A stretch of 64,000 nt of DNA from the NCBI RefSeq assembly GCF_006345805.1, contig NC_042999.1, positions 43,090,001-43,154,000 on the forward strand, read 5' to 3'. Below the pieces are notes generated by a model. The model ran no database searches. It was not told where the DNA came from and worked only from the letters and a program-made list of their open reading frames with translations. Both the position numbers and the translations under genes were made by a program. Of the stretch, positions 1 to 64,000 are shown piece by piece. The DNA comes from Octopus sinensis. Its lineage: Eukaryota. The stretch's first letter is position 1. Each line of letters begins with the position of its first letter.

Positions 1-784
1 TGGACGTTAAACGATGATGATGATGATGATTGATACCATAAGAATTTATAAACTTTTGAGAGAACGTGAAATAATTCTTTTTCTGAACTGAATCTCAAAG
101 CATACCTAAAGCTATAAATAATAACATGTAAATATTGGGCAATGTAAATATTAGACAGGTTGTCATGATGGATATATAGGGCTTCATATATTTCTGTCCG
201 AATGTCACTTTGATGGCATGTGCCGCTCTTTCAATAATAATGATAATATTTTCTAATTTCTACGAAAGGTGCAAGGCTTGAAATTTTTGGAAAGCGAGCT
301 AGTTGCTCAACTGGTACTTATTTTATCTAACTCGAAAGGATGAAAGGCAAACTTGAACTTGGCAGAATTTGAACTCAGAATGTAATAATAATAATAATTT
401 CTTTTTATGCTATTTAATTGTCTCAGTCATTTTGACTGTGGTCATGCTGGAGCACTGCCTTTTAGCTGAAGAAATCGACTCCTGGACTTATTCTTCGTAA
501 GCCTGGTAATTATTCAATCAGTCTCTTTTTGCCAAACCACTAGGTTACAGGGACATAAACACACCAACATTGGCTATGAGGCGATGGTGGTGGTGGGCAA
601 ACAGACACAAATATATATATATATATATCATCATCATCATCATCGTTTAACGTCCGCTTTCCATGCTAGCATGGGTTGGACGGTTCAACTGGGGTCTGGC
701 AAGCCCGAAGGCTACACCAGGCCAGTCAGATCTGGCAGTGTTTCTACAGCTGGATGCCCTTCCTAACGCCAAAATATATATATA

Positions 785-1250
785 TATATATCCAGCAGTC
801 ATTGTGGCAACACGTATTTGTTTGTTCTCCATGGCCTTAAGGCACTCTTCCATAGCCAGCCCTAAACTTAACTCGCCCTGTCGAAAAGACGCTTGTCCCG
901 ACGTCCTGGTTTTGTTATTATTGCTTTTACATATTTTGTATTCTTATTCATGCTATCATTATTGTTTTTACGTATTTTTGTATTTTTATTCATGTAACAT
1001 CGTCCGTTTTCTGTCCCTGTGTTGTATACATTCGAGGCTTTCTTCCAAGGAATCTAATGCGCTTGTCTTAGATTTCCCTTGGGGACTGCCTAGATCGGAG
1101 CAATCTCAAAATTAATCAGCCGAAATTGCGAAGATGATCCGGTTCTTGACTGATGATTGAGGGCTTTGAATGTCCCGTCCGTGTTTTATGTGTCGTCTTC
1201 TAAATGTTTCACGTTCTTGTCCCAGTTTGTATATTTTTTTTTATTTTTAC
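785..1250. mobile_element. Unclassified CpG-rich insertion between (TA)n tracts
   Basis: Composition differs from the flanks, it is bounded by (TA)n, and it sits inside a split SINE. Confidence 0.45.
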
Positions 1251-1416
1251 ATATATATATATACACCAGAGTAAACACATAAATGTGAAACAAGGTGGGA
1301 AAAAGAGTACTCAAATACCAAAGGTAGAGTAATATGCTTTATTTAAAAGCAGGAAAAATTTAACAAAAGCTGTTACTCAGAGTTTCACATTCCCGTTCCA
1401 GTTTTGTAAAGAAAAA

Positions 1417-1454
1417 CTGTTTGATGAACAGAAACGTGAAACTCCGAGTAACAG
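1417..1454 (+). ncRNA. Degenerate minimal type I hammerhead ribozyme motif
   Basis: CTGT-[T]TGATGA-ACA GAAA CGT-GAAA-C T CCG A G TA|ACAG. Stem I is CTGT/ACAG and stem III is ACT/AGT, with a GUA cleavage triplet. C3 is T. Confidence 0.55.
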
Positions 1455-2814
1455 CTGTTGTTAAATTTCTGCTGCTTTTAAATAAAGTGTATATATATAT
1501 ATATATATACAACAGGCTTCTTTGAGTTTCCATCTACCAAATCCACTCACAAGGCTTTGGTCAGCCTGAGGCTATAGTAGAAGACTTGCCCAAGGTCCCA
1601 CGCAATGGGACTGAACCCAGAACCATGTGGTTGGAAAGCAAACTTCTTATCACACAGCCAATCCTTTCTATTATAGGCACAAGGCCTGAAATTTTGAGGG
1701 AGGGAATTAGTTGGTTATATGAACATCAGTGCTCAATCCTGAAAGGGCGAAAGGCACAAATCGACCCCAGTAGAATTTGAACTCTGAATGTAAAGATGGA
1801 CAAAATGCCACTAACCATTTTGTCTAGCATGCTAATGATTTGTTATGATAATAATTATAATTCTTATAATAGACAAAGGGCCTCATGCAAATTTAATACA
1901 GAGGGCAAGGGAGGACTGTCCTCAAATTAAAACCTGTCTCTCAATTTGCTAGAAATTATAGCCAAATCTCTCTTAAATTGCACCTTACTTGTCAAAAATA
2001 TGAATGATGTAGTACTTGATTCTCAACCAGGGCCCTATAACCCTTAGAAGTGGGGGAGGGGTCCCATATAAGATTTTGTTGCAAAAATTTACATGCAATT
2101 TGCAAAGCACAAAATATTTTCACAATTTTTTTTTTATAAAATCCCTAATAATATTTAATTCTAAACATATAATAGGACATTTTTTAAAAACACTGAATTA
2201 ACTATGAGGGTCCAACTGAGCAAATATAGGAATCAAAAAAGGATCCATAGGTGAAAAAAAAAAAAAAAAAAGAAAAAAAAATGGTTGAGAACTGTTGATT
2301 TAGATAGGAATGATCATAAGACCAAAGAAAAACAAACATGCCCCACCGCAACCAACACCACTACAAACAACAATATAACAGACAGCAATAGGATAATTCC
2401 AGAAAGCGGCAATAATAAAACTTGTATTTAACCAAATAATCCCATTGATTTCCTGTGTCGTCATAGCACCCAAACGTCTTTCTTTATACCTATAATGACT
2501 ACTACTACTACTAGTGCAAATCGACAAAGGAGCCTCTATGTGGCCACTCAATTTGCTCGAAATGACAGCCAAATCTGTCCCAAATCACACTGTACTGTGT
2601 TTCAAAATTTTAAAAAAAACAGAAAAAGGAAAAAGAAACAGGTCAAATATTTTCATGTAACACTGAATAAATAAGAGATATAGGATAGTCACGGCTGGAA
2701 GATTTTTTTGATCATAAGTCAGCTCAACCGCTGCTGGCCTGGGGCTAAATAGCAACATCTAAAATTCAGTCGCAGAAGAAAAACACATACACACAATCAC
2801 ACAACTCAATACAG

Positions 2815-2911
2815 CTCACACACACACACACACACCTCAATTTAGCTCACATATTCACTCTCTCTTTCTCTCTCTCTCTAACACACACATTTCAATTTAG
2901 CTCACATACTA

Positions 2912-2953
<42 letters not shown>

Positions 2954-3045
2954 TATTATCTATCACACAACACACACACACACACTATTATCTATCACAC
3001 AACACACACACACACACACTATTATCTATCACACAACACAACACT
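2815..3045. repeat. Compound tandem repeat of tattatctatcacacaa(ca)n x3 with (CA)n/(CT)n
   Basis: Read directly. Confidence 0.85.
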
Positions 3046-4606
3046 TCAACAGTGTTTGGACTTTTCTAAGCAATTTAGCTTTAGCCTGTTACCATAGAAA
3101 CAGGGCTAAATTTAGAATTGGTTTTTCACTGAGACTCCACCTCCTCCTCTCGCCCCCCCCCCTTCTCTCTCATTGGCACATTCTCGTCATCTAATTGATA
3201 GGAAGGAAATAAACCAACAGCATGGCACTGCAGCACAACATTTTTCACAATACCACCAGGCATGTGGCTAACAGACACAGACTGTACGTAGTACAATACT
3301 ACACAATTAGTTTAAATTGTTGTCAAACGATGTGCTTGTATGAGAGAGAGTTTGTGTGTGTGAGAGAGAGAGAGAAAGAGAGAGGGAAGGAGGAAGAGTG
3401 GTGGCGTATACTCTCGTAGCATATGTTTTGAGAGTGTGTATGTCTGAGAAAGGAGAGAGAGAGAGCATTTCTGAGTGAGTGAAAGTGATGGAGTGCACTC
3501 TTATAGCATGTTTTGAGTGTGTGTGTGTGTGTGTCTGAGAAAGAGACAGAGAGAAAGAAAGAGAGGGAGCATTTATGAGTGAGTGAGTGAGTGAGCGGAT
3601 GAGTGTAAGTGGTTGGGTGCACTCATTCTCTTGTGTCTGCATGCACGTGTGCAAGCGTGTGTGTGTGCATGAATTTTTAATATTACACGCATATATTTAT
3701 GCATATACTAGTACTATAAATAATAGATGCTTGATAAGCCTACAAGCTTAGATGCACAATGATACATACAACTATACATACATATTTATATATATAAACA
3801 CAGACATGCAGGCAAATATGTATATATATATATATATTTATGTATCACCATCGTTTAACGTCTGTTTTCCATGCTAGCATGGGTTGGACTGTTTGACCAG
3901 GGTCTGGGAAGCCAGGAGGCTGCACCAGGCTCCAGTCTGATCTGGCAGTGTTTCTACAGCTGGATGCCCTTCCTAACGCCAACCACTCCGTCTGTGTGTG
4001 TGTGTGGTGTGTGTGTGTGTGTGTGTGTGTATGCACACCTATAAACACATGCATGCATGCATAAGCACAACAACAAACATATATGTGCACATGCACACAC
4101 ACACACACATTATTTTGATAATATAATTATTTTAGACAAGGCCTCAATAAAATTGAATACAGAAAGGGTAAACTGTCCTAGGACCGAAAACCCAGATTGA
4201 AAGGCAACACACACCCACAGCAAATATGGGAGACAATTCTAGACATGTTGCAGTCTTATTTAGACATCATCAGTAAAGCATAGACCTCATATGCACATAT
4301 ATGCATACATACATACATATATATTTTTTTTTGTCAACAAAGCTAGGAAACAATCACTAAATAAATGTATGATATTTATAAATTGGTACAAGCGAAAACT
4401 AATTACTCAGAGACACCATACGCATAAAAAAAGACCAAAAGAAGTGATAATTAATGCAGTGATATATTACTGAGAAGGTCTAGTACTAAAACATGTTTGG
4501 ATTATCTGCCATATTTGCTGGGGTTATTTAAATAACATTAATGATGCCTTGTGAATATATTTGTTCTCATTCTGAATTCTTAATGCATAGACATACACAT
4601 ATATTT

Positions 4607-4672
<66 letters not shown>

Positions 4673-5542
4673 GGACTCTCATATCGTTAGAGGGTTCTAC
4701 ATGTTCATGCTGAACAACTACACAGAGGATTTGTTTTATAGTGACCAAATGTTTGTGTATATATAAGCTCACTCTTTTCCTCAAATCAACATAACCTGTA
4801 CAGGTACACGACACAGAGCAACATGAAATGAAGTGTTTTGCTCAAGAACACAACGCGTCATCCAGTCCAGGAATCAAAACCACAATCTTGCACATCCTAA
4901 CCACTAAACCATGTGCCTTCACACACACACACATATATATGCCTTAAACATTTAAACCAGCCATATCCGGCCCAAATAAGCTACTTGTTTTATGTTCTCG
5001 CCAGCCAGATGCAACCTATCACAGCTACCCTTCAATGTCATTCTAAAAATATACAATCATCATCATCATCAAATTTTCAAAGCTATGAGATAATGCATGA
5101 TTAATTAAATACAAGGTAAGCGAAAAAGCATTACATCATCATCATCATCATCATTTAGCATCCGCTTTCCATGCTAGCATGGGTTGGACGGTTCAGCTGG
5201 GTTCTGGGAAGCTAGAAGGATGCACCAGGCCCAGTCTGATCTGGCAGTGTTTCTACGGCTGGATGCCCTTCCTAATGCCAACCACTCCGTGAATGTAGTG
5301 GGTGCTTTTTACGTTCCACCGGCACAGGTGCCAGACGGGGCTGGCAAATGGCCACGGTCGGATGGTGCTTGTTACATGCGACCGGCACGGGGGCTAGGCG
5401 AGGCTGGCAATGGCCATGATCGGATGGTGCCTTTTACGTGCCACATTTGACAAAATAATCTGAATGCTAAATGTTTCACACAGTGGGACTGAACTCACGA
5501 CCATCTGATCAGGAAGCAAGTTACTCAAGCATACAGCTACAC

Positions 5543-5576
<34 letters not shown>

Positions 5577-6831
5577 ACAAAGGTATCTGAACAATATATG
5601 TATACAAAATCACATAAATTTGGTCAACTTGAAGCTATGACAAAAGAGATTTGTCAAAAGGTATAAAGGTACTGCTTAGTTGCCAAATGAATTTCTTAAC
5701 ACCCAGAGCCAAGCTCATGACCATTATCAAGAAAACTAGACAGATACCAAGCTGCCAAAATGAATAACATCAATTATAAGGATAATTGTTTACCGTCATC
5801 ATTAATACACTATTGATTATCAGGAATATTAAGTATTTTAGCAGTCTCCAAAATAATTAACAATCATTAATTATTAGGTCAATTGTAAATGCTAATAAAC
5901 AATAAGTAATTTTAAATAGTAGCAATTAACCCGGGTGAAACTTGAACTCTTGCACAGCACACAACAATGTCTTCATAAATGAATAGGGTGATTATTGGTA
6001 GCTGTGGCAGCATTAGTAGTGATGCTGCTGAAACAGACAAAATTGGTTCTACAAAAATTTCACTGGCATAATGCAAATTTATATGCTGTATACAGAATAT
6101 TGAAAATCTTTGCAAAATCTTGGTGACTAAATTCATCAATTGAAAAGAGATAAACCTATCTATAGAAGCTGACATCAAATGTATGTGTGTGTGTTTAACA
6201 TCAACAAGAATGGAAAACATCACATCTTTATGGGAGGATTACATCATATAAGACCAATGATCAGAGACATTACTGTGGATGTTAATTCTATTTGGATCTA
6301 TTGGTATCTGATTGCTTGATGCAGTTAACCGACTTTGCTCAACCACTGAGTGCTTACAAGATATCTGACTGAATTTATTCAGCCCTCTTCCCTGATGTTT
6401 CGCATGTGCGTGTGGGGTGTGTTTCATGTTTGCTTTCATATTATAATAAAAACAATTTTGCATTAAATTGAAGCATTACTCAATACATTTGGTAACGGTA
6501 CAAATTTATTACTTTAACAAGAATAATATTGACAGTGACTTCAAAGTGAGTGCGTGTACACAAACACATACAGGCACAGGTAAGGCTGTGCATGTAGGAA
6601 GTTTCCTTCATACTCATATGGTTTCAAGTTCAGCCCCATTGTGCAGCAACATAGGCAAATGCTTTCTAGTATAACTTTGGGTCAACCAAAGCTTTGAGAG
6701 TTTTTGGTAGGTGGAAGTTCCAACTGTGTGTGCATGTGTGTGTGAAAGTGCTTATGCCTCCTTTGACTTATATATATATATATATATATTGTATATATAT
6801 ACATATGTGTGTGTGTGTGTATATATATATG

Positions 6832-6864
<33 letters not shown>

Positions 6865-9141
6865 ATTTATATATCCACCAAACTGGCTCCTGTGCAGGTG
6901 GCACATAAAAAGCACCCACTACACTCTCGGAGTGGTTGGCATTAGGAAGGGCATCCAGCTGTAGAAACCTTGTCAGATCAGATTGGAGCCTGGTGCAGCT
7001 TCCCGGTTTGCCAGTCCTCACTCAAACTGTCCAACCCATGCCAGCATGGAAAGCGGACGTTAAACAATGATGATGATTATATATATATATAGTTCAAATT
7101 TACAGGCAGATGAGGGAACAACAAACGTATGTATTAGTTTGACAACTGGGAAGAATGGAAGTCTTAGACATTTCGAGCCCATGCTCTTCAACTGAAAGGA
7201 TTGATGGAGGGGGATATATGTGTGTGTGTGTGTATATATAGTCGTGTACATACTAAAGTTAACTTCAGCGCCAAATGACTTGGGATTCACTGCCTCATTG
7301 CAGACACACCTGGTATCTACTATAGTTGGGTAATGCCATGTAAGTGAAGTCTGGTAATGGAAGTATGTGTGTGTCGGTCTGTTCTCATCCATACTTTGTT
7401 TTCTTGACTGCATACAAGTTATAAATCAAGCACCACCATTCATAGAAGCAGTGTTGCTTGTTTACAATATGAAAGTATGTCTTGGCAATTGGCTGTTTGG
7501 TAAACTGAAGGAATTATTACCTAGCATGGAAACAGGTGAAGGTCAGCACAGAAAGAGTACCTGGCCACAGAAAATTCAACCTCAACGAAACCTCGTCTGA
7601 CCTATGCAAGCATAGAAAAGTAGAATGTTCAGAGCCAAAACGATGATAAATTTTTGCAGAACGTAGAATTAAGTGTTCTATCCAAGGAACTCAAGCATGT
7701 AAGATGTGTATTGGTATTCACAAACATGACTTGTGTGCATGGATTATAGAGTCCTGATTATGATGATGATGATGACAATGAACAACAAAGAAAAATTCTT
7801 ATGAAACCTACATTCTGAAAGAAACCGTTCCAAATCAAAAGAAATATTCTTGAATAAGAATATTAAGAACAGAAAGATTATTTATTCAACAAAATAAATA
7901 AAGTAAATAAAAAAAAATCAAATTAAATAAACAAATATTGCTGTCTGACCCTGCCCTGTCAAACTCCTGCCCTGGTTTAGCTCTTGAAGAATTAAGTTGG
8001 ATTCCAAACCGAAAGTTTTGTTTGGTTCATTAAACATTCCATAAGAAGCTTAAAAGCAATATATGTAGAAACTGTTTAAAATTCAAAGACATTCAAACTA
8101 GAAACAGCTCAAATGTCAATTCCATTGGTTCAGTTCTGCTCCAAGTTGAAGTGCATTAATTTTGTTCTCAGTGCAGACGTATGCACGTCTTCATTACTAA
8201 AATTAACAAAACAATGACCAACAAACACCAGTAGGAACTACTAAAGCACTTTAGAATCACAGAGAAAAGGAAATTGTCTTCTAATGCAGACTTTTATAGA
8301 GGGAAAATGAGAAATGGTGTTAAGTTTTATGACATTCTCAAGGGTACTTCACACCAGCTGAGCAATCTGAATTAGCTTTAAATAGATTTCAATACATAGA
8401 GCTTACCTGTTACTTAACAATGCTTATCTGTAAGCACTGTTAAGTAACAGGTGAGATCAGGTATGAAGAAATAACACTTCTTCCTCCTGACTATACCAGA
8501 CCAGACAAATTTGTAGATTTTATTAAAAAAAAAAAATTTTTTAGGAGTGAAAACCAAGCTACAACTTCATGCTGCAGTAAAATTTTTGACCCTGAATGTC
8601 TTTGTAAAACAAAATTACCAAGTATTACAATGACGAACAATAAAATCACTGTGCTGAAAGGTCATGGCTGTAAAGCTTTTTAGGCTTATCTGTTATGAAC
8701 AGGAGGTTCATAACAGATTAGTGGATATTATTTCCTCTGTATAGTGCAACAGTACTGTTGGCTGCAGGTTTTCAACAGACCAATCACAAATCTAAGAAGG
8801 AAAGAGTAACAAGAGGTTGTCTAACTCAGAGCAAAGGTTTTTTTTTTTTTCAAAGAGTAGCAGTTGTCATTAATGTTTACATACTTTAATCTTTTTGTTA
8901 ACCATATTTCTGTTGAGATGTTCTATGCTTCCTTCAATTAATTTTTAAATATAACAAAGAATTTAGTAAAACAACTTATCATTAAGCTGGTGTTAGGAAC
9001 ATAAATTGCGACTAAGGTTTGGTGGAAGATTTTAATTCAGACCTTTTGAAAACAAGACTTGTGTACTACAGAGCCAGATGCAGTTTCAGCCAGACAGGTA
9101 TCAAAAGGATTAAAGAGGGAGAGAGAGAGAGAGAGTGAGAG

Positions 9142-9181
<40 letters not shown>

Positions 9182-9549
9182 GCACGCATGCACAATGTTG
9201 AAGAAGCTAAGCTGAAATCTGAGTACCCAGACTAATATGATTGAGGTATACTAACAGCACAGATATCCTATCATTGGTAAAGGTCTGTGGTTTTTCTATG
9301 ATCTTTTGTAATTAATAACAGTATCTGTGTGGTGGAAGTCAGTTCAGGTCAGAGTACAACAGTCAGCAACTTGCAACCACAAGTTGGACATTTTATCTCA
9401 CCCAAGTGGCTTTCTTCATAAGTGTGGCCAGCTTTGAGATAGTGTTTTAAACAGTCCTCAAAACAACATTCCTTGTCACACAAATTACTTGGAAACACCC
9501 AGCTGAGGTATTATGTAGTTTTTCAACATCATGAATAACATAACTCTAC

Positions 9550-9955
9550 ACATGGCTAAGCAGTCCAGTTTTTGGAAGGCATACATAACCACAGGCCTTG
9601 CCATGTACTAACAACTCAGGCGCTTTCTCTGAGAATAGTATTACAGCCTTCCATATGTCTCACAGCTCATTTCGTATGAACGTAAGCTGTGCACTTGATC
9701 TTAAACAGTGCCATTGGCAATCAGACTTCTCTACTGGTCATTTGATGCACGACTTTTGTAGGTGTTTATGCTAATGCTGATTTTTTTTAGTGGTTTAGTC
9801 AGTCTCTTATATCACTTCCTTGGTTTGTATTGCAGATACTTTCGCTGATTCAGCTCACCACACAATATCTGTTTTGGTAATCAACTATCTTCCAGGCATG
9901 TTGTGTGAGCAAATCATCTAAGCCATTGTTTCAGTATCAGAGACTCTACACTTGA
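9550..9955 (-). mobile_element. Decayed RTE-clade LINE, ORF2 3' end
   Basis: Translation with stops gives SVESLILKQWLR*FAH..LEDS*LPKQILCGEL...KPRK*YK and a terminal GYVCLPKTGLLSH. These resemble the RTE motifs LRW.GH..RM...RLPKQ.L.GEL and GL.SH. Confidence 0.75.
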
Positions 9956-10029
9956 CACATGAGTTTCTTATATTACTTCTGTATTTCCATGTGATTCTCG
10001 TAATTAGTAATTAACATTTAATATAACAT

Positions 10030-10200
10030 AACATAATACATAATAATGAATGCAAAATTCTGTCTGTCTTTCTGTCCATCTAGAACCCTTGTATCTCAGT
10101 CTACATAGATGTATACTTTTTTGGGAATCAAAATGATCCCGGGATTGAAAATCTGCCCTCCATTTGGTTCTTGAACATCCAGCATTGGGATAAGGACTAG
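10030..10200 (+). mobile_element. Possible degraded short Helitron-like element
   Basis: Starts ataataatgaatgc..ttctgtctgtc and has a weak terminal hairpin before CTAG. Termini are imperfect. Confidence 0.3.
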
Positions 10201-10249
10201 ATGAGGTTTTGTTATATACTAACAGTTGAAAAATCAAATTTTAAAAGAA

Positions 10250-10552
10250 CTCAATTCACACACCTAAAGTTGTTACTGAACAGCACGAGGAACATTCTAG
10301 TGAAGTTGAACATCTTATCTGGCCACCACAGTCCCCAGATCTCAATATTATCAAACATTTGTGGTGCATTATAGAAAATCAAGTAAGGAGTTGGTATCCT
10401 CCACCATCATCACTACAAGAACTAGAGACTGCTTTAGCTGAAGAATGGACAAAAATTCCATTGGAAGCAATTCAAACTTTGTACGAATCCATACCTCGTA
10501 GAAATTTTTCTTTGAAATTTTAAGGTGTTTCCATTATTTTGTCCAACCCCTG
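10250..10552 (+). mobile_element. Tc1 (DD34E-type) transposon 3' remnant
   Basis: Translates to EHLIWPPQSPDLNIIKHLW...LAEEWTKIP...LYESIPRR. It ends in a right TIR (...ttttgtccaacccCTG) followed by TA. Confidence 0.88.
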
Positions 10553-10596
10553 TATATATGCCAACATTGAAGACATGTTAAATGGTGACGGTGTAT

Positions 10597-10649
<53 letters not shown>

Positions 10650-12105
10650 TACAAGTTTCAGTACAATTTCTGTCTCCCACCAAATTCCATTCACAAGACA
10701 CAAGTTAACCTGAGCTCACATGAGAGCAAGCACTTGCCCAAGGTGATGCCCAGCAATGGGACTGAGCCCAGAACCATATGTTCCAATACAAATTTCTAAA
10801 GCAATCGTCAATGCTACCCTAACCTATCTGAAAATAGTTATTACTTCCATTTTGCAACTGAATAAGAGGGATTTTTTCCTGTTAAGTTGCCACTTTTCAA
10901 TTTTCTTCAATTTTCATTCCAATTGATTTCATATTTGACATATTGGTGCAGTTTTGTAATCACTCTCATGAAATCAAAAGCAACTGACATATAGGTGCCT
11001 GTTTCCATAGTAACAAGTCAAGCTGTTACCAAGCTGCTTACCATGTGTTCTTGTTGCTTATTAAATGCTTAAAATACATTATGTATGAGGTGGTCATGAG
11101 ATATGCTAAAAATAACAGCTAAATAGGCCTTAAATCACACTCCTTTTTGGAGGTGGGGATTTTGGGGTTTTTGCATAATCATATGAATTTCCATGTGCTG
11201 AATACAAATTTGCAAAAATTTTCTGAAAATTCCAAAAAAATAAAAGAGCTATGAGGGGTTATATGGTGTGTGTAAAGCAGAATTCTCCCAATATTTCATA
11301 TTTTTACAGTTGACAACATGTGCTGTCATGCACCAAATGACAGCTTCCAAATCCTGTTTTCTGACTGGGTAAAAATCCTCAAACTTTAAACCTCAGTAAC
11401 TTTTTTTTTCTGGAAAAAGTGAATAAGCCCCAGAGAGTTAGCATGGAAAATTACATTAATACACCAAATTTTAAAATTTTCACTAAACTTTTAAAATTTC
11501 CACAGGTGCAGCCAAATAGAAAAGAACCAATAATGGAAAAACGCAGCACTATGAAAACAGTTTAAGGTACCCAAAGAAACTAATCAATAAATCAGTTTAT
11601 TACAGATAACATTCTAAAATGATTGATTATCATTAATTTTATAGTCTAACATGCTATGAAGCCAGTCCACAGAATAATAGTTTTCAATTGTTTACTAACA
11701 CCAAGTAAATTGAGAGGAGCAGAGTAGAATAATGTACTTGTCAAAAACAACTTGACATTATACCTTCACTGGATCTGGGCTCACCACCTTAAGATCAGGT
11801 AACCAAATGTTTTAGCTAATTGGTGATCTCATCTCGATTATCTATTGTCTTCAACACTTTTGTTACCATATTTCTTTTGAATTACATTGGATTTGTTTCA
11901 ATTACTTTTGAAAATAAAGAATTTGGTAAAATATCTTGGTCATTACTAAGCCGGTAATTGGAACATAAATTAACAAGGAATTTTAATGGGAAATTTTAGT
12001 TTGTATCATAGAAGTAAGGGTGGTCTTCATCGGGTTGGTATCAAAACAGGTTAGATATAATCACAGTCTCCACACAGTCTATCAATTTGCTAGCAAAATC
12101 TTTAA

Positions 12106-12331
12106 TCTCTTAGCATTTAAACTAGTCGTATCCAGCCCAAATATTCTACATTCACATATTTTACATTCAGACAAGCCAGATTCAGCCTCTCACACTTACC
12201 CTACAATGCCATTCTAAAAATAAACAACCACATCATTGAAATCTCAAAGCTACAAGATACTGCATGATTTATTTAAATCAATGTGAATAAATAAGTATTA
12301 CATTTTACAGAATAGTCTGTGTGCTAAAGAG
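12106..12331. mobile_element. piggyBac-type MITE, family P1
   Basis: TTAA-flanked ~225-bp element with TIR consensus (cc)ctttagcatt...aatgctaaag(gg). Other copies at ~4944-5475 (split by a SINE), ~13676-14230 (split by a SINE), ~14230-14457 and ~29874-30096. Confidence 0.72.
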
Positions 12332-12368
12332 TTAAGGCTGCTCATTTAAAAAAAAATATATATATATA

Positions 12369-12566
12369 CTCTTTTACTTTTTTTACTTGTTTCAGTCATT
12401 TGACTGTGGCCATGCTGGAGCATGTCTTTAGTCGAGCAAATCGAACCAGGACTTATTCTTTGTAAACCTAGTACTTATTCTATTGGTCTCTTTTGCCGAA
12501 CCACTAAGTAACAGGGACATAAACACACCACCATCGGCAGTCAAGCAATGTTGGGGGAACAAACAT

Positions 12567-12601
<35 letters not shown>

Positions 12602-12778
12602 CACACATATATACGATGGGCTTCTTTCAGTTTCTGTCTACCAAATCCACTCACAAAGCTTTGGTCCACCCGAGGCTATAGTAGGAGACACCTGCCCTAG
12701 GTGCCACGCAGTGGGAATGAACCTGGAACCATGTGCTTGGTAAGCAAGCTCCTTACCACACAGCTACCCATGCACCTA
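12369..12778 (-). mobile_element. SINE family A, full length
   Basis: Colinear with 44497-44898. Confidence 0.85.
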
Positions 12779-13280
12779 TGAAGAAATAGTTAAATTCGCT
12801 CTGTTTATATATCTACATGGGTTACACACACACACAAATATGTAAACATACACACGTACATATAAACACACACACATTGGGCTACTTTCAGTTTTTACCT
12901 ACCAGGTTTCTTCACAAAGCTATGGCTACTGCTCAGCGCTATAGCAGAGATCTGCCCATAGTACCACACAGTGAGATGAAATCCAAGACCACATGATTGG
13001 GAAGCAAGCTTCTCAACTGCAACAGCCACACCTGAGTCTTTATTTTAATTTCTGGAAGTAGTACTAGTAGGGTATGAATATTTTGTTTTTATAACAAAAC
13101 AAAAAAAAAAAATCAATCATTCTTTCTCTGAAGACACATGACTGAATAGTAACTAGGAACAAAATTATAGTTAATAAAATCTTGGGCAAATAATTTATAA
13201 TAAAAGTGTCAAAAATATATGTGTTTCTGACAAGGTGTGTGTGTTGAAGAAAAGGACCAAATAATCACAAATATCCTTAA

Positions 13281-13499
13281 CCCTTTCATTACCGACCCAG
13301 CTGAAACCGGCTCTGTCTCTGTGTACAAATGTCTTGTTTTCATAAGTTTTGAATTAAAATCTGTCACCAACCTTAGTCACAATTTACGTTCATAACACTA
13401 GCTTAATGATAACTAAGTTATTTTAGTAAATTTTTTTTTATATTTAAAGTAATTGAAAGAAACACAAAGTATCTCAAAATAAATACAGTAACAAAAGAG
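13281..13499. mobile_element. piggyBac-type MITE, family P2
   Basis: TTAA|CCCTTTCATTAC...GTAACAAAAGAG|TTAA. Related copies in the opposite orientation at ~8890-9113 and ~11845-12050. Confidence 0.75.
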
Positions 13500-13699
13500 T
13501 TAAAAGTATACTCTCTGTCTCTTGCTTCTATTAATAAATTATAGCAACTGAAAAGTTTATTTTTTATCATTACAGAGTTGGATGACATTTTTTTTTTTTT
13601 TCAGCAAAGAAAAAAACCAGTTTTCTTAACCACTCTACAAATGATTGCACAAGAATGGCTTAGCGTCTTTGTTTAATCCTTTAGCATTTAAATTAGCCA

Positions 13700-14092
13700 T
13701 ATAGGTGCAGGAGTGGCTGTGTGGTAAGTAGCTTGCTTACGGACTGCATGGTCCCGGGTTCAGTTCCACTGTGTGGCACCTTGGATAAGTGTCTTCTACT
13801 ATAGCTTTGGGCCGACCAAAGCCTTGTGAGTGGATTTGGTAGACGGAAACTGAGAGAAACCCGTCATATATGTATATATATGGCTGTGTTTGTCCCCCCA
13901 ACATCGCTTAACAACTGATGCTGGTGTGTTTACGTCCCCGTACCTTAGCAGTTCAGCAAAAGAGACCAATAGAATAAGTACTAGCCTTACAAAGAATAAG
14001 CTCTGGGGTCGATTTGCTCGACTAAAGGCGGTGCACCAGCATGGCCATAGTCAAATGACTATAACAAGTAAAAGAGTATACATGTATACCTT
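13700..14092 (+). mobile_element. SINE family A, full length, inside a piggyBac-type MITE
   Basis: Head ataggtgcaggagtggc to tail aacaagtaaaagagta, with P1 MITE sequence on both sides. Confidence 0.85.
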
Positions 14093-15010
14093 GACCCAAA
14101 TGTTCTATCTGTTTTATGTTTAAACTGACCAAATCCAGCTTCTCCCACCTAATCTACAATGCCTTTTTTTAAAATAAACAATCACATCATTGAAATCTTA
14201 AAGCTACAAGATAATGCACGATTAATTCAACCGTTTAGCATTTAAACCAATCACATCAGGCCCAAATGTTGCATTTTGCTTTATGCTCAAACCAACCAGA
14301 TCCTGCTTCTTGCACCTACCCTACAATGCCATTCTGAACATAAACAATCACATCATCAAAATTTTGAAGCTACAAGGTAATGTGAAGCAGGATTGAATCA
14401 AAACAATTTGAATATAAACGCATTGCATTTGAAAGAATAATCCAAATGCTAAAGGTTAAAAGAATGTGGATAAATAAGCTGTACATACGAAAGAGTAATC
14501 TGAATGCTAAGGGGCTTAGTAAACTAAAGAACACTGAAGACTAACTGCTTTTAAAAAAGATGGCAATGTAGGAGAATTAACAGAAAATATAGTTAGGAAT
14601 ATTTCGTTTTTGGATTTGGTTTGCAAGATTCTTCATGAGTTCGTGTGTTTTAGGAAAATAAAAATAAGGGATAAGTGGAAATTTTACTGGTGAGTGTGTT
14701 AAATAATAAGGCACAAAAAAAGAATGACTCTCCCCAGACACAACAGAATAGTTAAGAATGTTAACACAAATGAAACCGAAGAACTCTGATCGAGAGCTTT
14801 ATGTCCTGATTTCTGTTGGAAATTAACCACTTCAAATGGCCAAGTACTTGACCAGTATTTTATTTTATCAATCTTGATATGGTGAAAGGCAATAGTGACT
14901 GAACCCAGAATGTAAAAAAACTGGAACTAATACAACAAAGTATTTCGTTGGACTTCTTTATGATTTTGCCAACCCACAACCTCCCAATGCTTGTTTCTTG
15001 GAGTGGCTGT

Positions 15011-15178
15011 ACAGGCGTAGGAGTGGCTCTGTGGTAAGTAGCTTGCTAACGAACCACATGGTTCCGGGTTCAGTCCCGCTGTGTGGCACCTTAGGCAAGT
15101 GTCTTCTACTGTAGCCTCGGCCCGACCAAAGCCTTGTGAGTGGATTTGGTAGACGGAAACTGAAAGAAGCCTGTCACA

Positions 15179-15212
<34 letters not shown>

Positions 15213-15980
15213 CATGTATGTATTATGTGTGTGTGTATGTTTGTGTGTCTGTGTTTGTCACCTGAACATCGCTTGACAACCAATGCTGGAGTGTTTACGT
15301 CCCCGTAACTTAGCGATTCAGCAAAATAGATCGATAGAATAAGTACTAGGCTTAGAAAGAACAAATCCTGGGGTCGATTTGCTCCACTAATAGGTGGTGC
15401 TCAAGCATGGCCACAGTCAAATGACTGAAACAAGTAAAAGAGTAAAAGAGAATATACCTTTTTATCTTTTGCTTGTTTTACTCATTGGATTGTGGTCATG
15501 CTGGAGCACCAGTATGAAGGATTTTTGTCAAATGAATCAACCCCATTATTTATTAAGCCCAATATTTATTTTATCGGTCTCTTTCAACCAAACTGCTAAG
15601 ATATGGGGACACACACAAACACACATCATATTCTTTTATTCTTTTACTTGTTTCGGTCATTAGACAGCAGCCATGCTGGAGCACCACCTTGAAGGGTTTT
15701 AGTTGAACAAATTGACCCCAAGACTTATTTCTTAAGCTTAGTACTTATTCTATTGGGCTTCTTTGCCAAACTACTAAATTACAAGGATGCAAACACACCA
15801 ACACCGGTGGGGAGGGGGACACAAAGACACACACGCACACAACAGGCTTTTTTCAGTTTCTATCAACTAAATCCACTCACAAGTCCTTTGTTGGTTCAAA
15901 GGCTTATAGGAGAAGACACTTGCCCAAGGTGCCATGCAATGGAACAGAAACCAAAAACCATGTAGTTAGGAAGCGAATTC
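15011..15980. mobile_element. SINE family A cluster: plus copy 15011-15452, then minus copies 15455-15980
   Basis: Direct similarity to the family; tail-to-tail arrangement. Confidence 0.8.
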
Positions 15981-16730
15981 TTATCAAATAGTCTTGAATA
16001 TGCCTATAAAACATAGGGCACAAAAGCTGAAATTATTTTTGGTGGGAGAGAATGAGGTATGCAAATCAAGCTCAATGTTTAATGTCTGCTTTATTTTATT
16101 AAACCTGGAAGAATGAAAGAGTAACAGAATTAGCTTCGGCAAGATTTGAAACATAGCTAAATTGTGCAAAGAATTTAAACCATCATTCTATCATTTTTAC
16201 ATTCCCACCATTCACAGCCTGCAGGGATAATAATTAACACCATATCACAAAAAATAAATAAATAAATAAATAAATAAACTTATACACTCTCCATTTAATG
16301 TGGATTCACATTAAATGCTAAGATACCTAATATCTTAACGAGACATGAAGTGCTAGACTTTTGTAGAGATGAGATGAGAAGTTGACACACGATGATGATG
16401 ATGATGATGATGAATGAAAGGAAAAACAAGATAAAAATACTAAGATAAAAAGAAAATGAAAAACAAAAAAAAAAGAAAGAAAGAACAGAAAATGCAAAAT
16501 TAATCAATAACAAAATGATAAATAATTGAATGGATGGAAATTAATGAAATTAAGTTAACGAGGCCAAATGAATAATTGCTGATATAATTTACCGACTGGG
16601 AGCTGAAGACTTTGTTTCTTTACACCAGTTGCATAAAAATGAAGCTACTCATATAACTCCAACATTTATACAGTTGTAACAACAACACTGGTGACACACA
16701 ACTGTGTCATACAAAAGTAACATTACAATA

Positions 16731-16838
16731 GTGACAGACAACTGTAACACAAGAACAGTGACTGCCAATTGTGACACAAGAACGGTGACAGACAATTGTG
16801 ACACAAGAACGGTGACAGACAATTGTAACACAAGAATA
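16731..16838. repeat. 27-bp tandem repeat, 4 units
   Basis: Unit gtgacagacaattgtgacacaagaacg starting at 16731, 16758, 16785 and 16812. Confidence 0.95.
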
Positions 16839-16914
16839 ATTTTGTATTGTTGGTGATCATTTCTTGTTATGAACTAAAGGAACTTGATTAGAGATTGCTA
16901 TTAGCTTCCTTACA

Positions 16915-17320
16915 TCTTTCTATATATATATAAAGCTGAAGTTGTCTGTGTATGGCAGGTTTGGTAGCCTTCAACTAACCCTATCTCCTCCGAGACCCTG
17001 CGGCGCAAGTTGACCAAAATTGAGAGTATGATAGAAGAAGGATTGTTCTTCCTTCTGTAGAAGAAGAAATTCAAATCTAACCATGTTAACACCAAAAATT
17101 ATTTACATCAAAAAGGTGCTTTTTTTTTTTCTATGAAAATCCCTATTTTTTACGATTTTTTTAATGTTGTGTCACCATTTCTCGGTGTATTTCAACCAGA
17201 AAAATGTTCAGTTAAAGAGAATAACAAGCTACATAATGCAAAATTTTTACATTTCTAAAATTCCAATTCTAAAAGGTTGTAAAGAAAAGAAGCCCGAGCA
17301 ACGATGGGCTATAATGCTAG
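16915..17320 (+). mobile_element. Non-autonomous Helitron
   Basis: 5' end A|TCTTTCTATATATATATAAAG. The 3' end has a hairpin (gcccgagcaacgatgggc) followed by CTAG|T. Inserted between A and T with no TSD. Confidence 0.82.
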
Positions 17321-18079
17321 TTATTTTATAAATGTACTCCCATTATTTTACTGCCCTAGTTGCAATACTAAGAGTTTCTCATTTGAGCACATGGAGGGTG
17401 ATTTTGAGTAGCGGGGTTAACCAATTAAATTGACTCCATTACTTGACTGGTATTTTACCAATGCAAGAGACCTGAAATTTTGGGGGATGGGGGTTGGCTG
17501 ATTACATTAACTCCAATGTGCAACTAGTACTTATTTCACTGACACTGAAAGAGATGAAACACAAAGTCAATCCCAGTTGAATTTGAACTCAGAATGTAAG
17601 GACAGCTGAAATGCTTGATTAACATTTTTGACTGGCATGCTAACAGTTCTGCCAGCTTGCCAACTTATATAATAATCATTTCTACACTAGACTAATGACT
17701 GAAATTTTGGAGAAAAGCACAGCTGATTACACCAACACCAATGCTCAACTAGTACTTTATTTTATCAATGGAAGGCTAAGTCAACCTTAGCCTTTCAACG
17801 AATGCAGAACATAAAGCCAGAGAAATGCTACTTAGCAAAGCTGACCATGGCAGTGTTTGAACTCAAAATGTAAAGAATCAAAAGAAATGCCACTAAGCAT
17901 TTTTCCAATGTGCCAACACTTTTGCCAGCTCACCAATAATTTTCTTATTATGCTTAGGAAGACAGATGAAGAGGGCATTAAAAGGACAAACTACAAAAAG
18001 TATGAGACTTTACAATGAAAGTGAAACAAGAAGTAATGGCATACACAGCACAAAATACAGCAATGTACAAAGAGAAGCA

Positions 18080-18640
18080 CAGCCACTTAGAGGCCAACTG
18101 AGAAACCCTACTGGTTGTGGATTGCCTTAACTGCCCATGGTAAGTGCCCACTCCCACCTCTATTCCCCAGTGTACAAGCACTTGCAGAGAATGGGTCCAT
18201 TTACACACCACTCTTACCAATCTTTCGGCAAATTATCTGCAAACCAGTTCCTCCTCTCCACAATCAGCTTCCCATCTAAAAGAAAACTTGAGAATGATGG
18301 AATGGCCAAAGAGGAAAGTGTCTATTCTTTCATTCATACCCACCACACAGCCATGCTTGTCATAATCACCAGACAGAAGTTAACTACCCAACCCATCCTG
18401 AATGGCAGACACCTACACTTTTTGTTTAATTTAATACCACAGTCATCTGGACCTTGGGTTTGGTCTCCAGTCAATTGCAAGCATTCGGAACTCAAGTCTC
18501 CAGTAGAGATTAGGCAAGTCAATATCTTGAAACGAGCTACAACCTTCAAGAGCAGCCACAAATCAGCTGCGATTTCTTCTCCCCCAAGCACTTTTCCTCC
18601 ACCAGTCTTGGAGACCCTGCAAACAAACAGTCATAGGTAT
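18080..18640 (+). mobile_element. Possible ancient non-LTR retrotransposon fragment
   Basis: High-complexity island. One stop-broken frame reads WPKRKVSILSFIP...YHSHLDLGFGLQSI, loosely like a post-RT GGLG region. Confidence 0.3.
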
Positions 18641-19702
18641 CATAACTCTTCCATTTAGGTCGATCATGAACCCAGGGACTCATAGCTTAATTAGGTGTCC
18701 ATGATATGTAAGTGGCCAAAATCACACCACACCACTTTCTGAAAAGGATGTCAGTCCACTCTACTGTTAACTCCCCACCTATTTCTGGAATTCAATTTCA
18801 AATGAGTGACAGACTGGAGCAACATGGAATTAAGTGTATTGCTCACAAGTACAACATACCACAGGGTTCAGAAACTGAAACCACGATCTTACAGTTGTGA
18901 GTACAACACAATTATTAGGCCTTGCACCTTCACTGATTCTTCCTTTAGTTATGTGTGTGTGTGTGTGTGTGTGTGTGAGTGTGTTCACGTGCATGTATAT
19001 ATACATATACACACATAATCATTGAATGTCCATTTTTCATGCTGACATGTGAAGAATGGTTTGACCAGAGCTAGTAAGCAGGAGAGATGCACCAGCTTCC
19101 AGTCTGATTAAGCTTGGTTTCTATGGCTGGATGCCCTTCCTAATGCCAGCCACTTTACATAGTGTGCTGGGTGCATTTTATATTACACCAGCATGGCTGC
19201 ATTTATGTGGCACTATGTTTAGAAAAATTTTACAGGATTTTTACATCAAAGGGTAATGTAATAAATTCTATACAAGAGCAAGTATCGGGATGCTTGCACA
19301 TGAGGTAGTTCACATTTGCCAAGTATAAATGAATAATTACCATTTAAACTATATATGGCTTTGAAATGATGAACTAAAAATGAATGAAATGATAATCTAA
19401 TAAGAACTTGAAATAGAGATTGTTCGTATCTAACTTAATGGACAGTTTTACATTATACAATGCAGAGTTTCTAAAAGGAAATCATTAAATGGCCATACCA
19501 AGGGATATCAAGTTAAGACCTTGAAGAGACTGTACCATTTTAAAGTAGGGTTGCAATTGCAACAGCTACTAATCGATGCAGTTGAAATGCAATATATAAT
19601 TATAGAAGTAAAGGTAATGCTTTTGCCGTACTTCAGAGTAATCCTTATTTTTAATATTGTCAGTATATATATATATATATATAATATATATATATATATA
19701 TG

Positions 19703-20038
19703 CTGAGACCCACTCCAGTCATGACAGACAATGGGATTGCACATAGAAAGTTACCCTCCCGGGCACAAGTCCAGGCAAGGTTGTTTATAGAAGACCAACA
19801 GTCGCCCATGCTTACCGGCCTCCCTTCACCACGCAACCAGTGTTATCCAAAGGAAAAGCAAAAGGGCCAATACAGCTTAACACCAGTGACATCGCAGCTC
19901 ATTTATACAGCTGAGTGAACTGGAGCAACGTGAAATAAAGTGTCTTGCTCAAGAACACAACACACAGCCCGGTCCGGGATTTGAACTCACAACCTCGCGA
20001 TTGTAAGCTCGGCGCTCTAACCACTGAGCCATGCGCCT
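19703..20038 (-). mobile_element. tRNA-derived CORE-like SINE
   Basis: Minus strand has A box TGGCTCAGTGG, B box GAGTTCAAATCC and CORE-like gtgttcttgagcaagacactt...cactcagctg. Decayed relatives at ~4790-4915, 18740-18930 and 46740-46950. Confidence 0.78.
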
Positions 20039-21744
20039 ATGTATGCATGTACATACGTACAAATATATATTTTATTTTTTCTTTGTTTCAGTCATTAGAT
20101 TGCAGCCATGCTGGGGTACCACCCCAAAGAATTTTAGCTCAATGAATTGACCCTAGTACTTTATTGTTAAGTCTTTTGCCAAACCATTTAGTTACAGGGA
20201 TGCAAATATACCAACACTGGTTGACAGGCAGTGGAAGAGGGGGAGACAAACACAAAAACAAAGATATATACATAGATATATAAACAAATCAGGCTTCTTT
20301 CAGTTTCCGTGCACCAAATCTGCTCACAAGGTTTTAGTTTAGTTAGCTCAAGGCTATAGTAGAATGCACTTGCTCAAGGTGCCATGCAGTGATATTGAAC
20401 CTGTGGTTGGGGATAAAGCTTCTTACCACATATATATGAAAAATTCTAATTGCTCACTGAGATTGGCTTTCCCTTTCATCAGCATTAACAAAATATGTAC
20501 CAGTGATACAATACAAATGAAGGGGGGAACAGGCATTTAGTTGGCTAGACAACAACAATATACTACCAGCCCGACAAATTCACACCCCTTGCACAGCAAA
20601 CTGAAGCAGAAATTGCTTTCATATGCAATAAAAACAAAACCTCATTATTTATTTATTTTATATATATGTGGCAAAATATATTAAAGACGCAAAACAAGAA
20701 AGAAAAAACCCATTAATGTTATTTATTGTTTGCATTGTATTGCTGTTAGTGTTATTAAATTGAAATCAAAATAAATGCTCCAATACTATATAAATTGTAC
20801 TTTAACGATGTGTTTTTGTAAGGTAATTAAATTTAAATTCAGAAAAGGAATTTATTGAATCACTTAGGAATATATTTCACGATTTATGCATAGATACATA
20901 CATACGTTCATGCTTGAGCACACACACACACACATCCCTGTGTATATATGTGTGTAGGTGTGTATACATATATAAACACATATTCAAGCATATTTATATA
21001 TGCATGTGCACATACATAATGTATTTGCATATAGCTACAAATATACACACAGCACCAATAATTCATAATTATTCACATGTGCGAGTGGGTGTATATATAT
21101 CATATCTATAAACATATATACACACACAAATATATGCACATGTGAGTGTATGTATATACATAAATACATATATATATTTGCACACATACATACATACACA
21201 TATATATATATATATACACACACACATACATACATACATACATACATACACAAGATTTCTTGACAGCTTCTGCTGAAAACACATTTACACACATACAGCA
21301 AGGAAGAGAAAAATAATTATATCTAGTTTAATATCTGACTGTCCAGAGGCAAAACTGTTCTGAGTTTGTCTGTTGTACTCATGTATTATATATATATTTA
21401 TATTTATGCATTTTTCTCCATTATTTATACAGATATTAGTTTATTTGTTTGTTTCTATAAAATTCTCTGCAAGATATTTGTACAAAGAATCACATCCCTT
21501 CCTCTGTAACACCTTGTGTGTGGAATATGCAGTCTCCCCTTTTCTTCTCTCCTTCCCTCTGTGTGTGTGTATGTGTGTGAGTCCTTTTCATTTCTCTATA
21601 TATCTATCTCTCCGACTGGCTTTTTACACATTGCTCTTCCATCTCTCTCTCCAATACACATAAATATACAAATACATACGTAACATATTTGCAGACATAT
21701 CTATAATATACACACATATACATACAAAAATACATCATTATCAT

Positions 21745-21778
<34 letters not shown>

Positions 21779-22244
21779 GCACACACACAAACACCCTGCA
21801 ACATGCATACAGATATACAAAAACATATATATCATCATCATCATCATCATCGTTTAGCGTCCGCTTTCCATGCTGGCATGGGTTGGACAGTGCAACTGGG
21901 GTCTGGGAAGCCAGAAGGCTGCACCAGGCCCAGTCTGATCTGGCAATGTTTCTACGGCTGGATGCCCTTCCTAACGCCAACCACTCCGTGAGTGTAGTGG
22001 GTGCTATAACATATTTTTACTTATATACCTATAAAACACACATACACGTATATACATTACGCACACACATCATCGACATTATATGCATGTGTATATAAAT
22101 AAATATAAATAAACACACAAACACATACCCGTTAACATACATAGCCAATATTTACTCACATATCTACAATACACACTTATACATGGATACATGCACACAC
22201 ACACATATCATATCATCAGAGACATATATATTCTTTTTTTTCTT

Positions 22245-22416
22245 CTTTTACTGGTTTCAGTCATTTCACTGCGGCCATGCTAGAGCGCCACCTTTAGCCA
22301 AACAAATTGACCCCAGTACTTATTCTATCAGTCTCTTTTGCCGAAATGCTAAGTTACAGGCACATAAAACACCAGCATCAGTTTGTCAAGTAATGGTTGG
22401 GGGACAACCACACATA

Positions 22417-22498
<82 letters not shown>

Positions 22499-22577
22499 AT
22501 ATATATATATATGTGTATATATATATATATATGTGTGTGTATATATATATGTGTGTATATATATATATGTGTGTGTG

Positions 22578-22618
<41 letters not shown>

Positions 22619-22794
22619 TCACACACACATGACAGGCTTCTTCCAGTTTTCCATCTACCAAATCCACTCACAAGGCTTCAGTCTGCCTGAAGCTATAGTA
22701 GAAGACACTTGCTCAAGGTACCATGTAGTGAGACTGAACCCAGAAGCATGTGGTTGGGAAGCAAGCTTCTTACAACACAGTCACACCTGTGCTT

Positions 22795-22795
<1 letters not shown>
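22245..22795 (-). mobile_element. SINE family A with a greatly expanded internal (TA/TG)n tract
   Basis: The two SINE halves flank ~220 bp of mixed dinucleotide repeat. Confidence 0.8.
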
Positions 22796-22829
<34 letters not shown>

Positions 22830-23185
22830 GATGTGCACACACACGTGTTTCAGTTTTTCTACCTTGTATATCTATGTATCTATCTGTCTCACAGCTTATA
22901 ACTTTTTCTTCATCCATTTTTCTACATCTACACTTCCTACCCACTCTCCACTATATGTAACATATATTATACACAAATTTATATCATCATCATCATTGTT
23001 TAACGTCCGCTTTCCATGCTAGCATGGGTTGGACGGTTCAAGCATGGAAAGCAGACGTTAAACGATGATGATGATGATGATAATATATGTTACATATGCA
23101 CATACATACACAAATTTATACACACATAAATGTATTTGCATATATAAACAAACACAAATAGATACACATGATGGATGGATGGATG

Positions 23186-23263
<78 letters not shown>

Positions 23264-23577
23264 TAGATAAATGGACAGACAGACAGACAGACAGATAGAT
23301 AGATAAAGTAGACAGATAAATGGACAGATAGACAGATAGATAGATAGATAGAGACAGACAGACAGATATGTACGTCTATGTGCCAGTGTGTAACGCTACA
23401 TCACAACTGCCACAATACCCACCCATCAACTCCCTCAATATTCTCCTTCCTCATCTCCCACTCTACAAAACAACCAAATATGCTTCTTTTTATTTATTTA
23501 TTATTCACTGGTTTCATATTTTCTGCTACATATCCTAAAAAATACAACTTATTATAATTTTTCTTTCTTTCTTCTCA

Positions 23578-23609
<32 letters not shown>

Positions 23610-23879
23610 TTATTTTTCAATCATAAAAAAATGTCATTTTCTTTTATTTTCCTTTGTTATTTATTTATTTATTTTTTTGGCTCTAACAACCACTTCTGCT
23701 TCATGTACTTGTGTAAAGTCTTCAGAGAAGGGTGGTGGTGGTGGTGGTGGTGGCGGTGCAACTGGGCTTGCCCATTTAGCATCTGGTGTGCGAGAGAGAT
23801 AGAGAGAGAGTGCTTGAATGTGTATGCATGTTTGTAATAGCCTGTATTAGTGTCACTGGGTAAGTGTGTGCATGTGTTA

Positions 23880-24400
<521 letters not shown>

Positions 24401-25181
24401 TGTATAAATATCAATATATTAAATGTGTGCGTGTGTGCATGCATGAGTGCTTTGTCCATGTCATGTCTGTGTGTCTGTAGCACTACACAGATAGAGTACA
24501 GCACTTACAGGGGATGCTATTAATAATTGAGTGGATGATTTTCTTCAGCATCTTCCCAAAGCACTGCCAGATAAACAGACATAATCAAGGCTAATCTTTG
24601 AGCAGGGAGAAGGAAGAGAGATTACACAGAGACAGATGGAGAAAGTACTAATTCCAAGTATGTATCTAAGTTACAGACCCCCCCCCCCGTGACCTTATGC
24701 GGAAATCACTGTAAGGAAATTACCGTTTTTATTTTTTTTTTATTGCTGTGCTTTTGCTTTCTTTTGAGGTGTTTCATTATTTTTTTTTTTTAATTCCTTT
24801 GTCCGTTTCATACCTATTCCCTCGTTGTTCTTCTAACCCCTTTCACTTCTACACATATTCAAGGAAATAAAAATTGCAAATCAATTTAGATGTAATGAGT
24901 ATTGGTAGGGCATCAGACAAATGGCTGTCATCATCATCATCATCAACATCCACTTAATGTGTGCAGTTTATTTGAAGAAAAGTTTCTATGGCTGGATGGC
25001 CTTCCTGTCACCAATTCTCACCAAGGTAATATTTCCCTGTGACCAGAGAAATGTGAGAAATGCTCTCACAAGATATTGGAAATGACACAGCTTGTAAGAC
25101 ACTAACATTCATTTACTACTAAGACAAAGAAACACAACCACTCACATAGCCACACACAGCTTTTACATATATATATATATA

Positions 25182-26071
25182 TTGGGTCATCCCATAAATA
25201 ATGCAGTTTTCTTTCTTAATACTTCTTTCATTTTTCAAAATTAAGACAAAGTTCATTTTTCATCTAAAATATACTCTCCTTCATTTTCTACAATGCTCTT
25301 CCATCTATCTAATACACTTGCAAGGGCCCTCTTCCAAAATTCACTTGTCCATGACACAAAATACTCCTCCAGTACTGTTCTGACCTTGTCTACAGAATTC
25401 ATATTTTTTTTTCCATCCAATTGATTTTGAAGACTGTGGAATAAATGATAATTAGATGGGACAACGTCCAGCAAACATGGTGGATGGGGCATCGTTTCCC
25501 ATTCAAACTGCTCCAGCCTTTGGAATGCCATCCTGGCTGTATGTGGCCAAGCATTATCCTGATGGAAGAACACCTTTCGTCTAGCACTGACTTGACTTAC
25601 TGGTTGAATGACCAAATCCCAGCTTCTCTGCTAGTTCCTCAACAGTTACAATGGAATTTTGTTCCACCAGGATTTGCAGGACATCCTTATCAAGCTCTAC
25701 AAACCTTCCAAGATGAGGCTCGTCTCCTAGGTTGTAGTTTCTGGATCAGGATTTCTGGAGCCAACATTGACACTGGCTTACACTTCTTACCCAATCCCCA
25801 TATATTGCACAATATTCCTTGCACTTTCCATAGCATTGTTGCCTAAATTGAACTCATAAAGCAAAACATGTTGAATATGCTCCTTTGCCACTTCTATTGT
25901 AACTTTGAAAAAATAACTGTTAAAATCAAACTGCACTCTTCAAAACTAGCACTAAGAATATGAACAAGGTAAAATCACTACATGTTTTTATAGCAAGTAG
26001 TTTATCTCGTCCCCCTCCAACTTTTAGTTCATGCAATTGAAAACCACCAAATTATTTATGGAATGACCCTA
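25182..26071 (-). mobile_element. Internally deleted mariner (DD34D) transposon
   Basis: TIRs TTGGGTCATCCCATAAATAAT and ATTATTTATGGAATGACCCTA, with TA on both sides. ORF 25253-25615 encodes FFHQDNAWPHT...WETMPHPP...SNYHLF...RW..IVENEGEY, the mariner catalytic C-terminus with degenerate motifs. Confidence 0.92.
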
Positions 26072-26115
26072 TATACACACAAAGGTGGTGTTGTTTGTTA
26101 TCACTGATCAGAGGG

Positions 26116-26183
<68 letters not shown>

Positions 26184-26291
26184 ATAGTTCAAGTTTACAG
26201 AAAATAAAAGATGATGACAGGTATAGGAACAACAAGCAGGTGTATTAGTTTAATGCTCAGGAAATGTTTCAAGCCTACACTCTTCAACATA

Positions 26292-26325
<34 letters not shown>

Positions 26326-27133
26326 CATACATACACACACAACAGGCTTTTTTCAGTTTCCATCAACCAAATCCAATCACAAGGCTGTAAACAACTTTGC
26401 CCGGACTTATCCCATTGAAGGGAACATCTAGATGCAAATATAAGGTCATTCATGACCAAAGCAGGTCTTTACTCTTTTACAGACACACATATATGCATGC
26501 ACACAAACATCATTGGCTGTGGCATCTCCCTTGCCATCCTCCAGAGCAACACCTTTTCCATTTAGTTTGCTGAGACCAGGAGGCAGTTTGAAGTACAGGA
26601 AATCAAGAGAATGCAAAAATTTCATAGTTTACTACACAAGGTTAGTCTGACCTAGTAAAAAGAGAAATAGAATAAATAATAAAATGGAGTGAAGGTAAAC
26701 CTTGCCATACCTATCACAGTGTAACACCCCCCCTCTTTGGTTTATAAGTGTCATTTCTTATTTACTTATAGCTAGAAATCAAAGGAAAAACTCTTCTCTT
26801 CAAATTTTGCTTTTGTGACCTGGGCATCAATGTTTTGAAATTGACCTATTTCCTATTACATTTGAGACACATTCAGTGGTGAGTTGCTGAAGCAGAAATA
26901 TTATAGCAAATATTCTGCTCAATGTCACAAATTTGTTTTTCAGATGCTTGACCATAACCACCTGCGCATGTCCCATAGTGGCAAACGATATGTGCATCTC
27001 TAATCCTGAGCAGCAGCAGAGGATATCATAGCCATGTGTTGAGAAAGATTCTTCAAACTTATACGATCTGCTTAGTAAAAAACTAAGTCTTGAAAATGCA
27101 CATTTGAAGTTGGTTTTTCTATTTATATATATA

Positions 27134-27639
27134 CTAGCAGTATTGCCCGGCATTGCTCGGGTTTGTAAGGGAAATAACTATATAAGCATTTTTAGAGAGT
27201 TACTTCCCTTATAGACGCCAATTCGGGCTTTCTTAGCCATTTCTGTTTTGGTGTCTTCAAGCCATGAAGTCGTTGTTCTAAAAGAACGCTGGTCTCCTTG
27301 TAACGCTTTACGACGTTGATTTCCTTACACTCCCTTCCCCACAGCTTCACGGGGGAGGGAAGAAGGGGGAGAAGCAAACAGGTGCAGGTGTGACCATGGA
27401 CGCCAACTCCGCCGCCACACGAAAAATTATGCATTAAAATGGAATAAAAAATGATGTTAAATTATTTTTAAAATCGTAGACTCATCGTAGACGCGTGCTA
27501 ATACTCAGACGGGCTCAATATGAATCACGACTATAAGATACCCGAATTTCGTTAAACTGCACCGCAAAATGTGGGAGTAGTTAGGAATCTAAATCGAAGG
27601 GGACAGACACTCACACAACTACAGTTTTATATATATAGA
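27134..27639 (-). mobile_element. Non-autonomous Helitron, young and CpG-rich
   Basis: On the minus strand the 5' end is A|TCTATATATATAAAACTG. The 3' end has a hairpin (cccgagcaatgccggg) followed by CTAG|T. Confidence 0.85.
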
Positions 27640-28284
27640 TATAACAAGCTCCATATATAGCAACATACTGCGATAGGCTATACGCCATTCACTCTTTGTA
27701 ATCAGCGTCTCTAAAGCCAGCTTGTTTTACTCAATATTTTCATTATGTAACTTCTAAAACAACTTAGGTGGAAAAATTAGCACACATCCAAAATTCCTAG
27801 CTGGTGTTATTAAGGGTTAAATAATAAATAATCTGGGGGTTTACAGCAATTCTAAATGTATTACATCACAATGTGAAAGTTCTGCTGCTTCTTCCCCCTA
27901 ACCACCCTGGTGATTAAACTACCAAAAAGTTACAAACAGCCATTTTCATACCACTGGTGTTTTTCATTAATAACCACACAACCCCCCCCCCCATCTCTCT
28001 TTCTCTATCCTAACTTCACTGCTTCTAATCTTTTTATCATCTTTTTTTTTTACCTTTCACACACTATTTCCACTACCTTTAATTACATTCCTCTCCCCAC
28101 TCCCCTATCATTCCCTTTGCATGCCTGTCTGTCTGTGTGAGTGAGTGTTTGTGTGTGTGTAATTATTTATTTTGTAAATACAGAAAGAATGCATTTTCAT
28201 GCAAAGCTTACTAAAAGTGCTCAATAGATTTCAATATCTTAAATTACACAAAATTCCTAGAGCCATATGTATACATGTGTGTGT

Positions 28285-28344
<60 letters not shown>

Positions 28345-28430
28345 ATCCAAACAAGAAAGCACAAAAAAACACAACAACGCGAGGACGTTGAACAAATATA
28401 GTATTATTGGACGCTCAGGAAAGAAGGAGG

Positions 28431-28465
28431 GTTTAACGTTTCGAGCGGAGCTCTTCGTCAAAAAC
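28431..28465 (-). ncRNA. Degenerate minimal type I hammerhead ribozyme motif in a short repeat (~28342-28545)
   Basis: GTTT-[T]TGACGA-A-GAGC TCC GCTC-GAAA-C GTT|AAAC. Stem I is GTTT/AAAC, stem II is perfect, and stem III is the palindrome AACGTT. C3 is T. Confidence 0.6.
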
Positions 28466-28551
28466 ATGGGAGAAGGAAAGATCCAGAGAAGGGAAGACAG
28501 AGAAAAAAAAAAATCGCCAACAGTACACACGCGGTCATATTTTGAATATAA

Positions 28552-28589
<38 letters not shown>

Positions 28590-29044
28590 ATGTATACACA
28601 CACAAACTTTTCTCTATGTCATTTAATCGCTAACACTTGCCTACCTGTATGTCACAGCCACCTCTTCTTCCTATATCACACAAACACGCACACACATATA
28701 CACACAAGAAAAACCGAATTTCTGTCTGTCTCTCTTTCTCTGTGTATGCATGTGTGTCTGTGTGTGCACATGTGTGGAGAGAGAGGAGGAGGGAGAGAAA
28801 GATAATCAAGTCACTTCTCTACATATATATATATATATATATATTTATTTATTTATTTATTTATGTACGCATACACACACCCACACCCATCTTTAACTCT
28901 ATCTCTCTCGCTCTCTATTTCTCAATACCATGTCCGTCTTCCTGACACCATCCTCTCTTCCTCACGCCACACCACAATCATTCCAGTGGTAGGCAGTGGT
29001 GCAGCTAGAGGAATCAATAGATGCACAAGTGTTGCCAGTGAATT

Positions 29045-29093
<49 letters not shown>

Positions 29094-32000
29094 AATGGAA
29101 AGAGTAACAGAGAAGCACAGAAGGGGGGAGGGGCAGGATGTTATTGTGTACAGCGTGAAAAAATGAAGAAGACCAAAATACATATAAGTTGAGAGATGAT
29201 AGTCACAGAGTAGAAGTATTGAGCAAGAAAACGGTAACTAGGTGGCATTGCCAACAGCAACAAGCTGGCAACAATACAATGGTAATGATGACGGTGATGA
29301 AGGTGGTGATGATATAGGAATGCTCCAAGAACAATGAACTAAAAGTGGTGAAATTATTTCAAATCTAAACTGAAGAAGCATCCAAATGCATGCACACACA
29401 CACACAAAGGCATGCAAACACACAGATACATGAATGCAGATACCATATATATTTCTTTATTGCCCACAAGGGGCTAAACATAGAGGGGACAAACAAGGAC
29501 AGGCAAAGGGATTAAGTCGTTTACATCGCCCCCAGTGCGTAACTGGTACTTTATTTATCAACCCCGAAAGGATGAAAGGCAAAGTTGGCCTCAGCGGAAT
29601 TTGAACTCAGAACGTAACGACAGACGAAATACGGCTACGCATTTCGCCCAGCGTGCTAACGTTTCTGCCAGATATCATATATATGCACACACATGAAATA
29701 TAAGACATTTTTGTGTTTTGGGGTTTTGCACCACTGCAATATGTAAAAAGAAATAAAGAAAAGAAAAAAGAAAAAAAACTATGTGAACTTCACAATATTA
29801 CAGTAACACTCACCAACACACACCTACTATCAAGGAAAATACACAAAGAATTTGCAAAGCAAAATATATTTTAACTCTTTTGTATTTAAACTGGCCGTGT
29901 CTAGCCCAAATATTCCTGTTTTATGTTCAAACTGGCCAGATCCAGGCTCTCACACCTACTCTACAACATCATTCTAAAAATAAACAAACACATCATTGAA
30001 ATCTTGATATTACAAGAGAATGCATGATTAATTCAAAACAATGTGGATGAGCAGGCATTACATTTTTCATAGAGTAATCTGAATGTTAAAGTGTTAAATC
30101 AATTTAGTATATGAGCAAAATATAAACAAATAAATTTAATAGAAGCACAGCTACAAAAAATGCCAAACAATACACTCTAGGTTGATTAGGTGCTGCTGTA
30201 TTGCTATTTGACTTCACATTACTCTAATCTACACTACAGTGTCTACATTTTTTCATATCATTGACCTCATCACAGAACTTCTCAATGCACACAGCACGGT
30301 GTAAAGAGCATGTTATAACCACTGAAATGCTGTAATCTTGGTAAAGGTAGAAATTTTAGCATATTGGATAAAGTACTCTTGCAGTATGTTTAGGTCTGAG
30401 TTCAAATCTTGCTGGAGTTTTTTTTTTTTTTTTTAACTTTCATACTTAGGGTGGGGATTAAATTTTCTTTCAAAAATCCCTATTCAAGAACTGGGGTCAA
30501 TATGTTTTGCAACCACATAGTTTCAGACTCAGCTTTACTGTGTGATACCTTAAGCCGACCAATGCCTTGAGTTAATTTGTTAATTTAGTAGGTGGAAACT
30601 ATACACAGCCTGCCATATGCGTATGCACAGGTACAGGTACATCTGTGTGCATGCATGAACAAGTATGTGTATGTGCATGTGTTAATGCTTATATTACTCT
30701 CTTTACTCTTTTACTTGTTTCAGTCATTTGACTGTGGCCATGCTGGAGCACCGCTTTTAGTCAAGCAAATCAACCCCAGGACTTATTCTCTGTAAGCCTA
30801 GTACTTATTTTATCGGTCTCTTCTGCTGAGCCACTAAGCTACAGGGATGTAAACACAACACCATCGGTTGTCAAGCGATGTGGGTGGGGGGGGGCAAACA
30901 CAAACACATACACAATGGGCTTCTTCCAGTTTCCATCTACCAAATCCACTTGGTCTGAGGCTATAGTAGAAGATACTTGCCCAAGGTGCCACACAGTGGG
31001 AATGAACCCAGAACCATATGGTTGGTAAGCAAGCTACTTACCACACAGCCACTCCATTCTTCACTTTGCATAGAAAAAAAAAAAACTAAGAATGGCAAGT
31101 GATTGTTGGCATTTCTTTGTCATTAACTCATCAAGTAACTCTCAGAGGAAAAGAAAATGAGAATAAAAACTCTCTCGCTTGAAAAACAAACAAAGGTTAT
31201 CGACAGGCATGGTAACCAACTAACTGGCTGTAAAACAATGCCTAAATAATCCTATATTTATCTAACACATGGAAAACAGGTGTAAAATTAATGAACAAGA
31301 GTAGTAGTGGTGGTAGTGATGATGTAAGAAGAAGAAGAAGAATAGGCTATGAGAACTGCTACCCAAAGCAAACAGTAACAGGGTAAATAAAGTCATGAGG
31401 TAAACGGTGTGAGAATTTATAAATATTAAATTTCCTGACTGTTATTATTTTAAGGCTATAGATTGCAAAGTTCGTAGAGCATCACATGACAGACTTTCAT
31501 GCATAAAACAGATTAAATGTGCTGAATAATTGCTCGTTCAAAGCAACAGCAATATGGAATGAAAGAGCCAGCATGAGTTTACTATAGAGCAAAGAAAATA
31601 TGGCATCTGAACTCTTTAGAAACCATATACGCTACCGTCTTTTAGAATAAAAGGGATACAGTTTGGATAATATCTCTGGATATATTGTCTTTAAATATGA
31701 TAGAATGGCTTTGACTGAAACACTTTGATTACAACAATGTGAGTCTATGCAATGAGGTTGGCCTGATGAACACAGCAACAGTAACAACAAGATTCAGTAT
31801 ATGACTGCCAACCTCAGTTTTGAACTAATGATTGGTCATACCAAGCATCAAGCATCTTATCTTCCAATTTCTTACAATTTCAAGCTAAGACTTTCTGACA
31901 ACCCCACTACAATATGCTATCTTGTAACATAAAAAAGAGCCCCCTTTTTATATAGCTCTCCCACCAGGTCGCATACCTAGAAAGATCCAATATAAGCATT

Positions 32001-32599
32001 ATCCATTCAAAGCAAACAAAAAAAAAATGGAGCAGTATGTGATCAGATGGACATTTGGCTGCTATTTCTAGCAGATTGTGTGATTATAAATAGAATTTTT
32101 CATTGTCTCTTTAGTTCTATTTCTAATCTCACCTCATTGCCCATCCTTTGACACTAACCATTCGGGGGGGAAAATACAGCATTTGATCTGATGCAAACAC
32201 ATCTCTTCTCACTCTCTCTCCCTCTTCCAAACATCTTGGTTGAAGGTACATTGGTCACTGTAATAACTAAAGTTACTACAAGTGTCATTAAAGATTTAAA
32301 ACATTTATGATGACAGAAAGAAAACTCTTCTTTAAACATAAGAATGGTAATATATTCAGGTAATGTTAGCTGGCTAGTGTGTTTGTGTATAAATTTGCAT
32401 ATGGAACTGTGTGTATTTTAATAGAAGAGGACACAGAAAAATGCTCACAGAGAGAGAGAGAAGAGACAAAGAAATAGAATGATACAGACAATCAAACCTA
32501 CACATAGATATGGACTGAGAGGCAAACAAACACAGACAAAACACAGGTGAGTAAACATGGAGTGACATACACACAGGCAGACACAGGTTATCACATGGG

Positions 32600-33640
32600 C
32601 AAGTATGCACCAACACACAGGTGTACATTGACACATGTCTTAGTGTGTACCAACATATGAGCAAGTATGCCCCAATCCATGGACAAGTACCGTAAATCTT
32701 TGAGTATAATCCGCATTTTTTCCCCAAAATTTAAAGATCAAAATCCCTAGTGCGTACTATATATGAGGTTAAAAATGATAATTATTTCCTAAGCAATGTT
32801 CGAGTCTCTATTTGCTGTCTGGCAATGTTTACTCAGATGCATTTTGTGATGTTGGGCGCAAAAATATCTTAAGCTAAGCCTGAAAGCAATGAAGTCATAA
32901 AAGAATCATCTATAACTTGCAGTAAGCAACATTTATTAAACATTATTACTGTTATTTCTTTATTTTCTGCAAAAAAAATGCACAAAACAGATACATGTTT
33001 GCATTATGTTATATGTACAATAATAATAAAGGACATTACCATATATATTTTTACAAACCAAGGATGTTATATAGACCTCCTTGACTCAAGTTAGAGAAGG
33101 GGTGCATATTATACACAAGGTTTAGGTTTTTCAGAGGTACAGCCCCCTAAAAATCCCCTGCGTATTATACTCAAGGGCGGACTATACTCGAGGATTTATG
33201 GTATGTCCTGACACATAAGTGTGTATTAACACGAGCAAGTGCGCACTGAAAGATGAGCATGGGTAAATGTGCATCACTGCATATGCAAGTATGCACCAAT
33301 CCATGGACAATGCCCTGACACATAAGTGTATACTAACATGAGCAAGTGTGCACTGAAAGATGAGCAAGTATGGCCCAATGTGCATCAATGCATGTGCAAG
33401 TATGCACCAATATATGGGCAAGTGTATATCAATGCATATGCAAGTCTACAGTGTAGTGCAAGTATGCAGCAATGCATAGGTAAATATATGTCAATACATG
33501 TGCAAGTGTATCAGTGTAATGTAAGTGCGCAGTGTATGTGCATCAGTATGCGCGCCAATGCATGGGAAAATTGCACCAATCTCTGGGAAAGTGTACATCA
33601 ATGAATATACAAGTGTACTGTGTAGCACAAGCAGGTGTGC
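32600..33640. repeat. Degenerate gcaagt-rich satellite with ~107-bp period, interrupted by a MITE
   Basis: cctgacacataagtg recurs at 33207 and 33314, and gcaagtatgc.ccaatccatggacaa at 32661 and 33285. Confidence 0.75.
32690..33201. mobile_element. Tc2/pogo-like MITE (512 bp)
   Basis: TIRs CCGTAAATCTTTGAGTATAATCCGC and GCGGACTATACTCGAGGATTTATGG. TA TSD at 32688-32689 and 33202-33203. Non-coding. Confidence 0.85.
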
Positions 33641-33743
33641 AATGTCCTGTAAATGTTCTTCCTGACTTCTACAACCTCAGCTGTAATTTTTCCTCTCTCC
33701 TACACATCTACAAGGACATTATATATATATATATATATATAGA

Positions 33744-34042
33744 GGTGTAATGGCCCAGTGGTTAGGGCAGCGGACTCACGGTCGTAGGATCGCGGTTTCG
33801 ATTCCCAGACCAGGCGTTGTGAGTGTTTATTGAGCGAAAACACCTTAAAAAGCTCCACGAGGCTCCAGCAGAGGTGGTGGCGATCCCTGCTGTACTCTTT
33901 CGCCACAACTTTCTCTCACTTTTTCTTCTGTTGGCCTGCTCGCTTAGCCAGCGGGGTGGCGTCATTTGAAGGCTAAAACAATGCGAAGCGCATTGTGACC
34001 AGCGATGTATAACAACATCTGATAGCCTGGTCGGTCACGGTG

Positions 34043-34043
<1 letters not shown>
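33744..34043 (+). mobile_element. Young tRNA-derived SINE inserted in (TA)n
   Basis: A box TGGCCCAGTGG and B box GGTTTCGATTCC, then a ~230-bp non-tRNA body with CpGs intact. This is not a functional tRNA. Confidence 0.8.
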
Positions 34044-34081
<38 letters not shown>

Positions 34082-35213
34082 ATGTATATATGAACATAAT
34101 TATGTATACACATTCATGTATATATACACTCACACACGCACATATATACACATAGGAATTTCATTTTCTTACACCCTTTTATAAACTGCACAGGCACAAA
34201 TGAATTCCTGAAGTAAAAAATCCAGTGGCATATCCCCGCCATGCTGTTGATGACATCAGGAGACCGAATACTGTCAACAGGCTTTAAACAGCACACTACA
34301 AGGTGTGTACCTGGATATAAAATTATAATACACCCACACACACACTGGGGGTGTACTTGCCAAGCAAATTATAGTGACCTACTGCACTGATTAGACAAAG
34401 CACCAAGGAAAGTCTAAGTAGAGCAGCTAGCACACACACAGTACACACACACACATATATATATAATATATATATATGATATAATAGATTACATCATTAG
34501 CTTAGCTAATGACGTCACTAGGCTGGTTTTACACCCTTAAGTAGTTGGTAAGTAGTCACAGTCAGTTGCTCCTTGGTGTGACGACAGTGTGGAGCAGTGA
34601 ATGGGTGGGGTGAATAAAACGGAATTAAGACGTTGGTTGTAGTGTGTGTGTGTGTGTGTGTGTTTTGGTCACAAAAGTGGTGGTGGTGGTGGCGATGGTG
34701 AGGTTGGTGGAAAAATTAGCTATAATCAACGATGACGATGTCAATGTGTGTAAATCAACCTTCATCAAACCAAAAAAAAAATCTATAATAAATGGCTATT
34801 CCAGCCGTGGCCATCCTTCCTTAAAGTAATGTAGATCTTTATTCTTCAATGTTTCCTTACACCTAAGACGGTGGGAGAACAAAATTCGAAGGAATTCTTG
34901 GCTGCTGTTTCTAGCGTAACGAGCGACTACGTTGGAACTCCCGTCGTTCGTTCTTGTTTAGTCCCGGGCCAGGCCAGGCCAAGCAGATAATATGATCAAA
35001 GCCATTCCAGCAGTTGTCACCTAGCATTTTTACCCGGAACCATTATTAGCCAACGTGTTTTTCTTTCTTTCTTCTCTTCTCTTCTTTTTTTTTTTTTTTT
35101 GACCGATTGATTTGAAGGAATCCTGCTATTATTTCCAGCAGGCCGGGTGACTATGTTGGAGAGAGAGAGAGAGAGGTGTGTGTGTGAGAGAGAGGTGTGT
35201 GTGTGAGAGAGAG

Positions 35214-35252
<39 letters not shown>

Positions 35253-35285
35253 GTGTGTGTGTGAGAGAGACAGAGAGAGAGAGAG

Positions 35286-35346
<61 letters not shown>

Positions 35347-35523
35347 GATTTAATGGCCATAGTGAAGTTGCCGAACAATAACAATAAATGATGATGGCGG
35401 TGGTGGTGGTGGTGATGCTATCGGCTGCTGACAACGATTATGATGGTGATGAGATACATGTCGATTGTTATTCATGAAGTTAGGTGATGATGGCGGTAGT
35501 AAGACTGGTAAAGGTGGTAGCGG

Positions 35524-35810
35524 CGACGGGGATAGACGTAGTGAAGGTGGCGGCGGCGACGGGGATAGACGTAGTGAAGGTGGCAGCGGCGACGGGGATA
35601 GACGTAGTGAAGGTGGCAGCGGCGAGGATAGACGTAGTGAAGGTGGCGGCGGCGACGGGGATAGACGGTGTGAAGGTGGTGGAGTCGGGGACAGACGTAG
35701 TGAAGGTGGCGGCGGCGGAGATAGACGTAGTGATGGTGGCGGCGGCGGCGAGGATAGACGTAGTGAAGGTAGCGGAGACGGGAATAGATGTAGTGGTGGT
35801 GGCGATGGAT
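35524..35810. repeat. GC-rich 33/30-bp minisatellite, 9 units
   Basis: Unit gacggggatagacgtagtgaaggtggcggcggc. Unit lengths differ only by multiples of 3. Confidence 0.95.
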
Positions 35811-36501
35811 AAGAGCAGCAGAAATGTTAAGGCAAATAGCGCTAGCAGCAATTGTTGGTGGTGGTGGTGGTGATGAGGCCGGCGGCAATGGTAGCAAAGG
35901 AAGCTAGAGGCGCGAGGTGTATTAAGTGGTGAATTGATCCGACTTAATGATATTTAAGACAGATTTAAACAGGTAAACTGTACTAATGAAACACACACAG
36001 AGACACACACCTTATGAGTGTGTATATGTTTGTATAAACAGATTGGATAAACTCTACCACCAGCTGACGCAAAAATAACAATTTAACATCCGTAATGACC
36101 GAATAAAAAGGATACACATACATACATACTTACATACATAACACCATTAACACGTTGTCTAAAACATGACAAAAATAGAGAGAGAGATCATTCGTTTGAC
36201 TAACAGACATATAGATATATTTCGGCTAACAACAACAAAGGAGGAAACAATACGGCTATTTTGAGTTATAGAAATCACAGCAAAAAAAAAAAAAAAAAAG
36301 AAATAGCCAAAGCAATGAAAACAAACCGCAAAAATAAACTGCTGTGGAGCTGTTAACGCAGTTGTCGATTATTTTTCCTTTCTACACTATATATATATAT
36401 TTTTTTATTATTATTGTTTTTCTAACCTTAGAAGATACAATAACAGTAAATAGATATACATCTGTAATACCGAAGCTAATGCACATATATAACATAATAC
36501 A

Positions 36502-37962
36502 ATGGATACGAACAGCAATTTAAATCAATATCTCACTATCAGAACCTACGTGAAAAAACAAGCATTAAGGAATATTAACAGCAAGAATGAGGGAATTAGC
36601 GGACAGCCGATCGAAGAAATGCCTGAACCAAACGAAAACGGCACCAGTGTTCAGAGTGGCAGTAAAGAAAATCTTTCTGTAATCTTGAACAACCGAGAGT
36701 TCAGCCATGGGATAAAAAATGGATGTATCGATGTGTTGATGAATAACAACAAGAATAAGCTATTAGAAGTCAGACAACAATTTGGACAACAAAAAAGGAT
36801 CGAAGACTGCTCTAACCTCGAGAATAGTGTCCATGCCGATGATGATGATGGGGCGAATGATAGTGATGTGGGCAGTGACGAAGAACAAGATCTTACTTTC
36901 AGTGGAGAAAGCCAGCAAACATCAGAAGGGGAGGACAAAACTACGTATTACAGTACCACGAACAATGCCGAAACGAGTTCGATAACCGATGAGACAGACT
37001 TGACTCTTCAAGCAAACAGTGATATGGAAGAAGACTGTGTAAACTTTACAGACGACAATGAACACTGGTATGTGGAAGAACCCACGTGGAAATATGTGTG
37101 GAAGCCAGATTCCGATAACGACAAGAAGAAAGGCGAATATGTCTGGACCAAAGTTAAAAGCGAAAACGGCGGCAAGGAGATTTATTGGGGAAATATACGA
37201 AATATGGAGGATGAATGGATACCGCAAACAGTTCCTGTTAAAGAGAAAAAAAGCTGGGTGCCGAAACTAATAGCAGGGAAAGAACATGGCGAAACTGTCT
37301 GGTACTACATGATGCCATACATACCCAAAACAGCTGAAGCTAGGAAACGAACATTGGAACACATTCCACAACTAATCAAAGATAAAGGGGCAAGCAGTTG
37401 GTTTTCTCAGTTGAAGTTTACGAAAACGGGAAATAAAACCGTCTGGTACTGCAAGCTAACACCGGCGCCTGAAGAACCAGAAGATAAAAAGAGCATTTCC
37501 TCAACAACATCATCATCATCAACATCAACACGGATTAATAGTAATAATGGTCCAATGTTGGTTGCTGCTCCTGTAATACTTCCCCTACCAGAAATTTCAG
37601 CTGCCAAGGAAGAAAAAACCAAAGATAAAAATTCTAATTTACCGGAACTGAGGAAAATAGCAGGAAAGCCGAGTCAATGGTTTTCAAAGTTAATCAAAGA
37701 CAAAGACAGCACCCAGGAACCAAAATGCAACCAAGCAACCAATGTTTCGTCAATACACGAACCTGTTCCTCGCAAAGTATCAGAAGAGGTAAGACACAAC
37801 AACTGCGATGCTAAAAAACACAATAAGCTTCAGTTACTGGAAAATATAACACCTTTCTCGAAAGAAACAGGCTTAAAAAAGAAAAAAACACAGACAGACA
37901 GTAAGAGTGTTTGGTACAAAGATGTTCTCCAAGAACCAGACGATTTCCATGACAAAGAATAA
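36502..37962 (+). CDS. Single-exon 486-aa uncharacterised protein with an acidic tract and a Trp-rich repeat region
   Basis: Uninterrupted 1461-bp ORF of non-repetitive sequence. The start context is good (acaATGg) and there is an in-frame TAA 12 nt upstream. A candidate acceptor lies at 36430-36431, a candidate donor at 35973, and AATAAA at 38412-38417. No signal peptide or TM segment is visible and I do not recognise a family. Confidence 0.8.
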   Translation: MDTNSNLNQYLTIRTYVKKQALRNINSKNEGISGQPIEEMPEPNENGTSVQSGSKENLSVILNNREFSHGIKNGCIDVLMNNNKNKLLEVRQQFGQQKRIEDCSNLENSVHADDDDGANDSDVGSDEEQDLTFSGESQQTSEGEDKTTYYSTTNNAETSSITDETDLTLQANSDMEEDCVNFTDDNEHWYVEEPTWKYVWKPDSDNDKKKGEYVWTKVKSENGGKEIYWGNIRNMEDEWIPQTVPVKEKKSWVPKLIAGKEHGETVWYYMMPYIPKTAEARKRTLEHIPQLIKDKGASSWFSQLKFTKTGNKTVWYCKLTPAPEEPEDKKSISSTTSSSSTSTRINSNNGPMLVAAPVILPLPEISAAKEEKTKDKNSNLPELRKIAGKPSQWFSKLIKDKDSTQEPKCNQATNVSSIHEPVPRKVSEEVRHNNCDAKKHNKLQLLENITPFSKETGLKKKKTQTDSKSVWYKDVLQEPDDFHDKE

Positions 37963-38411
37963 CGCACATACTCACACACACAAATGAAGGGCACTCGCGC
38001 ACACACACTCACAAAACTGAAAGATGAATACACACACAGACACTGCACTTGACTTAGCACTTTGCCTGTCCTGCATATCATATGTGACACCCAGTACATA
38101 TTTATCTAACATTCTTGTATCAGATTAAATTGGGACTTCTGAAAGGAAAACTTTATATTACTCAGAACGTGTGAAACAAACTAAAAGTCTGAAAACAAGC
38201 GAGGAAGTTATGGGCAAACTTAAGGATATGCCCTGGATGGGCAAAGGGTTAATGAATCGTGCTCTGTCTCCCTGGTATGGAAAGTAAACTAATCATGAAA
38301 TATCAGTTAAGTAGAAAAAAAAAAAGAGAAACTGCCTTAGCCAATTACATACATGCAAAAAAAAAAAAAAACTCCCTATTTTGTCACTTTGGTTTCAAAA
38401 AAAAGTCTGTA

Positions 38412-38417
38412 AAATAA
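38412..38417 (+). promoter_or_regulatory. Candidate polyadenylation signal for the 486-aa ORF
   Basis: AATAAA about 450 nt after the stop codon. The hexamer is common in AT-rich DNA. Confidence 0.3.
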
Positions 38418-38652
38418 AAGCCATTTTCACACCACACAAATGCTCCCTGTCGTCTGGCATGAAACTGTTCATATTTCACTATTTTAAATTTTAGTTTCAT
38501 GTACAAAACAAACCAAAACAACATTTACGTTGATCTCATGTATTTCTGAGTTCAAATAGCACAAAAAAGAAAAAACACAAGAAAAATCTTTAAAAAAAAA
38601 AAAGAGAAAAAAAGCCGCAAAATCATGGAATTACATTTTCCAACCATGCCTT

Positions 38653-38663
38653 GCGCGCGCGCG

Positions 38664-38712
<49 letters not shown>
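38653..38712. repeat. (GC)10 followed by (AC)~20
   Basis: Read directly; an alternating purine-pyrimidine tract. Confidence 0.95.
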
Positions 38713-38717
<5 letters not shown>

Positions 38718-39177
38718 AAGAATGGTGACAGTGACTTCGAAGTTACCGCCTGCTAGCCTTCATTGTATTTATTATTATTATTATTATTATTATTACGACA
38801 TAAAAACATTAATACAATCATATATATCTTTCGACTTTTTCTATTCCAAAAGATCATTTAACTCAATATATATATGTTGTGATTTATAGCTTCATCTACA
38901 TTTAAAAATCATTTCATACACACATGCAAAAAAGAAATTTAAAATATCAGGTCAGCACCTTAAAGATATTACATATAAGAAAACGTATAATTTCTGGAGC
39001 AACTTCTACCAAGAGGTTAGATCTGCTGGAAATAGCAGTAAAATTTCGTTAACAATCACACCTTTGTTTTTTGTTTTTTTAATTAAAAGTAATGATACTT
39101 TGAATAATGTGATCTTAGATACATTGTGCACGCAGGACAAGAGGAGAGGTCACAAATGGGTGTTTTGGGTCATAGAT

Positions 39178-39358
39178 CAGTGCGCTGCAACCGGTTTTTT
39201 TTTGCACTTGTGGTAAACTTATATATTCTTTTGAAAAAAATCGGCGGCACACCTGAACTAAAAATATAACTAAAAGTATAGCAAAAAAAAAAAAAAACTA
39301 TATTCAGGTTACACTGCGGCACACCAGTATCTCACGGCATACCGGTAGCGGATCTCTG
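39178..39358. mobile_element. hAT-type MITE (181 bp)
   Basis: CAG...CTG ends with degenerate TIRs and a perfect 8-bp TSD TCATAGAT (39170-39177 and 39359-39366). Confidence 0.8.
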
Positions 39359-40250
39359 TCATAGATCTATTTGTTCAGGACTGAACTGATTGTTAAACAA
39401 TAACCTCGGAATTCCGGATTAAGTACCCCTGTCCCAAGCATTTAAGATAGTGTCCACCACTATCAGTCCAAAGACTCAGTATAAATTATTTTTGTTGTTG
39501 TTTTTTTTAATGTGACAAACGAACAAATGTATAAAAGAGCGCATCCTCAAGATAAACCTGTGTTGCATATAAAACCTGAATTACTGTCAGTGTCTTCTGC
39601 TAGCATTTACACCTGGCTGGTTTAATGATATTCTACGTAAATTTGGTAGAAGGAAACTTCTGAAAGCACGTCGTATGTGTGTGTCGTTATTTACCTATTG
39701 TCCGCCGTCCGTTGCTTGACAACCGGTGTTGTTCTTTTTACGTTCACGTAACGTAGAGGCTCGACAAAAAGAAAGCGATGGAATAAGTACTAGACTTTAA
39801 AATAAATTTTTAAAAAAACCTACAGGGATCGATTTTATCGACTCTTTAAGACCTCCAAAAAGGTACCCTGCGCGCGCGCATTTTAGGTAAAAGTTAGGAG
39901 AAGTAGCAAACACTGCCTTCTTTATAAAACACACAAGCACATATTTATATATTTTGAAAGAATACAAATGAAATTAAGAAAATAACTGTTTTCGTTTTGC
40001 TTACTACAGAGATTTACTTCCTGTTTGTGATACACGTTTTTCTTGTCCGGCCCGCCGGCCCGACGCTTCTTTTCTTTCAAGTTCCATAAATACACATACA
40101 TACATACATACATACATACATACATACATACATACATACAAAGAAAGAATGAAGTTAATGGTTTATCGCACAAACATAAAATTCAACAAAACAGATTAAT
40201 GAACTTGAAATACGTCGAGAATGTTTCTTCTAAATAGATTTACAACAGTG

Positions 40251-40332
<82 letters not shown>

Positions 40333-40489
40333 ATAAGTTGATATTAAGTTTCGATTGAAGACAACTTAATTAGCGTTAAATTAAACATTTTATAAGAGCT
40401 ATCTAATTAGCTCTCTCCTATACACACACCACGTGTACATGCCTGAGAGGGTGAGAAGTTTCCGTATACACATATTAACCTATTTCGTT

Positions 40490-40718
40490 ATTACCTACAA
40501 GGGGCTAAACATAGAGGGGACAAACAAGGACAGACATAGGTATTAAGTCGATTACATCGACCCCCCCCCCAGTGCGTAACTGGTACTTAATTTATCGACC
40601 CCGAAAGGATGAAAGCAAAGTCGACTTCGGCGGAATTTGAACTCACAACGTAACGCAGACAAAATACCGCTAAGCATTTCACCCGGCGTGCTAAGGTTTT
40701 GCCAGCTCGCCGCCTTAA
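40490..40718 (-). mobile_element. SINE family C (tRNA-like head, Nin/Deu-like central motif)
   Basis: Head ggcggcgagctggc...gagttcaaattccgcc and central motif ctttcatcctttcggggtcgataaattaagtaccag. A near-identical copy lies at 29455-29672. Many decayed copies occur (e.g. 250-400, 1660-1830, 17390-17930, 63170-63960). Confidence 0.8.
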
Positions 40719-41294
40719 TACACATATTAACCACTTCCCTAATACTATAACCGTGTGTACGTTAGTTTAACAGTTCAACGCTCGATCAATCTGCTATCAC
40801 TGTTCGCTATCTTAACTATATCGATAGCCAGGGAACATGAATGTGTCAAAACATATATATGGAAGAATTATATACATCGATAATTCTATAATAGCAGCCC
40901 GGTTCCCAACGAGCTACGTCTGGCCACTTTCTTGTCCTGACCATCGATCTGCTTCGTTAACGCTTATACACAGCAAGATTAAGCAACGTGCTATAAGACC
41001 CTTGAAGTTAGTGAACGCATAAACGGTTTTTTTATTTCTTTGTTGGTTTGCATGCTCCCCACCTTCTTTCTAACTTACATAAAATACACATAACTTTTCC
41101 AAAAGCCACGTGTTTCATTCGAATTATTTCTACCAGAATTATTAACAAAATAACAGTGTTTCTCACATAGACATTTAGGTTTATCTATCACTCTTTGCAA
41201 AGGAAGTTGTCCACCTCATTCATGGTGACTGTCGCTCTAATTAGATGTTTAACGTTAGATTAAATGATTGCACACATCACTAATCACACGTAGC

Positions 41295-41430
41295 ATATAA
41301 TTATGGACCAGAATCTACTTCCAACTGGCAGACAATGGAGATCAAGAACAACTGACAAACTGTGGTCAGAAATTGAACCGTATTGATCTGGAACGTTACT
41401 TTTATTCCTGGCGGTTAACTGGACTGTCGA
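41295..41430 (-). mobile_element. Possible L2/CR1-group LINE remnant
   Basis: DHSLSVVLDLHCLPVGSRF has the spacing of the L2 motif DH-x7-LHWLPV-xx-R. The match is short and could be chance. Confidence 0.3.
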
Positions 41431-42323
41431 GAAAAACAACGAAACATCAGAAGCAAAATTAACATACGGACGGAAAGTCCAATACTTTTTATTATTAGGA
41501 ACATGTCTTTCTTAAATATATAACGTGAATGAGGTATTCTTAAATGACAATTGAGGGGTAAATCTATATTGCTGACAACGGATTTCAGTTTGGAAAGTCA
41601 CAGCCAGGAATTAAACAACATCTTGAGAATTGGGTAAATGGTAACATTCGATGCTTTAACCATCAAGAATCAATATACAACAAAAACACATATGTAAATA
41701 TACCTAAAATATGTTGTGTGTGTGTGTGTGTGTGTACATGTGTAGGCGCAGTTGTGGCTGTATGGTAAGATGCTTACTTCTAAACCACATGGTTCCAGGT
41801 TCAGTTCCACCATGTGGTACCTTGGGCAAGTGACTCCTACTGTAACCTAGGGCCAACTGGAGCTTTGTGAGTGAATTTGGTAGATCGAAACTGAAAAGAA
41901 AGCTGTTGTGGGTTTGTGTTGATCACTCACCGCCACTTGACAACTGGTATTGGTGTATATATATAAATCTGTAACTTAGCAGTTCAGTAAATGAGACCAA
42001 TTAATTCATTTGTCTAAAAAAATACTTGAAGGAGTTGCCTGAGCATGGCAACAGTCTAATGCCTGAAACAAGCATGCTATATTATATTCTTGTATTAATC
42101 TTATGCCAAGAGGAGCTCTCCATGGGTATGCCAGCCCTGGAATATCCCCTACTATAGGATAACATGTAGCTAATTAACTCTTAAATGCACTTGGGAGATT
42201 TTAAACACAAACTATACGATATAGTCCATAGGACTAAGCCCTTTATGAATGTGAAACCATTGCTTACTCTATGGCTGAACATAGACTTTGCATGTAAATA
42301 CATTACTGCTCTATGCTTTAGAG

Positions 42324-43322
42324 CAGTGTTTCTCAACCTTTTCACCCTTGTGTAAACTTTAAGATAAATCACATGTCTCAAGGAACCTCTGCACAAAAAA
42401 TTATAAACCATATCTTTCTCGTGTTTTTGCATCATAGTTCATGTGGTAAATATCATACATATGTATGTACATATGTATGTATGTATGTATGCATGTGTGT
42501 GTGTACTCTTTACTTGTTTCAATCAATTAACTGTGGCCATGCTGGAGCACCGCCTTTAGTCGAGCAAATCGACCCCAGGACTTGTTCTTTGTAAGACTAG
42601 TACTTATTCTATTGGTCTCTTTTGCCAAACCGCTAAGCTAAGTGCTGTTGAGGGGACAAATACAGATACAAACACACACATACACATCATCATCATCATC
42701 GTTTAACATCTGCTTTCCATGCTAGCATGGGTTGGACGGTTCAACTGGGGTCTGGGAAGCCAGAAGGCTGCACCAGGCCCAGTCTGATCTGGCAGTGTTT
42801 CTACAGCTGGATGCCCTTCCTAACGCCAACCACTCCGTGAGTGTAGTGGGTGCTTTTTACAAGCCACCGGCACAAGTGCCAGATGAGGCTGGCAACAGCC
42901 ACGATCGGATGGTGTTTTTTACATGCCACCGGCACGGAGGCCAGTCGGGGCGGTGCTGTCAAAGACCACGTTTGGATGGTTCTCTTACATGCCACCGGCA
43001 CTGGTATCACAACCACAATTTCCATTGATTTTGATCGATTTCGATTTCACTTGCCTCAACAGGTCTTCACCATATATACGATGGGCTTCTTTCAGTTTCC
43101 GTCTACCAAATCCACTCACAAGGCTTTGGTCGGCCCGAGGCTATAGTAGAAGACACTTGCCCAAGGTGCCACACAGTGGGACTGAACCCAGAACCATGTG
43201 GTTGGTAAGCAAGCTACTTACCACACAGCCACTCCATAAATTATATCATGAAATTAGCATATCTCATTCTTTCTCGCAGAACCCCTAGGAACCTTTCGCG
43301 GAAACAGGGTTGAGAAATACTG
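42324..43322. mobile_element. hAT (Charlie-like) MITE interrupted by nested SINEs
   Basis: TIRs CAGTGTTTCTCAACC and GGTTGAGAAATACTG. 8-bp TSD CTTTAGAG / CTTCAGAG. Confidence 0.85.
42686..43066 (-). mobile_element. SINE-like family B with (GAT)n tail
   Basis: Conserved block tggttggcgttaggaagggcatccagc and 3' end gcatggaaagcggacgttaaacgatgatgat. Other, mostly 5'-truncated copies at 1-30, 627-770, 3847-3990, 5135-5445, 6880-7080, 19020-19200, 21835-22005, 52130-52420 and 61680-61945. Confidence 0.8.
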
Positions 43323-44496
43323 CTTCAGAGCGTGCTTCTTTTGCAGATATATAATACATTGACAATACACAAGCACACATGTATGTGTAGTATGGCCAAA
43401 TAGTTAATAATCTAGCTCCGAACAAGTTCTAAAACTCAACCTTGTAATACAAGTTAAGTGTGAGCAGGATAGCTAAAATCTAAAAACAGTTATATGTGTG
43501 AGTGTAGGTGTAGTATCTGTATATAGCTGTAACACATATATGTTCAGTTGCATTAAGAAATACATATATATATAGAGGTGACAGTGTTTGCTATTCCAAC
43601 CCTTATAGGAAAATTCACATAACCATATTGAAAATTCTTCAATTCTTTTCCCCTCGTCCATTTGTTCAATCACATTCACTAACTCACATTATCATTTGTT
43701 GCAAGGGTTAAATGCTTTATCTTAATTAATTTATGTTATTATCCCAAACAATTAAGCATTAAGAAAGCTAGTCACTGCCATAGCCAACAACTAAAGCAGA
43801 CTTGTTTCTCAAATTAGCCTAACTTGACCCTGAAAATTAGGGACATAACTAAAAGTTCTCTCTCTCTCTCTCTCTCTCTCTCTCCCACTCTCTCGTGACA
43901 AATAAAAGCTGACAAAAGATCTTCTTAGGAGATTACATCTTGATCCTTTTTTCATTGATGGAATTCATGAATAAATTAAAATCCATTAGCAAGTGACGAG
44001 AAATTGTTTGTACATTATTAACTAATCACTGAATGCAGAGTCACTACCAGTGTCACTTATAGTAGTTATGGGGGGTTTTTTTTGGGGTTTTTTTATTTTT
44101 CGTCAATTTTTGTTTTTGTTTTTTTAACCATGAAATGGCTGTAGAGAACAGTTGAAGGGCAGCTTGGAGTTAACTGTTCAAATCTCACAGGAATTTTTGT
44201 CTTTACATTTCTCTGATGCAGACAGTATAAGAGCAAAAAATGTATTAAGGTGGTAACTGGTTCCAAGGCCAGCAGTTGTGATCTGTTATCTATATTGCGT
44301 TGGTCCACCTACTCAGGGTGATACATTCAATGTTGTAAACAATACCAGTACTAATGAAGTAATGGTGGAGCTTTTAAGCTGTTACTTTGCTCACTGAAAA
44401 TTACTATTTATATTTTGTGTGCGTGTGTGTGTATGCAGAGAGAGAGAAGGAGGATCAGGAATAATATATAAGCACAATATTGAACTGCTAAGATAT

Positions 44497-44898
44497 ACTC
44501 TTTACTCTTTTACTTGTTTCAGTCATTTGACTGCGGCCATGCTGGAGCACCGCCTTTAATCGAGCAACTCGACCCCAGGACTTATTCTTTTGTAAGCCCA
44601 GTACTTATTCTATCGGTCTCTTTTTGCCGAACCGCTAAGTAACAGGGACATAAACACACCAGCATCGGTTGTCAAGCAATGCTAGGGGGACAAACAGACA
44701 CACTAACACACACACGCGCATATATATACATATATATATATATACATATATACGATGGGTTTCTTTCAGTTTCCGTCTACCAAATCCACTCACAAGGCTT
44801 TGGTCGGCCCGAGGCTATAGTAGAAGACACTTGCCCAAGGTGCCACGCAGTTGGGACTGAACCCGGAACCATGTGGTTGGTAAACAAGCTACTTACCA
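44497..44898 (-). mobile_element. SINE family A (tRNA-like head, CORE-like domain, internal microsatellite), best-preserved copy
   Basis: Head ggcacaggagtggctgtgtggtaag...ggttcagtccc, CORE-like gcaccttgggcaagtgtctt, and tail aacaagtaaaagagtaaaagagt. Possibly one of the described octopus OR-type CORE-SINEs, which I have not verified. Confidence 0.88.
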
Positions 44899-45469
44899 CA
44901 CAGCCACTCCTGTGCCTATATATATGTTTTTTTTTATTTATAAATTGTTTTTGCTTAAAGTTATTTTATATTTCTGCAAATCACCTAGGCCATGTGTTTT
45001 AGGCTTTGTATATGTCTATTGTCTGCCGAAGATAGGATAAGACAATGAGGCAGAAGCATGTATCCACAACTGTCTTCTTGGCTCCAGACAAGCCGGTTCT
45101 TTCCTTCTTGAGATTGTCTCCCCTTCTCATATAGAGCCGAGCATAATTGCCAGCTGCCTCTAGTGGACATGGATTATTTAAATAAATCAAGAATTTGTTG
45201 TATGGTATTCCATTTTCCTGTATTTACCTGTGGTTCATATACATGCCACCAGTTACTCAGTTATTTTTTCTTAGCTTATTTTTTGTTTAAGATATGTGTG
45301 TGTGTAAATAAATATATATATATATACACACACACACACATGCAGGGCATCTGCATCTCCGATAGTTAAAAGAAGTTCACCTTGCAACCAAGGCTTGACC
45401 TTACTGTGTGATGTTGTGGGCAAGTGTCTCCTGCCTTGTGGGTGCAATCTGTTGGGCAGAAATTCTGGA

Positions 45470-45500
<31 letters not shown>

Positions 45501-46111
45501 CATGTCAGTCCATATTCTATGGTTACATCAAATAAAAGTGTTGTTTATGCTGTGCACCTTTACATGCAATACTTAGCAGTTTGACAAATGGAGGTTAATA
45601 AAATAAGCACTTGAATAAAATGATTTACTGGGTTCAAGGATGATCACATAAAAAAATTTTTTTTTTTTAAACCCTAATCCTCTAGTATTAAAATCTTTAA
45701 GTTTGATCATTAAACAAGATTCAGTATGAATTAAATATGAAGAAGGAAAAAGGAACAAAACTTATAAAAGCATTTCTGAAAACTGAAATTTTCATCACGT
45801 CAACTTTTGTACTGGGTTTATTTTTTTTCTTTACCATTTAACCGCTAAGTAGCAAGCAATGAACAGATAAAATCAATAGTGAAACAGGAAAAATAAAAAA
45901 TTCAAAATAACTTCTTGACTTTAAAATGGAAAGAATACAAGCATTTATACATACATACATACAGCATATATACATGCAGATACACACATCTCTCCCCCAC
46001 CATCACTTTTCTATAATAAAAGTTCATTTTTAGCATATGGTAAAAGATTTTGTTGTTTCTCATTCTCCTTCAAATTACAAGATGATGATGATAATAATAA
46101 TAATAATAATA

Positions 46112-46658
46112 ATAATAATATGCCCTGATGCAGTACCAGACAGTGGCTCTCATGGCTTCTGATCTTAACTGATTAGATGTGTTACCATGTACATTATTTT
46201 GTCTTGGTATAAAAGATGGGCTACAGCAAATATTCTGCTCAATACCACAGATTTGCTTGTCAGTTGTTTGACCTTAACCAGTCAACCATGCCCCTTAGTG
46301 GCTGATGATATGTGCATCTCTGACCATGAGCAGAAGTAGTGGGAGAGCATCATAGCCATGTGTTGAAAGGAATTCTTAGAGATTTGGATAATTCACCTTT
46401 GGAAACATGTGTGGTTCATTCAACATCCTTAAACAATCTTTATTCAGGGACCTTTTGAGCGGGATGGGTTACTCGACCAGAAGAAAATTCTAACTGGGCC
46501 CCCACCTGCAAGGTCATGTGCTGTTTACCTTGATATGAAATCACCTTATGGTTGTGATGCATGTGCCTAGTGTACCCTTATCAGACAGGTAGTCATGATG
46601 GGTATACTGGGCTTCATATATTTTACCCCAGTGTCACTTTGATGGCATGCACTGCTCT
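46112..46658 (+). mobile_element. Unclassified ~550-bp interspersed repeat flanked by (AAT)n
   Basis: Partial copies at ~155-245 and ~26890-27060. The (AAT)n ends suggest a retroposon. Confidence 0.6.
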
Positions 46659-48081
46659 CTCACTCAATAATAATAATAATAAAGCTGGACTCTCCTGTTG
46701 GAGACAATGCATGAGTGTTCAGCTTTTGCTGAATGATCTGCACAAATGTTTATAGTGATCAAATCACATTGTTAGCTCACTCTCTCCATCAAATCAATGT
46801 TGTCTGAACAGATGCACTGTGTAACATGCATCAGGCGTCGAAGTAATCACAGTGCAATGTAAAAGCGTTTTGCTCAAGAACACAATGTGGTCTAGGAATT
46901 GAAATCACAATCAAGTGATCATGAGTGCAACACCCTAACCACTAAGCCATGTATCGTCAGTTACGATATATGATGTGTGTGTGTGTGTGTGAGAGAGAGA
47001 CAATATATCACAGTATCAAATCATCAATGTCGTAAATGTTGGGTTCAAATTTTGTTGGGATCAATTTTTTTCCCTTTCATCTTTCAGATGTTGATAAAAT
47101 AAAGGAGCAGTCAAGTACTGGGAGTGATTTAATTGATTATGCATCTTCAAATTGGCTTTGTGCCAATGTAAGAAATTATCATTATTAATTACTAATTAAG
47201 CAGTAGTAATTATAAATAATTTGACTAAATAACTTTCATAGTTTTCTTTTTCTACATTTTCAGTTCAAAACAAAAGGAGGTCAACTTTACCTTCCATCTT
47301 TCTGAATTTGTAGCTGATTAACACCAGATCATTCCAGGGGTTAATGGAGTAGGCTCATGATCAAAAAAGCATTCCAACCATGACTGACTCCTCTTTTATT
47401 CAGACAATATAGCAATGACCATACTATTCTCTTTTAAGATGCTAGAAAATTACTTTGAAGAGGTTTAACTTATTTCTAACATAAAATTTACTATATAAAA
47501 GTCTCCTTTTACTGCTGGAATTCATTAAAAAAGCAGCACTCATGTAGCTCATTCATCAATTCTAGCTAGTTGTTAAGCAGTGAGGTGGGATAAGCACACA
47601 CACACACACACGACAGGCTTCCACACAGTTTCCATCTACCAAATCCACTTACACAGTATTGGTCAACCTGGAGCTTTAATAGAAGACACATGCCCCATGT
47701 GCCAGACAATAGGACTAAACCTGAAACTACAGAGTTGCAAAGCAAGCTTCTTAACTACACAGCTAAGCCTGTGTTTGTAAGCCATGGATTTTTTTCATTT
47801 GTTTTGTTGTTTTAAGTGTGCATTTAATACAGGAATATGAAGTTGAAACTGCGAGTTTAAATTGCCAACCATCTCAACCAACAAATATGAAAACTCAACA
47901 CCCCCCCCACCACCACCAACTAGGGTAACAAAAAAAAAAACCCCAGAAAAACAAGGCCATTCTAATGAGCATAAGAGTTTCAGTGTTCTTCAAGGCAGGA
48001 AAAGCAAGGAACAAGACAATTTACGATGAACATGGAATTATAAATTAGAACACGAAAAAAAAAAAAAAAGAAAAGACTTAC

Positions 48082-48233
48082 TATTGATTACTATTGGAGT
48101 TTGCTTGAGCTGTCTGATTACCGGCCAGCATCTGTAATTGATGGTAAGGGTGGTATGGCGTTTTACGTAGGGCCTGGAGCAGGTTGGGTCGATAATCAGG
48201 ATCAATGCACCAGAGAGAACCCTTGCCAATACT
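48082..48233 (-). CDS. FoxN2/3: Internal coding exon of forkhead box N2/3 (C-terminal wing of the forkhead domain plus downstream residues)
   Basis: Minus strand reads gtttctgttctctttccttttcAG|AGT ATT GGC...AAT CAA TA|GTAAGT. The exon is 152 bp, phase 0 to phase 2. It translates to [50 protein letters not shown], which matches the FOXN2/FOXN3 signature [25 protein letters not shown]. No other exons of the gene were identified in the window. Confidence 0.93.
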
Positions 48234-48800
48234 CTGAAAAGGAAAGAGAACAGAAACTATTTAATAACAGTAAATCTGTAGTAATAATTGGTTAAGATAA
48301 TTATCAAACAGTTGTTGTTGCTGTTGGTGGTGGTGCTGTTTATCTAAGGCTATGATCAATGGGATTGGAACCATTATCATCCCATGTTTCATGCTGTCTT
48401 GTATCAAAGTGTATGTTATTCATTTTTAAAGGCAATATATATGATTGAGGGAGCTTTGGCTGCTACATCTAGCAGATTGTGTGTGTGTGTGTGTGTGAGT
48501 GAGAGAGAGAGAGAGAGAGATTTAATCAATTCATAGACCAGACTGGCACCCTTTCTCATTTTTTCAAATAAGACCACCCTGAAGGATTGCTTAGAAGCAC
48601 AAGGCAATGATATATAAGTCTGCTGGTTTATTGTGTTTCCACAGCATGAAACTAATAGTAGCTCATATTTAAGTACTGAGTACATTAAATGATATTCATT
48701 TCTCACTGGATGAGTACTCTATTTATTTATTCATTTTTGGTGATCCTACCAATAACAGAACAATATACTATATACAAGTGGCTTTGGGGTAAAAGAAAAT

Positions 48801-48975
48801 ACAAGAGGATCAATTAACTATGATTTTATTCAACATATTCCCCTTTCAGATTCACACACTTATTCCGATAGTCCTTCAGTTTTTCTAAAGTTTGTAAAAG
48901 AACTCGAAAAGTTGGACCTCTAACTAGGCCTTTCGCAATACCCTTTAAGCCAGGAACTTTTCAGCCCCTACTTGT
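48801..48975 (-). mobile_element. Short mariner remnant
   Basis: Minus strand encodes LEKLKDYRNKCVNLKGEYVE*, a mariner C-terminus. The ends resemble degenerate TIRs. Confidence 0.6.
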
Positions 48976-49706
48976 TTATATATGATGAATACAAAGGTGT
49001 GTGTAAAGATTATATAACCAAAGAAATACAATGTAGATTGATTTAATACATCTTATAATCGTCTCTGGTGTTGAGACAACCACTTCAGGGAAAGTAACAA
49101 CAAATCAAATTTTTGCTATTTGACTGTTTAAATAAAACCTATGAATAGCACAATCTATGCATATGTAAACAAGATTATATTTATATTAGCATGAACTCAC
49201 TGTCAGGGTAATTTTGGAGTGTTATATATCATATAGAGATCCAAATAAATAGTTAACATGCCATGCCTATAAGGATATTAATACTGAACTTGAGTGGGGG
49301 ATACATGTGTGTTTGTGAAGTGATTAAATGACACACTCATTAGAGGGTGGATAGATCACTTTGTGGTAATCATTCCCACTCCCTACACTCTGAGTTCAAA
49401 TCCCACTGAGGTCAACTTTACTTTTAATTCTTTCAGTATCAATTGGGCTCTGCCAGGTCCGAAAATGCCCAAGACAACTGTATGTCACAATGGCACCTAT
49501 ATGATTTCCATCAGGGAGTTAAGGAACCATGGCATGGTGTGTATAGGTGCAGGTATGGCTGTGTGCTAAGAGGTTTGTTTCCCAGCCACATGGTTCCAGG
49601 TTCAGTCCCACAGTGTAGCACCTTGAGCAAGTGTCTTCTGTCATAGCTGTGATCTGACCAAACCCTTGTGAGTGGATCTGGTAGACTGAAACTGAAAGAA
49701 GCTCAT

Positions 49707-49738
<32 letters not shown>

Positions 49739-49743
<5 letters not shown>

Positions 49744-50229
49744 GGTGCGATGGGTAAATTGTTGCCATTTAATATTTCAAATTTTGTGCATGCACATTGT
49801 TTGTCTTTGATTTTATCGACTACGCAGTATGGTAGGGTCAGTTGGACACCACCTGTGAAAGAAACAGCACCATGACACAATTCACTCCGCCAGAAATTTG
49901 GAAACGACATGCTGTACTGCTTGGCATTCACACTGGAAGCTCCAGTATGAACATTTCAGAGTGTCTGGGTGTCAATCTGAGGACATATACCAAGAGTGAT
50001 AAAAATCAAACATCCAGTCAACATCATGATGTTTGGAGTGATCACTAGTGGTGGCAACGTTATGCTTCCATTCATCTTCACACACAGCCTCACACTCAAC
50101 ACGAAGACCTACATCAAGTACCTGGAGGAGGTAATGCAGCCCTGGGGCAAGAGGGTGGTTGCTGGAAGACCTTATGCCTTGCAACAAGACTCTGCAACAT
50201 GCCACACAAGCAGGAGAACCTAGTCATGT
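49739..50229 (+). mobile_element. Deleted, truncated Tc1/mariner element of DD37D (maT-like) type
   Basis: TIR-like start GAGGGTGCGATGGGTAAATTG and an N-terminal fragment MTQFTPPEIWKRHAVLLGI. After an internal deletion it reads MMFGVITSGGNVMLPFIF...LNTKTYIKYLEEV..PW....GRPYALQQDSATCHTS. The subfamily call rests on motif resemblance only. Confidence 0.8.
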
Positions 50230-51831
50230 TAGGCAAGAGAGACCAACAGAATAAGTACCAAGCCTTAAGAAAAAAGAATCCTCAAGGCAGTGCCCCAGCA
50301 TGGCCAATCTAATGACTCAAACAAGCAAACAAAACAAATACACACACACACACACATTAAAATCCAGAAAATGGAGAAGCAGCATTGATATAATTTATCA
50401 ATTGGAAAAAATTCAACATGTTCACTTACAGCTGTTTTGATTTTGCCCAAAAGAATTAAATTCCAGTAATTATAACATTTTCATTGGGCAAAATCTCGTC
50501 AGAGGAGTAAAGAAGATATCACTAGGTTATTACATGTTATTCTTTCAAAGCATCTCGACAGACTCCCAGACTGACAGTTTATAAATTATATTAATGCCAC
50601 TTCTCCATTTTCTGGATTTTAATTTGAACATTCATAAACCAAGATTTATATTTAAATCTTGCAATCTTGCAAGCACCATCATCCGAGCGCCATGTGGGCG
50701 GGCCGGCGCCAGAAAGTGCGGCAAGTTAGGAATGTTACTATTCATAACAAAATAATAGGTAACAAACCAGTAATTCATGGGATATTTTCTATCCCTTAAG
50801 GTGGTTTATATTTATATTTATATATATATATATATATATAGCAGCTTTTTATAATGGCTTGGTGTTTATCAGATTAGCAAAAATGTAGAATCTCAGTAAT
50901 TATCTGACCCATTAATGACAAGTTAGTCAACTCCCTGGGAAGCAAATCTCAGTCAGTAAATAATGATGTCCTCAAAATCAGAGACATGCATTTGAAGTTG
51001 GAATTCTTAAAAACAGCATGTTCTCTCATTAAACAAGATAGAAATAGAGAGAAGAGAAAGTTATGTCTGGCAGAAATGTCAAGTAAATGCTATATTGGAC
51101 GAGGTCCTTTTGTTCTCAAAATGTAAAACAGGTGAGCTGATAGGGAGGGCTTATATTTACTCAACAACAAAATCACAGTGGGTAACATTACACATTTTTC
51201 ACCATTTCTAAAACCAATGGACACTGAACATCATCGTCAAAAAATGTTTAATATAGAATATTAATCCATGTTCAACATGAAACTAAATAAATTATTCAAC
51301 ATTTTGCAAAAAAAGAAAAAGAAAATTAATATAGATTTACAACAGCAACAACAAAATATAAATGAATGAATGAATAAAAGTTAATCAAATATCCTACAAG
51401 ATTTTAGAAAAATTTAATATTTATTAAATTTCTGCATGGACTGCAATATAGGATCAAATGCTAGCATTACTGTCTTTGAACAGATAATATTACTTTGGTT
51501 ATAAAATAAATATAAACTTCACATATGTTTCTTTTTCTTTTACCATATATTACGACCTGTTATTTCGCTATCTATCTCTCGCAAGTACGCATGTTTAACT
51601 GCATATTCATATACGCACAAACACACAGAGGAATTATGATTGATGCTAAAGTGTAGCAGGAAATGTAATACATGAAAGAATTTGTTACAAAGGTGGCCTG
51701 CAATATTTCAAGTAACAGCTTGAACAAAGTGGCAACATGCAATATCACTCACAGCAGAGCAGTTAAGTGGAATTTGATAACACACACGAGCCAATGAAAC
51801 TGAATCAAACTTATTACATTTTATTTATTTA

Positions 51832-51874
<43 letters not shown>

Positions 51875-51951
51875 ATAATAATATGAGGGAATATTATTCC
51901 AAACTTACAGGGATAAATTCAATTTAGAAATACTAAATCAAATTTCACAAA

Positions 51952-51989
<38 letters not shown>

Positions 51990-51995
<6 letters not shown>

Positions 51996-52110
51996 TTGGC
52001 ATCCTTTTTGTCTCGGGAGACAATGGAGTTGTGCATAAAATAGTCTAGTCCGGCTTTTACATTTCATGTCCTAATACATTTTCTGCTGTGGCTGTGTAGT
52101 CCTATCCTGG
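51990..52110 (+). mobile_element. Possible RTE 5'-UTR-like fragment
   Basis: Begins ggttggcatcctttttgtctcgggagacaatgg directly after a (TA)n tract. Resemblance only. Confidence 0.3.
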
Positions 52111-53819
52111 ACAAACACTCTCCTTGTCATTTAATGTCTATCTTCCACACTGGCATGGGTTGGATGGTTTGACAGGAGCCAGTCTGGTAGAAGACTACAC
52201 CAGGCTTCTGTGTCTGTTTTGGCATGGTTTTTACAGCTGAGTGCCCTTCCTAACACCAACCAACCCGCAGAGTGGAGTGAGTGCTATTTATGTGGCAACA
52301 GCATAGGTGAGATCAACTTTGGCAAGGTTTTTACAGCTGGATGCTTTTCCAAACGTCAACCACTTCACAGAGTGAACTGGATGCTTTTTATGTGGCACCA
52401 GCAGGGTCACCAAGTAACTTGTAAGACAAGGAAGTTTGAGAGGGGAGGGGGCATTACAAGAGGTGGAAACTAAAAGTTTGTCATATGTGTGTGTATTTAT
52501 CCATTATTCATTTCATCCTCAAATAAAGTTTTAGGTTTTGGTTAACAAAAGGTTGATTGTTAAATTTATTGACAATATTTTAAGTTTACAATTCAAAATG
52601 ATCACCCTATGCTTTCACCATAGTCCTTAATCTTTTCTCAGCTAAAGCTTGAATAAAGGGTAAATGTACACACCACGCCTGGTGTGCACACACACATACA
52701 CACATCTTTTTCCCAGGTTGGGGAAAATATCACTTCACTTGGAAACAAGTAAGATTTGGCAACAGGGAGTGCATCAGACCAAGAAAAGAGGAAGAAAAAG
52801 ATCAAGACTGCCATACAAAGACATGTTGTAAGCTGATCTCGGGGTGTTGATCCTTATAAAGGAGATGATAAATAAACACAAGTGGGAGAGGACCTGTCCA
52901 ACCTAGCAAGCATGGAAAATTGTAAAATGATGATGTCAGTGATGGTGATGAGTGCGCGTCTACCAGCAGAGGAAACCTCTACGTAGTCACTTGTCCTACT
53001 AGAAATAGTAACCGAATTTTCTCAAGAAATACTAATGTCTTAAAATATAAAATAAAAAAAAGAAAAAACATTGTAGCTTTTGATAATCAAAAAGGTGAGA
53101 TGGTCACAGCTGGAATGATAGCTTGATCAAACAAGGCTCAAGACCTAAAACAATAACCAACAGTAATAATGTATTTCCGCTCTGATGAAACTGTTTTCAA
53201 AACACCTGCATTTCCTTTTCCACAAATCACAGTCTTAACAAGAGGACAGGATTTCTATCTACTTTATCATCACATCTAACTCACATTTGCACAGTTTAGG
53301 GCTCATGTTTTCAGAGATATATTTAGATTTTAACTACAAATCCAGCAACAATATGCAATTTTAAACATCGTAAATCTCTATTAAGCACTACTTGCCTTCA
53401 ACACATTATAAAGCCGTCACAAGCTCACTACTAACTAGATGGATTTATTTTTGGATGATGTTAATAAAAGATACTTTAAAGGAGAGGATAATGATAAATG
53501 TGGATAACTAAAACATCATCTTGCCAAATAGTACTGACATGTGAAAATGAAAATTAAAAAGACAGCACTTCCAAAATTGAACTCTTTTCATAACCATCAT
53601 CCTCATCGTCATCGTTATGCCAACTTTTTCCATGCTGGTACAGGATGGATTAGATTTATTAAGGTAGTACACTACCTTAATAAAACTTGGTTTTACAGGT
53701 AAGATATTTTTTTATTCACTGGTTTTCACATCAAAATCACAAGTTACTGGACACTGTTTATGGGAAGGATGTAAACAAACATCACTGCTACATAAGTGAC
53801 ATCAATGTAAAGATGCATA

Positions 53820-54970
53820 TTATTCTTTTATTTGTTTCAGTCATTTGACTGTGGCCATGCTGGAGCACTGCCCTTAGTCAAACAAATTTACCCCAGGGCT
53901 TATTCTTTGTGAGCCTAGTACTTATTCTATCAGTCTCTTTTGCTACACTGCTCATGTACAGGGACATAATACACACCAACATTGGTTGTCAAGTGATGGT
54001 GGGGCGACAAATACAGACATACAAACATACGCACGCATGCGCACACACACACACACTAACAAATCCAACAGGCTTCTTTCAGTTTCCGTCTACCAAATCC
54101 ACTCACAAGGCTTTGGTCGGCCCGAGGCTATAGTAGAAGACACTTGCCCAAGGTGCCATGCAGTGGGACTGAACCCAGAACCATGTGGTTGGTAAGCAAA
54201 CTACAAACCACACAGCCACTCCTGTGGCTATGTTACTGTAACATCTTGTATCTTTCATTTGTTTCAACCATTAGGCTGTGGAGCACTGCCTTGAAGAATT
54301 TTTAGCCTTAAGTATTTTTCATTTATTTAAAGCCTGGTACTAATTCTATTAGGCATACGTAAACACACCATACCAGTTGTCAAGCAATGGAGGGGTCAAA
54401 CAAACACACACACACACAACGGGCCTCTGTCAGTTTCTATCTATCAAATCCACTCACAAAGCTTTCGTTGGCCTGAGGCTATAGTCGAAGGCACTTGCCC
54501 AAGGTGCCATGCAGTAGGACTGAACTGGGAACTACGTGGTTAAGAAAGCAAGCTTCTTACTGTACAGCCATACCTGCATATAAAAATTCAACATATAGGT
54601 GTGAGCATGGCTGTGTGGTAAGAAGCTTGCTTCCCAACTACATGGTTCCGGGTTCAGTCCCACTATGTAGCACCTTGGGCAAGTAATTTCTATTATAGTC
54701 TTGGGCCGATCAAAGCCTTGAGTGGATTTGGTAGACGGAAACTGAAAGAAGCCCGTCGTGTGTGTGTGTGTTTGTCCCCACGTCATTGCTTGACAACTAA
54801 TGCTAGTGTGTTCATGTCCCGGAATTTCAGCGGCTTGGCAAAAGAGAATAATAAAATAAGTACTAGGCTTACAAAGACTAAGCTCTGGGCTTGATTTTTT
54901 TTGACTAAAACCCTTTAAGGCAGTGCTCCAGCATGGTTGCAGTCAAATGACTGAAACAAAGAAAAGAATA
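53820..54970. mobile_element. Three SINE family A copies: minus 53820-54228, minus 54240-54582, plus 54594-54970
   Basis: Direct similarity to the family. Confidence 0.82.
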
Positions 54971-57900
54971 AAAGAAAGGAAAAAAAGAAAAAATAAAATA
55001 AAATAAAAGTAGCTCACACAACTATCTAAAAATAGCTACATGGAATAATATATAAGAAAATAAGATTTAATAAAGGCACTGTACAAAATTAACTATTTAT
55101 TTAAATTTTATTTTCCTTCTTTTCCAAAACATCCAACAGAAAGAACATAATAAAATGCCCATCAGTGAAAACTGGTACTTAGCTTCAAAACCACAACCTT
55201 AATATCAAACTCCCATGTGGCCCTTAACTAAGTGAAAAATCGAATGTGTATTCACACTTCTCCCTGGACTAAAATATTTAAAGTAAAATCAATCAATAAA
55301 TAAATACTTAAAAAGAAAGAAAAATAATTTAAGTAAGTGTATGATAGTTTGCACAGAAAAGAATTCTATATCACAGAACTGACACCTGTCTCAAAGATGA
55401 TGTTAATACAGAGATTAAATCTATTCCAACTGGAAAGCATTCTGCACAGTTTCTGCTTGGCAAGAATTTAACCATCCAACCATTTATTTAACCAAAGCTT
55501 GGTTGGCCTCTGCTACTGCAAGAGGAAGTGGGGGGGGGGGAAGAATTAAAATTAATGAGAATCTAAACGCAAAGCTTTCTTCCAACAAACATAATAATGA
55601 TTACTCCTTCCTCCATCTCCCCTTTCACCATGAAGCCGCAGATACAGCTTCAACCATAAACTAAATAAATCTATTTTAAATGCGCCATCGTTCCTTAACA
55701 ATATTTGTTAGTGATCCATTGTTAAATTTGAAAATACATCAGTTTGCCAAAGAGAGGGGGGAAAAAAATAATAAAAAGAAAAAAAAAGGAAATGTCATTA
55801 TCACGATATAGATTAATTGAATTTTTTGGAGAGAGATATGAACTGAAGAGAAGTAAGAAATGGAGCAATAGAAACTTCAGACAGCATCCAGCAACAATTT
55901 TCCTACAGCTATTGTGCCAAAACCTAGAATATAGAATATATTGCTGTATTGTTATCTCTCTGCATACCAGAGTTATTATTACTGATGTTATTATTATTGT
56001 TGCTTTCTCTCTTATTTCTTTTCTTCCCTATTTTTACAACTGTAAACATGTGGTCCTTATTTTAAAGACAATGGGATATTTCCTGAAGGTGGTTTGGCAA
56101 GCCATAAAGAACAGATTGGTCATCTATGGCTGTAGCCCCTAAACTAATCTGTTCTTCCCAGTGTAGTTACGAATCAGAATAGAAATAACAAATAATCATT
56201 GGTTTCCTACAAATACATGAAAATATCTCAATTCAAAAATAAAACGGGGGGAAAAAATCTGTTTTCTGTTGTAACATAAGAGGGGAAAACGAACTTAAAA
56301 CTAAAATGTACCTTTCTACATGATCATCATATTATACTGGTCCAGGAAACAACAAACATAATGATGTATTTTAAGTCATGTAATAATATAACAGTTGTGA
56401 TATTCTCACGTTAACATAAAACACAGTTCCCCCCCCCCCATCTTTCTTTTATATATTTCAGTCACTTGACTGTGATCATGTTCGAACTCTGGCTTGAAGA
56501 GTTTTTAGTCAAACAGATTGACTTCAATACTTATTTTAAGTCCAGTACTTATTTTATCGATCTCTTTCACTGAACTGCTAAGTTACAGGAACATAAACAA
56601 ACCAACACTGATTACCAAGTGCTAAGAAGTGGAACAAACACAGAAACAAAAATAAAATCACTCTCTCTCTCTTTCACACACACACACGACAGGATTCCGC
56701 ATAGTTTCCTTTTTACCAATTTGACTTACAAGGCATTGGTTACACAATGCATTGGTTACACTTGCCCAAAGTGCCACTAAGTTAGAACTGAATCCAAAAC
56801 TATGGTACTCTTTTTTTTTTGTCTATTGTCTCTTCAAGGCAAAGTTGACCTCAGCAGGATTTGATCTTGGAACACAAAAGACCAGAACAAATACCACAAG
56901 GCAATTTTGCAATCTTTAATTATTCTACCACCTCAAATCTCAGTCATTTATATAGATTAACCTCTAGCTTTATGAGTCTAAGACTCATGCAACAAAAACA
57001 AAAAAGAGTTTCTAAGGTTGCATTATCCTTTCTCTTCTCTCTTTTCTTTCTTTTTTGCCTCCTAATGGTAAGATATGATTTGGGGAAAATTTGGCTGCTG
57101 TTTCTAGCAACTTGAGTGACTACATACAGGTTTCTTTAAACAGTTGAAGATAGAGAGGTATGTAGGTAGGCATAGATAGACTCCAAGTTAGTTTCTTCTA
57201 ACTCAGGTTTCATTTTGATTAACCTGGTTTTTATTTGCGTTACCATTTTAAATGAAGTAGCCATTGCTAAAAACCCCTTCAAACAAGCACAAGAATCACA
57301 CACACACACAAAGACACACCAATCACTTCTTCTTTGTTGCCCTTCCTCTGAATTATCTGAAACCTGGTTTCTTTGAAATGGCAAGTCAATATTACAGATA
57401 CAGTAATGAATAAGATAGTGGAAGACTCCTGAGATGAAATTGGTGCCTAATGTGACCTGACCTTTTAAAGAAAGAAAAAAATACACCTGCTAATAATAGT
57501 TGCATTACATCAAGGATACATAAGAAAATGGAACAACCACAATCACACAACAAAAAGGGGGAAAAAATGTTCAGTATACAACAATAAAGAAAATATTGCA
57601 TCCCAGCAGCCCCAAAACCACAGTACTTGAGTGTTAATTAATGTTAAGCTTAAGATACACTAATTTGATTATCATAGCATTTTATATATTTTATTATATT
57701 TATTTTATTTATTTATTTATCTATTGTTATGTTAACGTTAGTTAGTAGTAGCACAAACTGAAAGAAAGAAAGGCAAGAAAAAAAATTAATGGTGAGCCAT
57801 TATTCTTGGAGTACATTCTGGTCACACGTATATATACAGTGACGCTGACATATAAAAAAAAATAATAAATAAGACAAAGTAGAGAGAAAGAGGAATGTCT

Positions 57901-58054
57901 TTGAAGAATATTCTTCAGAGGTCTCATCTAATCACAACATAATTAATTAATTATACAGGAAGAATAACATTTCTTTGTGTACCTGTGTTAGCAGCAGAAT
58001 GATACATGCTGACATACAATAGACATATAAACACATATGTACACAGGCATATGT

Positions 58055-58129
<75 letters not shown>

Positions 58130-58463
58130 ATATATATACATACATATACACACACCTCCATAAACTCTTCTCTCAAGTTACTGCTGCACATTCGCTAAAT
58201 TAATCTCATTTTACTTTTTTTGCGTGTGTACATGTATGCAACCGTGTATGTATGTCTCTGTCTGTGTGCCTGTTGTTGGGTAACAATCAGAGAAAGAGTA
58301 CTCAAAACAAATGAAGAGTACAGTAGTTTATTTTTGCTAGTCTCAAGTAACAGGACCAATTTCAATATATACATATATGATTCGAATTTACAGTAAACAA
58401 AAGACAAAGACAGATGAGGGAACAACAAGCTACACACACACATACACACACACATATATATAT

Positions 58464-59190
58464 AAGTAGCTTGCTTATGAACCACATGGTTCCAGGTTCA
58501 GTCCCACTGTATGGCACCTTGGCCAAGTGTCTTCTACTATAGCCTCGGGCCGACCAAAATCTTGAGTGGATTTGGTAGATGGAAACTGAAAGAAGCCTGT
58601 CGTATATATGTCTGTATATATATATATATACATATATGTATGTGTATGTATATGTGTCTCTCTTTGTCCCACCGACATCACTTGACAACCGATGCTGATG
58701 TGTTTATGTGCCTGTAACTTAGCGGTTCGGCAAAAGAGACCGATAGAATAAGTACTAGGCTTACAAAGAATAAATCCTGGGGTCGATCTGCTTAACTAAA
58801 GGTGGTGCTCCAGCATGGCCACAGTCAAATGACTGAAACAAGTAAAAGAGTAAAACAGAGTGTATATCTTTTACTTGTTTCAGTCTGTGCTCCATACTGA
58901 GGCACTGCTCTGGAGGGTTTAATCAAACATTGACCCCTGCACTTATTTCTAAGTCTGGAGCTTATACTATTGATCACCACAACCACCACCCCCACTAAGT
59001 TACATGGGTGTAAGCAAACCAACACTGGTTATCAAGCAGTGGTGGGGAACAAACACAAAGATACATATACACACAGATAGGGACAGCAAGAGTCAGACAG
59101 ACAGACACAGGCACACAATTGGTTTCTTTCAATTTCTGTTTACCAAATCCACCCCAGAGCCTAAGGTTCCATACAGTGGGGCTGAAGCAG
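58464..59190. mobile_element. Two SINE family A copies: plus 58464-58860, minus 58865-59190
   Basis: Direct similarity. Further copies lie at ~20070-20430, 30705-31035, 41740-42070, 47575-47775, 49545-49710 and 56450-56810. Confidence 0.8.
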
Positions 59191-60049
59191 AAACACACTC
59201 TCTCTCTCTCTCTCTCTCTCTCATACACACACCTCTGCATTGCAGACAGATACTCTTAAATTTTCAATGACAGTGAGAGCATGCATAAGCAAGAAGAGAG
59301 ACAAATAAATAAATGGTTCCCCAGAATTATTGGGGGATTTGGACAGAGTAAAATAGAGGCAGAGAGAGTGGTGGTGGTGTCAGAAAGACAGTAAAGGGGG
59401 CATAAACACGGGGGGGGGAGTGCGTGTGTTGGAGGGGGAGATATGTAAATAGAAGGGAAAGTGAACGGTAAGGGATGGGGGTGGAAACAAGACAAAAGCA
59501 AACCCCACCACCACCACCACAAAAAAAAAATATTGCAAATCAAGGAAGAAGAAAAATAAGGGGAATTTAAATTGAAAACAGAAAGAGGAGAGGAAGTGAA
59601 AGGAGGTGGGGAAGATGCCAATGCCTCCACACACACACACACTTCACCCCTCCAAATATAAAATCTACCACCCTTTTACCACTCACCCCCATCATCAATG
59701 GCAGCATATCTACACCATTCCACAGAGTAATCTGGTAACAACAACAAAAAGAGAGGAAATAAAACAAAATGGAAATCCATAAAGGCCTCTGTATTGTTGG
59801 AAATTGTGAATCACTTTGAAGAGCAGTTTTATTGATAGCAACACTGCAGTTGTCGCAATGACGATTGCGGCGGCAGCGGAGGTGGTGGTGATGTTGGTGC
59901 ATTTTGAGTGAAGGAGCTATATGTTTAGAACTGGCGGGGTAAGGCAGTACAAGGGGTCGATGGCTTAAATTGTTCTACATTAATCAAGAGATAAAAAAGA
60001 CGTTGTGGTTGTAGTAATTGTCTGGATGGATGGATAGAAAGATAGATAG

Positions 60050-60148
60050 ACAGGTAAGAGACAGATGGGAGAGAGAGAGAAAGAGAGAGAGATTAAAGAC
60101 AGATACATAGACAGATAGGTATATTGAGATAGAGATCAAGAGATGGAC

Positions 60149-60239
<91 letters not shown>

Positions 60240-60286
60240 CTGATTGATAGGTAGACTGATTGATAGGTAGACTGATTGATAGACAG

Positions 60287-60321
<35 letters not shown>

Positions 60322-60407
60322 TTAGATAGAGATACATAGACAGATGGGTATACAGAGATAGAGATCAAGAGATGGACAGATAGATAGATAGACTGATTGA
60401 TAGGCAG

Positions 60408-60486
<79 letters not shown>

Positions 60487-60540
60487 TGATTGATAGATAG
60501 ATAAATAGATAGACAGACGAATAGATGGACAGATAGAACA
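60050..60540. repeat. (GATA)n/(GA)n/(TA)n microsatellite field
   Basis: About 25 GATA units at 60140-60238. A (GACA/GATA)n field lies at 23170-23370, (GA/GT)n at 35160-35343 and (CT)n at 40252-40327. Confidence 0.95.
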
Positions 60541-62109
60541 GAGAGATGGTACAGAATTATTTCAAAACTGCAACCACACCAATATCACCACATCCATCAA
60601 ATGCACTTTTGTTGCAACCACATAGCCAACACCATCCCTTATTGTTGCTGCCACATCAAATAGATGCCAATGTCGAGCATAGCACACTACCACATCTCTG
60701 CCAGCAATAAAACTACCATCACCATCACATCCACCTCTTGTTGCACGACAATGAATCCAAAAGATAAATGAACAACAACCGTCACAGCACACAATCAGTC
60801 ACAGTATGAATGTACGTGTGTGTGTATGTGTGCATGCGTCATGACACAGAATATGAGGGAAGACGGTAGGCCACATACGTGAAGAGCTTTTATATTGACT
60901 CTTGAGGTGGCAAAGGGAGGTTATGAATGGTTTGACATATAGAAGAGGACAGAGAGAGAGAGAGACTGGGTTTATCAAAAGAGAGAGCTAGAGAGATATA
61001 CTGAATCATATATATATATAGAAAGAGAGAGAAAGAGAGCAGTGACTGTTAAGGCTTAATTAAAAGACAGTAAAATGGCAAAACAATTTTTGTTTAGCAT
61101 TCAAAAGAATATTGGCCATTAAAACCTCTCTCTTTTAGCTATCTATCTATCAGTTATTCATGCCTCTGGAACACATATTTATAATTAAAAGGAAATTAAA
61201 TTTCTTTCATTTCTCTTCTCCGTGGGTCTCACCTCACTTCACATACACACTTGTCAGAGAATGGAGAAACATTTTAGTCCCCCACCCTCTCCCTCTCTCA
61301 CCCATACATACTTTCCATTCAGAGATCTTAATGTAAACTCTCTTTCTCTCCCTTCTCCACACTCACAAACTCTAAAGCCCCTCTCTAACAAGTGTGCATA
61401 TCCTAGATATGTATGTACACACATGTACATCCTTAAACTTACCAGACAGAGGTCTTCATGTAAAGTTGCACTCACATTTACATCTGTACTCTTGCTAGAC
61501 AAAGGACTTAAGATAGCCTCATATCCATAGAGGTGCACACATGCACATACGTGCGTGTGTGCGCTCACTCACACTCACAGAGGCCTAAAACTAGTCATCA
61601 ACACCAACTGAGTCATCAAAAATGCCTTAAGTCATCAACGTAAGAGAAATTTTTGTTTTGTTTTATTTTATTTTCTGTTAGTTTTTACACTGCATCCAGT
61701 CCACACTGCAAAGTGGTTGGCATTTGGAAGGTCATCCAGCTGTAAAAACCATGTCAAAACTGACCTCGTCTGTGCTGTTGCCACATAAAAAGCACTCGGT
61801 CCACCCTGTATGGTGGTTGGTGTTAGGAAGGGCATCCAGCCGTAAAAACCATGCTAAAACAAGACGCAGAAGCCTGGTGAAGTCTTCTACTTGGCCAGCT
61901 CCTGTCAAACCATCCAACCCATGCCAGCATGGAAGGTGGACATCAAACGACGATGATGATGATAAACCCATTCAGACAAAATAGGTCTAGCACTGTGCCA
62001 AAAGGTAGAAATCAGAAACAAACTGGGAGTACTTAAGATGTCTCAACAAGAACAAGCTAAAGGGGTTTGTAAGCCAGCACTTAGAGAAGTAAAATCCATG
62101 TGGACCGTT

Positions 62110-62760
62110 GGCTTGGTTGTATCACTTGATGAAAGGGTTCAGTTAAAGAGTACAGGGTTAGGTTTGTATAGGACTTCCGGGGGGAGGGGGAGTAAAAAAC
62201 AGAAGTTATGAGAAGGATGGTCGATGTTTTTCATAAATGGGCAAAGCGGAAGCCTTCTCTGAAAGTTCTAAGTATAAATTGCTCATACCTACACAGATTC
62301 AGTGATGTACAATTGCCTGATTCTCAAGCTTATACCAAGAAATAATTGACCAGATTGCAGTGCATATTCTTTAGCATGTTGCAGAAGAGAGAAGTTCTGG
62401 TGCTCAAGGAATCCATCTGTTGCTAACAGCCACTCCAGGAGGGGGTCTCAGGATGCAATGGGTGGTAATACATAGACACTTACTGTGAGTGATACAGCTG
62501 CGGAGATTTATGGAGTACAATGATAATTGTAAACAGGTCTAGGCACTGCTTGTGTAACAAGTCTTTGTGGTAGTTTGGAGTCAAGCAAAGTTCAAGGTTA
62601 GGCATTTTGACATTTGCAATATAGGCAGGTACTCAGTGCATTCTACATGCTAGCAACTGTGGCTCAGGGAATGATTCTGGGTGATAATGGAAACAGTTTG
62701 AATAGTATCTTTGGGAGGACTTTCAGGATGGGGTGAATTATAGGCAACTTCCAAACATAC
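62110..62760 (+). mobile_element. Decayed L1/Tx1-type LINE fragment (post-RT region)
   Basis: Frame-broken motifs KW.KRKPSLK, LTRLQCIFF, and SICC*QPLQEGGLRMQW (the P..GGLG motif after the RT domain). Confidence 0.65.
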
Positions 62761-64000
62761 TGGGCTTAACAAAGCTACTAGAGGCATTGGCTGTTTGGGA
62801 CAAATTCTTCTAACGCCAATGTACTAGAAACCAAACGAAGCCAATGTGCATGTAATATAATGAAACCATCCTCTGTGTGTACTCCCAAAGAGTCCATACA
62901 TTGCTGAAATGAAATGAACAGTTGTTATTGTATGTAAGATAGATCTGGCTTTCAGCTAAGTTTATTGTGACAACTGTGTTGCCATCTCTCTTTGGCAAGG
63001 AAGGACACAAAGATTTGTAAAATTGTTAGTGTCAGACAAAATGGCATTTTTTTTTTCTAGCTCATTACATTCTGTGTTCAAATCATGGAAAAAGTCAACT
63101 ATATTGTTTTTGTGAGGGATCAAGAAAATAAAGTACCAGTCAAAAAGTATAATTGATTGACCCCATTCTTTACATCCATCTTTACTTTACATTCTGAGAT
63201 CAAATTCCATCAAGGCTGATTTTGTCTTTCATCCTTTCGGCGTCGATAAATTCAGTACCAGTGAAAGACTGGAGTCAATGTAATCAACTAGTCCCTTTCC
63301 AACCTCCACCAAATCCAAGGCGTTATGCCTCTAGTAGAAAGGATTACCGCCGCCATCACCACCACCATCATCATCATCATTAATAGAAAGGTAGTGGAAA
63401 GGCAGAAAAATTGCTTTGTAGTAGTATTTATTTCTACATTCAGAGTTCAAATCCTTCCAAAGGCCAACATTGCTTTCTATCTCACCAGGGTCAATAAAAT
63501 AATGTACCAGTCAACTATTAAATCAAAAACCATTATTATCATTCTTTTACATGAGGTTTTGTTGGAACTCCTGGAGTTTTGCATAAGTAGCAGACTTGCT
63601 ACCTGCAGCCTAGAGCACCATGTTATTTGTTCTCTTCAACTAATACATTCCTGACGATTCTGATTGTGCCAAGGAAGCAAGCTTTTTGTTGCAACTCTAC
63701 TGAGACATTCTAATCACATTTCCTTTATATTCCTCTCAATACCCTTTTAGATGATATTATTATTATTATTATTATTATTATTAAGACAGTGAGCTGGTAC
63801 AATCATTACTGCACTGGGCAAAAAGCTATACGTTCTGAGTTCAAATTCCTTTCGGGGTCAATAAATTAGGTACCAGTTGAGTACTGGGGTCAATATAATC
63901 AAGTCAATATACTCCCTCCCCGAAATTTCAAGCCTTGTGCCTATAATAGAAAGGATGATTATCCTCACCATCATCATTAGGACACATGGCATAGTGGTTA

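What the first reader, a model, noticed from the sequence alone, without database searches (positions are those of the whole stretch)
36502..37962. Orphan intronless gene for a 486-aa protein with a previously unrecognised Trp-rich 48-aa repeat
Seen: this is the only long, complex ORF in 64 kb. Ten of its 12 Trp lie in aa 189-315, mostly 10-15 residues apart. Residues 238-285 and 286-333 align without gaps (EWIPQTVPVKEKKSWVPKLIAGKEHGETVWY vs EHIPQLIKDKGASSWFSQLKFTKTGNKTVWY; 13 of 31 identical, including W252/W300 and TVWY/TVWY). Partial echoes occur at aa 380-400 (LPEL..IAGK..QWFSKLIKDK) and aa 469-472 (SVWY). An acidic tract (aa ~105-190), a Ser/Thr tract and KKKK flank the repeat. Inference: a lineage-specific cytosolic or nuclear protein with a Trp beta-hairpin module in a disordered scaffold. 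It lacks the motifs of reflectins and WW domains.
Basis: partly seen in the sequence, partly recalled or inferred. Interest (0 to 1): 0.75.

Follow-up and report, generated by a model that had tools for sequence, protein, structure and literature searches.

The report
Cephalopod-only gene with tryptophan-hairpin domain
This is a real, single-exon octopus gene, kept under selection in several cephalopods and found in no other organisms searched, whose protein carries an undescribed tryptophan-rich domain built partly from an old internal duplication; its function is unknown.

Summary
Window 36502-37962 (+) is an intact 486-codon ORF, the only one longer than 173 aa in 64 kb. Ten of its 12 Trp lie in aa 189-315. 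Residues 238-285 and 286-333 form a significant ungapped repeat (score 70; best of 300 shuffles 54; profile-profile E 1e-9).

It is a genuine gene. Complete single-exon orthologues exist in Octopus bimaculoides (91%), another octopus (83%), Argonauta hians (50%) and two more divergent unnamed sequences. Each DNA copy has an in-frame stop 6-54 nt before the ATG. dN/dS is 0.2-0.26 overall and 0.1-0.19 in the Trp core. In Argonauta a Forkhead gene's last exon lies about 9-10 kb downstream, as in the window.

Nothing else matched: Pfam, PDB sequences, 5.8 billion and 1.84 billion protein libraries, viral, prokaryotic and metagenome contigs, and Foldseek against PDB and BFVD. It is not a WW domain, a reflectin or a transposon ORF.

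AlphaFold2 on the core alone (pLDDT 64, pTM 0.62) places the two repeat units in long beta-hairpins. The flanking regions look disordered. A degenerate, split third unit is supported (aa 382-400; C-terminal SVWY).

Best reading: a cephalopod-restricted intracellular protein with a new basic Trp/Lys beta-hairpin binding domain. Function and expression are untested. Orphan genes are common, so interest is moderate.

The parts
36490..36492 (+). In-frame TAA 12 nt upstream of the start codon. The coding sequence cannot extend 5' in this frame.
   Evidence: Equivalent upstream stops lie 6-54 nt before the ATG in L001, L002, L003 and L005.
36502..37962 (+). Complete single-exon coding sequence, 486 aa plus TAA. 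The start context is acaATGG (A at -3, G at +4).
   Evidence: Orthologues. dN/dS 0.19-0.26.
36502..36813 (+). N-terminal region, aa 1-104. It is conserved among octopods (NQYxTIxTYV; ENLSVILNN; KNGxIDVLMNNNKNKLLE) but not in the two divergent sequences. Two helices are predicted at low confidence.
36814..37062 (+). Acidic, Ser/Thr-rich tract, aa 105-187 (pI 4.05), probably disordered. An acidic tract directly precedes the Trp domain in all six proteins.
37063..37464 (+). Conserved basic Trp/Tyr/Lys-rich core domain, aa 188-321 (pI 9.35, 10 Trp). Mean column identity across six sequences is 76%. It holds 55 invariant positions, including 9 of its 10 Trp (all but W196).
   Evidence: dN/dS 0.10-0.19. 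AlphaFold2 core model: pLDDT 63.9, pTM 0.62.
37066..37194 (+). N-terminal half of the core, aa 189-231: EHWY followed by three short motifs, KYVW, EYVW and EIYW, spaced 14-15 aa apart. Short strands are predicted.
   Evidence: The motif was defined post hoc, so its shuffle statistic is only indicative.
37213..37356 (+). Repeat unit 1, aa 238-285: EWIPQ..., SWVPKL, GETVWYY. A beta-hairpin is predicted at aa 255-261 / 264-271.
37357..37500 (+). Repeat unit 2, aa 286-333: EHIPQ..., SWFSQL, NKTVWYC. A beta-hairpin is predicted at aa 300-309 / 312-321.
37639..37707 (+). Degenerate first half of a third unit, aa 380-402: LPELRKIAGKPSQWFSKLIKDK.
   Evidence: hmmsearch independent E 0.004. hhalign E 2.6e-5, above all 200 column-shuffled controls. 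Conserved in the orthologues.
37900..37923 (+). C-terminal motif SKSVWYKD, aa 467-474. It may be the displaced second strand of the third unit. (S/A)(V/I)WY(K/E)D is conserved in all six sequences.
   Evidence: Its assignment to unit 3 is an inference.
38413..38418 (+). First canonical AATAAA after the stop codon, a candidate poly(A) signal. An ATTAAA lies at 38124-38129.
   Evidence: No transcript data, so this is an inference only.
48081..48236 (-). Context anchor: the terminal coding exon of a Forkhead (FoxN2/3-like) gene, convergent with the ORF. The same exon lies about 9 kb downstream of the Argonauta orthologue.

Best explanation
The window carries a genuine, single-copy, protein-coding gene whose whole coding sequence is one exon. 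It belongs to a small family found only in cephalopods and with no detectable relatives elsewhere. Named members come from incirrate octopods (Octopus, Argonauta). Two more divergent unnamed sequences are probably from other coleoids.

The protein has no signal peptide or membrane segment. Only a basic domain of about 135 aa (aa 188-321) is conserved across all six sequences. It is rich in Trp, Tyr and Lys. An acidic tract precedes it and a long, low-complexity, mostly disordered tail follows it.

The domain is built from short strand motifs of two kinds: [KE]x[VIY]W and (S/Q)W(V/F)x(K/Q)L. The best-defined part is a tandem duplication of a 48-aa unit (IPQ linker, W-strand, turn, TVWY-strand). 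This duplication predates the divergence of all known members, and each unit is predicted to form one long beta-hairpin. A third unit survives in degenerate, split form in the tail.

Inferred mechanism, not shown: the Trp hairpins pack into a small beta-sheet domain that acts as a binding module. Its net positive charge and exposed aromatics suggest an anionic partner. That partner could be nucleic acid, an acidic protein, or the protein's own adjacent acidic tract acting as an autoinhibitory or regulatory partner. The disordered arms would serve as tethers or regulated linkers. I put about 0.35 on this specific mechanism. The confidence value given applies to the identity and anatomy.
For: Real ORF.

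Orthologues with intact, complete single-exon CDS in five other sequences.

Purifying selection: window against the 83% octopus, dN/dS 0.26 (core 0.19); window against Argonauta, 0.21 (core 0.11, C-terminal tail 0.47).

Conserved synteny with a Forkhead terminal exon in Octopus and Argonauta.

No relatives or known domains:
- Pfam.
- PDB sequence and profile searches.
- 5.8e9-protein search.
- Exhaustive profile search of 1.84e9 representatives, which found only 4 family members.
- Viral, prokaryotic and metagenome contigs.
- Foldseek against PDB and BFVD, with no hit at E <= 1e-3 and TM <= 0.33.

Repeat significance: (hhalign probability 96.4%, E 1e-9, both copies present in all six sequences). 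Third unit.

Structure: the core-only AlphaFold2 model has pLDDT 63.9 and pTM 0.62, with hairpins at 70-81. In the full-length model, everything outside aa 199-325 has pLDDT < 50.

Charge blocks, and no TM segment or signal peptide.
Against: There is no expression evidence. The short Logan contigs that carry orthologues end in microsatellites and are collinear with the genome, so they may be genomic reads rather than transcripts.

The structural model rests on only six sequences and is of medium confidence. The absence of fold matches is therefore weak evidence for a new fold.

The taxonomic origin of P0002, P0004 and P0005 is not recorded. 'Coleoid-wide' is therefore an inference from divergence: core dN of 0.38 against 0.12 for Octopus-Argonauta.

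No cephalopod or mollusc genome collection was available for tBLASTn. Nautilus and other molluscs were covered only as far as their predicted proteins are in the libraries.

The binding function is inferred from composition only.
Confidence: 0.8

Rival explanations
1. The Trp core is a highly diverged member of a known small beta-rich family or fold, for example a WW-like or SH3-like sheet, a pair of PQQ-type beta-propeller blades, or a choline-binding/MORN-type aromatic hairpin repeat. Its ancestry would be hidden by divergence and by the shallow alignment.
For: The unit length (48 aa) and the G-[KE]-x-[VI]-W strand resemble propeller-blade hairpins. The only PDB hit of the repeat profile, below threshold, is such a hairpin in a PQQ methanol dehydrogenase (E 0.86). 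The AlphaFold2 model is of medium quality only, so Foldseek negatives are weak.
Against: No Pfam hit at E <= 10 for any of the six members except two unrelated DUFs far below their cut-offs. hhalign against a WW alignment gives probability 0.1%. No W-x(19-23)-W-x2-P spacing occurs. Only 2-3 units are present, too few for a propeller. The profile search of 1.84e9 proteins found no intermediate sequences.
Confidence: 0.15
2. The protein does not fold into a domain. It would be a block polyampholyte (acidic block pI 4, basic aromatic block pI 9.4) whose Trp/Tyr residues act as 'stickers' for self-association or condensate formation, loosely like other aromatic-rich cephalopod structural proteins.
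For: Charge segregation and aromatic clustering. Very low pLDDT over about 70% of the chain. The family is restricted to cephalopods.
Against: The spacing and identity of 9 of the 10 core Trp (all but W196) and many neighbouring residues are invariant across all six sequences. Core dN/dS is about 0.1. Consistent hairpins are predicted at pLDDT 70-81. This pattern is typical of a folded or specifically recognised element, not of compositional stickers.
Confidence: 0.12
3. The coding sequence is intact, but the gene is not truly intronless or autonomous. It would have one or more upstream non-coding exons, or be transcribed as part of a neighbouring unit.
For: A polypyrimidine tract followed by AG lies about 70 nt upstream of the ATG (36410-36431). 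No transcript data were available.
Against: In-frame stops lie immediately upstream of the ATG in all five DNA copies. The Argonauta annotation calls a stand-alone single-exon gene between two genes on the opposite strand. The AG is not conserved in the 88%-identical octopus contig. This rival concerns only UTR structure, not the protein.
Confidence: 0.25
4. The ORF comes from a mobile element or virus, or is a retrocopy of an intron-containing parent gene.
For: A single-exon CDS in an intron-rich genome. A-rich tracts lie upstream (36282-36299) and downstream (38310-38372, 38590-38615).
Against: No transposase, RT, integrase or capsid domains. No LTRs, TIRs or flanking direct repeats other than microsatellites. 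One copy in the window and one protein cluster per species in the libraries. Syntenic position in Octopus and Argonauta. No viral or prokaryotic relatives by sequence or fold. No paralogue that could be a parent gene was found.
Confidence: 0.04
5. A chance or decaying ORF with no function.
For: No expression data. The gene is absent from the annotations of some species in the library.
Against: About 3e-7 such ORFs are expected by chance. It is intact in six sequences, with dS up to more than 1 and dN/dS of 0.1-0.26.
Confidence: 0.01

Closest known systems
Uncharacterized protein A0A0L8I9I0 (Octopus bimaculoides) and hypothetical protein Ahia01_000935200 (Argonauta hians)
   Same: They are orthologues, at 91% and 50% identity over the full length. 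They share the architecture, the 12 Trp, a single-exon CDS and, for Argonauta, the same Forkhead neighbour.
   Different: Neither carries any annotation, domain or literature. The window's exact sequence is not in the protein collection.
WW domain
   Same: A small Trp-containing beta module of about 35-48 aa. The strand motif G-K-T-V-W-Y-Y looks like the WW G-K-x-Y-Y-Y strand. Such modules often sit in otherwise disordered proteins.
   Different: The Trp spacing is 13-15 aa, not 20-23. There is no terminal W-x-x-P. No Pfam WW hit was found. hhalign probability is 0.1%. The regex is absent.
Reflectins (cephalopod-specific aromatic-rich repeat proteins)
   Same: They are restricted to cephalopods, have repeated aromatic-containing motifs and lack a signal peptide. 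From my own knowledge, their genes are typically single-exon.
   Different: No [M/F]D-x5-MD motif. Met is 1.6% and Lys 11%, with normal Ala, Ile and Leu content. Reflectins are rich in Met, Tyr and Arg and poor in Lys, Ala, Ile and Leu (reflectin composition from my own knowledge).
PQQ-type beta-propeller blade repeat
   Same: A unit of about 45-50 aa with a turn-G-[KE]-x-[VIL]-W strand. One sub-threshold PDB profile hit falls on such a blade (7o6z_A, E 0.86).
   Different: The hit is not significant. Only 2-3 units are present, whereas a propeller needs 4-8 blades. No Pfam PQQ hit was found. No Foldseek propeller hit was found.
Taxonomically restricted (orphan) genes of coleoid genomes in general
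   Same: A lineage-restricted, uncharacterised gene with low-complexity flanks. From my own knowledge, published octopus and squid genome papers report hundreds of such genes.
   Different: This one is unusually well conserved for an orphan: core dN/dS is about 0.1, and 55 positions are invariant across deep divergence. It has a clear internal duplication and a predicted ordered domain.

Membership tests
WW domain | Two conserved Trp 20-23 residues apart, the second followed by x-x-Pro | tested here: not met
   The regex W.{19,23}W..P is absent from all six proteins. The Trp spacing in the units is 13 and 15.
WW domain | Match to the family profile | tested here: not met
   No Pfam WW hit at E <= 10.
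Reflectin | Repeated [M/F]-D-x5-M-D-x5-M-D-x3/4 motifs | tested here: not met
   Zero matches to [MF]D.{5}MD, and one MD dipeptide per protein.
Reflectin | Composition rich in Met, Tyr, Arg and Asn and depleted in Lys, Ala, Ile and Leu | tested here: not met
   Met 1.6%, Lys 11.1%, Ile 4.9%, Leu 5.8%.
Transposable-element or viral ORF | TE or viral protein domains (RT, integrase, transposase, capsid) | tested here: not met
   Pfam found none. BFVD fold search found none at E <= 1e-3. No viral contigs matched.
Transposable-element or viral ORF | Terminal repeats or target-site duplications, and multiple dispersed copies | tested here: not met
   Only microsatellites flank the ORF. There is a single tblastn hit in the window, and the position is syntenic in Argonauta. 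Genome-wide copy number could not be counted.
Retrocopy of a multi-exon parent gene | Existence of an intron-bearing paralogue | tested here: inconclusive
   No paralogue appears in the 5.8e9 or 1.84e9 protein libraries. No cephalopod genome collection was available for tBLASTn.
PQQ-like beta-propeller | At least 4 blade repeats and a match to the PQQ repeat profiles | tested here: not met
   Two full units plus one degenerate unit. No Pfam hit. PDB profile hit E 0.86 only.
Secreted or membrane protein | N-terminal signal peptide or a hydrophobic segment of about 19 residues or more | tested here: not met
   The mean Kyte-Doolittle value of the first 30 aa is -1.1. The maximum 19-residue window is 1.41, at a Pro-rich stretch (aa 350-368), and is lower in all orthologues. 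No dedicated predictor was available.
Functional protein-coding gene (general) | Intact ORF in several species with dN/dS well below 1 | tested here: met
   Six intact sequences. dN/dS is 0.19-0.26 overall and 0.10-0.19 in the core.
Functional protein-coding gene (general) | Transcription and translation | not testable with these tools
   No RNA-seq or proteome resource was available. The accession searches in papers found nothing.

The most novel reading that the evidence does not exclude
The 135-aa Trp/Lys core is a new protein fold or domain. It would have arisen de novo, by repeated duplication of a Trp strand motif of about 15 aa and then of a 48-aa hairpin unit, in an ancestor of coleoid cephalopods. 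It would since have been kept as a single-copy, single-exon gene for a cephalopod-specific cellular function.
Probability: 0.3. Interest if true: 0.6.

Novelty: categorically new. Interest (0 to 1): 0.4.

Why it matters
If the core is a new, independently folding Trp-hairpin domain, it would be a compact case of domain birth by internal duplication in a lineage known for genomic novelty. Its age is datable, because both repeat copies are present in every known member. It would also be a tractable entry point into cephalopod-specific cell biology: 135 aa, soluble, and easy to express.

The rating of 'categorically new' applies only at the level of protein family or domain, because no relative or fold neighbour could be found. 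It does not mean a new mechanism was shown. Taxonomically restricted genes are common, and nothing here points to a function, so the practical significance remains modest until expression and partners are known.

Tried and rejected
1. Pfam on the window protein and on all six members found only DUF5435 and DUF5424, at 12 bits against cut-offs of about 27. I treat these as chance.

2. PDB sequence searches:
- Single sequence: geopilin, E 0.46, on the acidic tract, which is compositional.
- Core profile: nothing.
- Repeat profile: PQQ methanol dehydrogenase, E 0.86, not significant.

3. The full-length AlphaFold2 model was too poor to use (pLDDT 36). Its Foldseek hits (kinase N-lobes, E > 0.1, TM < 0.1) are meaningless. 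The core-only model gave no PDB or BFVD neighbour.

4. The third protein-library search, with the core alignment A4, returned no hit at all, not even the known orthologues. That negative is uninformative and I did not use it (one search was a parameter error).

5. Scans of viral, bacterial/archaeal and JGI metagenome contigs for a horizontal or viral origin found nothing.

6. Searches of the paper library for the accessions of the orthologues and of the runs that carry them found nothing, so tissue and species of P0002, P0004 and P0005 remain unknown. A topical search turned up no description of such a protein.

7. I tried to use the Logan contigs as evidence of transcription. They are collinear with the genome and end in microsatellites, so they cannot be told apart from genomic assemblies.

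8. I looked for the Forkhead anchor next to the divergent orthologue in L005. It was not found within 10 kb.

9. W-acidic (kinesin light chain), LIR (WxxL), GW/WG and AP2 WxxF short linear motifs were considered by eye and rejected, because the conserved Trp contexts do not fit their consensus sequences. This rests on my own knowledge and is not a formal test.

10. Rfam and tRNA scans of the window were empty.
Full report
**1. The observation**

The window is AT-rich (about 37% G+C), microsatellite-laden eukaryotic DNA. The ORF at 36502-37962 (+) is real: ATG to TAA, 486 aa. It is the only ORF above 173 aa in the 64 kb. Most other listed ORFs are read-through of simple repeats. With the window's own stop-codon frequency (0.054 per codon), about 3e-7 open runs of that length are expected over all six frames.

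Residues 238-285 and 286-333 align without gaps. They share 16/48 identities, and 13 of the first 31, with a BLOSUM62 score of 66. Shuffling one copy gives -42 +/- 15 (0 of 100,000 reach 66). An unbiased scan of all off-diagonals finds exactly this pair (offset 48, score 70) as the best internal match. The best matches in 300 shuffled proteins average 37 +/- 4.7, with a maximum of 54. The repeat is therefore not a chance alignment.

**2. It is a conserved gene, not a stray ORF**

Searches of 5.8 billion clustered proteins and an exhaustive HMMER profile search of 1.84 billion representatives recovered only five relatives:
- Octopus bimaculoides A0A0L8I9I0, 'uncharacterized protein': 91% identity, 481 aa.
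- An unnamed octopus-like sequence from sequencing runs SRR11869391 and SRR11869384: 83%, 477 aa.
- Argonauta hians 'hypothetical protein Ahia01_000935200': 50%, 550 aa.
- Two more divergent unnamed sequences, P0004 (500 aa) and P0005 (582 aa). They are 55% identical to each other and about 52-54% identical to the window over the core.

The exact window protein is not in the collection.

In every case where DNA was available, the CDS is one uninterrupted exon. This covers Argonauta L001, P0005's 81-kb contig L005, and the short contigs L002-L004. In each, an in-frame stop lies 6-54 nt upstream of the ATG.

Nei-Gojobori dN/dS values are as follows:

| Comparison | Overall | Core | C-terminal tail |
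|---|---|---|---|
| Window vs 83% octopus (dS 0.23) | 0.26 | 0.19 | 0.31 |
| Window vs Argonauta (dS > 1, near saturation) | 0.21 | 0.11 | 0.47 |

The locus is syntenic. In both the window (48081-48236, minus strand) and Argonauta (L001:20728-20915), the last coding exon of a Forkhead gene lies 9-10 kb downstream in convergent orientation. The exon reads ...[38 protein letters not shown]..., which is FoxN2/3-like.

There is no known family or TE, there are no frameshifts, and dN/dS is well below 1. Expression could not be tested.

**3. Anatomy of the protein**

Four regions emerge from the six-way alignment and composition.

- **aa 1-104.** Near-neutral, conserved only among octopods, with two low-confidence predicted helices.
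- **aa 105-187.** An acidic Ser/Thr-rich tract (pI 4.05; 26 D+E against 1 K+R). An acidic tract immediately precedes the Trp region in all six proteins. In P0005 it is expanded by a tandem EGEESTNT(E/V)(T/I)W array.
- **aa 188-321.** The core: pI 9.35, 10 Trp, 8 Tyr, 24 K+R. Mean column identity is 76% and 55 positions are invariant, including 9 of the 10 Trp (all but W196).
- **aa 322-486.** A Ser/Thr-, Lys- and Pro-rich tail that evolves fast apart from a few islands.

There is no hydrophobic N-terminus and no TM-length hydrophobic segment. The maximum 19-residue Kyte-Doolittle mean is 1.41, at a Pro-rich stretch, and it is lower in the orthologues. An intracellular soluble protein is therefore the default reading.

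**4. The repeat in detail**

Profiles of unit 1 and unit 2, each built from the six species, align over 40 columns with hhalign probability 96.4% and E 1e-9. Both units are present in all members, so the duplication is older than the deepest split sampled. The unit reads (E/K)(W/H)IP(Q/K)-x8-(S/R)W(V/F/I)x(K/Q)L-x3-K-x3-4-(K/E)T(V/I)WY(Y/C).

The Trp residues fall into two conserved contexts:
- [KE]x[VIY]W: KYVW, EYVW, EIYW, ETVW, KTVW, KSVW. This covers six of the 12 Trp, against 0.3 expected in shuffles. I derived the pattern from this protein, so the statistic is only indicative.
- (S/Q)W(V/F)x(K/Q)L, at W252, W300 and W393.

The N-terminal half of the core (aa 189-231) holds three motifs of the first kind, 14-15 aa apart. 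This suggests that a strand motif of about 15 aa is the older building block.

An HMM of the 12 unit copies detects a weak extra match at aa 386-402 in every orthologue (independent E 0.004-0.12). It also finds a weaker one at the C-terminal (S/A)(V/I)WY. The octopod alignment of LPELRKIAGKPSQWFSKLI matches the first half of the unit profile, with hhalign E 2.6e-5 and score 23.3. Column-shuffled controls give 8.5 +/- 2.3, maximum 17.3, and none of 200 reaches the observed score. In P0004 and P0005 the same three elements (IIPKLI, GW(F/L)PKL, A(V/I)WYED) occur in the same order with longer spacers.

Its two strands have been separated by an insertion of about 65-70 aa. The first half is supported; the assignment of SVWY to it is an inference.

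**5. Structure**

Full-length AlphaFold2 with the five-sequence alignment is poor (mean pLDDT 36). Everything outside about aa 199-325 is below 50, which is consistent with disorder but not proof of it.

The core alone with six sequences gives mean pLDDT 63.9 and pTM 0.62. It shows two long hairpins, at aa 255-261/264-271 and 300-309/312-321 in protein numbering, with block pLDDT of 69-81. These are exactly the W-strand/TVWY-strand pairs of units 1 and 2. Between them lie a helical stretch (aa 278-291) and short strands at the YVW motifs.

Foldseek found no neighbour at E <= 1e-3 in PDB (best TM about 0.28) or BFVD. Given the model quality, this means 'no recognisable fold', not 'proven new fold'.

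**6. What it is not**

- **WW domain.** No Pfam hit, wrong Trp spacing, no W-x-x-P, and hhalign probability 0.1%.
- **Reflectin.** No MD-x5-MD motifs, and the composition is Lys-rich and Met-poor.
- **Transposon or virus.** No such domains, no terminal repeats, single copy, syntenic position, and no viral, prokaryotic or metagenomic relatives.
- **Retrocopy.** No paralogue was found that could be a parent, although cephalopod genomes could not be searched directly.
- **Beta-propeller.** The G-[KE]-x-[VI]-W hairpin resembles a PQQ-type blade, and the only PDB profile hit is such a blade. However, its E-value is 0.86 and there are too few units.

**7. How it most likely works**

*Shown.* This is a cephalopod-restricted, selectively maintained, single-exon gene. 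It has one strongly constrained basic aromatic region with an ancient internal duplication. An acidic block and a fast-evolving tail flank that region.

*Inferred.* The Trp/Tyr strands form hairpins that pack into a small beta domain. The combination of many Lys with solvent-exposable Trp/Tyr suggests recognition of an anionic or aromatic-cage ligand. Candidates are nucleic acid, a phosphorylated or acidic protein segment, or the protein's own adjacent acidic tract, which is conserved in position in all members and could act as an intramolecular regulator. I give this mechanism about 0.35.

The main functional rival is a non-folding 'sticker' scaffold for self-association (about 0.12). It is disfavoured by the residue-level invariance and the low dN/dS of the core. 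A diverged known fold remains possible (about 0.15).

**8. Novelty and score**

The gene itself already exists in public databases as an unannotated prediction in two species. The family, its domain and the repeat are undescribed as far as these tools and the paper library show.

At family level it has no detectable relatives, so I rate it 'categorically new' in that narrow sense. Lineage-restricted genes are common in cephalopods, and there is no evidence on expression or function.

Its value is as a clean, testable case of a conserved lineage-specific domain formed by internal duplication.

Noticed in passing
window 48081-48236 (- strand); L001:20728-20915: The terminal coding exon of a Forkhead gene (...[51 protein letters not shown]), FoxN2/3-like by my recollection of the family. 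It is convergent with the ORF and conserved in the same relative position in Argonauta hians. No upstream Forkhead exon was found within the window.
   Followed up: partly
window 35483-35804: A G+C-rich minisatellite of about 10 units of 30/33 bp (GGCGGCGACGGGGATAGACGTAGTGAAGGTGGC-like), flanked by (GA)n/(GT)n tracts at 35150-35345. It produces the spurious 115-141-aa ORFs on both strands and the GC and GC-skew peak at 34-36 kb.
   Followed up: partly
window 627-772, 3844-3990, 5134-5289, 6930-7080, 21831-21986, 22983-23041, 42685-42837, 52130-52277, 61812-61963: A dispersed repeat of about 150 bp, present on both strands in at least 9 copies in the window and several copies in the Argonauta locus (70-90% identity). 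It is probably a SINE-like element shared across octopods. ARAGORN and Rfam detect no tRNA or known RNA family in it.
   Followed up: partly
P0005 aa ~35-150 (L005:10100-10450): The most divergent orthologue has a lineage-specific tandem array of about 11-aa acidic units, EGEESTNT(E/V)(T/I)W, in its N-terminal region. The array adds 8 extra Trp, giving 20 against 12 in all other members.
   Followed up: no
L005 (ENA ERZ21867824, contig ctg104187l, 81 kb): An animal contig with an intact orthologue sits in an assembly filed among metagenome assemblies, and is presumably host DNA. The prokaryote-style gene caller also called a 252-aa '(CA/TA)n' ORF right after the gene, which is spurious. The host species is not recorded. 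No Forkhead exon lies within 10 kb.
   Followed up: partly
window 36001-38000: Strong A-over-T strand asymmetry (AT skew 0.31) is confined to the ORF interval. It reflects the Lys/Asn/Glu/Asp-rich coding strand.
   Followed up: no
tool behaviour: The word-indexed protein search with the 143-aa core alignment returned no hits at all. The full-length alignment had returned all five orthologues. Negatives from that tool with short profile queries should not be trusted.
   Followed up: no
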